Assembly (NCBI RefSeq): GCF_009914755.1
Contig: NC_060938.1
Length of the DNA: 64,000 nt
Strand: one strand, 5' to 3'
DNA from: the human T2T-CHM13v2.0 reference genome, Homo sapiens
Shown: piece after piece, positions 1 through 64,000 of the stretch
How positions within the stretch are numbered: position 1 is the first letter of the stretch
How the letters are laid out: each line of letters begins with the position of its first letter
Notes under the pieces: generated by a model
What the model was told of the DNA's origin: nothing
The model's input: only the letters and a program-made list of their open reading frames with translations
Database searches by the model: none
Made by a program: the position numbers and the translations under genes

Positions 1-2068
1 TGTAACAGCCATCATGGGCAACATCCCCTTGGAGTATGACCTGGGGACACTCGATCAGCGAGTGGGCAGGGAGGCAATGTAGATATAAACAACTCATGAA
101 GATGGCTGCTGCCTGACACTGACTTGGGCCAAAATCTGCCAGATTTAAGCTGAGATAATTCACCATAATCTAAAATGTTCTTCAGGCATCACTGCGGCAC
201 AGTGATGCTGTTTTTGAGGTGCTGTCTGTGAATACCTTCTAGAAGAGTCTCCATGACTAGCTCAGCAGCTAAACCTCCCCAGAGAGGAACAGAACAGACC
301 CTCTGATTCCAGTTGGCCAAGGCAGACCACAGACCTGGGCTCTGCCCACAGCACGTACCTGTCAGTGTCACCCTCACCCATGGCCACCTGGGCAGGAAAC
401 GTCAGAGGACTCCTGGAGCCATGCCAAACTCAGAGTCCGTCCCTGCCCCACTCTCCATCGTGAACTCACAGCCTCCAGCCTCCTCTGCCCCAGGCCAGCG
501 CCTTATCATGGTTTTTAGTCAGAAGACAAGAGCCACATGAGAGCCCTGTGGCCATGCTGAAAGGGTGGGTGATGGGTTCGGAGCTGGGGAGCTGGCAGAG
601 TCCAACCTTGGGGACTTTCCAGCCCTGTCGACAAGCTGTGTAGATAACACAGCCCAACAGCGAGAGGGGAGCGAGATGCTTCACCATGTGGTGGGGATGC
701 CTGGCCCTAGTCCTGCTCTGGCAGTTGCCAGCTGTGTGGCTCTGGGGAGGACTGAGTGATACCAGTCCTGGTGCCTGTAAGGCACCTGGCCCAGTGTGCA
801 CACGCCAGCTGCCGTTTTAACTTCTGCCTCCGTACTGTGGACTTGAACCACTCTCTCTTTAGTTTATAATCTTGCATTCGCCTCCTCTTGCCCTGGATCT
901 GTAAGTTTCATCTCTTCTGGGGTCAGGCAATCCCTTCTGATTCTCTTTCACAGTAAACACACATGGTGGACAGACTCCCAGGTCTAGGTGGAGCCTGAGA
1001 CCAGGAGACAGAAGCACAAAACCAGCTGCGGGTGGGGTGAGTGGAGCGTGGTCCTCAGTGAGCGTCCTGTTGGGTGCTTTCCTCTGCAGCTTCTCCATAC
1101 ATCTTACAACCAGAGAGGCAGGGCCTTGGTTTCATTTTTTGTTTCTGCTGGGTGGTGGCAGGTGTTGCCACCCCCATTTATGGACAAGAACACGGAGGCT
1201 CAGAGAAACCATACAATCACCCAGGGTCCCAGGGCTAGTAACTGGCTGCTCAGGGCCGTCTGAGGGCCCAGAAAGAAATACAGTTTGTGAGCCTGTCCCC
1301 AGCTGGAGGATCTCCCTCTGAGAGCTCCTGCCTTTTTTTTTTTTCTTTCTCTCTTGGAATGTGAGGATGGAGAACAGGGTCCATGTCCGAACAAAGTGAG
1401 AAAACCTAGAAATAGCTATGGGCTAGGTGTGAAAGAGCTGATTCAATGCAGAGAAGCATCGAAGGACAGCCTAGTTGAAGCCAGCAACCAGGATGTTTCA
1501 TGCCAGTCACCCTAGGCAGAGATCAGTGGGGGCTAGGGGCATCAAAATAGTAAGGGGAGAAAGTAACTATCAGTAGAGTAAAAATATATATGTTGTACTG
1601 TGGCCCTGACCCGCGTAGACCTGCACCCTCCAACAAGAAGTCTACCCTTACTATAGGCAAGGGTCTTCTATTTTATTTTCTTCTGTTTCATTCTGGAAAA
1701 AGAAATTTTGGGTGGCATTCGCAGTAATGGGTCATGACGTGCAGTCTGAAAAACACTGCCCTTCCTTCCTGTGCCATCCCTGATACCTAAAGATGGGGCA
1801 GCCCTGCCATGTGGCTGTGCTTCTAACCAGTGACCTGGGTGTGTGTCCCCTGCACGTGCAACACAAAGAGAGCACTTTCCCAGTGTGGACAGAAATCTGC
1901 AGTTTGGTTGCAATTTAGGAGGGCTCCAGCCTCAGCTCCCACCCTGGCTCAGGGCCAGGGGTCAAAGTTTGCCTTCCCAGGGGCACCACTGGCTCCTGCT
2001 CTGCCTTTCTTTCCACGTCCTGCTCAGCAGGAAGGCCCTGGGGGCACCCCAGAGTTCCCTCGTGGCAG

Positions 2069-2100
2069 ATACACACACACACACACACACTCACACACAC
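2069..2100. repeat. (CA)n microsatellite
   Basis: Direct inspection: acacac... run with one tc interruption. Confidence 0.9.
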
Positions 2101-2115
2101 TGTCCACTTTAACTA

Positions 2116-2418
<303 letters not shown>

Positions 2419-2667
2419 GAAGTGACATTCAGAAAATGTGATTAATTATGGAGTTTATTCTACCACAAAGCTTGAGGGTAGCCACCTGGGAGACACCGAC
2501 TCCAAATGAACAAGGCCAGCATTGAAGGTGAAGTTAAGGTTTTACTTATACAGGCAGAGACAGAGAAGTTTTAGCAGGATGACATTTTCCATATGAGACC
2601 ACTGCATGCCCCAGTGATTTGATTGGTTACAGATTGCTACAACCTAGGAAGATTACTTTATTACTCC

Positions 2668-3065
2668 TGTTAAATTAAGTTTAGCCTAACGCTGCCTCTT
2701 TACATATTTGAAGTTCTGTCTAAAGGTTTTTCTGGACATAGTGAACTGTAACCTAACTGGAGGTGTAAACAGACTGTAAAATACTCTTGTGGCAATCACT
2801 GAGTCTTGGCCGGTCAAAGGTGGCCAACTGGTCCAACGGTGTTCAAATAAGGCAAATGCCGAGCTGTAACCAATCCAGCTGTTTCTGTACCTCACTTCCA
2901 GTTTTTGTCCATTACTTTCCTTTTACTGTCCATAAATCTTCCACTACATGGCTATATTGGAGTCTCTCTGAACCTATTCTGGTTCAGGAGTTGCCCGATT
3001 TGTGAATCATTCTTTGCTCAATTAAATTCTGTGAAATTAATTGGTCTAAGGTTTTTCTTTTAATA
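2668..3065 (+). mobile_element. MER57-type solo LTR (ERV1)
   Basis: Starts TGTTAAATTAAGTTTAGCCTAA as in the MER57 consensus; 4-bp TSD CTCC at 2664-2667 and 3066-3069. Confidence 0.85.
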
Positions 3066-3633
3066 CTCCAGAAGAAGGGGAGTGTTCTGAGGGGGTCTTA
3101 TCTCTGCTGCTGTTTGGTCTTCAATATTTACAGGAAATCAGCTGCAGAAGTTGCAGTTGCAGGCAGTGTTGCTCAGGCTACAAAGCCACATTCCTCTCAA
3201 GGCTCTAGATAATTTGAAGTTCCAATAGCTTTAAGTCCCAATTATTTTAAGTTTGAATTTAATTTCACAACACTCACCCATACTCACACACACACACTCA
3301 CTCACAATTTTCTGACACCGGCTGGGTGTCCAATAATTTGGACACTACCCAGAGTTAGTGCAGACTCCACGGGCTGCTCCTCCTTCAGATGCCAGCCACA
3401 AGTGGGCTTCCCAGGCAACTGCACTTCTGTCCAATTTGGCTTCAAATTCAGGAGTTCCCATGATCTCCATTCAGGTTTGATAATCCGATAGGACAACTCA
3501 AAGACTCACAAAGTGTTATACTTCCAATTACAGTTTTGTATAAAAGATACAGCACAGGAACCACCAAATGGAAAAGGCACATAGGGCGAGGTCTGGGGCG
3601 GGGCAGCCACAGAGTCCCCATCACCTCTCCTCC

Positions 3634-5095
<1,462 letters not shown>

Positions 5096-5801
5096 GAAGC
5101 TGGGTGCATCTTCCTCCCAGCACATCAGTGTGTTCACCAGCCAGAAAGTCCAGAGGTTTTATTTCAGAGGCATGATTGATTAAATCATTGGCCATGTGAT
5201 TGAACTCAAGTCTCCAGTCCCCTTCTGTTGGTCACACGGGGGGCCGAAGGTTCCAACCCTCTAAGCAGGTGCTTAGTCTTTCTGTGGCCAGCACCTCCCT
5301 TGAATCTAAGGTCCCACCAGGAGTCCCTGTTTAGTAGCAGAAACTCAGGTAAGATCAAAAGGGGCTCATTATGAATAATAAAAGACACTCTCATCTCTCA
5401 GGAAATTCCATGGGTTTTTGAAGCTCTGTGCCAGGATTGGGTACAAAGACTGGCTATGTGTTTCTGTCTTACTATATACCACACACTCACATTCCCTCAC
5501 ACACTGCTGGTTCCCATGGGCCTGGTGGCCAAGGAGGCAGCTCCACCTTGAACCTCCATAGAGGCAAAGCAACCTCATTTCTTTGAAATACACCATGTCC
5601 TGGTGTTAGTTCAATTTCAGGTGAATGCACTAGTTCATGGATGCTGCAGCTCCAAGTAGGGTGACAATTTGGCAGGAGCCGAGGCTTGTCTCTGAGCCTC
5701 TGAGCGGAGAGCCAGGCCTGGCGGAGGCATCTAGATGTAAGCCAATGTCAAGCAGGAACACCTTCCAGGCAGGCACCACCCCCACCCCTGCCATGAAGCA
5801 G

Positions 5802-6414
5802 TGTCGTTTGGGGTAATACCTGAGGTTTGTTTCCTCACACCAAGGAAATAAAGGACACGGACACACAAGAAATGAGGTTAAGAGTGGAGGTTTAAAAGGT
5901 GTAAGAACAAGAAAAGCACTCTCCTGCAGAGAGAGGGGGTCCTGAACAGGTCTTCGGTCCATGGTGAAGTGCAGGAGGTTTTATAGATGAGCTTGAGGAG
6001 GCAGTATCTGATTTACATAGAGTACCAGAGATTGGCTGGACAGGTGTGCCATTTGCATTGCATGCAAAGAAGCTGGCAGCCCCACCCTAATCTTTTATTA
6101 CGTAGATGGATTCTCTACCTGGCTATGTTGCCTGCTTTTCTACTGTACACATGGTGACAAAGAAAAGGGAAGATGAAGCCTCCATGTTAAACATACCTGG
6201 CTTCCAGGTAGCCCTTTTCTGTTGGCACAGCTGCCGGCATTCACCCATGCAAGCTTCCAGCTTGCTTGTCTATGTTTGCCGCTTGAGTTTTCAGGCTGTT
6301 CTTTGTTAAAAAAGAAATGATTTGGGGGCTGCTTTTTGTTAAAAGGGAAGCTCAGCAGAGGACTCTGTTACCCTCACTATCTGCCTAAATAATTTCTTTT
6401 TAGCTCCTGTATCA
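5802..6414 (-). mobile_element. LTR9-like solo LTR (HUERS-P3/ERV1)
   Basis: Minus strand starts TGATACAGGAGCTAAAAAGAAATTATTTAGGCAGATAGTGAGGG; TG...CA ends; near-TSD GCAG/CCAG. Confidence 0.7.
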
Positions 6415-6639
6415 CCAGGAGTACCCCTTCCATCGCCCCCTATTGCTCCTGCTTCTAATTCTCTCTTCATCCTGCTCTGCTGGAGGAGAGGGGCTGCTAA
6501 AAACTCATTTCCAGCCTTGGTTTGGTGACTAATGATTCATTGTGCTGCTGCTCTGGAAGGGCCATACACTCACGGAGACCAGGATCTTAAGCCTCAGGGC
6601 CACCCTCTGTAAGCCAAGTGGAGGCAAAATTGAGCACTC

Positions 6640-6830
6640 AGGATCTAGAGTTGAAGGTCCTGAGTTTCAGGTCTCAGCTCCACCACCTACAACCCTGTGA
6701 TCCTGAGCATTACTTGCCTCTCTCTGCCTCAGTGTCCTCATCTATAAAATGGGGATAACTATAGTGTTTCCCCCATAGGTTTAAGAGGAGAATTAAGTGA
6801 GATCATAGAATCTAATGCACTAGTATTTGG
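6640..6830 (+). mobile_element. MIR
   Basis: Core motif CTCTCTGCCTCAGTGTCCTCATCTATAAAATGGGGATAA. Confidence 0.75.
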
Positions 6831-7053
6831 GTTTGGGCCAGACTAGGGAGGCCATTAATTAATAATATTAATATGGTTATAGTATTTTATTAACAATTAT
6901 ATATAACAACTATAGAATAACAATGATTATGATGATACAGCAATATAGTAATATTAGTAATCAATACAATGGCAGCAGAATTGGGATATCACCAGAGCAA
7001 GGTCAGGACAGAGGGCTCCTCAGGAGCCTCCTGTGCTTGGGGCCGTATCCTCA

Positions 7054-7684
7054 CGTTACCAGAAAGGGCTCCCGATCCAGACCCCAAGAGAAGGTTCTTG
7101 GATCTGACACAAGAAAGAATTTGGGGTGAGTCCAAAGAATAAGGTGAAAGCAAGTTTATTAGAGAAGTAAAGAAGCAAAAGAATGGCTGCTCTATCCTGG
7201 TACACTGTCTCATACTCATGCTCGACTGATTATGCTTATGGTTATTTCTTGATTATTTACTGAACAAGGGGTAGATTATTCATGAGTGTTCCAGGAAAGG
7301 GGTGGGCAATTCCCAGAACTAAGGGTCCCTCCCCTTTTTAGACATAGGCTAATTTCCTGACGTTGCCATGACATCTGTAAACTGTCATGGCGCTGGTGGG
7401 AGTGTCTTTTAGCAAGCAGATGCATTATAATTAGCACATAATGAGCAGTGAGGACGACCAGAGGTCACTTTGGTCACCATCTTGGTTTTGGTGGGTTTGG
7501 GCCGGCTTCTTTACCACGTCCTGTTTTGTCAGCAGGGTCTTTGTAACCTGTATCTTGTGCCCACCTCCTATCTTATCCTGTGACTTAGAATGCCCTAACC
7601 TCCTGGGAATGCAGCCCAGCGGGGTCTCAGCCTTATTTTACCCAACCCCTATTCAAGATGGGGTCACTCTGGTTCAGACGGACA
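7054..7684 (-). mobile_element. MER41 (MER41B-like) solo LTR
   Basis: GTTACCAGAAAGGGCTCCCGATCCAGACCCCAAGAGA...ATTCAAGATGG matches MER41; 631 bp; TSD CTCA at 7050-7053 and 7685-7688. Confidence 0.85.
7289..7318. promoter_or_regulatory. Tandem GAS (STAT1-type) motifs in MER41
   Basis: TTCCAGGAA (7289-7297) and TTCCCAGAA (7310-7318) both fit TTCNNNGAA. Activity is inferred from the MER41B family, not shown here. Confidence 0.6.
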
Positions 7685-8103
7685 CTCAGATATCCCAGTG
7701 TCCCTGCTCCACAGCCTTTCTTCAGCAACCTTGGCCAGACACCTAGTTTTCCAAACGCTAACCCAGAAGCTTGGGGCTGGAGTGGGAGAGGCTTAAGCTC
7801 CAGGGGTGGGGTCAAGACAGGAGCAGGGAGGGGAAGACATGGACCAAGTCCTTCCCCTATGGAGGGATGCCCCCTCCCCCTTCCTGGGGAAGCTGTGCCA
7901 CAGGAGGCTGGGGAGATTCCAGAAGGTGTCACCTGCCAAGGAGGGATGAGCTTGCTGAGACCTGCCAAGACTCAAAGGACATTTTAAAACAGCAGAGTTT
8001 GTGAAAGGCAGCAGAATCCCGCTCCCCATGCTTGCCTTCGGGACCCTCACTGGAGCAGAACCATTGCTTAGAGCGTGAGAAGGAGAAGCGAGTGTCCGTC
8101 AAC

Positions 8104-8127
8104 ATGCTGGCTCTGGGTGAGACCTCG
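8104..8127 (+). CDS. RIN3: Candidate alternative first coding exon of RIN3 (MLALGETS), phase 0 into the 9106 exon
   Basis: GTCAAC-ATG (A at -3), 8 codons, donor TCG|GTTAGT at 8128, in frame with the exon at 9106. Transcript support is not visible from sequence alone. Confidence 0.5.
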
Positions 8128-9105
8128 GTTAGTATTTGGTTTCTAGAGCACAGCTGCGTCCTCACAGCCTAGAGCCATGGTTTTATCAGAAGAGAGTAAA
8201 CCTACAGCAGAAGCAAGTCTTCCTGCTCAGGACTTGGGATCTGCATGCAGAGGCCTCATGGCATGGAGGTCCCAAGCGTTGACACCAGTGTCCGGGGGCC
8301 GAATCCAGTTCTTCCCTTATAGCTGTGAGATCTTGGCCAGGATCACCTTCCAGAGCGTGTCCTGTGGGCCAAGCCCTAACAGGTATTAACTCAGTCAGTC
8401 ATCACACCAGCTGGAGGAGGGGACGTCCTGTTACAATCAGAGAGTACCTCAGTTCCTTCATCTGTAAGATGGGGATAATAATAAAACTCATGGGGTGATG
8501 GAGAGGATAGAGCAAGTTACTCTATGTGGAGTGTCATCACAGCTCCTGTCTCAGCGAGAGCTCTATATTAAGTATTAGCTATTTTTATTTTTTCAGGGGA
8601 AAAAATGGTGTGAATTGACTAATATCTGTGATTGTTTCCAGCAGCCTCCCCCAGAGTGTACGTGCTGGGGTGAGAGTTGAAATTCAACCTGACTCCTGTA
8701 CATTAGAGCTTTTCTGAGTGTAGACTCAGCACTGCTCACATAAGAGCCAGCCAATTCCAGCCCCACTTACAGAATCAGTGTCTCAGTGGGTGGGGGCATA
8801 GGAATTTTAAGACCTCCCCCCACCATGGACTCTGTGCCTCCAATACCCTTATAGAAACATTGACTTCATTGAACCCGTCAGTGGGCAAATGAGAAACTGA
8901 GCATGCAGGATCCTCAATGTGGATGTGGGCCAGGTGGCGCAAGGCTCTTGGGGCAGAACCCCCAGTGTCCCTGAGGCATCCTTGATCTCCCTAGCCTGCC
9001 TCATCATTTCAGGAACCTTCCAGATGACTTCCATCTCGTGGTTGTCCTCCTCACCTTCACCCAAATCTTTAATTCACGGAGCTGCATCCCCTTCTTTGGT
9101 TTCAG

Positions 9106-9223
9106 ATGTTCCTGGTTCGCCGGGACAGCAGCTCGAAGCAGCTGGTGCTCTGTGTCCACTTTCCTTCTCTGAACGAAAGCTCGGCCGAGGTGCTCGAATA
9201 CACCATTAAGGAAGAAAAGTCGA
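9106..9223 (+). CDS. RIN3: RIN3 coding exon (probably exon 3, 118 nt), SH2 domain: MFLVRRDSSSKQLVLCVHFPSLNESSAEVLEYTIKEEKS
   Basis: Polypyrimidine tract + TTCAG acceptor, A|GTAAGT donor. The translation has the SH2 FLVR motif and matches human RIN3 as I recall it. Confidence 0.95.
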
Positions 9224-9703
9224 GTAAGTACCCATCTTCTCTGTTTTCACTTTGACCACGCGGCAGCAGCAGCAGCAGAGAGGCTGCACCTTCTAACCAC
9301 AGACTCCCCTGTATGCACTGATGGTGTTTAAAATTAGAAGGAGGAAAAGCTTTCAGTCACTGAAGTTACTTAGCCAGACTTGTTTTGAACTCAGTTCATC
9401 ATCCAAAGTCAGTGTGAATTTCCACTCACCCTCGTCGCAGCTGGGTGGCTTTGCATTCTCATGGCCACATTGAAGTTTCTTCTTGTTAGCTCAATGCAGG
9501 GACGCTGGAGAAAGGGAAGAAAAGGAGAAGACATGTCTGCACCCTTGAGTCCTAGTGTCAGCTCAGCACACACTCAATCCATGATTGCAGACAAGTCACT
9601 TAATCTTTCTGAGCCTCAGTTTTCTCTTCTGTCAAGTGGACATAATAGTCACAGAGCTTTTGTGAGGGTCAAAGGGACAAACACTTTGAAAGACAAAAAT
9701 CTG

Positions 9704-11245
<1,542 letters not shown>

Positions 11246-11399
11246 ATGGCTATGTGTATACATGCCAGGCATTCAGATCCAAACAGCCTGTTAGAAGAAT
11301 CTATAGAATATTCCAAGCACTGGTTTACATCTCTTGTAAATGGATCCATCTCTTGTAAATGGAAGCCTTTCACCCTCAGCTAGCAGCAGAGTGACAACA

Positions 11400-11720
11400 G
11401 TTAAGATTCATTAAATATTCTCAAGTGTTTGTTTCTCAAGAAACATGTGTGCCTGGCACTGGGAAGATGCAAAGATGAAGAAAACAGAGTTCCTGGCCTC
11501 AGGGGCCTCCAAGTCTGGTTGGAGGGTGGGGACACACTGGTATGGGAAACAGACATCACTTGCTGTGCAGTATAGCATTACTGCATTTGCATTACTGCAA
11601 AGGGACCTCTGGCTGGGGACATGGAGGATACAGGTCACTGTGGGAAGGATTCAGGAGGGTGTCAAAGAGGAAGAAGCCTCAGGCTGGGTCCTGAAGGTGA
11701 GTATATTAGTTCAATTGAAG
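11400..11720. mobile_element. L2 fragment
   Basis: Degenerate L2 3' motifs (ATTCATTAAATATT...GTGCCTGGCACTG). Confidence 0.5.
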
Positions 11721-11840
11721 GTTAATCTTCTAGCCCTAGAAGTAGACTAGGAAGGGAATGCAGAAGCAGGTTACCTTTCCTGCTATAAGGAGGTCTTTCC
11801 GCAGAGACCCAGAGCCCCACAGAATGGATAAAACACAACT

Positions 11841-12143
<303 letters not shown>

Positions 12144-13473
12144 TCATGTGTTCAGCAGAGAGTTATGGAGTGCCCACTCTGTGCCAGGCACTGTTCACTG
12201 CCTCTCAGAGCTCACTTCAGATGGAGGGAGGGGATGATAAGCAAGTAACCATCCAGGATGACTGGCAGATGGAGAGGTGTGCTATGAGGAATGTGTGAAC
12301 ATGGATAATTAGCTAGCTACTGCAAGAACCAGCATGATGGCTTAAAGCCAGAAGCTGGTTTCCCACTCACAGGCAAGATTCCTGCCCAGTGGGGAAGGAA
12401 CAGGGACCCCAATGGAAGAAGAGGCTCTGCCACCTTCAGCGTGCAGCCTCCAGTTTCCTAGGACTGACTCCAAGCCAGTAGGCTGGAAGGGGGAAAGAGC
12501 ATGGAGAAGGCTTGTGGTCCCGTCTTCCTGCCAAGGCCTAGGAGTGGGTGTGTCACCTGTGCCGCATTCCATTGGCTAGAACTTGGTCACAAGATCACAC
12601 CTAACTGCAAGGGAAACTGGGTCTAGCCATGTGCCCTGGAAAAAGAACAGCATCTGGGTTTTGAACTGCTAGAAGCCTGATCCATGGGTAGTAAGGATAG
12701 CGAGTGTAGGGTTGGGGCAAATCATTTATATAGAAAACTTGATTGACCTCTCCGTCTTGTGAAGTCCAGCGGGGAAGAAAGTGTGAGGTTCTCAAAGAAG
12801 GAAGAGAGTGTTATGGTTTTCCCAGACCAAGTATGCAGCACCCTCTGATGACAGCGGAAGAGGTAGGGCTGTTTGGGGCATCCACTGTTCTCCAAGAACC
12901 AGAGTCTCTTCTCATTTGGCCAGGGCCAGGCCTTCTTAGCGGGTGCTCCTGGGGTCACACAGCCCCCGGCTGTGCTTATGGTCTCCTGGGAGATAGAGAG
13001 GACCATCACCTATCTATTAGTAGATAATAGAGACCAGGAGGGTACAGACCTGTCTCTTACTAAGAGCAACCAGGCTTTCAGAGACTCGGCTGCCACCTGC
13101 CAGTTACCTACAACTTTCGGAAACCCAAGAGCCAGCTGTGCTCTTGAATTTCCACAGCAACATTGGGAAAGTAGCTGAGGTTGGAGGTTATGATGAGCTG
13201 AGCTTATCAGCCAGTGCTCTAGGAGCCTGAGTTGGGAGTGCTGTTCACGGCCAGGGTGGACAGGAAGGCTTCTTGGAGGAAAGGCACATCAGGCTGGACC
13301 AGCAGACTGTCTGAACGTTCTGCCCACGTCCTTTGCGCCATACTCCTTCCCCACCTCCCCGCCCAGCCTCCAGGGTCACCACTCTGCTGTCTCTCCAACC
13401 CAGTGACACCCCACACCCCTGGAAACCAGGACATTGTATCTGGTTTCATGTCTCATTTTCCATTAGGCACCAA

Positions 13474-13918
13474 TGAAAAACCAGAGCTGGATGGTCGTTA
13501 AAGCAGTAAAAACAGGATTTGCTCAAAACTATTGCAATAAAGACAGAGACCTCGGTATAGAACTGGGCTCAACTCCAAATACAGCATGGGCAAGTGGGGG
13601 TTATAGCCAAGGAGCAGGGTGGGAGGCAGTGGATGGAAAATCACTAAGGGGAAACATCAGGGGCAGGGAGGATTCTGGCGAAACTGACCCAACAGGATTC
13701 TTGCTGAAGGCAGGCAGGGTGATCAGACAGCACCCGGGGGATGGTGGAGGACGAGGAAACTGATCAGATATTGACAGTGATCAGATATCAAGGGGGAGGT
13801 GTTTTTCTAAACCAGTGAAGCAGGATTCTTGCTAAAACTGGATTTTAGGAGGCACAGATGGGCCTAGGAGAAGGTTCAGGAGCCTGACTAAAGTTTGGTC
13901 AAGCGAAGAATTTTTTCA
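13474..13918 (-). mobile_element. MER31A-like solo LTR (ERV1)
   Basis: Minus strand TGAAAAAATTCTTCGCTTGACCAAACTTTAGTCAGGCTCCTGAACCTTCTCCTAGGCCC matches the MER31 start. Confidence 0.75.
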
Positions 13919-14188
13919 AGCCTGAGGGACAAATTGGGTCACTCAGAGACAGAGACGGCCAGCCTACTTCTATGGGTTCTTTCTTCCTCCCAGGGCCGTG
14001 TGGCCGAATCTCACTTTCCATTTTTAAACTTTTAAAAATTCAGTGCTCAATTTGCTGAAAATATGATGAAAACCAAAAATCTTTCTTGTAACCTAACACT
14101 TCCATCATCGTTCATGTGCATTCACTATAAATACACAGGTGTCATCCGTAAGTTTGTGTGTGTGTGGTTTTGCTGTTTCCTTTTTTAC

Positions 14189-14498
14189 TTTTTTTTTTTT
14201 TTTTTTTCCCTGAGATGGAGTCTTGCTCTATCGCCCAGGCCGGAGTGCAGTGGTGTGGTATGATCTTGGCTTACTGCAACCTCTGCCTCCCGAGTTCAAG
14301 CAAGTCTCCAGCCTCAGCCTCCTGAGTAGCTGGGACTACAGGCATGCGCCATCACGTCCGGCTAATTTTTGTGTATTTAGTGGAAACCAGGTTTCACCAT
14401 GTTGGCCAGGCTGGTCTCGAACTCCTGACCTCAGGTAATCTGCCTGCCTGAGCCTCCCAAAGTGTTGGGATTACAGGCGTGAGCCACCCCGCCTGGCC
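14189..14498 (-). mobile_element. AluS
   Basis: Poly(T) plus reverse Alu. Confidence 0.92.
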
Positions 14499-15234
14499 TG
14501 CCGTGTCCTTGTATTACTCCATTGCTCTCCAAACCTCACTCCCCTGAGGTCAGCCACTAGCATGCACCCAGACAACATTAAGAAAGCAGCAGGTAACTTG
14601 TTTCTTTGCCGAGTTAATGTGCCGCTCCTGCCTCTTTGCTCTCTTCCTGTTTGATGCCCTCCTCCTTGACACAGCAGTTGAGACAGACCATGGAAGCCAC
14701 ACAGCTTTTTGAATCCCGCTGTTTTCTCCTGCCTGTGTGACCTTGTGCAAGTTACTTTACCTCTCCAGGCCTCAGTTGCCTTGCCTGTAAGATGGGGATA
14801 ATGATGGTGCCGCCATCACAGGGCACTGGAAAGGGTTCGTGTGTCTACACTGCTTAGGACTTTAGACACTGTGGCCACGGTGACTGCAGTAGGGGGTGAT
14901 CTGAGGGGGAAGTGGTCAAGGGAAAGGCCCAGGCCTGGAACTGGGGCCTTTTGTTGGGGTTCCCCACACAGAGCTGAGGCAAGGGAAAGAGACGTGGGGA
15001 TACCCCAAAAGGGGTAGCCAGCTTGATCTGTGACTCTGCTCTGTTTGAAGAAGAAACACTCGCTCTGACCACTTCCGTTTCCATGTGCCTGGATTGTCCT
15101 CTAGTTTCTTGTTAAGTGTTTCCTTGAAACTCTCTGAAGCAGTCAGCTTGGGCTAGTCTTGCTGTGGTAACAAACAACCCTAACCCCAGTTGCTTGCACA
15201 CACATGGGTGTGTACACAAAGTAAAATGAGTGTG

Positions 15235-15951
15235 CAGCTGGCCCTCCAACCTGTGGTTTCCACATCCACGGATTTAATCAAACATGGATCAAAAATATTC
15301 AAAGAAAAAAAGATGAAAAATAACAACACAACAATAAAAAATAATGTAAATTAAAATATAGTATAACAACTGTGTATATAGCATTTACATTGTATTAGGT
15401 ATTAGAAGTAACCTAGAAATGATTTAAAGCAGAGCTCCCCAACGTTTTTGGCACCAGCTTCATCCATGTCCCTGCAAAGAACATGATCTCATTCATTTTA
15501 ATGGCTGCATAGTATTCCATGGTGTATATGCACTGTATTTTTCCACGGATGGGATGGGGGATGGTTTCTGGGTGAAACTGTTCCACTTCAGATCATCAGG
15601 CATTAGATTCTCATAAGGAGCCTGCAACCGGGATCCCTTCCATGCACAGTTCACAATAGGGTTCTTGCTCCTATGAGAATCTAATGCTGCCACTGATCTG
15701 GCAGGAGGCAGAGCTCCAGTGGTGAAGCTCGCCCTCCCAATGCTTACCCCCTGCTGTGCGCCCCGGTTCCTACCAGTTCCCTGGCCCAGGAGTTGGGGAC
15801 CCCTCATTTAAAGTATACAGGAGGACGTGCATACGTTATAGGCAGATACTATGCCATTTCATATCAAGGACTTGAGCATCCTCAGATTTCGGTTTCTGAG
15901 GGGGTGGGGGGGTCTTGAAACCAACCCCCCACAGATACCAAGGGACAATTG
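15235..15951. mobile_element. Tigger3-like DNA transposon carrying a nested MER1B
   Basis: Terminal CAGCTGGCCCTCC... and ...GGACAATTG(TA); AT-rich Tigger body. It sits inside an MLT1-like remnant starting near 15143. Confidence 0.65.
15430..15805. mobile_element. MER1B (hAT-Charlie) with an internal L1 patch
   Basis: TIRs CAGAGCTCCCCAAC and GTTGGGGACCCCT; 8-bp TSD ATTTAAAG at 15422-15429 and 15806-15813. Confidence 0.85.
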
Positions 15952-16713
15952 TATTTCTCACTCAGGTGACCTGCCATCTGAGGCTCTTTGCAACAACTTG
16001 TGTATATTGCAATGCAGGCTGAAGGAGCAGCACCCATCTGGGGCATTCAGGCGGGAAGAGAAAGCAGAATCCATGACTGTTTCCCAAAGGTTCCACTCAG
16101 AGAAGGCAGGTGTCACTTCCCTTCACATCTCATTGGCTGAAACAGGTCACATGGCCAGGCCAGCCTCCAGTAGGATGGGAAGTCTAATCCTCCGGCAAGC
16201 ATGTGACCCACAGGGCAGGGTAGCCACCATTTTGAACAAGCATTATGTGAACAACCATCTCCTGCATCCCCAGTCCTCCTCTCTGCTGCACAAAGGGAAC
16301 AAGAGATGTCTTGGTCACCACTTGGCCTCACTGGGGACCCTCAGAGGCCCGATGTGTGTGGAGAGAGAGGGGACCAGCAGAAGAGGCATGGGGGCAGGGG
16401 ATGTATGGAATGAAGGGCCGAGACTCAAGATGGAAGGGAGGCTAGCACAGCTGCTGAGCTGCAGCCTGCCCGTTTATGGCTGAAGTGAGCCACCTGGCCA
16501 GGAGGACACTAGCTACTTTTTCATTGATGGGCTTTGAAGATGGTGACAGTGACAGATTCAGGTGATGGCGTCTTTCTGCTGGCTGCTCTAAAAAGAAGGC
16601 CACTTGGCCCCATCTCCAGAATAGGAACCATGAGACAGTGACAAATGCCCATACAGGAAGTGAGCTGCCCAGCACTCACCATCTGAGCCATTTACCCCAT
16701 GTTTCCCAGGTAG

Positions 16714-17037
<324 letters not shown>

Positions 17038-17368
17038 TAGGATAATGGGTCAGCTGGTGAAAGGGTCAAACTTAAGAGCAGAACTCAAAGGCATTGTGGG
17101 TGACGCTGACACCCGTGCACATGGATCTCCACTGCCCAGGAGGACTCATCTAGCATTTCTCCTTTCCTGAATTTAAAACGTCCCCATAGTCCAGTGGTGA
17201 TAACCACCAATGCCAGTTAGCACAAGGGTTCACTACATTTGCCCATGACATGGGCTCCCTTCCCAGGGACAGATGTGTCAGCTTCAACTACTTAACCTAA
17301 AAGCACATGCCTTAGAGTGGGAGACTTGTTTGGTGCAAGAAGCAATCCTACCTGAGCTAGTCCAGCAG

Positions 17369-17570
17369 GTTTTTTTGTTTGTTTGTTTGTTGTTTGTTTT
17401 CACGGTCTCACTCTATCAGGCTCTGGAGTGCAGTAGTGTGATCACAGCTCACTGCAGCCTCAACCTCCTGGACTCAAGCGATCCTCCCCAAGTTGCTGGG
17501 ACTACAGGTACACGCCGCTGTGCCTGGCTAATTTTTGTATTTTCTGTAGAGACAGGGTTTCATCATGTTG
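17369..17570 (-). mobile_element. AluJ, truncated
   Basis: (TTTG)n tail plus partial reverse Alu. Confidence 0.85.
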
Positions 17571-19559
17571 TGCAGTTTCAGTCCATAAAAAGTAAGGAGT
17601 GATTATTATTAAAAGAGGGATTGGTGTCGAGAAGGCAGCCTCTTGATATTTCAGCAGTGAGGAAGTACTGATGGCATCGTGGTAATCTTGCACTCTTGTT
17701 AATGCAAACTTCTTTTGAGAGCTTAAGCTTTAGAAAGGCTGGCAGTTCTGGGTTTTAATTCTCTGTCACCTTGTGACATCAGACATGTTACTTAATTTCT
17801 CTGCTTCACTTTCCTCATCTGCAACATGGGAACTCTGCAACACAGCTACTGGGAGGAATGATGAGCAAATCAATCGGTGACTACTCATAGGGGCTTGGGA
17901 CCGTGTTGCCTGGCACATGGGACGCGCTCCACAACTTTGTCTCCTGGATGAAATGGGGACATTTATGGGAAAAAGCCTGTGTGTAGTAAGCACACCATAA
18001 ATACTAGCAGCTATAATTAGCTATGGAGTTTGAGCAGCATGCAGTTCATACCACAAAACCCATCGTTTCCTGCAACACTTTGCTCTTGGAGAACTCCTGT
18101 AAGATGTTGATTCGTTCTTCTTATCTCACATTGGTTATTACTCATAGAGGTTTTGGCTAAAATAACCACAGTTTATTTCTTTCTGTTTTCAGCATTCCCC
18201 TTTTCAGCCTCCAACACTGGAGTTGGGCCAGGAAAAAAATACATCATGAGATAATTTAACTCCAAGAACTTTATTGTAAAACTTCAGTGGTGAATTTCTT
18301 TTAAAAAAAATAGATCTTGAATCATAGTGGTGTATTCTTAGCCTCCTTTTTTTTTCACTTAGACATTTTATTATGAGCTTTCTCTGTGTTATTGAACATT
18401 TCAAAGACTTTGCAACCAATTAAATATGTGTTGGATGGCTTCTGAAGGAAGACAGTATGACAGGCTTGAAGACAGGGTTCTTGGCATTGAACCAGTGGGA
18501 GAGACAGGCTCATGCATACATAACCAGAAATACAAGTCGTTCGAACTGTCCTAAATGTTAGAATGTAAGCATGTACTCTGGGTCATCAAAACCAATGACA
18601 CTCAGGGAAATCCACCCAGGCCTACTTTGGGCCTTGGACGATGGAAAATATTTGTGAAAAAGAGAAATTGAGGAACAGATGTGTTAAGCTGAGTCCACAG
18701 CCTGCATCAGGGCTCAGAGGCAGGAAAAAGAAAATCAGGAAAGGGTAGAACTCTGTTGGGGGAGAGGTAGATTGGAAGTAGAATCAAAGTTGAGGCTAGA
18801 AGGTGGGATTCGGCCAGGTCACGAAAGACCTTGACAACCACCCGAGGGTGTTAGAGATTTGGTTTGTAGTGTTATCGGAAGCCACGCAAAGGTTTTGAGC
18901 AGGAAGTAGCCCTATGAGATTGGTGCTTCAGAGTAGAGCTTGACTGTGTGGGAGCTGAACAAGACAGTTACTCTGCCAGGACAGAGGAAGAGGAGGAAGG
19001 TGCTTGAGACACCTGTCTCAGGTAATGGCCTTCCTGGCTGCCTAGGAACTGGGACTGGGGAGCTAAGATAAGGGGCAGGCCCTGGGGCAGCCATTACCCA
19101 CAAGAAGGGAAGCCCTTTCAGTGGGTTGGGGCCTGTGAGGGGCTGCAGTACAGTAATGCCCCTCTAGGAAACGGGAACATAGGGACAGTGGAGGAGTTTG
19201 TTTTGCAAGGAGAGAACTGGACACAGGAAGAAGTTTTGACAGAGATGGAGAAAGATCTAGAACACATGGCCTCAGAGGCAAGAGAAAAGGGAGAGATGAG
19301 GGAAATGGGTTAGTATTGTGGGTGGCCAAGCCTGAGTGTACATGGGCTGCCACCTTCAGGGGCCTTGCAGCTTTAGAAAGTACATCTAAGTTGGGAAAGC
19401 AGCCCACCTCAACTGTCTCGGGGGTCCAGAAACCACTGCACAGACACCCCTCTTTTGGAAGTGACTGCAAGTGGGGTCAGGGGTCAGAGCCCAGGCCACA
19501 GTGCTTCCTGGGCTTCCTGTCACAGGAGAGCACCGGGTTTGGATAATCTTGGCTCAGCA

Positions 19560-20442
<883 letters not shown>

Positions 20443-22023
20443 GCATGAAAGGAGGCAACATCTGGGCAATCACCTTCCTTTCAGGTTGTGTCTGCCTCCC
20501 TCTCCCACCCTCCCTGAAAACCTCTCTGGAAATTCTCTACTCAGTAACCATACTAGTACTAGCACGTGCAAGACTAACACCACCATAAAGCAGCACTCTC
20601 TGCCAGGGCAGTGTGCATCTTAGCAGGAATAAAAGCTCTCGTATTGGTGTTATCACGGAATGTCAGTCATTAGCCCATGAAGTGTAGGAGTTAGTTTGTC
20701 CTGGCCATCCTGAAATAGCAGAGGAGCGGGAACCTGTTCTATGTAAGGCTCTTTCTGACTGACAGCATCCTCCCCATGCCCACATTCACCCAGACCCTCT
20801 GACTTCCCTGCAAGGCTACTTAGGTGCACAGTGAAGTTTCTTGGTTTCTTGCCTGTTCTTGCCTGTTCAGAGTGATTTCTCCAGGTTGTCACAGTGCAAA
20901 GCCCCCTGGAAGAGTAGCAGTCCCTACAGCCTCCTCCAGGACCACCCTACTTCATTTCTCTCCTCTCTTTTGCATGTATTGTGTTCACTCCCACCTCTGA
21001 GCCTTTGCTTGTGCCATTTCCTCTGCTTGGGTTGGTCTCCCCACTCCTCTCAGCTCATCAGATGTTCCCTATCCTTCATTGTCTGTTTCATATTGTCGCA
21101 TCTTCTTTCCCCAGCTGGGCTGGAAGCTTTATGTCGCATACAACATCTGTGTTCCATTGTCCAGCAGAGGGCAGAGCCTGTTGCAAGTGTTCAGCAAATA
21201 CTGGTCGACTGGCTAATAACAGCTCACACCTGTGCAGGGAGACAGCCTGATCTGGATGGACTGAGAGGGTGGGCTTTGGAACCCAGTGGATCCAAATTAA
21301 AATCCCACCCCTTTGCTTTCATCAGTTGTGAGATCTTAACAATGCCACTCAAACCTCTATCTCACTAAGCCTTGGCTTTCTCAACTGTGAAATGGGCTCA
21401 TAATCATAGTGGTGATTAACTGAAACTTTGTGCAATAATAGTGCCTGGCACACAGTAGGTGCTCATAAAAAGTTAGTTGTCTCTCCTCCATTCCTGATTG
21501 CCCCCCTTCCCATGTGACGTGGGTGTTCAGGATTAGAAAACCTGGCTTCTGTCCGGTCTGGCATGTTAGAAAGTTGAAGTCATCACTTGGTCCTAATAAG
21601 TAAAACCCTGACCAAACTGAAAAGTCAACAACTCTTCTTGGATCTGTCATAAAGGTGGGGTCACAGGTCAAGTCACTGCCCCCAAAATTGGAGAGACTAA
21701 TAGGCAAATGCAGAGAACTGCAGCTTGCCAGAGCAGAAACCCACAGGCAAAACTCCCATGGGAACCAGTGCTGAGCTAGGGAAACCCAATGTGTAACTGA
21801 TGAACTAGTGGATGTTCACTGTGGACAGGCCTGAGTTAAAACTCCAGGGAAGCCAGTCATCTAGGGGCCTCCACACTTTTGTGAGTTTTACCACCAGTAG
21901 CTTGACCAGGTTCCTGCAGTGAATATCAAAGATCTCATGCATCCTGCAGGAAGAAGGCAAAAGGAACATTTTGGAAATATGCCAGAGCAGTCTGTTCTTC
22001 TCAATAAGGTATGCTTTCAGAGC

Positions 22024-22425
22024 TGATACAGTTTGGATCTGTCTCTGCTCAAATTGCATGTTGAATTGCAATCCCCAATGCTGGAGGTGGGGCCTGGTGG
22101 GAGGTGTTTGGGTCACAGGGGTGGATCCCTCATGGCTTGATGCTATCTTCCCAGTAATGAGTTCTGGTGAGATCTGGCTGTTTAAAAGTGTATGGCACCC
22201 TCCTGCTCAACCTAACTTGCTCCTGCTTTACATGTGAAGTGCCTGCTCCCACTTCACCTTCCACCATAATTGAAAGCTCCCCAAGGTTTCACCAGAAGCT
22301 GAGCTGATACGAGCACCGTGCTTCCTGTAAAGCCTGCAGAACCATGAGCCAGTTAAACCTCTTTTCATTATAAATTACCCAGTCTCAGATATTTCTTTAT
22401 AGCAATGCAAGAATGGCCTAATACC
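22024..22425 (+). mobile_element. MSTA-type MaLR solo LTR
   Basis: TGATACAGTTTGGATCTG...GAATGGCCTAATAC; 5-bp TSD AGAGC. Confidence 0.85.
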
Positions 22426-23863
22426 AGAGCCTAACCTGCCTGGGAAAGGGAAATACCCAACTCCAGCCCATTTTAGCCATCCTGCCCAACTTAAAGGAGG
22501 AAAAAACTGAGACATACTTTTGAAGTTAACAGTCCAGAGGCACAGGCTCAGTGAAAGACTGAGACTTACCCATAGGATTTAGAACTCTCCCCCTCCCCAA
22601 TACCTTCTCATCATATCACTAAAGGCCTGTTTATAGCAGTTCCTTTTATCTAGTACATTACATTTGGCCATCAAGAGAAACTTACAAGACATATTAAAAG
22701 GCATTAAACACTGTTTGAAGAGGTATGGCAAGCATGAGAACAGACTCACATATGGTAGAGAGGTTGGAATGGTCAGACCAATAATTTAAAGCAACTATGA
22801 TTAAGGTGCTAAGGACTCTAATGGCTAAAGTAGATGACAGCATGCAAGGACAAATGGGGAATGTAAGCAGAGAGATGGAAGTTCCAAGAAAGAACCAAAA
22901 AAATGCTAGAGACCAAAAACACTGTAACAGAAATGCAGAATGCCTTAGATAGGCTTCTTAATAGACTGTACATGGCTGAGAAAGGAATCTCTGAGCATGA
23001 TAATATCTTGATAGAAACCACCAAAACTGAAAAAGCAAAGAGAAAAAAGACTGAACAAAAACACAGAACAGAGTATCTAAGAACTGTGGGACAACTACAA
23101 AAGGTGTAACAGACATATAATGGGAATTCCAGAAGGAGAAAAAAGAAAGGCACAGAAAAAATATTTGAAACAATAATGACTGAGAACTTCCTCAAATTAA
23201 TATCAGACACCTAACCACAGGCTAGGAAGGTCAGAAAACACTGAGCAAGATCAATGCCAAAACAACTAACCTAGGCATACCATTTTCAAACTACAGAAAT
23301 TCAAAGAAAAAGTCTTGAAAAAAAGCCAGAGGGGGGAGAAAAACACCTTGCCTATAGAGGAACAAAGATAAGAATTACATCTGACTTCTCAGAAATCATG
23401 CAAGCAAGAAGATAGTGGAGTGAAATATTTAGTATTGAGAGAAAAAAAACACCAACCAAGATTTCTGTACCTTGTGAAATTGTTCCTTCAAAAGTGAAGG
23501 AAAAATAAAGACTTTCTCGAACAAACAAACAGTCAGGGGATTTGTTGCTATTAGACCTGCCTTGCAAATGTTAAAATTTCTTTAGAGAGAAAGAAAATGA
23601 TAAAGGTCAGAAACTCAGTTCCACATAAAGAAAGGAAGAGCATCAGAGAAGGAATAAGTGAAGGCAAAAGAAAAATGTTTACTTTTCTTATTCTTAATTG
23701 ACCTAACAGATAACAGTTTGTTGGAAATAATGGCAATAGTATATTCTATTACTTATGCTTATGTGTGTATGTGTATCTATATATAAGCAAAATGATGGCC
23801 CAACAATAATACAAGGAATGGGAGGAAGAAATTAAGATTGTTTTGTTATTAGAAGGTACAGTT

Positions 23864-24835
<972 letters not shown>

Positions 24836-25240
24836 TGAAAATGGACTTGGATTGGTTGTAAATGTATGTTGCAAACTCTAGGACAACCACTAAAAAAAAT
24901 AATTTAAAAAGAAGTATAATAAAGGAGAGAAAATAGAATCATATAAAATGCCAATTAAAACTACAAAAGGCAGAAAAAGAGTGGAAGACAAAAGTGGGAC
25001 CAAAGAACAAGGACAACAAATAGAAAACAGTAACAAATATGGTAGATGTCAATCCAGCAATATCAATATCACTTTGAATTTTAATGGTCCAAATGCACTA
25101 ATTAAAAGAGAGAGGTTGTCAGAGTAGATCAAGAAACAAGACCCACTATATGCTGTCTACAAGAAACCCACTTTAAATATAAAGACACATATAGATTAAC
25201 AGTAAATGGATGGAGAAAGGTATACCATGCTAACACTAAA

Positions 25241-25447
25241 TTGGACACAGGAAGGGGAACATCACACACCAGGGCCTATTGTGGGGTGGGGGGAAGGGGG
25301 AGGGGTTGCATTAGGAGATGTACGTAATGTAAATGATGAGTTAATGGGTGCAGCACACCAACATGGCACATTTATACATATGTAACAAACCTGCACGTTG
25401 TGCACATGTACCCTAGAACTTAAAGTATAATAATAATAATAATAAAA
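25241..25447 (+). mobile_element. 5'-truncated L1PA 3' end inserted in the old L1
   Basis: GGGGAACATCACACACC...GTACCCTAGAACTTAAAGTATAATAA, the canonical L1PA 3'UTR. Confidence 0.9.
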
Positions 25448-25891
25448 AGCTGAGGTAACTTTATTAATTTCAGTCAGGGTAGACTTCAGACTGAGTAAAG
25501 TAAGGGATAAAGAGAGGCATTAAAATGGAGCAGTACTCCAAGAAGATCTAACAGTCCTTTATGTGTGTGTGCCTAACAACAGAACATCAAAATACTTAAG
25601 GCAAAAGCTGATGGAACTACAAGGAGAAATAGATTAATCTACTATCATAGTTGGAGACTTCAGCACCCCTCCATCAGACATAGGCAGATATAGCGGGTGG
25701 AAAATCAGTAAGAACATAGTTGAATTCAGCAGCACCATAATCAACTGGATATGGTGGACATCTATAGACTATTTTATCCAACAATAACAGAATGCACATT
25801 CTTTTGAAGCCCACCTGGAACATTCACCAAGATAGACCACATCCTGGGCCGTAATACACACCTTAAAAAAAATTTAAAAGGCTTGCAATCA

Positions 25892-26189
25892 GGCCAGGCA
25901 TGGTGGCTCACACCTGTAATCCCAGCACTTTGGGAGGCCAAGGCGGGCAGATCACCTGAGGTCGGGAGTTTGAGACCACCCTGACTAATATGGAGAAACC
26001 CCATCTCTACTAAAAATACAAAATTAGCTGGGCATGGTGGCGCATGCCTGTAATCCCAGCTACTCAGGAGGCTGAGGCAGGAGAATCACCTGAACCTGGG
26101 AGGCAGGGTTGCAGTGAGCCAAGATCATGCCATTGCACTCCAGCCTGGGCAACAAGAGCGAAACTCTGTCTCAAAAAAAAAAAAAAAAA
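25892..26189 (+). mobile_element. AluSp-like
   Basis: Alu dimer, poly(A), TSD TTG(C/T)AATCA. Confidence 0.93.
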
Positions 26190-26553
26190 TTGTAATCATA
26201 CAATGTCTTCTCTCAAACCACAAGGGAATTAAACTAGAAATCAATAACATAAAGATAGCTGGAAAATCCAAAAGTACTTGGAGATTTAACAACACACTTC
26301 TAACCAACATACAAAGAAGGAATCTCAAAAGAAATTTAAAAATACTTTGACGTAAATGAAAATGAAAACACAACTTACCGAGCTTTGTAGGATGCAGTGA
26401 AAACAGTGCTTAGAGGAAAATTCATAGCATTGAATGCATATATTACAAAAGAAGAAAACCTGGTTTTATATTTACTTCTCTCACTTAACTAGCTCTGTGA
26501 ACTAAAGCAAGTTATTTGACTTCTGATCCTCATTTTCACCAACCACATGATGG

Positions 26554-27690
26554 GGTCTCATGTCTGACTGCTTCCATAAATAGTTTAGGCAGAAAGAAGT
26601 TGGTGAGACAGGCATAAGAATGTGGCTTCCTCTGGGGCAGGTGGGCTGCCTGGACACTGAGCAACATGTGTTTTCCTTTATAATCCAGGTGCTTGGGATT
26701 ATATTGTTGTTATGAGGAACAGACAAGAAAATATATGTGAACATACCTAAAATCTGACAGAAATCCAAGAATGAGCTGCATACTGCTGCATTCATTGATA
26801 ACATATTCATGCATATAGGTAACTAGCATCTACTGAACCCTGGATCATGTTAAGGCGGTGTCTGTGTCCTCAAGGAGCTCAAATCTAGTCAAGGAGGCAG
26901 AGTTGTCAATTGCAACACAGTGTAATCAGGGCTCTTGTGATCAAAATGAGCCAAGGGAGAAGGAAAAAAGAGAGGGTTGCAGGAATGGCATTGCAGGCAA
27001 TGGGATGAAGGTGGACCAGCTTCTGCTCTCAAAAGGATCACTTGGGTAGCTGAGTGGATTGGGGCAAGAGTGGAAGAAACAAGACAAAGAGCCTTTGCAA
27101 GTGCTTTATTGTTCTCACAGCATTCTGTGTGGACGCTCAGCTTGCCCTGGGCAGATCACATCATATAGAGGACTTCTAAAGAGATGTTTCTAGGGGAACT
27201 TGGCTTTGAGGGGGTTTTCCCAAAAGAGAAAGTTGATTATTACCTCTGAGCGCCTCTGAACCCACCTCCCAGATTTGCTTTGCTCTGGGAGTTCCTAGGC
27301 GGCCTCATCTCTAGGAAGTGTGAGCAGTGTTAGAGCCAAGGTGAGCTTGTGCAAAGCCATGGGAGTGTGTCAGTAACCTGGGTTCTAATCAGGCTTCCCC
27401 AGTAACTTGCTATGTGGCCTTAAGCAAGTCACTCAACATCTCTGAGGCTGACCTCACCTGGCAAGAGACAGATACAAAATGCCTTGGAAAGATAAAGCCC
27501 CACACAGACAGAAGGCGCCGTTCTTCTTTTGCCTAACCCCAGATGTCCCAAGCACCTGGATGGTAAAGGAAAATACATGTTGCTCAGTGTCCAGGCAGCC
27601 CACCTGGTCCAGAGGAAGCCACATTCTGATGCCTGTCTCACCAGCTTCTTTCTGCCTAAACTATTTAAGGAAGCAGTCAGACATGAGACC
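26554..27690. repeat. 145-bp inverted repeat (26554-26698 and 27546-27690), 847-bp spacer
   Basis: Manual alignment: 137/145 identical, no gaps. Near-identical peptides appear in ORF track entries 26502..26810(-) and 27479..27772(+). Confidence 0.95.
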
Positions 27691-28606
27691 TTCTGGAAAG
27701 TTCTATAGAAATAAACTGATGTTTTCTGTGTCTCTTTGTGTCCATCTCCCCTTATCTGCCCAGGATCAATGAGTAGTTTGCACTGCTTTTGTCATCAGTC
27801 CTGATCCTGTTACATGTTTTATTGTGCTTATTGTTGTCTCAGTCTTAGTTTTCACATTGGAAACTTTTAGGGAACTTGCCCCAGAGGAATTTCCCCTGCT
27901 GGAATGTTCCTTTAATGTAGTTCCCAGTGCAAGGCTGCCCTTTATACCTACAAAAGTAGGATCCCCCAGGTGAGACCAATTCCCCAATAACTAGGTCATG
28001 AAATCTTACTTTTCTTCAGCCTTCAGCCCCAGTTATTGGGGAGTTGCTGTCTACCAGGTACCATGTGGGTATTCATAGACATTGGCCCGTCTGTCTTCAT
28101 AACGCTATGAAACAGGTGGTAGGATCTCTAGTCTGCAGCTGAAGTGTGCCCCCGGATGTAACTGGGATTAAACCTGGGTCTGTAGATGCCACGTGCAAGC
28201 TCTTTCACCTGAGCCAGGTTGTTTCCTGTCTTATCTCCCATATTCCTTATCCAAATGACTCTCCAAGACAAGGGAAGTGGAGGACTCCAGAGAGGAAGTA
28301 GAGGAGTTAATAATCAATCCTTTATACTCTTTGTGTGGTTGTATCTTATCCGTTCCTCTTTTAGCAGGGGATTTATTTAACAAAGAACATTGGAATTACC
28401 CTTGGAGTCTGAAGCCTAAGCTAAGAGTATATTAACGTGCTTTATGTTCATTGCGAAGTACCAGAGTTGTGCAGAAAGGGGGCAGGCTGGGACTAGATGG
28501 CTTCAGCAAGGACAGCCATGGTGAGGAAGGGTCACTCAACTTCCAGGTCTGACTCTCCCTCGTAACAACTGAGTGGAGGTGGGTTTGTGCCTGAGCTGTG
28601 TTTTTG

Positions 28607-28776
28607 GTGGCATGCTGGAGCCGACTCATGTCAGCTGGTGACAGCTGATTGTGTGAATCTCTTCCCAACTTGGTGGTAAGTACCTTATGGAAACTGGCAA
28701 ATGCTATAAATCAGGGTTTGTTTGTTTTTTTTCCCTCCTGGAGAGCTGGATTTAAGCAATTACCAGCACACTACTG
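28607..28776. mobile_element. MER63-like hAT DNA transposon
   Basis: GCATGCTGGAGCCG... and ...TTACCAGCACACTACTG terminus. Confidence 0.55.
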
Positions 28777-29699
28777 CTCAATTTCCTCATCTAGAAAATG
28801 CGGATGGTAATACCCATCTCACAGAACCATGGGGAGGTGTCACGTATGTGAGCATTTTGCGAAAAGCATGATGTGTGTGTGGGTCAATAGGATGATGTGT
28901 GTTTATATATAATTTTTTATAATTCTTACATGAAAAGCTGTGTCTTTTTTTGGCTGTATCTTTGTAGAAACAGGAAATAAATTTCAATCAGGGCATGATA
29001 GGACACGTGTAGCATAGATTCCCAGAGAAATCAGATGCATAATGTGAGACTATTAGCTGATCATGGGATGACCTTTGAAATCATCAAGCCTGAGGGGCTT
29101 CTTCTCATTGGCTCCAGGGTCCTGAGGACCAAAACCCTGTCATTCATTGAGAGGATCGGTCAAGTGTTTTCCATGGTTTTCTTTGAGGAACGCCAGTGGC
29201 AGTGGCTGTGGTGAAAGAAGCCAACAGACAGGCAGACCTAGATTTGAAACCTGCTTTTTCACTTACTAGCTGGTTGAACTTGGGCAAATTCCTGAGCCTC
29301 TTCAATCTCAGTTTCCTCATCTGTAAAATATGGTACCTCCCAAATAGAGTTTTGGGAGACCCTTGGAGTGGGGTAGATTCTACTGGATTTCTGTTAGTTC
29401 TGTTCTCTCTCCTGGGCTTCCTCAGAATTCCGTTCTTATATCATGGTCTTAGGACTCCAGTTGGATCCCTAGTTTGCAGAATGTGGCTCCCGATTGGTAC
29501 AAGAAGCCCGCTCTGTGTAGCCCGACCTAGAATGTTCTCTATGTGCCTCTTCTCCTACTGAGTTATGACGCAAAATATTTACTGAGACTTTGCTGGGTGC
29601 TCAGGCCTTAAGGAAGTAGAATCATAATAGCAGTCACTTGTTAAGCATTCTATATGAATTAATTTAATCTGCATATCATCCCTGGGATATAAACAGTAC

Positions 29700-30265
29700 A
29701 GTGTGGCAGAATAAAGATGGTCATGCACTCTTTGACAATTCTCCCATCAAGATTCTATTGCCTCTCTCCTTGGATCTGGGCTAGCCTGTTACTTCTTTGA
29801 CCAATCAATACAATAAAGCAGAAGTGACACTATGCCAGTCGCAGATGTAGCTTTTAAGAGAACTGACAGCTTCTGCCTGGACTCTGGGAGCTCTGAGTTG
29901 TCATGTAAGAAATCTGACGACTGACACCACCATACTGGAGAGACCATGTGGAGAGGCCTGGACACTATATAAGGAGGGAGAGAGGCCCAGGAGGAAGACA
30001 GGCCTGGGTGAATCCAGCCTTCCAGCTATTCCTGCTAAGGCACCAGGCATAAGCAAAAGTGCCTTGGACCCTCCAGATCAGACCAGCCTGCAGCTGAATA
30101 CCACTAAGTGCCCTAGTCAGTGCCAAAAAGAGCAGGAGAATCACCCAGCTGAGCCTTGCCAAATTCCTGACCCACAAATTGTGAGCTACAATAAGATAGC
30201 TATTATTCTAAGCCACTAAATTTTGCAAATGATTTGTTACAAAGCAATAGATAACTGGAACCATG
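29700..30265 (+). mobile_element. MLT1-type MaLR LTR inside a MIR
   Basis: TGTGGCAGA...AAATTCCTGACCCACAAA...GCAATAGATAACTGGAAC. Confidence 0.7.
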
Positions 30266-30559
30266 CTCACCCTCCTTTTACAGATGAAGAAACGGAGGCA
30301 CAGAGAGTTGAAGTGGCTTAATTAAGATCACACATTAATTAGCAAGTGGTGGGAACAGGATTTAAACCCCAGAAACCCGGTTCCCAGCATGAGTTGTTAA
30401 CACTGTGTTGTACTGCTCTTGAGTTGAAAACATGTCTCTGCTTGCAAGGAGACTTCTGTTTACTTTGGGATGCAAGAATCACTCATGCTACAGAAATAGC
30501 AGTTAAGGCAGAAATAGAGAATTATAGAAGACATTCATTTATTCACTTTAAGGACAGAT

Positions 30560-31440
30560 TTATATTAAAATGATGTTAGGATTTTACTGCAGTCAGAGGA
30601 AGGACCCCCACCACCCCACAACACTGACTGGTGAGTGAGACCCCAGGGTAACAACTCTGAGGGGTGAGGACATTTGAGTTGTGTCCTGAAGGATGAATAG
30701 AAGTGTCCTGTTTGGAAGAGCACACGAGGTGGCAAGATAGTCCACGCAAGTGCACAGAATGGCAGAATGGTGGGGTGCATCCAGGGAGAGTCCAGTGTGG
30801 CTGGTGTGAAAGGGAGGGAAAGCCGAGAACAGGAGCATCAGCTGGAGCCACTCGCAGGGCAATGTGCATCCAGGCCTTGAAGCTCAGCCTCTGTCTAAAT
30901 GGCCCTGGGGAACCCCAGCGAAGGACATTAAGTGTGGGGGCACGATCCGATGTGCCTGCTAAACAGAAGCCCCCCGCCCTTGGGGGTGTGAAGGCTGGAG
31001 TTCAGGGGAGGTTGCCGAGGATGAAGACCAGAGGAAGCTCCATGGCAGCAGTCTGGTGACAGCATGGTGGGGCCAGACCAGGCAGTTATGGCAGACATGG
31101 AGGGGAGGGGACATGCCCCAGACATATTTAGGAGGAGGACTCTTGGGCCTGGTTGGCAGAAATGGCATGATGAAGGAAGAGGAGCCAGTGGTGCCTCAGG
31201 GGTACCTGGTGTCAGGGACTGTGGGACAGCATCACCCCAGGCCCAGGGAAGAGCAGTTAGAGGGTAACAGCAAGGGACGCAGTGAGCGTCGGTGCCTGGG
31301 AGAAAGAGAGCAACCCCCTGGTGCCTGTGATGGAGTGGGAGCTCAGCAAATACTTGACAAGAAAGATCAAATGGACCCCTGGGTCTGGTTCTCTGGAGGG
31401 AAGGAAGAGTGCAAGGTAGAGATTTGAGCGTCACCAGCAC
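30560..31440. mobile_element. L2 fragments
   Basis: Degenerate L2 motifs (ACATTTGAGTTG..CCTGAAGGATGAATAG; GTGGTGCC). Confidence 0.5.
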
Positions 31441-32479
31441 AAGGGCAGCTGGAGCGGTGAGATGCTAAACTACACCACATCCTTCCATTGTGTTCTTGAC
31501 CTTTGGACTGAAGAGACCTGTTTCCACCTCTGTTCTTAGAGACAAGGCTACTCTGTTCCTATAGGGCTATACAACTCCCATCTTGTCGCTAAAATGGGAT
31601 TTGAGTTAGATGACCAGCTAGAGAAATCTATGACTCTGTGGATATAATTGCCTGGGAGCTTTGAGCCCTGACCCCAGGCAGTCACAAGGAACATCCGCAT
31701 GCCAACTGAGAGACTTCTCTTTGCAGCCACAGTGATGTCACCATCCCTGACCTGGGGCATTTATAGTGATTCAGAGACCCTCCAGTTCTATGCCTGTGGT
31801 GGATTTAGGGATAGGAGCAGTGCTCTAAATAACACCCCTTGCTTCACCACCTGCGCTCAGAACCAGTGAGGAAATAGACAAAGATGAGGAAGATGCAGAT
31901 CAGTGTCAGCTTTCTTAGCAATGGGCTGAGCTGAAGGATGCAGTGCAGGCACATGATAAAAAGGAAAATGAATAAGGAAATTGAGAGGAAGCCTCACAGT
32001 TAGAAGGGGATGTAGTTGTGGGATGCAGTTAGGGCACAATCCAGTGCCCTAACACGCACCCTCTTTGACTCTGCTCCCCGGAGCTGCAGGCTTCCCCGTC
32101 CCAAGAGCTGGGGCTGCCCCAGGATGCCTAAGGGGGGTGGGAAGAAAGCTGCACCCTGACCCCAGCAGGCTGGCTATTTACAAGCATGAATCAGTAGCAT
32201 CTCGAAGCAAGTGAACTGTCAGTTGCACTGAGACTGATCCCTTGTTCTTGATTTCACAACTCATTTCCTGGCTCTTGGTGTCTCTGCACTGCTGGTGAAG
32301 AGGATGGAGCGTGATTCCTCTGAGACTGAGTCATGGGCCGTCTTCCATTGAATTCAGTTCTGAGCACTGATTTCGGGTACCCACTGTGTGCCAGGCAGCA
32401 CACTAGGTGTTGGCGTCCATGGCACTCCTGGGCTCCTGCCGGTTCACTCAAGGAGCACAAACTGGTTCTCTCTCTCGAG

Positions 32480-33024
32480 CAGGGTGTCTGAAACACGGCA
32501 TTGTTGGCATTTGGAGCCGGGTCATTCCTTGTCGTGTGGACTGTCTTGGGCATTGGAGAATGTTAGCAGTATCCCCGGGCTCTGTCCACTAGATGCCAGT
32601 AGCATCACCCTCTGAGTTGTAACAATCAAAAGTATCTTTACATATCACCAAATGTCCCCCTGGGGGATCAGTTTGCTCCTGGTTGAGAACCACGGCTCTA
32701 GGGCTGTGCCACCCAGTATGGTAGCCAGGGGCCACATGTGGCTAGTGAGCACCTGAGATGTGGCTCAAGTATATTGAGATGAGCTGTGAGTGTAATATAC
32801 ACACTGGACTTTGAGCACTTAATAGGAAAAAAATATGAAATGTCCTATTAGTAATTTTTAATATATTTATGGTATCTTAAAATGACAATATTTTGGATAT
32901 ATTGGGTTAAATAAAATACAGTATTGGGATTAATTTTACCCATTTCTGTTTACTATTTCTAATGTGGCTATGAGAAAATTGATGTTGCACACATGGCTCA
33001 CATTCTCTTTCTCTTGGGTCTAGA
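32480..33024. mobile_element. Adjacent MER20 (~32480-32697) and MER33 (~32701-33020) hAT-Charlie elements
   Basis: CCACTAGATGCCAGTAGCA...GGTTGAGAACCAC (MER20); GGCCACATGTGGCTA..GAGCAC (MER33). Confidence 0.7.
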
Positions 33025-36000
33025 GCCTCACCAGCCCCATGTGGTAGGTGAGGGCACGGACTGCAGTGTCAGAACCGCCCAAGGCCACGTCCTAGCCTCA
33101 CCGCTTCCTAGCTCTGTGACCTTCAGTGAGCTACTGAGCTTCTCTGGGTCTCACAGTGGCGGTCACTTTCTCCAAGACCTCAGATCAAAGTTCCCAAACT
33201 TGCAGGGGAAATGGTGAACTTTGTAAGATTCTGATGTTGAAGGTGGTATTTTCTGGACAGTCTTGGAGATCCTTCTGTGGCACTCAGGGCTGTTGTCACT
33301 ACCAAGGTGTTACCCACCTCCCTTCCCCCCGTCCCCTCTGCTCCCAGAGAGAACAAAGTGTTTTTTCTCAATGGGTCCAGTCAAAGACATCTCCCCGGCC
33401 CTGCGGCGTGAGCAGGAAGCAGGTGGGATTGCTTTCCCCAACATGCACCTCTTTCCAGGGTGGCACCTTTACCCAGCATCTCCCCTGACTCCTTCCACCT
33501 CCCCTTCCCCTAAAAATCTCCCCAGCCTGGTTTCTCTTTAGCCTTCCCTGACACTTGGCAATTTGCAAATCTGTCCAATGTCTCCCCTTCTGTTTTGGCA
33601 TCTGAACCTATAAATAGCTCCCAGACAAAGTCCTGGCTGCATTGTGACAGTTTGTATGCTTGCACTGTATTCCTTTTCTCAGACTTTTAGAAAGCCTCAT
33701 CTACGCACTTGCTCAATACGAAGAGCAGCTTCCAAGAAAAGGAATCTTTTATTACAGCATGAACAGTGTAGTGGGGAGTCACCTCAGGGTAACATGCTGC
33801 TTGCAGCAACGACGAGCCCTGTGAAGCATGCGAGATGGTCCAGGCAAGGTCCTGGACCCAGGATGGTGAAAAGAAATGAGGTCTGGGCCCTGCTCTCTGG
33901 AAGCTTCGTCCAGGGCCAGAGCTGGGCCTGTAAATAAATCATGATGTGCTGTAATCAGCTGTAAAGTCAGCTGTGTGCCCAGTGCCCAGGCCAGTGGGAG
34001 GGGCCAGAAGTTCTGCCCAAGAAGGCCTCACCAAGGGATCACCTGGGGACTGCCCGATGACAGGGGAGATGGTGGCCCACAGGAAAGGCATCACTGCCGA
34101 CAGTGAGGCAGGGACACGCCGATTGCATTCCTGTAGGAGGCACTGGGACACCCTTCCTCCAGCCTGCACCTCCTCTCTCAACAAAAGGCACCTGCTATAC
34201 TGGCTGGCGGGCCATGGTCACAACTTGGCCACAGCCTTGGGCCAGTCACTTAGCCTTCCTGAGCCTCAGTTTCCTCACCTATTAAAGGTAGATAATGGAG
34301 TTGTCATTTTGATTAGAAGTACAGAGCCTGGCACAGTGAGCACTTATTAAATGGAAGATGACATTATTATTATTATTATTAAAACTTTGAAAACTGTAAC
34401 CCTCCATGACTCCTCAGGAGGCTCGAATTTACGCAAAGCCCAGTGCTGGGAATTTGGGAGAAGGAGGCAAACAATGACAGTTGCCATTGAATCAGAATCT
34501 GGATTCCAGAGAGCTCTAGAATGTAACTCTGGAAAGCACTCGGGCTGATCCCCTCTCTCAAGCTGATGATGTGCCACCTCTGGACCTCAGTTTCCCCATC
34601 TGTGCCATGGGGAGGGTGCAGAGCTATCCCTTAGAACCCTTCCATTCTGGCTTTCAGTGGTTCCCTGTCCAGGGCTGCAACCTGGGGCATTTGGAAGCAG
34701 CCTTGCTTGACCATGGCTGCTGAGTGCTCCCCATCACTTTCCCGTTGGCCTCCAGCAAAAGGCCAACTCAGGCAAACTCACTATGCCCTACTCTGCACTG
34801 CAAGCCTGCATCGCACTCGGCCCAGGGCCCTGGTGGGTGGAGACCAGGGCTAAGGAGGGATGATCTTACACTGAGAGCTGCCGACTGGACAGGTGTTGGA
34901 GCCTTACAGAGGGAGACTCAGGCAGGCTGGAAACATACAAACTCCAGGGCCAGCTCCAGAGGCAAAGGTGCCACCCCAGATCATCAGTAACAGCCAGCAA
35001 AAGAGAAAGGATGCTTTTTTTCAGCACATTTTCCCAATCGGCATCCTCTTCCAGCTCCCTGAACCCTAACTCACCCTTTGCCCTCCCCACCCTTCAGCCC
35101 CCTGCCCAGGTCTTGGAGATCTCTGTGCTGTCTTTTGTGGAGCAGCTGCTATCTTGCAGTCAGATCCTCTGTCGGGGAGGCCTTCAGCTTTTGTGCAACG
35201 ACCCAGAGGGTGTGGGAGGGGCTCAGTTACTCTTCTCCTCACCTGGCACTTAGAGAAAGCAAGTCTCAAGAGTCTCATGGTATGTGGTTGGTGGACCCAG
35301 GGGCCTGTGCCCGGTCTGTGCTGTCCAGCTTTGGGCTCTGCCTGGAGCAAAAACAAGAGCTTGCCTGTGCCGTGTTGCGGTCCTTACATGGTAGCGAATC
35401 TCAGAGAACACAGGAGCCACTCAGGCTGGCATGGGGTTGTCTGCTCTTCTCACTTTTGGCAGCTGCTACCCTCTGCTGGTACCAGCAGTGCTGGCAGCCC
35501 TGGTCTGGCAGCACCTTTTCCTCAGGCAGGAAAGGGTGGTTCTCCAACATCACCTCAAAGCCAGTGGGTGCCAGGGCTGGGCCTGGAACCAGCGGGTCCC
35601 TGGGACTCCAAAGAAATCGCTATCTTCCCCACTTCTACCCCAGGAACACAAAGCAATTTCCATCTGTTTCAGAAAATCGTGCCTTTGGATAGTAAGCCCT
35701 GTGACGGTAGCAAACATTCCTTTCTCCACCTCAGCCACAAACTGGCCAAGTGGTGGTTCCCATGGCAACTGCGGTGTTGCTGGGCAGCCGTGGACCCTGG
35801 CCAAAATGTAACTATGTCCTTCAAAATGGGGAAGGAGCCTGCCCCTTTCAGGGGCCTGTAGGATGGCCCACAGGCTGGCCAAGGTGGGTGGGGGTCCATG
35901 GAAGAGTGGGCATGGCCCTGAAGGGCCTCACTTCCCCATCCCCAGCCCATGGGGCCCTGCAGGCGCCCCCCCTCCCACTCCCCAGCTGGGAACCAGTCCC

Positions 36001-36641
36001 CAGCCCCTTGTCACTTTGACTTTTTATCCTCAGGGTCTGCGCCCCTGGCCTTTCCTGTCAGGGACCCAGCTCAAAGATGTAGTGCCCCTTTTAGGAAAGA
36101 GGATCAGAATCCATTAGGATTGAATTCTCTCACCCATCTGGGTAATAGGTGGATTTGGAATAGGTTGGCTCAGTAGTGTTACATAAGGACCTGGGGTGAA
36201 AGCTACTTCCAGGGTCCACCCAAAGGTCCCCTCCTAGCCAGGTGTAAGGGCATTTTTTTCTCCAAGCATTGAGCCCTCCGAAAGGTCAGAAACTCCTGTC
36301 TCCTGTAGGGGTGGTGTCCAAGCCTTCCTTGTGTCCCCGATAACAATTTCCTCCTGGGGCAATCCTAATCTCTCCATTGTAATCCATCCAGTGCTCATTC
36401 CATAAGCATGCATATTGAGGCCTTCTGCATGCAAGATTTTCCTTAGGTAAAATCAATCAACATCTCTCTCGCCCTACCAACCAAATGTTCAATCATCAAA
36501 AGAGAATGAGCTGATTATTTTTGAATCTCTACCCACCCCTCCCCACCAAGAAAGAATTACAGGTAGGTCCCAGGGCCCATATACCGGCAGATTCCCTGTT
36601 ACCCTTCTGTTGAGGCTTCCTGTCAATTTCCTTATCCATTT

Positions 36642-36645
<4 letters not shown>

Positions 36646-36678
<33 letters not shown>

Positions 36679-36946
36679 AGATGGAGGGAGTCTCCCTCTG
36701 TCACCCAGGCTGGACCTCATTGCAACTTCCACCTCCTAGGCTCAAATGATCCTCCTGCCTTAGCCTCCCAAGGTAGCTGGGACTGCAGATGTGGGCCACC
36801 ATGGCTGGCTAATTTTTGTATTTTTGGTAGAGATGGTGTTTCACCATGTTGCCTAGGCTGGTCTCAAATACCTGAGTTCAAGGGATCCACCCACCTTGGC
36901 CTCCCAAAGTGCTAGGATTACAGGCGCGAGCCACCACTCCCCGCCC
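36646..36946 (-). mobile_element. AluJ with long poly(T)
   Basis: About 30 T followed by diverged reverse Alu. Confidence 0.9.
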
Positions 36947-37719
36947 CATTTACTCTTTATTTCTACATACTATGAGCACAATAAGTCCTTGTTGATGAGT
37001 AAATACATAATGAAAAATGCCCTAGTCAAAGAGAAACTCTGACCAAGCCCTTCAAATGGGGGTCAGAAGTGGAAATTTTATTAACAACGACTATTGTCGA
37101 TCAAAATGTGTTAGAAGTGGGATCTCTGGGGTTAACAAAGCTGTCTGCTAAAATGAAAGATTGGGTTTGTGTTTCACAAGTATGTGTATGCTTCAAAAAT
37201 AATGATCCTTGGCAAGGTACATCCTCGTTCCATGCTTTCATATCATGATCTGTTCCTTCTCAAAGCAAGGATCAGGCTTGGATTAACAAACGCTCACACT
37301 TCATATGTTAGCAAAGATAAATGAGACTGTAATGAAGGCATGTGTCAATAGACATTCTTTCCCTAGAGTCAGTGTGATGAAGGATAAGTTTAAGTTTTCA
37401 TTTGTTGAATACATTAGCCTCAATCACTGGGAACTTGCAGTAATTAAAACTGGGCATATCTGAAATTTACCTTTGCACCATCTGTGAAGAAAGCATCTAG
37501 GAAGGGAAATAATAGTGTCAATAAAATTACAGAGAGGACTTTGGCCTAGATAAGGATAATAACTGGTTAAAGGCCCACAATTCATTAATGATATCAATAG
37601 AGAGAAGAATTGACCGTTAATTAAAGCAGATTGGGAATGGCCCTATTGAATCATTTATGTAACACCCATTATGTGCCTACTATTTTCCAGACAAGCTTGG
37701 ATAGCACTATTTTATTCTT

Positions 37720-40090
37720 AAATATTGGAAAGACCCTATTAAGAGGATGAAAAGACAAGGTCAGATGCAGTGGCATGCACCTGTAATATAAGCTACTTGG
37801 GAGGCTGCAGTGAGAGCATCCCTTGAGCCCTAGAGTTCAGCACCAGCCTGGGAAGCAGAGGGAACCCCAGAGCCAGTCTCAAAAAAAAAAAAAAAAAAGA
37901 GGACAAAAAGACAAACTACAGAATGGGAGAAAACATTTGCAAATCACATATCTGACAAAAAATGTGCATCTAGAATATATAAAGAACTCTCTGCCAGGTG
38001 CAGTGGCTTATACCTGTAATCCCAACACTTTGGGAAGACAAGGTGGAAGGATTGCTTGAGCCCAGGAGTTCAAGACCAGCCTGGGCAACATATTGAGACC
38101 CCATATCTACAACAACAATAACAACAAAAATTAGCTGGGCATGGTGGTGCATGCCTGTAGTTCCAGCTACTTGGGAGGCTTAGCTGAGAGGATTGCTTAA
38201 ACCCAGGATGTTCAGGCTACAGTGAGCCATGATCACACCACTGCATTCTAGTCTGGGTAACGGAGCAGGACCCTGTCTCAAAAAATAAATAAATAAATAA
38301 AGACAAGTAACCCAATCAAAAATGGGCAAAGGATCTGAGAAGACATTTTTGCCAAGAATATATGGAAATAACCAATAAACACATGAAAAGACTCTCAACA
38401 GCACTAATCATCAGACATGCAAATCAAAAAACCACCATGAGATACACTTCACACCCACTAGGGTGACTATCATAAAAAAGATGGACAATAACAAGTGTTG
38501 ACAAGGGCATGGAGAAATTAGAATCCTCACGGTGGGAATATAAAATGGTGCTGTCACTTTGGAAAACAGTTTGACAGTTTCTTAAACATACAGAATTGCC
38601 ATATGACTGAGCAATTCCACTTCTAGCTATATACCCAAGAGAAGTAAAAACATCCACACAAAAACGTGTACACAAATGTTCACAGCAGCATTACTTGTAG
38701 TAGCCAAAATGTGGAAACTATCCAAATGTCCATCAACTGATGAGTGGAAAAATACAATGTGATATATCCATACAGTAAAATATTATTCAGCCATAAAGAA
38801 AAATATTCAATTAGAAAATGGGCAAAACACATGAACAGACATTTCACCAAACAGGATATACAGATGGCAAACAATCACATGAAAGGATGTTCAACATCAT
38901 TAATTATTTGAGAAATGCAAATTAAAACCACAATGAGATATCACTCTTCACCTATTGGAATGGTTAAAATAAAAAGTAGGGATAACATTAAAGGCTGGTG
39001 AGGATGGGAAGAAACTGAATCACCCCTGCATTGGTGGGAATGTCAAATGGTGTGGCCTCTCTGGAAAGGAGTTTGGCAGTTCCTTTGAAAAGTAGAGGCT
39101 GGACATGGCAGCTCATGCCGGTAATTCCAGCGTTTTGGGAGACCAAGGTGGGAGGATTGCTTAAGGCTAGGAGTTACCCATCTCTACAAAAAATTTAAAA
39201 ATTAGCTGGGTGTGGTGGTGCATGCCTGTGGTTCCAGGTACTCAGGAGGCTGAGGATCACTTGAGCCTGGGAGGTTGAGGTTGCAGTGAGCCGTGATGGC
39301 ACTACTGCACTCCAGCCTGGGCAACAGAGTGAGACCCCTTCCCCAAAAAAGGATGGGAAACTACAGATGGCCTTACCACATGACCCAGCAATTTCACTCT
39401 TGGGCATATATCCCAGAGAAATGAAAACACATTTTTCACACAGAAACTTACATGCCAATGTTTACAGCAGTTTCATGCATAGTAACTAAAAACTGGAAAC
39501 CATCCAAATGTCCTTCAGTGGATGAATGCCTAAACAAACCCATGGTACATCCTTACTACAGAATATTACTCAGCAGTAAAAGGCAATGAACTGTTGATTC
39601 ACGGAACAACTTGGATGAACCTCAAGGAAGTTACACTGAAAAAAGCCAGTCTTCAAAAGATATATACTTTGTGATTCAACTTATATGATGTTTGTGAAAT
39701 AATGTGATCATAGAGACTGGAACAGATTAGTTGTCAGGGCTAGTGATGGGGAGGGGGTAGATGTGGCTATGAAGGGATAGCACAAGGGAGCTCTGTGGTG
39801 TTGGATGAGCTAAATATCTTGATTGTGGTGACTGTGCGAAGCTACCTATGTGATAAAATTGCCTAATACTATACAAACACACACACACACAAATGAGTGC
39901 ATATAAAACTGCTGACATCTGAATGGCATCTGGGGATTGCATTGAGGTCAATTTCCGGGTTTTGACATTGTGCTCTAATTATGACCGATGTTACCACTGG
40001 GGGGAACTGGGTGAAGGGTACACAGGACTTCCCTATTCATTTATTTGCAACTTCTCGTGAATCTATAAGCATTCCAAAATAAACCATTTT
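37720..40090 (+). mobile_element. Old L1M ORF2-end and 3'UTR fragments interrupted by an Alu monomer (37759-37899) and AluJs (37993-38300, 39097-39350)
   Basis: L1 ORF2 C-terminal motifs (ATGCAAATCAAAA..ACCATGAGATA; GCAATTCCACTTCTAG) occur twice, so at least two L1 copies are present. Confidence 0.8.
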
Positions 40091-40276
40091 ATGAATACAG
40101 TTATTTATTTTATTAATGCAATTAAATAAATATTTGAGAACTGGCAATGTACCAACCACCATGGTATATGCTGGGGGTTCTGTGCAAAACAGAAGATGCA
40201 CACACAGTCTCTGCTCTTGACAGTTCGTTTGCATTGCTGAATGATAAAACTGAATTTCTCTCTCTCTTTTTTAGCA

Positions 40277-40569
40277 TTTTTTTTTTTGAGACAGAGTCTC
40301 ACTCTGTTGCCCAGGCTGGAGTGCAGTGGCACGATCTTGGCTCACTACAACCTCTGTCTCCTGGGTTCAAATGATCCTCCTGCATCAGCCTCTTGAGTAG
40401 CTGGGATTACAGGCACCTGCCACAATGCCCAGCTAATTTTTGTATTTTTGATAGAGACAGGGTTTCACCATGCTGGCCAGGCTGGTCTCGAACTCCTGAC
40501 CTCAACTGATCTGCTTGCCTCAGCCTCCCAAAGTGCTGGGATTACAGGTGTGAGCCACCGTGCCCAGCC
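40277..40569 (-). mobile_element. AluS
   Basis: Reverse Alu; TSD CTCTCTCTT..TAGCATTTTT. Confidence 0.93.
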
Positions 40570-40624
40570 TCTCTCTCTTAGCATTTTTAAGTTGTTTATT
40601 AAATTATACAAAAAACTTGCATTT

Positions 40625-40892
40625 AAAAAATTTATTTATTTTAATTTGGGGGTACAAGTGGGTTTTGTTTACATGGATAAGCTCTTTAGTGATGATTTCT
40701 GAGATTTTGGTGCACCTATCACCTGAGCAGTGTACACTCTACTCAACATGTAGTCTTTTATCCCTCACCCCACATGCAGCTTTCCCACCCAACTCCCCAA
40801 AGTCCGTTCTATCACTCTTATGCCTTTGCGATCTCATAGCTTAACTCCCACTTATAAGTAAGAACATATGATATATAGTTTTTCCATTCCTG
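40625..40892 (-). mobile_element. L1PB-like 3' end fragment
   Basis: GGGGTACAAGTG...CTCCCACTTATAAGT..GAACAT reverse 3'UTR. Confidence 0.75.
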
Positions 40893-41575
40893 AAAAACTG
40901 AACCTCTTTAAAAACAAAAACACCTAATCGCTTTCAGTTCTTCATGGATGTTCCATTTTGATGTTGAGATTGTGAGTGCCAGGGGCTGGGCTGGCATGTG
41001 TGTACCCAGCATCTCTACCTGCCCCTGACCCAGCCTTGAGGGTGAGTCACTGGTGAAAGGCTTCCTTTCTTCTGAGCCAGGGCAGAGTCTGTTGTCACCT
41101 GCTGTCACCTTGGAGTGCATTGGGTTCGGCTGCCTGGTGCCTGTTCTCACACCTCACCTCTTGAGACGGTTTGGACAGGGTCTGGTATGTTTCCCCTGAG
41201 GCTTTTGCTGAGGGATATGGGAGAATGTACTCAGCGTGACAAGTCTCAGGAACTGCTGGAGCTGGCAATTTTGTTGGGAGGAGTAGGCTGGCCGGCTCCC
41301 TGCCCAGGGCAGAAGCGGGTGCTGGACGGCCTGAGGCTCTATCAGAGCTGTCTTGGCAGGTTCATGGGTGATGTGGTCTCCTGGGCAGTAGGTGGCACGG
41401 GGGCTTTTCAGCTGTACTAGTAGGGTTTTGATCTGCTACTGAAAGCAGAGTGAACTGAGAGGACACTGGAAACCAATGGGCTTTAGAGAAAAATCTTGAC
41501 TGTCTCCGCTTACAGAAGTTGTATATGCTCATTATAAAAAATCGCAGGAAAACAGAATGCAGGAAGTGAAATTCA

Positions 41576-41577
<2 letters not shown>

Positions 41578-41625
<48 letters not shown>

Positions 41626-41628
41626 GTG
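41578..41628. repeat. (TG)n microsatellite
   Basis: Direct inspection. Confidence 0.95.
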
Positions 41629-42726
41629 TTTCTGGTTTTAATAACAGCTTTATTCAGATGTGTTTATTTAATGTATCAATATCTTTCTACTAGATAACAG
41701 CTTTATTCAGACGTGTTTATTTAATGTATTCAATATCTTCCAAGATCAAGGCGCTGGCAGAAAAAAAAATTTTAAGTATTAAATATCATACAATTCAGCA
41801 ATTTAAAGTATACAATTCGATGGCTTTTAGTGTATCACAGAGTTGTGCAACCATCATCACAGTCAGTTAAGAACATTTCATCACCTCAGAAAAGACACCT
41901 TGTGTTGTGTAGCAGCGTGAATGTACTCAATGCCACTGAACTGTACACTTAAAAATGGTTAAAATGCTAAATTGTGTATTATTTATAGTTTACCATTATA
42001 AAAAGAAAGAAAAAAAGAGAATGAATGAAGCCCATACCATTTAGCTAGCATCCCCCTATCTCCCCCTACCCCCAGCCCTAAGCAACCGCTGATATCCTTT
42101 CTGTCTCTGTTTATTTGGCCCATTCTGGATCTTAACACCTGAAGGCCCCTTTCGCCCAACTGTTCTTTACGGGTCCTCACTGTGTGGCAGGCATGGTGTT
42201 GGGCTCAGGGCAGGGGACAGGGAAAAGTGAGACCTGCTCCTGCCCCGGCTGTAGTCCAACAGCCCCTGCCTCTCACAGTAAAACACATGGGCGGCATTTC
42301 CCTGATGGGCATTTTGGGCAGTGCACCCTGTGTGTGGCTTTCTGATGGGAGAGGGTGGAATCCCTGGGAAACAAAGACTTTGGTGTAGAAGGTGGATCTA
42401 GAGCTGGACTCTGGAGCTGCAGGGATTCTCTGTGCAGGACAAACAGCATGAGCAGAGGCAAGGAGGTGGGAGTGAGGACTGTAGGAACAGGAGATAGGGA
42501 AGAAAATGCCCAGCCAACAGACAGGATTTCTGTTGAGGAGCAATAGGAAATGAGACCCAGTGGGTCCACAAAACCCTTTCCCTGCACCCCTGCCTCACAC
42601 CACATTGCCTTGCATGTGTAAAATGACAGTTTAGTAATATCCCCATTGACTGAACACACGGGCACTGTTCCAAGCCACTCCCATGGCATAATTTATTTCA
42701 TGCTCACAGTGATGTTTATGAGGTGG

Positions 42727-43910
42727 TGTAGTCGCTTCTTATGGCTGCCACTGCAAATTACACAAACTAGGAGCCTTAGAGCAACATAAACTCATTCTCT
42801 CACAGTTCTGGAGGCCAGAAATCGGAAATCAAGGCGTGGACAGGCTTGGTTCCTTCTGGAGACTGCGGAAGCATCTGTTCCATGCCTCCCTCCTGTATTC
42901 CGGTGGTTGCTGCCAATCTTTGGCATTCCTTGGCTGGCATTCCTTGCATCACTGCAATCTCCATCTCCAGCTTCCCATGGCATTCCCTTCGCTGGGTCTG
43001 TGTCCCATGCCCTCACATGACCTTCTTTTTTTTTGGAGACAGAGTCTCGCTCTATCCCCCAGGCTGGAGTGCAGTGGCACGATCTCACCTCTGCCTCCCA
43101 GGTTCAAGCGATTCTCATGCCTCAGCCCCCCGAGGCACCTGCTACCACTCCTGGCTAATTTTTTTTATTTCTAGTAGAGACAGGTTTGACCATGTTGGCC
43201 AGTCTGGTCTCAGACTCAGGTGATCCACCCGCCTCGGCCTCCCAAAGTGCTTGGATTACACGTGTGAGCCATCGCAGCCAGCCCATCACATGGCCTTCTT
43301 ATGAGGACACCAACCGTTGGATTTAGGGCCCACTCTAATGCAGTATGAGGTCAGCTTGGTTACATCTACAAAGAATCTATTTCCAAATAAGGTCATATTC
43401 ACGTGTGTTAGAGATTCACACGTATTCACATGTATCACATTCACATATCTTTTGCAGGAACACAAGTCAATCCTCAACAGGTGGGTACTTTACTACCCCT
43501 GTTGTGTTCGTCTGTTGTTGCATTGCTATAAAGAAAGAGACTGGGTAATTTGTAAGAAAAGAAGTTTAATTGACTGTAGTTCTGCAGGCTGTACAGGAAG
43601 CATGATGCTGGTATCTGCTCAGCTTCTGAGGAGGCCTCAGGAAACTTACAATCACGGTTTAAAGGAAAGGGGGAACAAGGTGTCTCACGTGGTGGGAGCA
43701 GAGCAAGGTGGGGGGCAGGGGCCACACACTTTTAAACAAGCAAATCTCGTGAGAACTCTATCAGAGAACAGCACCGAGGGGATGGTGCTAACCCATTCAT
43801 GAAGGACCCACCCCCATGATCCCATCACCTCCCACCAGGCCCCACCTCCAACACTGGGGATTACAATTGCACATGAGATTTGGGTGGGGACACAGATCCA
43901 AACCATATCA
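42727..43910. mobile_element. MLT1C-like LTR (~42727-43475, with Alu 43025-43283 on -) followed by an MST-type LTR (~43505-43910), inside a MIR
   Basis: TTCTCACAGTTCTGGAGGCCAGAA (MLT1); CCCACCTCCAACACTGGGGATTACAATT...CAAACCATATCA (MST). Confidence 0.7.
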
Positions 43911-46236
43911 CCTGTTTTATAGGTGAAGAAACTGAGGCACAGAGAGAAGCAACAACCTCGGCACATGCTCACGGGCAGGTGGTGTGGCCTAGGAACCCAC
44001 AGGCAAGACACCCGGCCGGTGCAGTACAGGACAGGGGGCAGTCTAGAAGCTAAGCCCACCACCCATCAGAACAAAGGATTGTTTGTCTTGTGCCAATCTG
44101 CACTCACCTTTGTTCTAGAAAGGTGCGAGGCTGTTTGTTGGGACTTCCTCAAGTCCAAGGTGTCCCTTTGGGGCCCTAGAGGGAAGGGCCATCAGCCACG
44201 TGGTAAGAGGTCCAAGACCCTGTCCGTGATGCCCCTGTGGCCTTTACCCCTCTAGGGTGTCTTTCCCAGACAGACTTTTAGTAAACATTCATCAGTCTCC
44301 CATGCACTGTGCTGGATGCTAAGGGAGACTCAAAGATGGACCAAACCCTGCCCCAGCATGCAGGGTCTCCCCGTGTGTTGCCTTCGTGTGAAGAGATGCT
44401 GTTTGCATAGTCAGGAATGGAAAGGTGGCAGAAAGGGCAGGGGCTGGGGCCAGGGGAGAGGTTTAATTGCAAAGAAACAAGCATGAGCCTTAAGCATTAC
44501 TTATGATTTTACAAATCTGGGGTTTTAACAGTAAAACAGTATTTGGGCCTCTGCGTCTAGCGTCGTGTTGGGCCCTGGCTGCCAAAGCGAATAAGCCCTA
44601 GTTCCTGCAGTAGCAGCTAACCCAGCAAGGGGACTAGATACCAAAGCCTTGTAAGGATGCTGTTTCAGGAAGGGAGTCCAGGGCTTTGTGTAAAGTGCCA
44701 GGGGGCACAGAAGGGGGTGTGACTGACTTCGTCTTCAAAGTTTATCTGTGTTCTGCAAAGATCAGGCCGTGCCTCAATGGGAAGGAAAGCCGCTGATTGT
44801 TGAGTATGCCTGGTATGTAGGCTGGGCTTTTTGTGTGCATTGCCACTAACCCACTCCAGGCATTCCTGAGGAAGGTCCTTCCTTCCCTTCCCATCTTACA
44901 GATGGAACCTCTGTCTCCCCTCTCTGCTGCCGGAAGTCTTTTGACCCCAGCCTCCCTTGGCCACACCTGTGCTGCCCCTTGTGGAAGGAGTCGGCAATGC
45001 ACCAGATGCGGGCACTAGGTGGCACTGGGACGCTCGGGGCATCCTGTGAATTCCAACACCACCAGCTAGGGTCTTTCAGACTTAAGTCATTTGTAGGCAT
45101 CCTCCAAATACCTCCTGTACCACCATCTAGTTAATATTTTATTTAAATTCTCTTTTAAAATTTTGTCTCTATCTCCTTGCCATAGACAAATATAATTTTT
45201 TTAATTATGTGAACTGTTAAGAACAGTGTTTGATATGCAGAAAGAAGGCAAATATAAAAATGAAGCTAATTGAACACAACATGTTGGTTCGCGTATCACT
45301 ATAAGCATCTCACAGACCTCTAATGCTGTGGAGTGCAGTCCTGGGCTTTGAAAACAGGTCCGCAAACTGATGTCACCTATGTGCGTGTGGCTTTAGGGAA
45401 GAGCTCCTTTCCCTTTACAGGTGGAAGGACAGAGGCACTGAGGGGGGAAAGGGCACGCTCTAAGCCTCATTGTCTGTTCCAGGCTCAGAGCCAGACCTGG
45501 AAGCCGGGTCCTGCCTTCCCTCTCCATCACATGGAAACTAGAACCTCGGGAGACCAGGACCACAGTGGGACATGCACGTGTTTCCTGGCCCCTCTGGAGC
45601 CAGAGAGCGCTCATGTGGGGCTCTCACGTGCAGGGAGCATGACCATTTGAGTGTGAGGATGAGTCAGGAGTTGTGGGGCAGGTGCCTGTGGGGCACTGAT
45701 GAACAGTGGGACCTCCAACAACCTGCTGAGCCTCTCTGGGCCCTTCGCCCTGGCTTTCCCAAGCAGGGCAGAGCATGGTGCCGTGTTCTCCACTGGTCAG
45801 TCTGGCCCCAGCTGCAGGCACTGACGGTGGCATCCTGGCACCCTGCCCCTCCGAGGAGCCCCATCCACCTTGGCATGGATTTTGAACAAATGCTTTGATC
45901 CCTCTTCCTTGCCAGAGCTGTAAAACATCAGGGTAGCCCTCGCCCTTGGGTGAGCTGTGCAGCCATTCAGGTTCTGAGAGGCCCTGGAGATCTGGGTGAC
46001 AGGCCAGTGGCCCCACTTCAGTGCCCCAGACCCATGTTCCTCCTGGAGGCTGAGGCAGAACTGGGCAACACCCTTCCTCCTGGCCTCTCCTGGGCCTCAG
46101 AATTGCCAAGTTCTAAGACTGTTGCTTGGGATGACTGTGATCTATTAAATGTTTAATTCTGCATTTACAGTCTAGAAACTTCTGTGTTATTTTGTCAAAA
46201 ATGATGAGTGTATATTAACACCAGCTATCCTAATAG

Positions 46237-46914
<678 letters not shown>

Positions 46915-47139
46915 AACAGGTAATCTCCTGAAATCTCAATGGATTGACAAGGAATTCCATTTCTCACTTACCTAAGGTCCAGCTGGCAGCTGATGTGTAT
47001 GGGGGCCGCATGCAGCCCAGCATGGGACCCAGAATGTGTGCAGCAGACACGCCCCCCGACCCCATCCTTGCCACCTCCTTCCCCCATTTTCCTTGGCAGG
47101 ATACTCACCTCACCCAGGGCCCTTCTTGTGTCTCCCCAG

Positions 47140-47212
47140 TATTGTACCTGGAAGGCTCGGCTCTTGTGTTTGAGGACATCTTCAGATTGATTGCGTTCTA
47201 CTGTGTCAGTAG
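47140..47212 (+). CDS. RIN3: RIN3 coding exon (probably exon 4, 73 nt), SH2 C-terminal part: (I)LYLEGSALVFEDIFRLIAFYCVS(R)
   Basis: CTTCTTGTGTCTCCCCAG acceptor, AG|GTGAGT donor. Phase joins the 9106 exon (A+TA = Ile), and the peptide matches recalled RIN3. Confidence 0.95.
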
Positions 47213-47902
47213 GTGAGTAGACCCGGCCCTGCAGGAGGTTATCTGGTTGTAGCAAACATCACATGCAACCCTGGGTGGGTGCAGGGGACTTCACAGGGAA
47301 GCCCCAGAGGGAGGGGTGTGGCCCAGAGGATGCAGAGAGAGGGCACAGGCCCCTCTGGGAACCACAGAGGATGTGTTGGCTCTGAGGCTTTCTCACACTA
47401 TCTGATAAGAGCCCCTCCCTTCCACACCTGCCCCTCTGGCTCACGGCCTGTCTCTCAGCTTCCTGTATCATCAGCTTCAAGGACAGCCTGGAGTCCTGCG
47501 TGGACCAGGCCTCCCATTGCAGGGGTTCTAGAAGAAACTTCCTGTAGGGGCAGCAACAGGGGCTGATCCCCCTTCATGGGAGGTAGCTTGTGATTACTAA
47601 GCAGCTGCTGGGTGGAGCGGGTGTCTGCTAACCACCCTGAGAACTGCCTGTTTATTCAGAACTGGTTTTGGGTCAGTAAGAATTTAAAAATACACTTTGG
47701 TGCCATAAGTCAATGACTTAAGCTACGGGACCTTGACAAGGGCTGGTTTAAAATGGGGTGGTATGTGTTGGGGTCCAGCAGTGGGCTCCAGGCCCACAAC
47801 CCCTGCTGCCTCTGAAGAAAACCATGCTCAACCTAGAGCACCCCCTCCCCACCTACCAGGACCCTCCTGAGTCCAGATGGGCAGGAAAAATGAGGCTGAT
47901 AA

Positions 47903-48258
47903 TGTCACCGGTGGAGGGTGTCCGGGTTCTTGGTGTCTTGAACAGAGAATTGGACAAAATGCACAAAGCAAGGAAGGAATGAAGGGGTTTATTGAAAATG
48001 AAAGTACACTCCACACGGTGGGAGCGGGCCCAAGCATAGGGCCTCAAGGGCACCGTTACAGAATTTTGGGAATATTAAATACCCTCTAGAGGAGTCCACT
48101 GGTTACTTGGGGTACACCCTATGTAAATGAAGAGGATGACGTAAAGTTACAAAGTCTTTTACTTGGCCTACACTGTATGGAGAGGATATTTCCTGTTATA
48201 ACTGAAGTGTGAATCAGCCTTATGTTCCCTGCCTCCAGACCCTATTTTTCCTGCCTCA
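47903..48258 (-). repeat. 3' LTR of MER61 element
   Basis: TG...CA ends; minus-strand AATAAA at 47993-47988; PPT AGGGAAGATA adjacent. Confidence 0.88.
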
Positions 48259-48739
48259 TATCTTCCCTGAGAGAGGTGATCCCCATAAATCTTTATAGGA
48301 GGCAGAGGGACCAATGATCTTTTTTTTTCTGTAACTGCTTCATGCTGGCTTGGGGTGTAGTCCCTACCTATTGGGGATCAAGGAACTCTCACCCTGCTCT
48401 GTATAGTGGAGGCAGGATAGCTTCTTGATGGGCAGGGTTGGTGTATTCACCTGCAAATGGCTGGAACCTTTGTTGCTGTTCATCTGAAGCTTGATGGTCT
48501 CTATGTGAGAGGAAATGAAATTGGTTAAAAGATTTAATGGGAACTTCAGGGGGTGGATACCTATGCTGTCAAGAATGTTTGTTACAGAGATTTGCAGGAG
48601 AAAAGAAGAAAACCTGGTCTGTTCTAAAACCTATGTGTTTCCTTAAAGTCTTAGCACAAATGATACCATTTTGGTTTGGTTTGTTGGGGCCTAGTGCATG
48701 AGCTTAGTCCAAAACAACAGCCTGCCAGAATTTTGTTTA

Positions 48740-49057
<318 letters not shown>

Positions 49058-49455
49058 TTTAAAAATTCCCCCCTTTTTGGTCACGTTCTCACTTTGGTCA
49101 CTTAGGTGAGAACGTGACCAAAACTTAGGGCCTTAGTGCCACTCTCTGTTACCATCATTTTGGGTTTCTGGTCTTACTTAGCCCATCATTCATAGGTTAC
49201 GGTGTCCTCATGGTCACATATTTCTTTCAGCTCCTGTTATTCCAGTTGGAGAGAGACCATATGACATTCTAGAGATGGCTGCATGCAAGCATTTAAAACC
49301 TTTGAGAGAATACAGCCCAACAGGGAAACTATCACTATGACTATTGGGAGGATAATAGTAAGAAATTGGAGTATGCTCCTTACCCAAGGTCCCCACAAGC
49401 CAAACCTCCTAAAATCAAAGAGACCAAAGAATGACTTAACTAAGCAGTTTCTTTG

Positions 49456-49659
49456 TTAATCCCCTAGCACTGAATTTCTATAATCTTCATTTGCTGTATT
49501 TCTCCATAGGCCACATGTGCCAGCAGCTGCACAGATATGTCTTTGTTCAGCCAATTCTATCATAACTTTCACAAGAAAATTTAAAGTCTGTTGTGTAACT
49601 GTAGCCTTTACAGTAGAATTTGCTGTAGAGCCTGTCATAAGGGATATATTGCTAATCAT
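49456..49659 (-). pseudogene. Degenerate env TM remnant of the MER61 interior
   Basis: QQTLNFLVKVMIELAEQRHICAAAGTC resembles the gamma-type heptad/ISD/CX6CC region with deletions. Confidence 0.5.
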
Positions 49660-50474
49660 TGCTTCTTTTACTTTAAACCATGGAAAAAGGACCTAATAAA
49701 TTATGCCCTTCTAGAAGAGTGAAGGCCTCCTGGCAATGATATCTTTAACCTGTGATGTGGGTTAAGAGAAATGAACCAATGTTTCGTTTCTGACTGATTG
49801 TGAGGCAGCCATAATGAGGTACCATTAAAGTTTTTTTTAACCTGCATTGGGCCTTTATCCTTTATCCATCAAAGTATAAGGTTCTTCATGTATAAGGCTG
49901 GCTGCAAACTCCTGCACGAATAAAAGTACACCCCATAAGTGCACAAAACAGACCCCTTTTCCACTTCTATTGTTCACAGAGGCATAAGCAAGGGAAAATA
50001 TTCAAAGATAAGAGTTTCATGATAGTGGAGGCCTTAATCTGTGAACTTGGGAAAAGCTGTTCACATCAAGGATGCCATCGTCTTCTGGGGAGAAACACCC
50101 CTGGTTAGCCTTACCCCAAGGGTTCCAATGGGTATACAGTTCCAAGAGTATGGAGGGACCCTTCACAGTTTTGAGATTATGAACCCAGAGTTCCAGGTCC
50201 CGAAGTTTTGTTGCAATGTGGATGGCAAGGACAGTCTTTCTCTGATGTTCTCAGAAGATCTAAACTATAAAAGCTTTTTTACCTGGTGAAAATACACTAT
50301 AGCATAATAATCTACTGTTATAACATCAGCCCTCTTGCATGGGAAAGCTTTTATACAACCAGAACACATGCACTGAAAATACCAATTGAATGAAATCCCT
50401 TTGTAAAATGTTTAAGTGGCCTCCAGGTGACCAATTGTACCTGAAGCTTTAATTGTTTTCCCAGGAATATGGGA

Positions 50475-50660
50475 TCAAACATTGGTTATAAACAATTTCA
50501 GTAATTTGTAAGCCACTACATCAATGTATTCAATTTGGATCATTTTATTTTTTCCATGTTGAGTCATGGAATGCAGAACTCTTAATAATAAAAGCTTTAA
50601 GGACTCAGGAAGGACAAGGTGGCCATCCTGGTTCTCCATGAGGCCATGCTTAATTAACAT
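50475..50660 (-). pseudogene. Degenerate integrase N-terminal remnant of the MER61 interior
   Basis: DGHLVLPESLKLLLLRVLHSMTQHG resembles the integrase HHCC region. Confidence 0.5.
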
Positions 50661-51059
50661 TAGACTTATATTATCTTGGATACTAGTTGTTTTTCCAAAT
50701 TAGGTACATAGCACTGAGAAGAAAATTTGTTTTTTGTGTGTGGTTTATAATCACTTAGCATAATAATCATAATTATAATTGATAGCATATACTTAGACAT
50801 TAACATTTTAGAAATCCCATACAATTTTGTAACACATATTAGTATTATTCACAAAAATATAACCTAAGGAAGATCGAACATCATTTTGGCAATCTCATGT
50901 ACCTAAACATGTCAAATAATCCTGTTTACCTCCTTTCTGGATGTTTTCAGGGGCCCTCTGATCCATCCAAAAAATCAGGCATCAGGAAAGACAATTTTGA
51001 AACTGAAGTTTGATTTTGGAATTCCAGAGTACCATAAATTATTTATTTTGCCAAAATGA

Positions 51060-51456
<397 letters not shown>

Positions 51457-52737
51457 TCTAGTAGTCTTAACTGCATGTTATAATGGCGAATTTTAAAGTA
51501 AAACCTGGTAAGTTATGTTCTGATAAAGTTTGACTGTTTCCAGCATAGCTAGAAGCGTGGCCAACTCCGCATGTCCCCAGGCCTTACCTAGCTGGAAAGC
51601 AGGCAAGTTAAACAATTTTCGAAAGGCAAAGAAGCAACTTATGACCTTCAAGCATTTAGCAAGCCCAATATTTGAACATAATTTGGACCACATGTTTACA
51701 TTTTGAAGACATTTGTGTTTTACCAATAAAACTGTCTTTATTTCCCAAAGATTACTCAAGTCACATGAACTAAATAAAAGGCATTACATTTTTCACTTTT
51801 CCGACAAAATATTTGACTTAAGCTTTTATTATTATTAAACCAATTAATGTAAAACTTTACAGAGGAGACAAACAGTGACTTTTCCTTTATATTTAACCAG
51901 TTTGCACAGAGAGAAAGAAGCCAGAGACTGACTAGTAAGAAACTCTTACCCTTTTGCTGGCATGCCAGGTTTCTGGGTTCTCTCTCTGAGTGGCCCTAGC
52001 GACCCTGCCTGACCATATGCAAACAAACACATTGCCATGAATTAAGAATATTCACAAACAGTTTACAAATTGTGGAGACGTTAGGCAGAGAGAGAGAAAT
52101 ATGACTCAAATTCTATTTACAAGAGTATACGCAGAACACTTAAATTATCAGGAAGCCTAAAATCCAAAAAGTTTGTTTAAAGGTAGAAAGTTGGTGTGCT
52201 CCATTAATTCCTCTGGGCCCGACAAAGGTAGCTTTGGAATTCCAGATAAATGGAATGAATGATGATTTGCTAGAAATACATGGGAAACAAAATAACTATT
52301 CACAGAACCAAATGAAAGCCTTCCACTAGGAACTAAAAAAAATCATAGTTTTATACATATGGATACACAAGCAAAGCCAGAGGAGAATAAACAGCAAGTG
52401 AATGAAAACTAGAAGTCAAAAACAAATAAACAGGAAACCAACCCTAAGTTTTCCTACTCAATTTACCCTGGAGGCTACAGTGTTACCTAGGGCCCCCAAA
52501 AACCCACATAATGAATATTTTAATCCTGACACATAATTCAGTATCCTTAAGTTCGCCAATATTTTCATACAGCCTGTGCAATTAAGAAATTGACTTTAGG
52601 CACATGGCCAATAAGTACTCCAGCACTATCCATGCAAAAGAGTAAACATAGTGTGAAGCAATGCAAGCATGTATGTGAGATTTGGCTTTGCACTAAATCC
52701 AGCTTCATGCTTAACTATATTTAAAAAAGAATTGCTG

Positions 52738-53037
<300 letters not shown>

Positions 53038-53041
53038 TTAC

Positions 53042-53499
53042 TGTCGATGAAGAGTCAAACTCTGTAAAATATTTTAAGAGATTTATTCTGAACCAAATAT
53101 GAGTGACCATGGCCCATGACCCAGCCCTCAGGAGGTCCTGAGAACATGTGCCCAAGGTGGTTGGGGTGCAGCTTGGTTTTATAGATTTTAGGGAGGCATG
53201 AGACATCAGTCAAATACAATTAAGGAATACATGAATACATTGGTTTGTTTCAGAAAGGTGGGACAACTTGAAAACTGTTGGGGGTGGGGAGCAGTGTTCC
53301 AGGCTATAGGTAAATTTAAACATTTTATGGTTGACAATTGATTGAGTTTTTGTCTAAGGACCTGGGATCAATAGAAAGGAAATGTTCATAAAAGATTGTG
53401 AAAAACCAAGGTTCTTTTGAAGTCTCATAGTGGCTGCCCTTAGAAACAATCGAAAACAAATGTTTCCTATTGAGACCCTTTAAAAGGTGCTAGACTTTC
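53042..53499 (-). mobile_element. Truncated MER4A-type LTR in the MER61 interior
   Basis: GAAGAGTCAAACTCTGTAAAATATTT..AGAGATTTATTCTGA..CCCTCAGGAGGTCCTGAGAACATGTGCCCAAGG is characteristic of MER4; the other end is missing. Confidence 0.7.
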
Positions 53500-53798
53500 T
53501 GCCAGTTTTGGTAGACAACATATAACAGTAAGTGTACATACAAATAAACACATCTAGACGTGTATACACACACATAAATGAAAATCCAGTAGCTCGGAAC
53601 CTTAGCCATGAGATAGCAATACAAGCTTACTGGTTTTACTTTACCCCAATAGATAAGCCAATGAAGGCTATGAACCAAAATTTCGGGTAAAGCAGTTTGG
53701 TTGTTAAAGGCCAGACCTCCCCAGACTCCAAAGAGTGCTGGAGCCAAACAGTACCAAAGGAGGGCATCACACATTAACCAGGCTCCTTGCTCAGAACA

Positions 53799-54178
53799 GC
53801 AGCACAAGTGGGATCCATGCAACACCATCCCACTTTCCCAGTAGACAGTAAACTCCAGATTCTAAACAATATGGGGGCCAAGCAGCCATTGCAACTGCAA
53901 GAGAAAATTCTAAGGAGGGCTTAGTACTAGACCTCATAACCTCTGCCAAGAGCATCCACTTTGGGGAGGTTGAGGTCTACAGGATCCCCCAGAGCATCCT
54001 CCTGTGGGCTCCAATCTTAGAGTGTCAGATGTCTCTGACCTTAGGTGGGCACTGGCACCACTTTGCATGTGTTCCCTCCAGAGCCTGCTATGAGCTTTCC
54101 TTTGGTACCTGGGTGTAATCCCTGACTTTTAGCATCCTTATAATTTGATAAGGCCATGCCTTCCCATCCTTCCTGTTC
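53799..54178. repeat. Left copy of ~380-bp direct duplication flanking the inner provirus
   Basis: Matches 59980-60358 with 12 substitutions and 1 indel by hand count. Confidence 0.95.
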
Positions 54179-54605
54179 TGTTAGAAACAAATTTTCAGTG
54201 CCACAAAGTGAACCCAGCACTCAGGCAAAAGTTTTCTCAGCAAGGCAATTTACTTCTGTAGAAGGGCGCTTCCTGCATGCAAGGCAGAGGCAAGGGGGAG
54301 CATGCAAAACAAAGGAGAACAGGATTTTCTTATCCCTAACGCAGACCCTGTTCCTGTGTCTTCCCCCTGTGGGCTGGGGTCAGACCGCACAACCTAGGCT
54401 AATTCCGATTGTCTACAGTTGACATCATCAAAGGAGGCAAGGGTGGGCCTTTGACAGGAAGCACAGGTATAGTACATTTTGGGGTGTTTGGGCACAGCAG
54501 AGAGAGGGAGGGCTGATAGATGAATGGGTATGATTACCTTTTAGAATAGAACAAAGAACCAGGCACAGAAACTCTTTGAAGAGGAACTATTTGTGGTCAA
54601 CAACA
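54179..54605 (-). repeat. 3' LTR (LTR10-like) of inner provirus
   Basis: TG...CA ends; PPT AAGAGGAGGAAAT at 54618-54606; variant poly(A) signal AGTAAA at 54254-54249. Confidence 0.92.
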
Positions 54606-54622
54606 ATTTCCTCCTCTTGAAT

Positions 54623-56620
54623 TTATACATGTTCCGCTTTAAACCTATCTAATATGATTCGGATTTCGTGTTCGTTCACGGGGAAGAATTTGTTACTATA
54701 GGATTGGGAAGAACTAGGGAAGGTTTTGTTACTAGCTGTCTCTATAAGTCTTTGGACTAGTCCACGAATGCAGGGCATGATGCAGCATCCAACAAGAATA
54801 AGCACAGCTATTGCGATTGCGAGAGAGGTAACAATAGAGGCCATGAGTCCTTTCCATTTACCAAACCATTGCCCTAACCATCCTGTGAAAGGGTCAGTTA
54901 TCCCAGAATTTGTGGCTAATTCATCTGATAAGGAGGTAAGACCTTGTAAAGCTTTTGTAATTGTTCCATCAGGAGCTGTATTGTTGGGAATGTAGGTGCA
55001 GCATTGGGTTCCTATCATAACACAAACTCCACCTTTTTCTGCTAATATCATATCTAAGGCCATTCTGTTTTCCCAAGCCATTTGGCTAGTAGGCCCTAAT
55101 TGTTCAGCTATTCCTTGGATAGCATCCCTAGTGTAATTAATAAATCGCTGCTGGTTATAATAGATGTAATTTATCCAAGCTACATTTTTATTAATAGCTA
55201 CCATTGGAAATAATGATTCAAATCCTGCAGCTACTGGGTCTCGGGCTTTGAATCTATCAGGTACCCCCTGTGGGACTCCAATTTCATCTACATAGACATG
55301 AGAGTCGAAAGATCCTTGAGGGGCCTCTCTTGTTTTACGGCGTTGTGGTTTCTTTTTTTCTGGTTGTTGAAATGCCAGGGTGAAAGGGATGGCCAATTGA
55401 ATTAGAGCACAAGTACCACTCCAGTTACTTGGCAGAGTGTCTAGCAGGTGACCACCACAATACCACCATACATCAGCTCGGGCATGAACAAGTGCAGACT
55501 GATTGGTAAGCTCTTGGAAAGACTTAAGCTCACTGCATCCCTTTAGGTCCCCAAGAAACTCCAAATTTTTTCCCTGTCGTGAGAGACAGGAAGTAAACTT
55601 GGCATCTGGAGATGGAGGCTGGATGGCCCTCGGGGGCTCACCCTCAAGGTGTTGAGTTTCAGGGAATAGCACAGAGAGAGTTCGACAGAATTCACTATCC
55701 CAGGCTGTAGGGTGTTGGAAAAGAGCCACCATGCAGCCCATGCCCGGTTGGTCAGAAGACCATCCAAGTGGAAAGGGGACGACTTGGGCCTCTGGCCTAC
55801 CTTGCGCACAAGCGTAACAGTCGCTTTTGTTTAGACTGCGAACGGAATATTCAATCCATTCCATCCAGGCATTTGTTTCTTTGTATCCTGTTTCAATTGT
55901 CAGTGTTTGTTTTAAATTTTTAACCTCTACAATAGCTACTTTGCTTTTGTCATTAGATGAAGAGACAATGGTCTGGTTAGCAGGTGTAGAAGAGGATAGA
56001 CGTGGAGATATGAGGGATGGAGATGTACTGAGGTGCAACTCGAAGAATCCTATGGGGTCTTTCCCTCTTACATCTGCTCCCATACCATAGAAACGGTTTA
56101 GGGTGGGGGAGGAATCTTGGAGAGTTGGGATGGTGATGGAAATTTGCACCGGGTTACATTGGTTATATCGACAATTGGGAGGGGCAATTCCTTTAGTAAA
56201 ATGGATATAGGGCTTTAGAACCGCTAGCGGGAAATCCTGTGAGGGGACCCAATCTTGACGTTGAGTGGTCCAAACGACATATTCCCAAGTATGACAAAAC
56301 GGAAAGCTAAACAAGGTAGAAGCATCTGCTTCGGAGGGGCAGAGATATTTCTCTGCTGCTGCAAGCTGTCTCTGGCTTTGGAGATCCCCACAAGGTATAA
56401 CTAAACAAGCATCGAAGGTAATGGTCTGGGGTGAGTCTGATCTAGTTACGTTAATAATGAGGTGGCTAGCAAGAGCACAAGGAAAGAAGAAGGAGTAACA
56501 GAATAGATGAAAGAGAATTAAACTTTCCTTAGCTTTAGTTTGGTAGGATTTTCCCCTGGGACTATGGCCCATGACGCTGGAGGGGGCGGTGCTTTCTTGA
56601 CTCGGGTGTGATGGGTCCAT
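54623..56620 (-). CDS. ERVPb1: Intact gamma-type retroviral envelope, 665 aa (EnvP(b))
   Basis: Open 665-codon ORF with signal peptide (LILFHLFCYSFFFPCALA), CXXC (CYAC), furin site RKTR (55339-55328), ISD ENRMALDMILAEKGGVC, CX6CC (CVMIGTQCC) and TM helix. Length, PBS-Pro and antisense RIN3-intron position fit ERVPb1. Confidence 0.95.
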   Translation of the reverse strand: MDPSHPSQESTAPSSVMGHSPRGKSYQTKAKESLILFHLFCYSFFFPCALASHLIINVTRSDSPQTITFDACLVIPCGDLQSQRQLAAAEKYLCPSEADASTLFSFPFCHTWEYVVWTTQRQDWVPSQDFPLAVLKPYIHFTKGIAPPNCRYNQCNPVQISITIPTLQDSSPTLNRFYGMGADVRGKDPIGFFELHLSTSPSLISPRLSSSTPANQTIVSSSNDKSKVAIVEVKNLKQTLTIETGYKETNAWMEWIEYSVRSLNKSDCYACAQGRPEAQVVPFPLGWSSDQPGMGCMVALFQHPTAWDSEFCRTLSVLFPETQHLEGEPPRAIQPPSPDAKFTSCLSRQGKNLEFLGDLKGCSELKSFQELTNQSALVHARADVWWYCGGHLLDTLPSNWSGTCALIQLAIPFTLAFQQPEKKKPQRRKTREAPQGSFDSHVYVDEIGVPQGVPDRFKARDPVAAGFESLFPMVAINKNVAWINYIYYNQQRFINYTRDAIQGIAEQLGPTSQMAWENRMALDMILAEKGGVCVMIGTQCCTYIPNNTAPDGTITKALQGLTSLSDELATNSGITDPFTGWLGQWFGKWKGLMASIVTSLAIAIAVLILVGCCIMPCIRGLVQRLIETASNKTFPSSSQSYSNKFFPVNEHEIRIILDRFKAEHV

Positions 56621-57280
56621 CCTTTCTCGGCAGTTCAGACTGCAGTTTCAGTTGTTAGGAGCACTAGATATGGTCCCTCCCAGGACGGTTCAAGTTTCTC
56701 TTCTTTCCAGCTCTTATTGAGGCCGTAGTCTCCGGGCCGGTGCTGATGGACTGGAAACTCAAGAGGCAGCGTTTGCGCTAAGAGACCTTTAGTCCTAAGG
56801 GAAGATAAGGTAGAAGACAGACCAAGTATATAATTCCTAAGGAACTGATCTTTGGTCTCAAAAGTGGGACTGTCACTAGTGGAACTTAAATATGGTAACC
56901 TATAGAGCATTTCATAAGGGGATAGGCCAACATCTGTTTGAGGGGCAGTTCGGATCCTGAGTAGAGCGATGGGGAGACACTTAGCCCAGGGTAATGGACT
57001 TTCTGAAATTAACTTAGATGATTTTTTAAAGTCTGATTCATCCTTTCTATTCTTCCTGATGAGGATGGATGCCAGGGGTCATGATACTCCCATTTGATTC
57101 CTAAAGTTTGAGTAAGCCCTTTAATGATATTTGCGGTAAAGTGATTCCTGTTGTCTGAGTCAGTGTTTTCTACTGGCCCGAACTGAGGTATTATCTTCTC
57201 TAGTAATACTTTAACCACATTTTTAGCTGTTGCGGGGAGGGGAATGGCTTCAACTCAATGGGTGAGGTGGTCTACTATTA
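56518..57280 (-). pseudogene. pol remnant: integrase core and C-terminus only
   Basis: IVDHLTH*VEAIP..VVKVLLEKIIPQFG..HPSSSGRIERMNQTLK..WEGPYLVLLTT with in-frame stops. The frame ends at 56518 and overlaps the env start. Confidence 0.9.
56957..56986 (-). promoter_or_regulatory. Candidate env splice acceptor
   Basis: Minus strand GGCTAAG (branch-like) TGTCTCCCCATCGCTCTACTCAG|G, within integrase where gammaretroviral env acceptors usually lie. Confidence 0.55.
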
Positions 57281-58908
57281 TGCCATGAGCAGGACAGTTT
57301 CTTTTTCCTTCCCCAACTCAGGGCATTCTCTTTTGAAGTGGCCTGCTCTTCCACATTTGAAGCACCTATCCTGTCCTCCCACTCTCTCATTTCCAGGATT
57401 ATTTGACCTTGCTCCCCCATACTCTTTAGAGGGCCTGGTAGCTGAGGGTCTGGGTCCGCTAGTTGGAGGCTTGGGTTTGGACCCTTTATAATTCCTGGTC
57501 CCCTGGAGTCTCTGTTTAGAAGCATATGGCTTGAAGCCGTCTGTTGGAAGGTGGATAGCATAAGTTTCATTTTTTGTTTTTGCTTTTCTTAATCTCTCCT
57601 CACATATACTTTTTGGGCTTCTCCTAGGGGTTCCTCTCTGGACCGGTTTTTTGTTTTTCTAGTTTCTGCAACTTCTTTGCTATATCTGGCCAGCTATTTG
57701 TGACAAAATGTAGCTTTAATATTCCTTGCCCAAGAGGGTCTTCTGGATCCAAATCTGCATATTTCCTTATTTGTTCCCTTAGTCTTTCTAGAAATTTCAT
57801 GGGCCCTTCATCTTTTTCCTGTTGTATGTCAAATGTTCGGGAAAGATTCTGAGCATGGGGCACTGACTCCCGAATTCCTTTAATTATCATTTCCCTAAGA
57901 TCTTTCATATTTTCCCAGCAGACTGCATTGTTATTATCCCATTGAGGATCTTGGGCTGGGAATTTCTGGTCTGCTGCAGGAACATTTTGGCCAGGAGAAT
58001 GTTCACATTCCCAAATTGTCATAGCAGCCCTGTGAATCATCCCCCTTTCTTCCCCTGAGAAGAGGATACCCAGGATGGACATTAATTCGGCCCAGGTATA
58101 TAACTGGGGGCCTAGGAATTGATCTGCTACCCCATATGGGTCATCTAGCAGTGGCTTAAGTTCTTTCTTTAAACCTTGAACCTCTGAACTAGTCAAGGGA
58201 GCATTTACAAAGCCAGTAGCTCCTCCTGCCTGGGACACCTCTCTCAAAGGGAAGAGAGTTGGAGCTGATTCCTTAGAGGCAGAGGGGAAAGGAAGATTTT
58301 GAATATCCTTCTTACATGGTAGTCCCTTTAGGGAAGGATACTTAGGCTGACAAGGAACAGACTCATGGGGTGGTGGTAATTCCCAAGAGTCAGAGTATAA
58401 GGGGGAGGAATAATAGGAGTAGCAGAAGGATCTGGGACCGAGTCCAGGGTAGCAGCAGCTGCCTGTGGAGGGGACAGGTCAAGTTGGGGGGAATTAAATG
58501 GGGAAAGGTGGTTTAGAGGGTTCCAGGAGTTGGGATCCCTCTGCCTAGGGGTTGGTTTTACTACGCCTTCCCCTGTATTCTTTAGGGGAAAGAGGAGAAC
58601 AGGTTGTTTTCTCCAGAAGAGGGCATAGTCTCTTCCCGCAAGACAAGACTTTTGTCATTCACATACTGAGTTAAAAGTTAACAGACCCAATCCTCATCTG
58701 ATCCATATTTTGGCAAGAAGATGGCAGGTTTGCGGATGGGTTCCTTGGCCCAAATGAAACAACAATATTTTATCATCTGTTGCTTTTTCTTGTGCCTATT
58801 CCTCTCATTCTCCTTCCAATATTTCAGCATGAGACCTAGAGGACTATCAGAGGGGATCTGACTATCCCCGTCCTTACCTTTCCCTGTTGTACTAGGAGTG
58901 TTTCCCAT
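57281..58908 (-). pseudogene. gag, disrupted by stops and frameshifts
   Basis: MGNTPS myristoylation start (58908), PPPY late domain (~58400), capsid MHR IQQEKDEGPMKFLERLRE, zinc knuckle CFKCGRAGHFKREC (57364-57323). Confidence 0.92.
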
Positions 58909-59346
58909 CTTGGAAGTTTTGGATGCCCCCTTGACTGTGTGTGTGGCCCAATCTCTCTTACTAGAGTTCTCTTGCCTTCCCTTTTCTCTAGAGGCTCAAC
59001 CCCCATTAATGGAGGTTTCTTGCACTCCTTTCCATTCACTTCATCCTATCTGGCCACTTCCTTCACAGGAAATTAGGTCCCTCTTAGCATTGGCATGCAG
59101 GTATAAGCCCCATGGCAGGATCTGCCCTAAGCCATATGAAGATGAGGTGACCACAGAACCACAGAACCACAGACAGGACCCACTCACCCCGGACAGCAGT
59201 AATGCCTATCACCATTCACACAAGCAGCACCGCAAGCAGTGGTGCCTATGATCATTCACACACACTTTCAACCTCCAGGATATCCCGACCACCAATGAAA
59301 TACTTCACCGCCCCCACAGCTTTTCTTACTTTGGTCTTGTGCGCAA

Positions 59347-59355
59347 AGTTACCTG
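59347..59355 (-). promoter_or_regulatory. Candidate leader splice donor of inner provirus
   Basis: Minus strand CAG|GTAACT (GT at 59352-59351); a second weaker AAA|GTAAGA lies about 25 nt further on. Confidence 0.5.
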
Positions 59356-59530
59356 GTCGCCACGGTATTTGTAGGCAAGTCTTTCCTTCCAACGTTGCCG
59401 AGAGTCCAGGTTTATTCGTCACAGTGGGTGGGGTCCCAATCTCTAGCCCTTGAGGCCACGTCAGCAAGGCAGTGGGTCGCGTCTCCCCCTGGGAGATGAC
59501 CAGAGACCCCTTCCCCAGAGGAGAATGGGA

Positions 59531-59548
59531 ATCCTGGGCAAGGCCCCA
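59531..59548 (-). other. Primer-binding site, tRNA-Pro
   Basis: TGGGGCCTTGCCCAGGAT vs canonical TGGGGGCTCGTCCGGGAT (14/18), 3 nt from the 5' LTR. Confidence 0.8.
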
Positions 59549-59551
59549 GAT

Positions 59552-59979
59552 TGTTAGAAACAAATTGTCAGTGCTGTGAAGTGAAACCCAGCATTCAGGC
59601 AAAAGTTTTCTCAGCAAGGCAATTTACTTCTATAGAAGGGCGCTTCCTGCATGCAAAGCAGAGGCAAGGGAGAGCTTGCAAAACAAAGGAGACCAGGAGT
59701 TTTTATCCCTGAAGCAGACCCTGTTCCTGTGTCCTCCCCCTGTGGGCTGGGGTCGGACCACACAATCTAGGCTAATTCCGATTGGCTACTGTTGACATCA
59801 TCAAAGGAGGCGAGGGTGGGCGTTTGACAGGGAGAACAGGTACAGTATATCTTGGGTGTGTTTAGGCACAGTGGAGATAGGGAGGGCTAATAGATGAATG
59901 GGTAAGATTACCTTTTAGAATAGAACAAAGAACCAGGAACCAAAACCCTTTGAAGAGGAACTATTTGTTCTTAACAACG
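59552..59979 (-). repeat. 5' LTR (LTR10-like) of inner provirus, likely env promoter
   Basis: About 90% identical to 54179-54605; CCAAT at 59785-59781, GATAAAAA at 59707-59700, PU.1-like AAGAGGAACT at 59953-59962. Confidence 0.9.
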
Positions 59980-60358
59980 GCAGCACAAGTGGGATCCATG
60001 CAATGCCATCCCACTTTCCCAGTAGAGAGTAAACTCCAGATTCTAAACAATTTGGGGGTCAAGCAGCATTGCAACTGCAAGAGAAAATTCTAAGGAGGGC
60101 TTAGTACTAGACCTCATAACCTCTGCCAAGAGCATCCCCTTTGGGGAGGTTGAGGTCTGCAGGATCCCCCAGAGCATCCTCCTGTGGGCTCCAATCTTAG
60201 AGTGTCAGATGTCTCTGACCTTAGGTGGGCACTGGCGCCACTTTCCATGTGTTCCCTCCAGAGCCTGCTATGAGCTTTCCTTTGGTACCTGGGTGTAATC
60301 CCTGACTTTTAGCATCCTTATAATTTGATAAGGCCACGCTTTCCCATGCTTCCTGTTC
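59980..60358. repeat. Right copy of ~380-bp direct duplication
   Basis: See 53799-54178. Confidence 0.95.
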
Positions 60359-60854
60359 CGTGAACTTTAATGATAGGAACTGGAGGCTGGGTGGGTTTCT
60401 TTTGCCCTTAGCCAGTTGAATAGGAGAAGGGAAGAATTTAGCATAAGAAAAGAAGGTTTAAGTCCTGAAACATGCGAGTTTGCTCTGAGCTGTGCCACAT
60501 GTAGGGATCAGGGACCACACTCAGAAAATATTTTTTTTTAAAAAAAGAATCCCTTCCCATTCTGGACAGGGCAATTATTCCCATTCATTCCTAGGCCTTC
60601 AGGCAACACTGGGGAGTGACCCCAGCCAATTATCCTCAACTTCCAAGGAGCTACTGGGAAACAGCCACTGAAAGACGGAAAAAGAAAGAGAGAGAAAAAA
60701 AAATGAAAAAGACCCTGGTCCCTTAAGTGAACCAGGCAGTGGCATTTAGGCTTCTCCACATGGAAACGCCTTAGTTTCACTGGCCACGGCCAGAAACCTG
60801 CAGTTGCTTTCGTATTTAGGCGCTGCCCACCAAGGGTCCTGAGTCGGAAAGGAA

Positions 60855-60902
60855 AAGAGAGAGAGAGAGAGAGAGAGAGATTGATTGATTGATTGATTGA
60901 TT
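60855..60902. repeat. (GA)n(GATT)n compound microsatellite in MER61 leader
   Basis: Direct inspection. Confidence 0.9.
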
Positions 60903-60972
60903 CCCCTGTATGGAGCAGAAAGGAAAAAGAGAAAGGAGAAAAAGGAATCCCAAACTTTGGACTTACCTCTTC

Positions 60973-60990
60973 CTCCCCGCTGGCTCGCCA
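60973..60990 (-). other. Primer-binding site, tRNA-Arg, of MER61 element
   Basis: TGGCGAGCCAGCGGGGAG vs TGGCGAGCCAGCCAGGAG (16/18), followed by a strong donor GAG|GTAAGT (GT at 60966-60965). Confidence 0.8.
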
Positions 60991-60995
60991 AAATA

Positions 60996-61354
60996 TGTCA
61001 CCAGTGGAGGGTGTCCAGGTTCTTGGCATCTTGAACAAAGAATTAGACAAAACGCACGAGCAAAACAAGGAAGGAATGAAGGGGTTTACTGAAAATGAAA
61101 GTACACTCCACAGTGTGGGAGCAGGCCCAAGCATAGGGCCTCAAGGGCACCGTTACAGAATCTGGGGGAGTTTAAATACCCTCTAGAGGATTCCATTGGT
61201 TACTTGGGGTACACCCTATGTAAATGAAGAGTATGAAGTAAAGATACAAAGTCATTTACTTGGCCTGCGCCCTATGGAGAGGATATTTCCTGTCATAGCT
61301 GAAGTGCGAACTGGCCTTACGTTCCCTGCCTCCAGACCCTATTTTCCTGCCCCA
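60996..61354 (-). repeat. 5' LTR of MER61 element
   Basis: Paralog of 47903-48258; CCAAT at 61199-61195 and TATTTAAA at 61178-61171 on the minus strand. Confidence 0.88.
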
Positions 61355-61934
61355 GTAATAGTTGATGCTAACAGCTGCTGCCTCTTAAGGACACACCAGG
61401 TACCTGGCACTGTGCTAAGGGCTTTTATAGCCATTCTCTTTTTAAATTTTGCGAACAATTTCAGGAGGTAAATGCTCTTGTTATCCCCATTCTACAGATG
61501 AGGAAACGGAGACTGAGAGAAGTCACTTGCCCAGCTGATAAATGGCAGGGCAGGGTTTCAAACCAGACACATCTCCAAAGTCCACACTGTCTGCTCCAGA
61601 GGCCTCACAGTGTGCATCCTGCAGTAATTCTGATGCCTGTAGGCCCACAAGGCAAAACATCAGAGGCCTCCTGGCCCTTGGTATGTTATGACACGTTAGG
61701 CTCTCAGAGAGGCAGGTTCCAAGCTCCTAACCATAGTGGAAGAAGCCTAACAGTGTTTGACACATGTTAGGTGCTGTGAATGAACAAATGATGGCATAGT
61801 TGCAAAGCCCAGAACTTGAGCTTGTTATTTAATCTCTCTGAGCCTCAACTTCCTCTTCTGTTAAATGGGAATGATAATATCGTTATATTGGTGCTGAAGG
61901 AGGGAATAAGAAACACATGTAAAGAGACAGCACC

Positions 61935-62222
61935 GACCCAGCGCAGTGGCTCACACCTGTAATCCCAGCACTTTAGGAGGCCGAGGCGGGTGGATCACTT
62001 GACGTCAGGAGTTCTCAAGACCAGCCTGGGCAACTTGGTAAAACCGCACTCTACTAAAAATGGAAAAATTAGCCGGGTGTCGTGGCACATGCCTGTAATC
62101 CCAGCTACTCAGGAGGCTGAGGCAGGAGAACGGCTGGAACCCAGGAGGCAGAGGTTGCAGTGAATTGAGACTGTGCCACTGCACTCCAGCCTGAGCAACA
62201 AAGCAGGACCCTGTCTAAAAAA
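61935..62222 (+). mobile_element. AluS inside a MIR
   Basis: Alu dimer; TSD AGA(G/A)ACAGCACC. Confidence 0.9.
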
Positions 62223-63255
62223 GAAACAGCACCCTGCCCCCACACCCAGTCAGTGCCCTTGTTCTACTTCCATGAATTGGGCCATAGGGGTTTGCTGGAG
62301 CAGCGACTTCCTCTATGTCCAGGGAGCTCTGGAGCCATGGTCACCAAGCTCACTGCTGTCACTGTTCAACCTTTCCTCCATGTTCCAGAAAAGCAGGTGC
62401 CCCTGGGCCTACCCTCAAACTCCCAGGGTACCCTTAAGGAGGCCACAGGGCACAGAGCCTGGCATCACTGTATTTTGAGGGATGTCAGCTCCCAGGCCTG
62501 AGTTTGTGAGTAGCTCAGAAGTGAGATGCTGTGGGAGGGATAGTCCCAGGCTGGGAGTTGGAGACCCATCACTTAGAAGCTTGTGACCCTGGGCAAGTCA
62601 CCTGACCTCTCCTGGCCCCCAGTTGCCTCCCCCATCAAGGGGATGTTAGCCAAGATGGAACATCAAAGATCTAGAGCTCTGTGGTTGTGCAATTCTAAGA
62701 TCCTGCCCTACAGACTCCTCCAGAGCCTAAGTCCTGGAGGCAGCAGGTGATGTCCCAGAGGCATATCATGTGCCTTGTGTCACCTCCAGGACATGGCACA
62801 GAGGGGTGTTACAGTGGATGCTTGTCAGCCCTGGCGTTTAGTTAGACATGTGTCCCCAGCACCATGCTGAACCACAGGCCTGGTCCTGAGCAAGCCTACC
62901 CAGGCCCCTTCCCCTTCCCAGAGCCTCTTGTCAGTGAGCACTTGGGGCCCGGGGGGCTGGGCTGGGAGCCTGTTCCTGGAGCTTATTCCCCATGACAGCA
63001 TGGCAGCCCCCAGAGGGCCAAGCTGCACAGTGAAGATTCCCCAGAGCAGGACGCCCCCATCCCTCTCAATCCAGCACTCAGGAAGCACATTCTGTGCTCT
63101 GTCTGCAGCCTCTGCCCCCAGAAATAAAAAAAAGACAGGTTCTGCTTCAAGATGCTCACTCCAAACTAATGCAAAGCCTAGGTGGACTGGCGTAAGGGCT
63201 CTAGAGAGGGTTTCCAGACCTGGCTGGGTCCCACAGTCACCGAATAGCTGGTTAA

Positions 63256-63609
<354 letters not shown>

Positions 63610-64000
63610 TAATAAGCCTGTCTCAGACCGGGGTTTGAGAACTTCTTCCAGGTGAATGATACCAGTTGCTTACCTGGGGGTCTCCTAGGGGCAGACTTTG
63701 GGACAAGATTCATATACAAGGGGTGATTCAGGACTTGCCCTCGAGGAGAAAGCAGGAGGGAGTAGGGAAGCAGGACTGGGAGTGGGAGAAGCCCAGTGAG
63801 GGTGCGACTGCAGGGTGACCCCAACCTCAGTCTGGTCCTGTCGGCAGCTCTGGAGCATAAAGTAAACCTGGGGCCACTCCTAGGCATGTGTGAGGCTCCA
63901 GCACCAGGACAATCCCTGATGGTCCCAAGGGCCAGCACTTAAGGCAAACCCCACTGAGGCTAGGGGACGGGTGTGTAGAGCTGGTAAAGCCATCAGGGTG

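What the first reader, a model, noticed from the sequence alone, without database searches (positions are those of the whole stretch)
53799..60358. The env-carrying provirus has a ~380-bp flanking duplication instead of a 4-5 bp TSD
Seen: the 380 bp just left of the 3' LTR (53799-54178) recur just right of the 5' LTR (59980-60358) in direct orientation. The right junction has a short AAC(A/G) microhomology between the LTR end and the target. Established: integrase normally makes a 4-6 bp TSD; long duplications arise from aberrant one-ended integration finished by host repair and are rare among HERVs. Inference: this domesticated env arrived by an atypical integration or a later DNA-level rearrangement. 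I do not know whether this has been described for ERVPb1.
Basis: partly seen in the sequence, partly recalled or inferred. Interest (0 to 1): 0.8.

Follow-up and report, generated by a model that had tools for sequence, protein, structure and literature searches.

The report
Long flanking duplication around ERVPb1 provirus
The ancient provirus that carries the human ERVPb1 envelope gene is bracketed by a 380-base repeat of host DNA instead of the usual 4 bases, most likely the scar of a faulty one-ended integration, a rare but already known kind of event.

Summary
The order on the + strand is X, D1, 3' LTR, gag/env, 5' LTR, D2, Y. D1 (53795-54178) and D2 (59976-60358) are 96.4% identical and end exactly at the outer LTR ends.

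D is not proviral. It is an inner piece of an older host repeat. In 8 of 8 other genomic copies examined, X-D-Y is continuous and D occurs once.

- **U5 junction:** clean and canonical.
- **U3 junction:** keeps the full LTR end and shows a 4-nt AACA overlap with the target.
- **Normal TSD:** none here (GTTC vs GCAG), whereas a sister provirus has a perfect 4-bp one.

This fits integrase joining one end and host repair joining the other.

One thing does not fit. The D pair differs by 3.4%, the LTR pair by 9.4% (Fisher p about 0.0006), and D is not evolving slowly. I infer later D1/D2 gene conversion. A later rearrangement is not excluded, because no primate orthologues could be reached.

Duplications of 61-450 bp are already reported beside HERV-K loci. 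I found no description for ERVPb1 in the seven papers searched for these terms. Aagaard 2005 is not held. This is a new member of a known kind, of moderate interest.

The parts
53505..53794 (+). X: left part of the older host repeat that was the integration target
   Evidence: Continuous with D in 8 of 8 other genomic copies. Homology to the family starts at about 53501-53507.
53795..54178 (+). D1: left copy of the duplicated host block, abutting the outer (U5) end of the 3' LTR. The first 4 bases, AACA, are the overlap; the strict duplicate is 53799-54178.
54179..54605 (-). 3' LTR of the ERV-P(b)1 provirus. On the + strand it reads TGTTAG...AACAACA.
   Evidence: A purine-rich tract follows on the inner side.
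54623..56620 (-). Intact env ORF (ERVPb1 / EnvP(b)1), 665 aa
   Evidence: Pfam TLV_coat E 1.2e-11.
57624..58082 (-). Open fragment of the degraded gag gene (152 aa)
   Evidence: Pfam Gag_p30 E 2.9e-23.
59531..59548 (-). Primer-binding-site-like stretch just inside the 5' LTR
   Evidence: Position read. PMC555746 (passages) assigns the family's PBS to tRNA-Pro. I ran no tRNA comparison.
59552..59979 (-). 5' LTR. Its outer (U3) end now reads ...TTAACAACG where 8 of 8 other LTR ends of the family read ...A.
59980..60358 (+). D2: right copy of the duplicated host block, abutting the outer (U3) end of the 5' LTR and running on into Y
60359..61351 (+). Y: right part of the older host repeat. The family ends at about 61351.

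Best explanation
The 380-bp repeat is an oversized target-site duplication made when the ERV-P(b)1 provirus entered an older host repeat more than 44 million years ago.

**Integration (inferred).** Integrase joined only the U5 end of the viral DNA, at the D|Y boundary. The other end, U3, kept its processed ...AACAACA 3' end. Host repair enzymes joined it 380 bp away through a 4-nt AACA/TGTT overlap. About 380 nt of host DNA was copied in the process, so block D now lies on both sides.

**Later change (inferred).** Non-allelic gene conversion later homogenised most of D1 and D2. That is why the pair looks about three times younger than the LTR pair.

**What is shown.** The duplication, its exact coincidence with the LTR ends, the single-copy state of D elsewhere, the overlap, and the disagreement between the two clocks.

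**What is inferred.** Which enzymes acted, and that conversion occurred.
For: 1. D1 and D2 are 96.35% identical over 384 columns and abut the two outer LTR ends exactly.
2. In 8 of 8 other copies of the host repeat, X, D and Y are continuous and D occurs once. None of the 38 other scored D matches lies within 10 kb of another (40 of 141 candidates were scored).
3. There is no 4-bp TSD here: GTTC left of the provirus, GCAG right of it. A sister provirus on contig 18 has a perfect ATTA/ATTA, and a solo LTR has TAAT/TAAC. None of the three sister proviruses has a repeat abutting its LTRs.
4. The U5 junction is a clean TG...CA end with no overlap. At the U3 junction the LTR is complete, and its last 4 nt equal the 4 nt that precede D in the target. 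The target read ...AACA GCAGC: 5 of 5 other copies that cover the site have A there. The chance of a 4-nt match is about 1/256.
5. PMC5041404 (Background and Discussion passages) describes this outcome in ASLV and HIV vectors. One end is normal. The other is joined by host enzymes, usually with a short stretch of homology. Host duplications of hundreds to thousands of bp are the commonest result.
6. For conversion: D is not slow. Its distance to other copies, relative to their distance from each other, is 0.85-0.89, against 0.93 for X and 0.89 for Y. Mismatches also cluster at the edges of D: 9 in 105 sites, against 4 in 278 central sites.
Against: - If the duplication dates from integration, the D pair should be as diverged as the LTR pair. 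It is not.
  - All sites: 13/383 (3.4%) for D against 40/425 (9.4%) for the LTRs.
  - After dropping CpG-like transitions: 2.1% against 7.1%, Fisher p = 0.0008.
  - Private changes: 5 and 4 of 352 for D1 and D2, against 18 and 16 of 407 for the two LTRs.
- Conversion is an added assumption, and the support for it is weak.
  - The edge/centre heterogeneity is only marginal (permutation p = 0.045). The best partition found (5-362) is not the one I would have drawn.
  - Changes shared by D1 and D2 are not enriched in the centre, as a single central tract would predict: 6 of 99 edge columns against 7 of 253 central columns.
- The aberrant end shows no truncation or filler, so integrase could have joined both ends and the overlap could be chance.
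- The true empty site and the monkey orthologues were not seen.
Confidence: 0.55

Rival explanations
1. Integrase joined both viral ends, but in two uncoupled half-site reactions 380 bp apart on opposite strands. Gap filling then gave a 380-bp TSD. D1 and D2 were homogenised later.
For: Both LTR ends are complete and canonical (TG...CA), with no truncation or filler. The polarity of the two joins is the same as in a normal TSD (read).
Against: The 4-nt identity between the LTR end and the target just before D would then be coincidence, about 1 in 256. The published account of aberrant proviruses assigns the second end to host enzymes (PMC5041404 passages). This reading needs the same extra conversion step as the best explanation.
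Confidence: 0.17
2. The provirus first integrated normally. The second D copy was made much later, at roughly one third of the provirus's age, by a DNA-level rearrangement. No gene conversion is then needed.
For: The D pair is 3.4% diverged against 9.4-11.5% for all four LTR pairs of the family. D evolves at a normal rate. Taken at face value, D1 and D2 share an ancestor at about 15 My, if the LTR pair is set to 44 My. That figure is my arithmetic from K2P 3.48% and 10.13% and the 44.2 My split in PMC8123466.
Against: A later event would have had to place its breakpoint exactly at an LTR terminus, with the LTR end intact to the last base. No remnant of a 4-bp TSD is seen. I know of no mechanism that targets the ends of an integrated provirus. 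The edges of D show 9/105 = 8.6% divergence, which is LTR-like.
Confidence: 0.12
3. Two sister proviruses integrated 380 bp apart, in the same orientation, on different chromosomes of the ancestral population. Homologous exchange inside the proviruses then joined the left flank of one to the right flank of the other.
For: Both junctions are clean integrase-type ends. The two LTRs are not resolved as sisters in the family tree (supports 71 and 25) and share only 1 derived site, against 5-10 in the other pairs.
Against: The LTR tree is a star, so the lack of sisterhood says little. Two independent hits within 380 bp while both were still polymorphic is very improbable for a family with four proviral LTR pairs and one close solo LTR among the 40 scored matches of 770 candidates; PMC555746 gives four proviruses. 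It does not explain why D is less diverged than the LTRs. The AACA overlap would again be chance.
Confidence: 0.04

Closest known systems
Long direct repeats flanking HERV-K(HML-2) loci: 250 bp at 7p21.2, 61 bp at 6q21.1, 450 bp at 21q21.1, and 15-18 bp at chimpanzee Pan2Ap (PMC4422153, Discussion passage)
   Same: An endogenous retrovirus is flanked by a host duplication far longer than 4-6 bp. Those authors attribute it to inefficient integration with host polymerases.
   Different: Those loci are young, human- or chimpanzee-specific betaretrovirus-like elements, and three are solo LTRs. This one is a gammaretrovirus-like provirus more than 44 My old. It carries a conserved, expressed env gene, and its duplicated blocks are much less diverged than its LTRs.
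Experimental aberrant integrations of ASLV and HIV-1 vectors with one poor viral end, sub-optimal integrase inhibitor, or weakened integrase (PMC5041404, passages)
   Same: One normal junction. The other end is joined with a short homology. The host DNA next to the aberrant end is duplicated by hundreds of bp.
   Different: In the experiments the aberrant end was often truncated or carried extra DNA, whereas here it is complete. Here no defect is visible in either LTR end relative to sister LTRs. The event was fixed in a germ line.
Ordinary integration in the same family, for example the contig-18 HERV-P(b) provirus
   Same: The same LTR termini (TGTTAG...AACAACA) and a provirus of similar age: LTR pair 10.0% diverged, against 9.4% here.
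   Different: That provirus has a perfect 4-bp TSD (ATTA/ATTA) and no repeat abutting its LTRs. The chr14 provirus has no 4-bp TSD and a 380-bp duplication.

Membership tests
Aberrant (one-ended) retroviral integration with long host duplication | The provirus is flanked by a direct repeat of host DNA much longer than the family's normal TSD, ending exactly at the LTR termini. | tested here: met
   380-384 bp at 96.35%. Its ends fall at 54178/54179 and 59979/59980.
Aberrant (one-ended) retroviral integration with long host duplication | The duplicated block was single-copy at the target before integration. | tested here: met
   Tested by proxy only. 8 of 8 other copies of the host repeat hold D once, within a continuous X-D-Y. 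The true empty site in tarsier or lemur was not available.
Aberrant (one-ended) retroviral integration with long host duplication | One junction is a normal integrase junction. | tested here: met
   The U5 end is a clean TG...CA terminus with no overlap with the target.
Aberrant (one-ended) retroviral integration with long host duplication | The other junction shows the marks of host repair: truncation, filler DNA or short homology. | tested here: inconclusive
   A 4-nt AACA overlap is present, but there is no truncation or filler. One base of the overlap is inferred from D1 and from 8 other LTR ends, because the junction now reads AACG.
Aberrant (one-ended) retroviral integration with long host duplication | The duplication is as old as the integration, so flank-pair divergence is about equal to LTR-pair divergence. 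| tested here: not met
   3.4% against 9.4%. For non-CpG-like sites, 2.1% against 7.1%, p = 0.0008. Later gene conversion is needed to rescue membership. Only the edges of D (9/105) match the LTRs.
Aberrant (one-ended) retroviral integration with long host duplication | The duplication is present in every species that shares the provirus. | not testable with these tools
   No primate genomes are held. The papers read give ORF and locus conservation only.
Normal concerted integration (4-bp TSD) | Identical 4-bp host repeats lie directly outside both LTRs. | tested here: not met
   GTTC against GCAG. The sister provirus on contig 18 shows ATTA/ATTA.
HERV-P(b) provirus family | [quoted passage not shown] | tested here: met
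   Among the 40 scored matches of 770 candidates, the genome search with the LTR finds four LTR pairs spaced 6-8.5 kb apart, plus one close solo LTR. Env and Gag domains are present. The four-member family and the Pro PBS are as stated in PMC555746 (passages). I did not test the PBS against tRNA.

The most novel reading that the evidence does not exclude
The duplication is not an integration scar. It arose some 12-15 million years ago in the ape lineage, tens of millions of years after the provirus was fixed. The process would have had to cut or copy exactly at the terminus of an already integrated LTR. It left direct repeats that could now excise the env gene precisely.
Probability: 0.08. Interest if true: 0.75.

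Novelty: new member of a known kind. Interest (0 to 1): 0.4.

Why it matters
- **History of a co-opted gene.** ERVPb1 is one of the few human env genes kept intact and expressed for more than 40 million years. This finding suggests it entered the germ line by a faulty integration of a kind otherwise known from laboratory vectors and a few young HERV-K loci.
- **A second clock.** The duplicated flanks act as a clock beside the LTRs, and the two disagree threefold. That is a concrete warning for LTR- or flank-based dating, and a clean test case for gene conversion between short repeats 6 kb apart.
- **Possible loss of the gene.** The two 96%-identical blocks are in principle substrates for recombination that would remove the provirus and restore the empty site.

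None of this changes what is known about how the Env protein works.

Tried and rejected
- **D as a complete repeat unit (the LTR of an outer provirus).** The first genome search seemed to show many hits spanning 1-379/384. This was an artefact of using D alone as the query. With flanks added, the homology runs on through both D boundaries.
- **CpG decay as the cause of the clock gap.** Removing CpG-context sites or CpG-like transitions leaves the gap in place.
- **Slow evolution or constraint on D.** The relative distances to other copies are like those of X and Y.
- **A central conversion tract.** Support is only marginal (p = 0.045). The distribution of shared changes does not back it. Those counts are also confounded by possible subfamily differences.
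- **Naming the host repeat.**
  - No repeat library is available here.
  - The ORF listing of L003 shows only short frames.
  - The Fig. 1C legend of PMC555746 lists MER51B and Alu elements at the envV/envP(b) loci. I could not see the figure, so the name stays unconfirmed.
- **Sources that were not available.** Aagaard 2005 and Oh 2006 are not held.
Full report
**Observation**

The repeat is real. The repeat finder and blastn give two pairs:

| Pair | Coordinates | Identity |
|---|---|---|
| D1 / D2 | 53795-54178 vs 59976-60358 | 96.35% over 384 columns (13 mismatches, 1 indel) |
| LTR pair | 54179-54604 vs 59552-59978 | 89.95% over 428 columns |

D occurs only twice in the window. The order on the + strand is X, D1, LTR, internal, LTR, D2, Y.

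The provirus lies on the minus strand, antisense to RIN3.
- The 665-aa env ORF (54623-56620) matches Pfam TLV_coat.
- A 152-aa open fragment (57624-58082) matches Gag_p30.

**What block D is**

A genome search with D alone gave 40 scored matches out of 141 candidates, at 79-89% identity. At first this looked like a complete repeat unit. That impression came from the query's own limits.

With flanks included, the homology of 8 of 8 other copies (L003-L010) runs unbroken from about 53501 through D1. From D2 it runs on to about 61351. In each of those copies D is present once.

Other findings on D:
- None of the 38 other scored D matches lies within 10 kb of another.
- D is absent from the 1.5-kb flanks of 9 of 9 other LTR loci of the proviral family.
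- The three sister proviruses have no repeat abutting their LTRs.

So D is an inner piece of an older, apparently non-coding host repeat of at least 1.67 kb here, and longer in other copies. The provirus inserted into that repeat, and D is truly duplicated only at this locus.

**Junctions**

Aligning ten LTRs of the family, together with their flanks, fixes the LTR termini as TGTTAG...AACAACA on the window's + strand. All 8 other ends examined read A after ...AACAAC.

- **Left (U5) junction.** D1 ends ...CCTGTTC and the LTR begins at once with TGTTAG. D2 ends with the same bases and runs on into Y. There is no overlap with the target.
- **Right (U3) junction.** The sequence reads ...TTAACAAC-G-GCAGC. 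D1 begins AACA-GCAGC. The 5 of 5 other host-repeat copies that cover this site read A before GCAGC. In that alignment one row, L007, was misplaced by my span error, and two rows have deletions at the site.

At the time of the event the junction therefore read ...AACAACA|GCAGC. The LTR was complete, and its last four bases were identical to the four target bases in front of D. One later A-to-G change gives today's sequence.

No 4-bp TSD exists here: GTTC on one side, GCAG on the other. Elsewhere in the family:
- the contig-18 provirus has a perfect ATTA/ATTA;
- a solo LTR has TAAT/TAAC;
- the contig-5 and contig-3 proviruses have no recognisable TSD.

**Mechanism**

The polarity of the two joins is that of a normal TSD stretched to 380 bp. 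One end is clean. The other carries a short homology next to a duplication hundreds of bp long.

PMC5041404 describes this pattern for ASLV and HIV vectors in which integrase inserts only one end (Background and Discussion passages). In that account a host polymerase extends a free 3' end on nearby host template, usually from a short homologous stretch, and recombination closes the structure. A join on one side of the integrase site deletes host DNA. A join on the other side duplicates it.

My reading is that integrase joined U5 at the D|Y boundary and the host joined the intact U3 end through AACA/TGTT. The enzymes are inferred, not shown. Two uncoupled integrase half-reactions remain possible, because neither end is truncated. 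The 4-nt match would then be chance, about 1/256.

**The clock problem**

If D was duplicated at integration, D1/D2 and the two LTRs started identical on the same day. They have not diverged equally.

| Measure | D pair | LTR pair |
|---|---|---|
| All mismatches | 13/383 (3.4%; K2P 3.5%) | 40/425 (9.4%; K2P 10.1%) |
| Without CpG-like transitions | 8/383 (2.1%) | 30/425 (7.1%) |
| Transversions | 5/383 | 15/425 |
| Private changes vs most other copies | 5 and 4 of 352 | 18 and 16 of 407 |

- For all mismatches, Fisher p = 0.0006. Without CpG-like transitions, p = 0.0008. For transversions alone, p = 0.07.
- The three sister proviruses have LTR pairs at 10.0-11.5%. So the D pair is the outlier, not the LTR pair.
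- The provirus predates the platyrrhine-catarrhine split at 44.2 My (PMC8123466 passage). LTR-based estimates are 53.6-54.7 My (PMC3048862 passage).
- By my arithmetic, the D pair scaled to the LTR pair corresponds to roughly 15 My.

D is not evolving slowly. Its distance to other copies, relative to their distance from each other, is 0.85-0.89, against 0.93 for X and 0.89 for Y. D1 and D2 also share 13 changes that most other copies lack.

The simplest reconciliation is gene conversion between D1 and D2 after integration. The evidence for it is mixed.
- For: the mismatches cluster at the edges, 9 in 105 sites (8.6%, LTR-like), against 4 in 278 central sites (1.4%).
- Against: a permutation test over all partitions gives only p = 0.045, with its optimum at 5-362. 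Shared changes are not enriched in the centre: 6 of 99 edge columns against 7 of 253 central columns.

The alternative is that the second D copy was made much later. That would need a breakpoint exactly at an intact LTR terminus, and I know of no mechanism for it. I rate it low but cannot exclude it without orthologues.

**Recombination between two proviruses**

Recombination between two nearby proviruses is not excluded by the LTR tree. The tree is a star in which the two LTRs are not resolved as sisters. But this scenario is improbable on numbers, and it does not explain the clock gap.

**Literature and novelty**

Thirteen papers contain 'ERVPb1'.
- Seven papers were searched: PMC8123466, PMC7683403, PMC3048862, PMC4724089, PMC555746, PMC13410904 and PMC13461226.
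- 'Duplication' (or 'duplicat') was searched in five of them (not PMC4724089 or PMC13461226). 'Target site' was searched in six (not PMC555746). 'TSD' was searched in PMC8123466 and PMC7683403 only. None of these terms occurred where searched.
- The first primate study of the locus, Aagaard 2005, is not held, so a prior description cannot be ruled out.

This is therefore a new member of a known kind. What sets it apart is its age, the domesticated gene it carries, and the flank/LTR clock discrepancy.

**Limits**

No primate genomes and no repeat library were available. The name of the host repeat is unconfirmed, and the age of the duplication in other lineages is untested.

Noticed in passing
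L011-L019 (G000 contigs 14, 5, 3, 18, 8): The close LTR family looks like a small burst. Among the 40 scored matches of 770 candidates there are four proviral LTR pairs and one solo LTR at 87-90% to the query. The LTR pairs are 9.4-11.5% diverged and the tree is star-like. The two chr14 LTRs share only 1 derived site, against 5-10 in the other pairs.
   Followed up: partly
L013/L017 (contig 5) and L015/L016 (contig 3): These two sister proviruses show no recognisable 4-bp TSD (TTAT vs AAAT; CCTA vs TAAG). One LTR start on contig 3 is altered. This could reflect mutation or exchange between proviruses.
   Followed up: no
L003:2719-2940 (G000 contig 23): Another copy of the same host repeat carries a distantly related LTR-like stretch, 74% to the chr14 LTR, in the opposite orientation inside its Y part.
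   Followed up: no
L018/L019 flanks (contig 18): A 406-nt direct repeat at 82% lies 600 nt and 280 nt away from the two LTRs and does not abut them. It is probably two copies of a common interspersed repeat.
   Followed up: no
window 60538-61134, minus strand: A 198-aa ATG ORF lies inside the Y part of the host repeat. Its sequence is low-complexity (LSLSLS runs), so it is probably spurious.
   Followed up: no
window 53795-54178 vs 59976-60358: D2 keeps 3 CpG dinucleotides and D1 keeps none. One of the D2 CpGs was created by the A-to-G change at the LTR junction.
   Followed up: partly

What the first reader, a model, noticed from the sequence alone, without database searches (positions are those of the whole stretch)
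54623..56620. Intact 665-aa env in an otherwise ruined provirus (co-opted ERVPb1) antisense in RIN3
Seen: env keeps its signal peptide, CXXC, RKTR, ISD, CX6CC and TM with no stop in ~2 kb, while gag and IN carry several stops or frameshifts and the LTRs differ by ~10%. Established: EnvP(b) is one of the few coding HERV env genes and is reported as fusogenic and conserved in simians, so the gene itself is not new. Inference: purifying selection for a host role. To my knowledge its receptor and physiological function remain unclear.
Basis: partly seen in the sequence, partly recalled or inferred. Interest (0 to 1): 0.7.

Follow-up and report, generated by a model that had tools for sequence, protein, structure and literature searches.

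The report
This is the already described human gene ERVPb1/EnvP(b)1, an ancient viral envelope protein kept readable inside a decayed provirus, although its amino-acid sequence has changed about as fast as that of its three dead sister copies.

Summary
An ATG-to-TAA frame of 665 codons lies at 54623-56620 on the minus strand. [quoted passage not shown] The gene is in print as a fusogenic, simian-wide, expressed env with no known receptor (PMC555746, PMC7683403, PMC8123466), so it is already known.

The provirus is ruined. Gag lies in pieces in three frames, about 2.75 kb (protease to mid-integrase) is missing, and the LTRs differ by 9.4%.

Two things I did not find in the papers I could read:

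- **Replacement rate.** Compared with the three dead human HERV-P(b) env copies, this env has 0 stops and 0 frameshifts (theirs: 6/9/11 and 4/1/5). Yet it has as many replacement changes (70 versus 47/56/60) and as many silent ones (22 versus 21/21/24). Most of them arose after the simian radiation. Only the TM core looks constrained, and the cytoplasmic tail is accelerated.
- **Flanking duplication.** The provirus sits between two copies of a 384-bp piece of host DNA that are far more alike than the LTRs.

The parts
54623..56620 (-). EnvP(b)1/ERVPb1 env ORF, 665 aa. Signal stretch aa 34-51; inferred receptor-binding domain 51-207; CXXC 268-271; furin site RKTR 428-431; ISD-like 508-533; CX6CC 533-541; membrane span 592-618; cytoplasmic tail 619-665.
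56794..56796 (-). Splice acceptor: pyrimidine tract then ...cttag|G, so exon 2 would start at 56794, 174 nt before the ATG. PMC8123466 reports 172 bp by 5'-RACE.
   Evidence: Sequence; paper sections read. The match to the published exon is my inference.
56638..57254 (-). Integrase remnant in two frames: rve tail 57012-57254 and MLVIN_C 56638-57078.
57280..57281 (-). Internal deletion junction. About 2.75 kb (protease, RT, RNase H, first part of integrase) present in the chr5 and chr18 copies is missing here.
57281..58995 (-). Gag remnants in three frames: N-terminal piece with MGN... start (58681-58995), capsid Gag_p30 (57627-58478), nucleocapsid zinc knuckle (57281-57658).
59182..59331 (-). 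Candidate exon 1 of the published spliced mRNA. Donor GGG|GTGAGT with last exon base 59188, 2568 nt upstream of the ATG. A 144-bp exon would start near 59331, downstream of the 5' LTR.
   Evidence: Sequence; PMC8123466. The placement is my inference and was not checked against the RACE sequence.
59531..59548 (-). Primer-binding site, tRNA-Pro-like (TGGGGCCTTGCCCAGGAT), 3 nt after the 5' LTR.
   Evidence: The 14 of 18 matches are to the tRNA-Pro PBS as I recall it. PMC555746 states PBS-Pro for the family.
59552..59976 (-). 5' LTR, TG...CA
54607..54618 (-). Polypurine tract (aagaggaggaaa) between the env stop and the 3' LTR
54179..54605 (-). 3' LTR, TG...CA
53795..54178 (.). Copy A of the 384-bp duplicated host segment, abutting the 3' LTR
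59976..60358 (.). Copy B of the duplicated host segment, abutting the 5' LTR (boundary uncertain by 1-3 nt because of a shared gtt)
53507..53794 (.). Left part of the older dispersed repeat (about 1.66 kb in all) into which the provirus went. It continues at 60359-61351.

Best explanation
The ORF is the human gene ERVPb1 (EnvP(b)1), the env of a HERV-P(b) provirus that entered an intron of RIN3, in antisense, before the split of New and Old World monkeys. It encodes a gamma-type retroviral envelope glycoprotein. A signal peptide takes it into the ER. A furin-like protease cuts at RKTR (428-431) into SU and TM, which stay linked through the CXXC and CX6CC cysteines. Binding of a still unknown cell-surface partner by the N-terminal domain (51-207) is thought to release TM, which refolds and fuses membranes. 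Shown by others: cell-cell fusion that needs the furin site, a processed protein in human tissues, a crystal structure of the N-terminal domain, translation in early haematopoietic and macrophage-like cells, and a spliced mRNA that starts downstream of the 5' LTR. Shown here: its identity; the anatomy of the provirus; selection that has kept the frame open; a replacement rate for the whole protein that equals that of its dead paralogs; a deficit of change in the TM core; an excess in the cytoplasmic tail. Inferred: what selection protects is expression of a cleavable, membrane-anchored SU-TM with a working TM core. Because TM lies downstream in the same frame, any stop in SU is lethal to the function, while most SU surface residues and the tail are free to change or are driven to change. 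The physiological process (macrophage or trophoblast fusion, immune modulation, receptor blockade) is not settled.
For: [quoted passage not shown] Fold class: TLV_coat; the TM part matches syncytin-2 and syncytin-1 structures; motif positions. Only open copy: of 94 matches to this protein in the human genome, the window's own is the only one spanning the query without a stop. The chr9 locus that looked open is split into ORFs of 227 and 327 aa. Frame kept by selection: the paralog env copies carry 6/9/11 stops and 4/1/5 frameshifting indels against 0 and 0 here, P 0.0012 and 0.036. Coverage is at least 99% in 183 of 188 simian assemblies (Table S6 of PMC13461226). Orthologs of 664-666 aa exist in gibbon, macaque and owl monkey. 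TM-centred constraint: among the four orthologs, variable sites make up 16% of the TM ectodomain against 30-38% in the SU parts and 53% in the tail. The TM core 477-575 has 3 lineage-specific replacements against 6/5/8 in the paralogs. Literature read: fusion in 5 of 9 cell lines (PMC555746, passages). All 11 orthologs tested were fusogenic (one failed in one of the cell lines), there was no fusion without the furin site, protein was detected in placenta, ovary and thymus, and the cellular factors were unidentified (PMC7683403, Results part 1 and Discussion). Translation in a macrophage lineage, LPS induction and a non-LTR start with a 144-bp exon 1 (PMC8123466, Results and legends). Galectin-1 raises EnvP(b) fusion (PMC10747188, passages).
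Against: Averaged over the protein there is no sign of amino-acid constraint on the human lineage: 70 replacement to 22 silent changes against 163 to 66 pooled in the paralogs (odds ratio 1.29, 95% CI 0.74-2.25). The rate-based test rejects omega 0.75 (P 0.0002 with all singletons, 0.03 with outgroup-polarised ones). That is unusual for a protein whose receptor binding and fusion are supposedly maintained. The 20 residues after the furin site are not hydrophobic (mean Kyte-Doolittle -0.47), so there is no canonical N-terminal fusion peptide, as PMC555746 also notes. Published mRNA levels are very low (PMC8123466). No receptor and no loss-of-function phenotype is known. [quoted passage not shown]
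Confidence: 0.9

Rival explanations
1. The gene is kept for a conflict-type or immune role (blocking a receptor used by exogenous retroviruses, or signalling through the TM/ISD) rather than as a housekeeping fusogen. SU and the tail change fast because they are under recurrent positive selection, not merely tolerated drift. This overlaps with the best explanation and differs in what drives the high replacement rate.
For: The replacement rate is at or above the pseudogene rate (70 versus 47/56/60; NG86 dN higher in pairs with this env). Change is steady through time: of 65 replaced codons, 6 predate the simian radiation, 15 are catarrhine-shared, 13 hominoid-shared, 21 human or great-ape only and 10 homoplastic. 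The tail shows 15 replacements against 6/4/5 (two-sided P 0.005) and the SU linker 9 against 4/4/2 (P 0.03). The tail differs at 38% of sites between human and macaque against 8% in the TM ectodomain. Expression in macrophage-lineage cells and LPS induction are reported (PMC8123466).
Against: Site-to-site heterogeneity among the four orthologs is weak (157 sites with a single change, 45 complex; the comparison with an even spread is my hand estimate, not a computed test). That fits broad tolerance better than a few hot sites. Fusion and its unknown host factors are conserved between human, Old World and New World monkey cells (PMC7683403), which argues against a fast-moving receptor interface. 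The domain tests are post hoc on small counts. No silent-site data for the orthologs were available to me.
Confidence: 0.3
2. The frame is open by chance in a neutrally decaying provirus.
For: The replacement-to-silent ratio and the total change are indistinguishable from the dead paralogs.
Against: There are 0 nonsense changes where about 6.5 are expected and 0 frameshifts where about 3.3 are expected on this lineage alone. All three same-age paralogs are broken (LTR pairs 10.0, 11.1 and 10.0% against 9.4% here). Gag and pol in the same provirus are broken. The frame is kept in 183 of 188 simian assemblies.
Confidence: 0.01
3. The gene was functional in early simians but is relaxed and on its way out in the line to humans.
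For: On the human lineage even the TM ectodomain has 12 replacements against 11/13/17 in the paralogs. Human mRNA levels are very low (PMC8123466).
Against: The pace of replacement is about the same in the three successive intervals (15, 13, 21). Gibbon, macaque and Aotus branches change at least as much. The frame is intact in all great-ape assemblies but one (Gorilla beringei 78.9%). Human protein is detected, processed and the most fusogenic of those tested (PMC7683403).
Confidence: 0.04

Closest known systems
EnvP(b)1 / ERVPb1 (HGNC ERVPABLB-1), human 14q32 RIN3 intron
   Same: It is this gene. It is identical to the crystallised domain (6W5Y). Its length of 665 aa, the motifs, the PBS-Pro, the family of four proviruses and the RIN3 position are all as published (PMC555746, PMC7683403, PMC8123466).
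   Different: Nothing differs in the sequence. What I add is the comparison with the three dead paralogs and the flanking duplication.
Syncytin-2 (ERVFRD-1)
   Same: It is a gamma-type env captured before the simian radiation, with the frame kept in all simian clades, furin-cleaved and fusogenic. The TM parts are homologous (7OIX, E 5.7e-10).
   Different: Syncytin-2 is placenta-specific with a known receptor (MFSD2A, named in PMC10747188). EnvP(b)1 is expressed at low levels in many tissues and in macrophage-lineage cells, has no known receptor, and here shows no overall amino-acid constraint.
HERV-IP10-type env copies (called HERVIP10B3-like in PMC8123466)
   Same: They are the nearest env relatives in the human genome, at 44-77% amino-acid identity over dozens of loci.
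   Different: All carry stops. The chr9 copy is split into 227- and 327-aa ORFs.
Env-derived restriction factors and decoys (HERV-T env, suppressyn, Fv4-type; recalled, and HERV-T as summarised in PMC7683403)
   Same: They are captured env genes kept open by the host, in some cases for receptor blockade.
   Different: By the account in PMC7683403, HERV-T env has lost processing and fusion, whereas EnvP(b)1 keeps both. Interference has not been tested for EnvP(b)1 as far as I could find.

Membership tests
gamma-type retroviral Env (Pfam TLV_coat) | N-terminal signal sequence | tested here: met
   Hydrophobic stretch at aa 34-51; the crystallised domain starts at A51.
gamma-type retroviral Env (Pfam TLV_coat) | R-X-K/R-R cleavage site between SU and TM | tested here: met
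   RKTR at 428-431. It is needed for fusion according to PMC7683403.
gamma-type retroviral Env (Pfam TLV_coat) | CXXC in SU paired with CX6CC in TM | tested here: met
   CYAC at 268-271 and CVMIGTQCC at 533-541.
gamma-type retroviral Env (Pfam TLV_coat) | TM ectodomain with heptad/ISD region homologous to known gamma-type TMs, plus a membrane anchor | tested here: met
   TLV_coat matches 498-620, E 1.2e-11. Syncytin-1 and syncytin-2 structures match 496-628. The top hydropathy windows are at 591-604.
gamma-type retroviral Env (Pfam TLV_coat) | Hydrophobic fusion peptide directly after the cleavage site | tested here: not met
   Mean hydropathy of 432-451 is -0.47. The first hydrophobic patch is at 464-476. 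The same remark appears in PMC555746. Fusion occurs nonetheless, so this is a variant within the class.
syncytin in the strict sense | Cell-cell fusion when expressed | not testable with these tools
   Reported positive (PMC555746, PMC7683403, PMC10747188).
syncytin in the strict sense | Placenta-specific expression | not testable with these tools
   Reported not met at the RNA level (PMC555746, PMC8123466). [quoted passage not shown]
syncytin in the strict sense | Open frame conserved over tens of millions of years | tested here: met
   Orthologs of 664-666 aa in gibbon, macaque and Aotus; Table S6 of PMC13461226.
syncytin in the strict sense | Amino-acid sequence under purifying selection | tested here: inconclusive
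   Not met for the whole protein against the pseudogene paralogs. Met for the TM core only, on small counts. No ortholog DNA was available for a codon model.
HERV-P(b) provirus | LTR-gag-pol-env-LTR with a tRNA-Pro primer site; family of four proviruses | tested here: met
   PBS at 59531-59548. The close LTR copies are this locus, pairs on chr5, chr3 and chr18, and one solo LTR on chr8. Pol is largely deleted here.

The most novel reading that the evidence does not exclude
EnvP(b)1 is a gene whose reading frame is under strong selection while its protein sequence, outside about 100 residues of the TM core, evolves at or above the rate of its own pseudogene paralogs. Its cytoplasmic tail evolves about three times faster. 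That would make it unlike the syncytins. It would point either to a function that needs little more than a cleaved, anchored TM, or to a long-running conflict acting on SU and the tail. The published label 'under purifying selection' would then need qualifying: by the NG86 count the pseudogene pairs themselves give dN/dS of 0.53-0.65, so a raw ratio below 1 proves little here.
Probability: 0.45. Interest if true: 0.6.

Novelty: already known. Interest (0 to 1): 0.35.

Why it matters
The gene is one of a handful of human genes of retroviral origin that can fuse cells, and its receptor and role are still open. The flagged observation adds nothing to what is in print. The within-genome control does matter for how the gene is thought about. 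If the protein outside the TM core is not constrained, then receptor screens built on a conserved SU surface may be aimed at the wrong part, as may arguments from 'conservation' to an essential fusogenic role. The tail and the TM core then become the places to look. The long flanking duplication bears on how this provirus was inserted. It also bears on LTR-based dating, because neighbouring repeats at one locus give ages about five-fold apart.

Tried and rejected
1. I first read the 384-bp flanking repeat as part of a permuted LTR or as a complete element captured whole. That is rejected. The other three proviruses and the solo LTR lack it. In six other genomic copies the homology runs on without a break into both outer flanks, so it is a piece from inside an older repeat of about 1.66 kb.

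2. The excess of env changes might have been an artefact of the three paralogs forming a clade. That is rejected by outgroup polarisation with ten HERV-IP-type env copies: 61 changes are derived in ERVPb1, and in only 5 does it keep the outgroup state.

3. A burst of replacements in the viral or co-option phase before the simian radiation is rejected. Only 6 of 65 replaced codons are shared by gibbon, macaque and Aotus.

4. A second intact env on chr9 was suggested by an 'open frame 683' entry. It is rejected, because that env is split into ATG ORFs of 227 and 327 aa.

5. Short target-site duplications in the family gave a mixed picture. The chr18 copy has a clean 4-bp repeat (TAAT). The chr8 solo LTR matches at 3 of 4 by my reading. 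The chr5 and chr3 copies show no clear match. The family rule therefore rests on little.

6. In the gag-region alignment the chr3 copy is misaligned around its own deletions (389 singletons, 15%). I do not rely on that region's rates.

7. The other long ORFs of the window (210, 198, 194 and 154 aa) have no Pfam match.

8. Aagaard et al. 2005 (Genomics 86:685), the source of the 'purifying selection' statement, is not held, so I do not know what ratio it reports. de Parseval 2005 (PMC1236922) does not cover this gene. The ribosome-profiling paper PMC10759522 names the gene only in its reference list.

10. I made no structure prediction or complex prediction. The N-terminal domain is already solved and no partner is known.
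Full report
**What is there**

On the minus strand an ATG-to-TAA frame of 665 codons runs from 56620 to 54623. It is by far the longest ATG frame in the 64-kb window: 6 frames reach 150 aa and the next longest is 210 aa.

The motifs are at these positions:
- hydrophobic signal stretch at residues 34-51
- CYAC at 268-271
- RKTR at 428-431
- an ISD-like stretch at 508-533
- CVMIGTQCC at 533-541
- membrane span at 592-618
- a 47-residue tail

Pfam TLV_coat matches residues 498-620.

**The provirus**

The LTRs are 54179-54605 and 59552-59976. Both run TG...CA and differ at 40 of 425 aligned bases plus 3 indels.

A tRNA-Pro-like primer site lies at 59531-59548, and a polypurine run at 54607-54618 lies between the env stop and the 3' LTR.

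Gag survives as pieces in three frames: an N-terminal piece, Gag_p30, and a zinc knuckle. Integrase survives as two pieces in two frames.

Between nucleocapsid and mid-integrase, at 57280, 2746 and 2770 bp present in the chr5 and chr18 copies are absent. Protease, RT and RNase H are therefore gone, not merely broken.

A strong splice acceptor (…cttag|G) would start an exon at 56794, 174 nt before the ATG. A consensus donor (GGG|GTGAGT) ends at 59188, 2568 nt upstream. These fit the published spliced mRNA: a 144-bp exon 1 about 2.5 kb upstream that does not start in the LTR, and an exon 2 starting 172 bp before the ATG (PMC8123466, Results and figure legends). The assignment is my inference.

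**What is known**

- PMC555746 (passages) named the family, found four proviruses with PBS-Pro, and showed fusion in five of nine cell lines with low, ubiquitous RNA.
- PMC7683403 (Results part 1 and Discussion) found 35 simian orthologs in the RIN3 locus, fusion by all 11 orthologs tested (one failed in one of the cell lines), loss of fusion without the furin site, processed protein in placenta, ovary and thymus, and the crystal structure. It calls the required cellular factors unidentified and the function unknown.
- PMC8123466 added New World monkeys, translation in early haematopoietic and macrophage-like cells, and LPS induction.
- PMC13461226, Table S6, lists query coverage for ERVPb-1 of at least 99% in 183 of 188 simian assemblies. 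The five exceptions are Gorilla beringei 78.9, Allochrocebus lhoesti 71.9, Papio hamadryas 83.8, Trachypithecus phayrei crepuscula 84.2 and Plecturocebus cinerascens 95.6. The authors warn about assembly quality.
- My searches found no paper that names a receptor.

The flagged finding is thus already known.

**A within-genome control**

The human genome holds three other HERV-P(b) proviruses (chr5, chr3, chr18) and one solo LTR (chr8). Their LTR pairs differ by 10.0, 11.1 and 10.0%, so they are the same age as this one.

Aligned to this env, the paralogs show the following against this copy:

| | chr5 | chr3 | chr18 | this copy |
|---|---|---|---|---|
| Identity to this env | 89.3% | 88.7% | 87.7% | – |
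| Stops in its frame | 6 | 9 | 11 | 0 |
| Frameshifting indels | 4 | 1 | 5 | 0 |

Among 94 matches to the protein elsewhere in the genome, none but the window's own spans it without a stop. One candidate on chr9 proved to be split. Given the paralogs' rates, the chance of no nonsense change on this lineage is 0.0012 and of no frameshift 0.036. The frame is therefore kept by selection.

**The surprise**

I counted changes private to each of the four copies over 643 codons ungapped in all four:

| | this env | paralogs |
|---|---|---|
| Replacement changes (paralog counts include their nonsense changes) | 70 | 47, 56, 60 |
| Silent changes | 22 | 21, 21, 24 |
| Nonsense changes | 0 | 4, 5, 7 |

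The odds ratio against the pooled paralogs is 1.29 (95% CI 0.74-2.25). A rate-based test rejects omega 0.5 (P 5e-10) and 0.75 (P 0.0002).

I then polarised the changes with ten HERV-IP-type env copies. That gives 48 replacement and 13 silent changes derived in this env, against 37 and 10, 53 and 10, and 48 and 6 in the paralogs. In only 5 cases does this env keep the outgroup state. With this smaller set omega 0.5 is still rejected by rate (P 3e-5) and 0.75 only weakly (P 0.03). The ratio-based odds ratio is 0.70 (0.33-1.46).

Nei-Gojobori values say the same. dS is 0.146-0.161 in all six pairs. dN is 0.101-0.119 in pairs with this env and 0.085-0.098 between pseudogenes. The pseudogene pairs themselves give dN/dS of 0.53-0.65.

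In the neighbouring integrase remnant and 3' LTR, this provirus's private changes are 3.8% and 3.4% of sites, against 4.9% in env. The gag-region figure in that call is unreliable because the chr3 copy is misaligned there.

**When the changes happened**

Protein orthologs from Nomascus, Macaca and Aotus (664-666 aa) were found and aligned. They differ from human at 72, 94 and 142 of 665 positions.

The 65 codons replaced on the human line fall as follows:
- 6 shared by all three other species
- 15 shared by the catarrhines
- 13 shared by the hominoids
- 21 human or great-ape only
- 10 with homoplastic patterns

The changes therefore did not come in a burst in the virus or at co-option. They came steadily through simian history. 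As a rough cross-check from recalled genome-wide divergences (about 5%, 6.5% and 11%), a frame with no amino-acid constraint would differ at about 9-10%, 13% and 21% of residues. Observed values are 10.8%, 14.1% and 21.4%. This part rests on recall and on three orthologs without DNA.

**Where the changes fall (boundaries corrected)**

| Region | Variable sites among the four orthologs | Private replacements on the human line vs paralogs |
|---|---|---|
| N-terminal part with the signal stretch (1-50) | 38% | 5 vs 5/2/3 |
| SU (receptor-binding domain, linker, C-terminal part) | 30-38% | linker: 9 vs 4/4/2 (P 0.03) |
| TM ectodomain | 16% | 12 vs 11/13/17 |
| TM core 477-575 | 4, 4 and 7 differences to human in 99 aa (gibbon, macaque, Aotus) | 3 vs 6/5/8 |
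| Membrane span | 44% (mostly Aotus) | 0 vs 0/3/3 |
| Cytoplasmic tail | 53% | 15 vs 6/4/5 (two-sided P 0.005) |

These domain tests are post hoc on small counts. The picture is a constrained TM core, an SU that changes at about the pseudogene rate, and a tail that changes faster.

Because TM is translated after SU from one frame, selection for TM alone would keep the whole frame open. This is my preferred reading. Recurrent positive selection on SU and the tail is the rival.

A gamma-type tail normally holds a fusion-inhibiting R peptide removed by the viral protease (recalled). This provirus has no protease, so remodelling of the tail would make sense. I did not test that.

**The flanks**

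Directly outside the two LTRs lie two direct copies of a 384-bp segment, at 53795-54178 and 59976-60358. The segment is not part of the virus, because the other proviruses and the solo LTR lack it. It is an internal piece of an older dispersed repeat of about 1.66 kb whose homology continues at 53507-53794 and 60359-61351.

The provirus is thus bracketed by a 384-bp duplication of its target rather than by the 4-bp repeat seen at the chr18 copy. I see no short repeat at the junctions. Both LTR ends are the processed TG...CA ends.

One explanation is that the two viral ends were joined to the two target strands 384 bp apart instead of a few bases apart. That is an inference from the anatomy.

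The two copies differ at only 13 of 383 bases, against 40-42 of 425 for the LTRs. In columns never seen as CpG in any family member the figures are 5 of 331 against 29 of 383 (P 1e-4), and the other three LTR pairs give 24-31 of about 380. Either the flanking copies were homogenised by gene conversion long after insertion, or the duplication is much younger than the provirus. I cannot tell which without other primates.

The word "duplication" does not occur in PMC555746 or PMC7683403. The legend of Figure 1C in PMC555746 mentions MER51B boxes at these loci, but I could not see the figure.

**Verdict**

The identification is right and already in print. The two side results are leads, not conclusions.

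Noticed in passing
53795-54178 and 59976-60358: A 384-bp direct duplication of host DNA brackets the provirus in place of a short target-site repeat. The segment is an internal piece of an older repeat of about 1.66 kb. Its two copies differ by 3.4% (1.5% outside CpG-prone columns), while the LTRs next to them differ by 9.4% (7.6%).
   Followed up: partly
54626-54766 (env residues 619-665): The cytoplasmic tail carries 15 lineage-specific replacements against 6, 4 and 5 in the dead paralogs. It differs at 23-38% of residues between human and gibbon, macaque or Aotus, the fastest part of the protein.
   Followed up: partly
57280: A clean internal deletion of about 2.75 kb removes protease, RT, RNase H and the first part of integrase relative to the chr5 and chr18 copies. 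The chr3 copy has its own, different deletions.
   Followed up: yes
L039 (G000:C9:100190500-100199500), ORFs 1519-2502 and 2860-3543 minus strand: A HERV-IP-type provirus on chr9 keeps two long env ORFs (227 aa for the N-terminal part, 327 aa for the C-terminal part with furin site, ISD and anchor), but not one continuous frame.
   Followed up: partly
PMC13410904 (2026 review), section 2.4: The review says that fusogenic activity of ERVPb1 has not been reported and cites Blaise 2005 for it. That paper and PMC7683403 report fusion.
   Followed up: yes
window 15851-16483, 35277-35861, 43338-43802, 60538-61134: These are the other ATG ORFs of 154-210 aa in the window. None has a Pfam match, and they are taken as chance frames.
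   Followed up: yes
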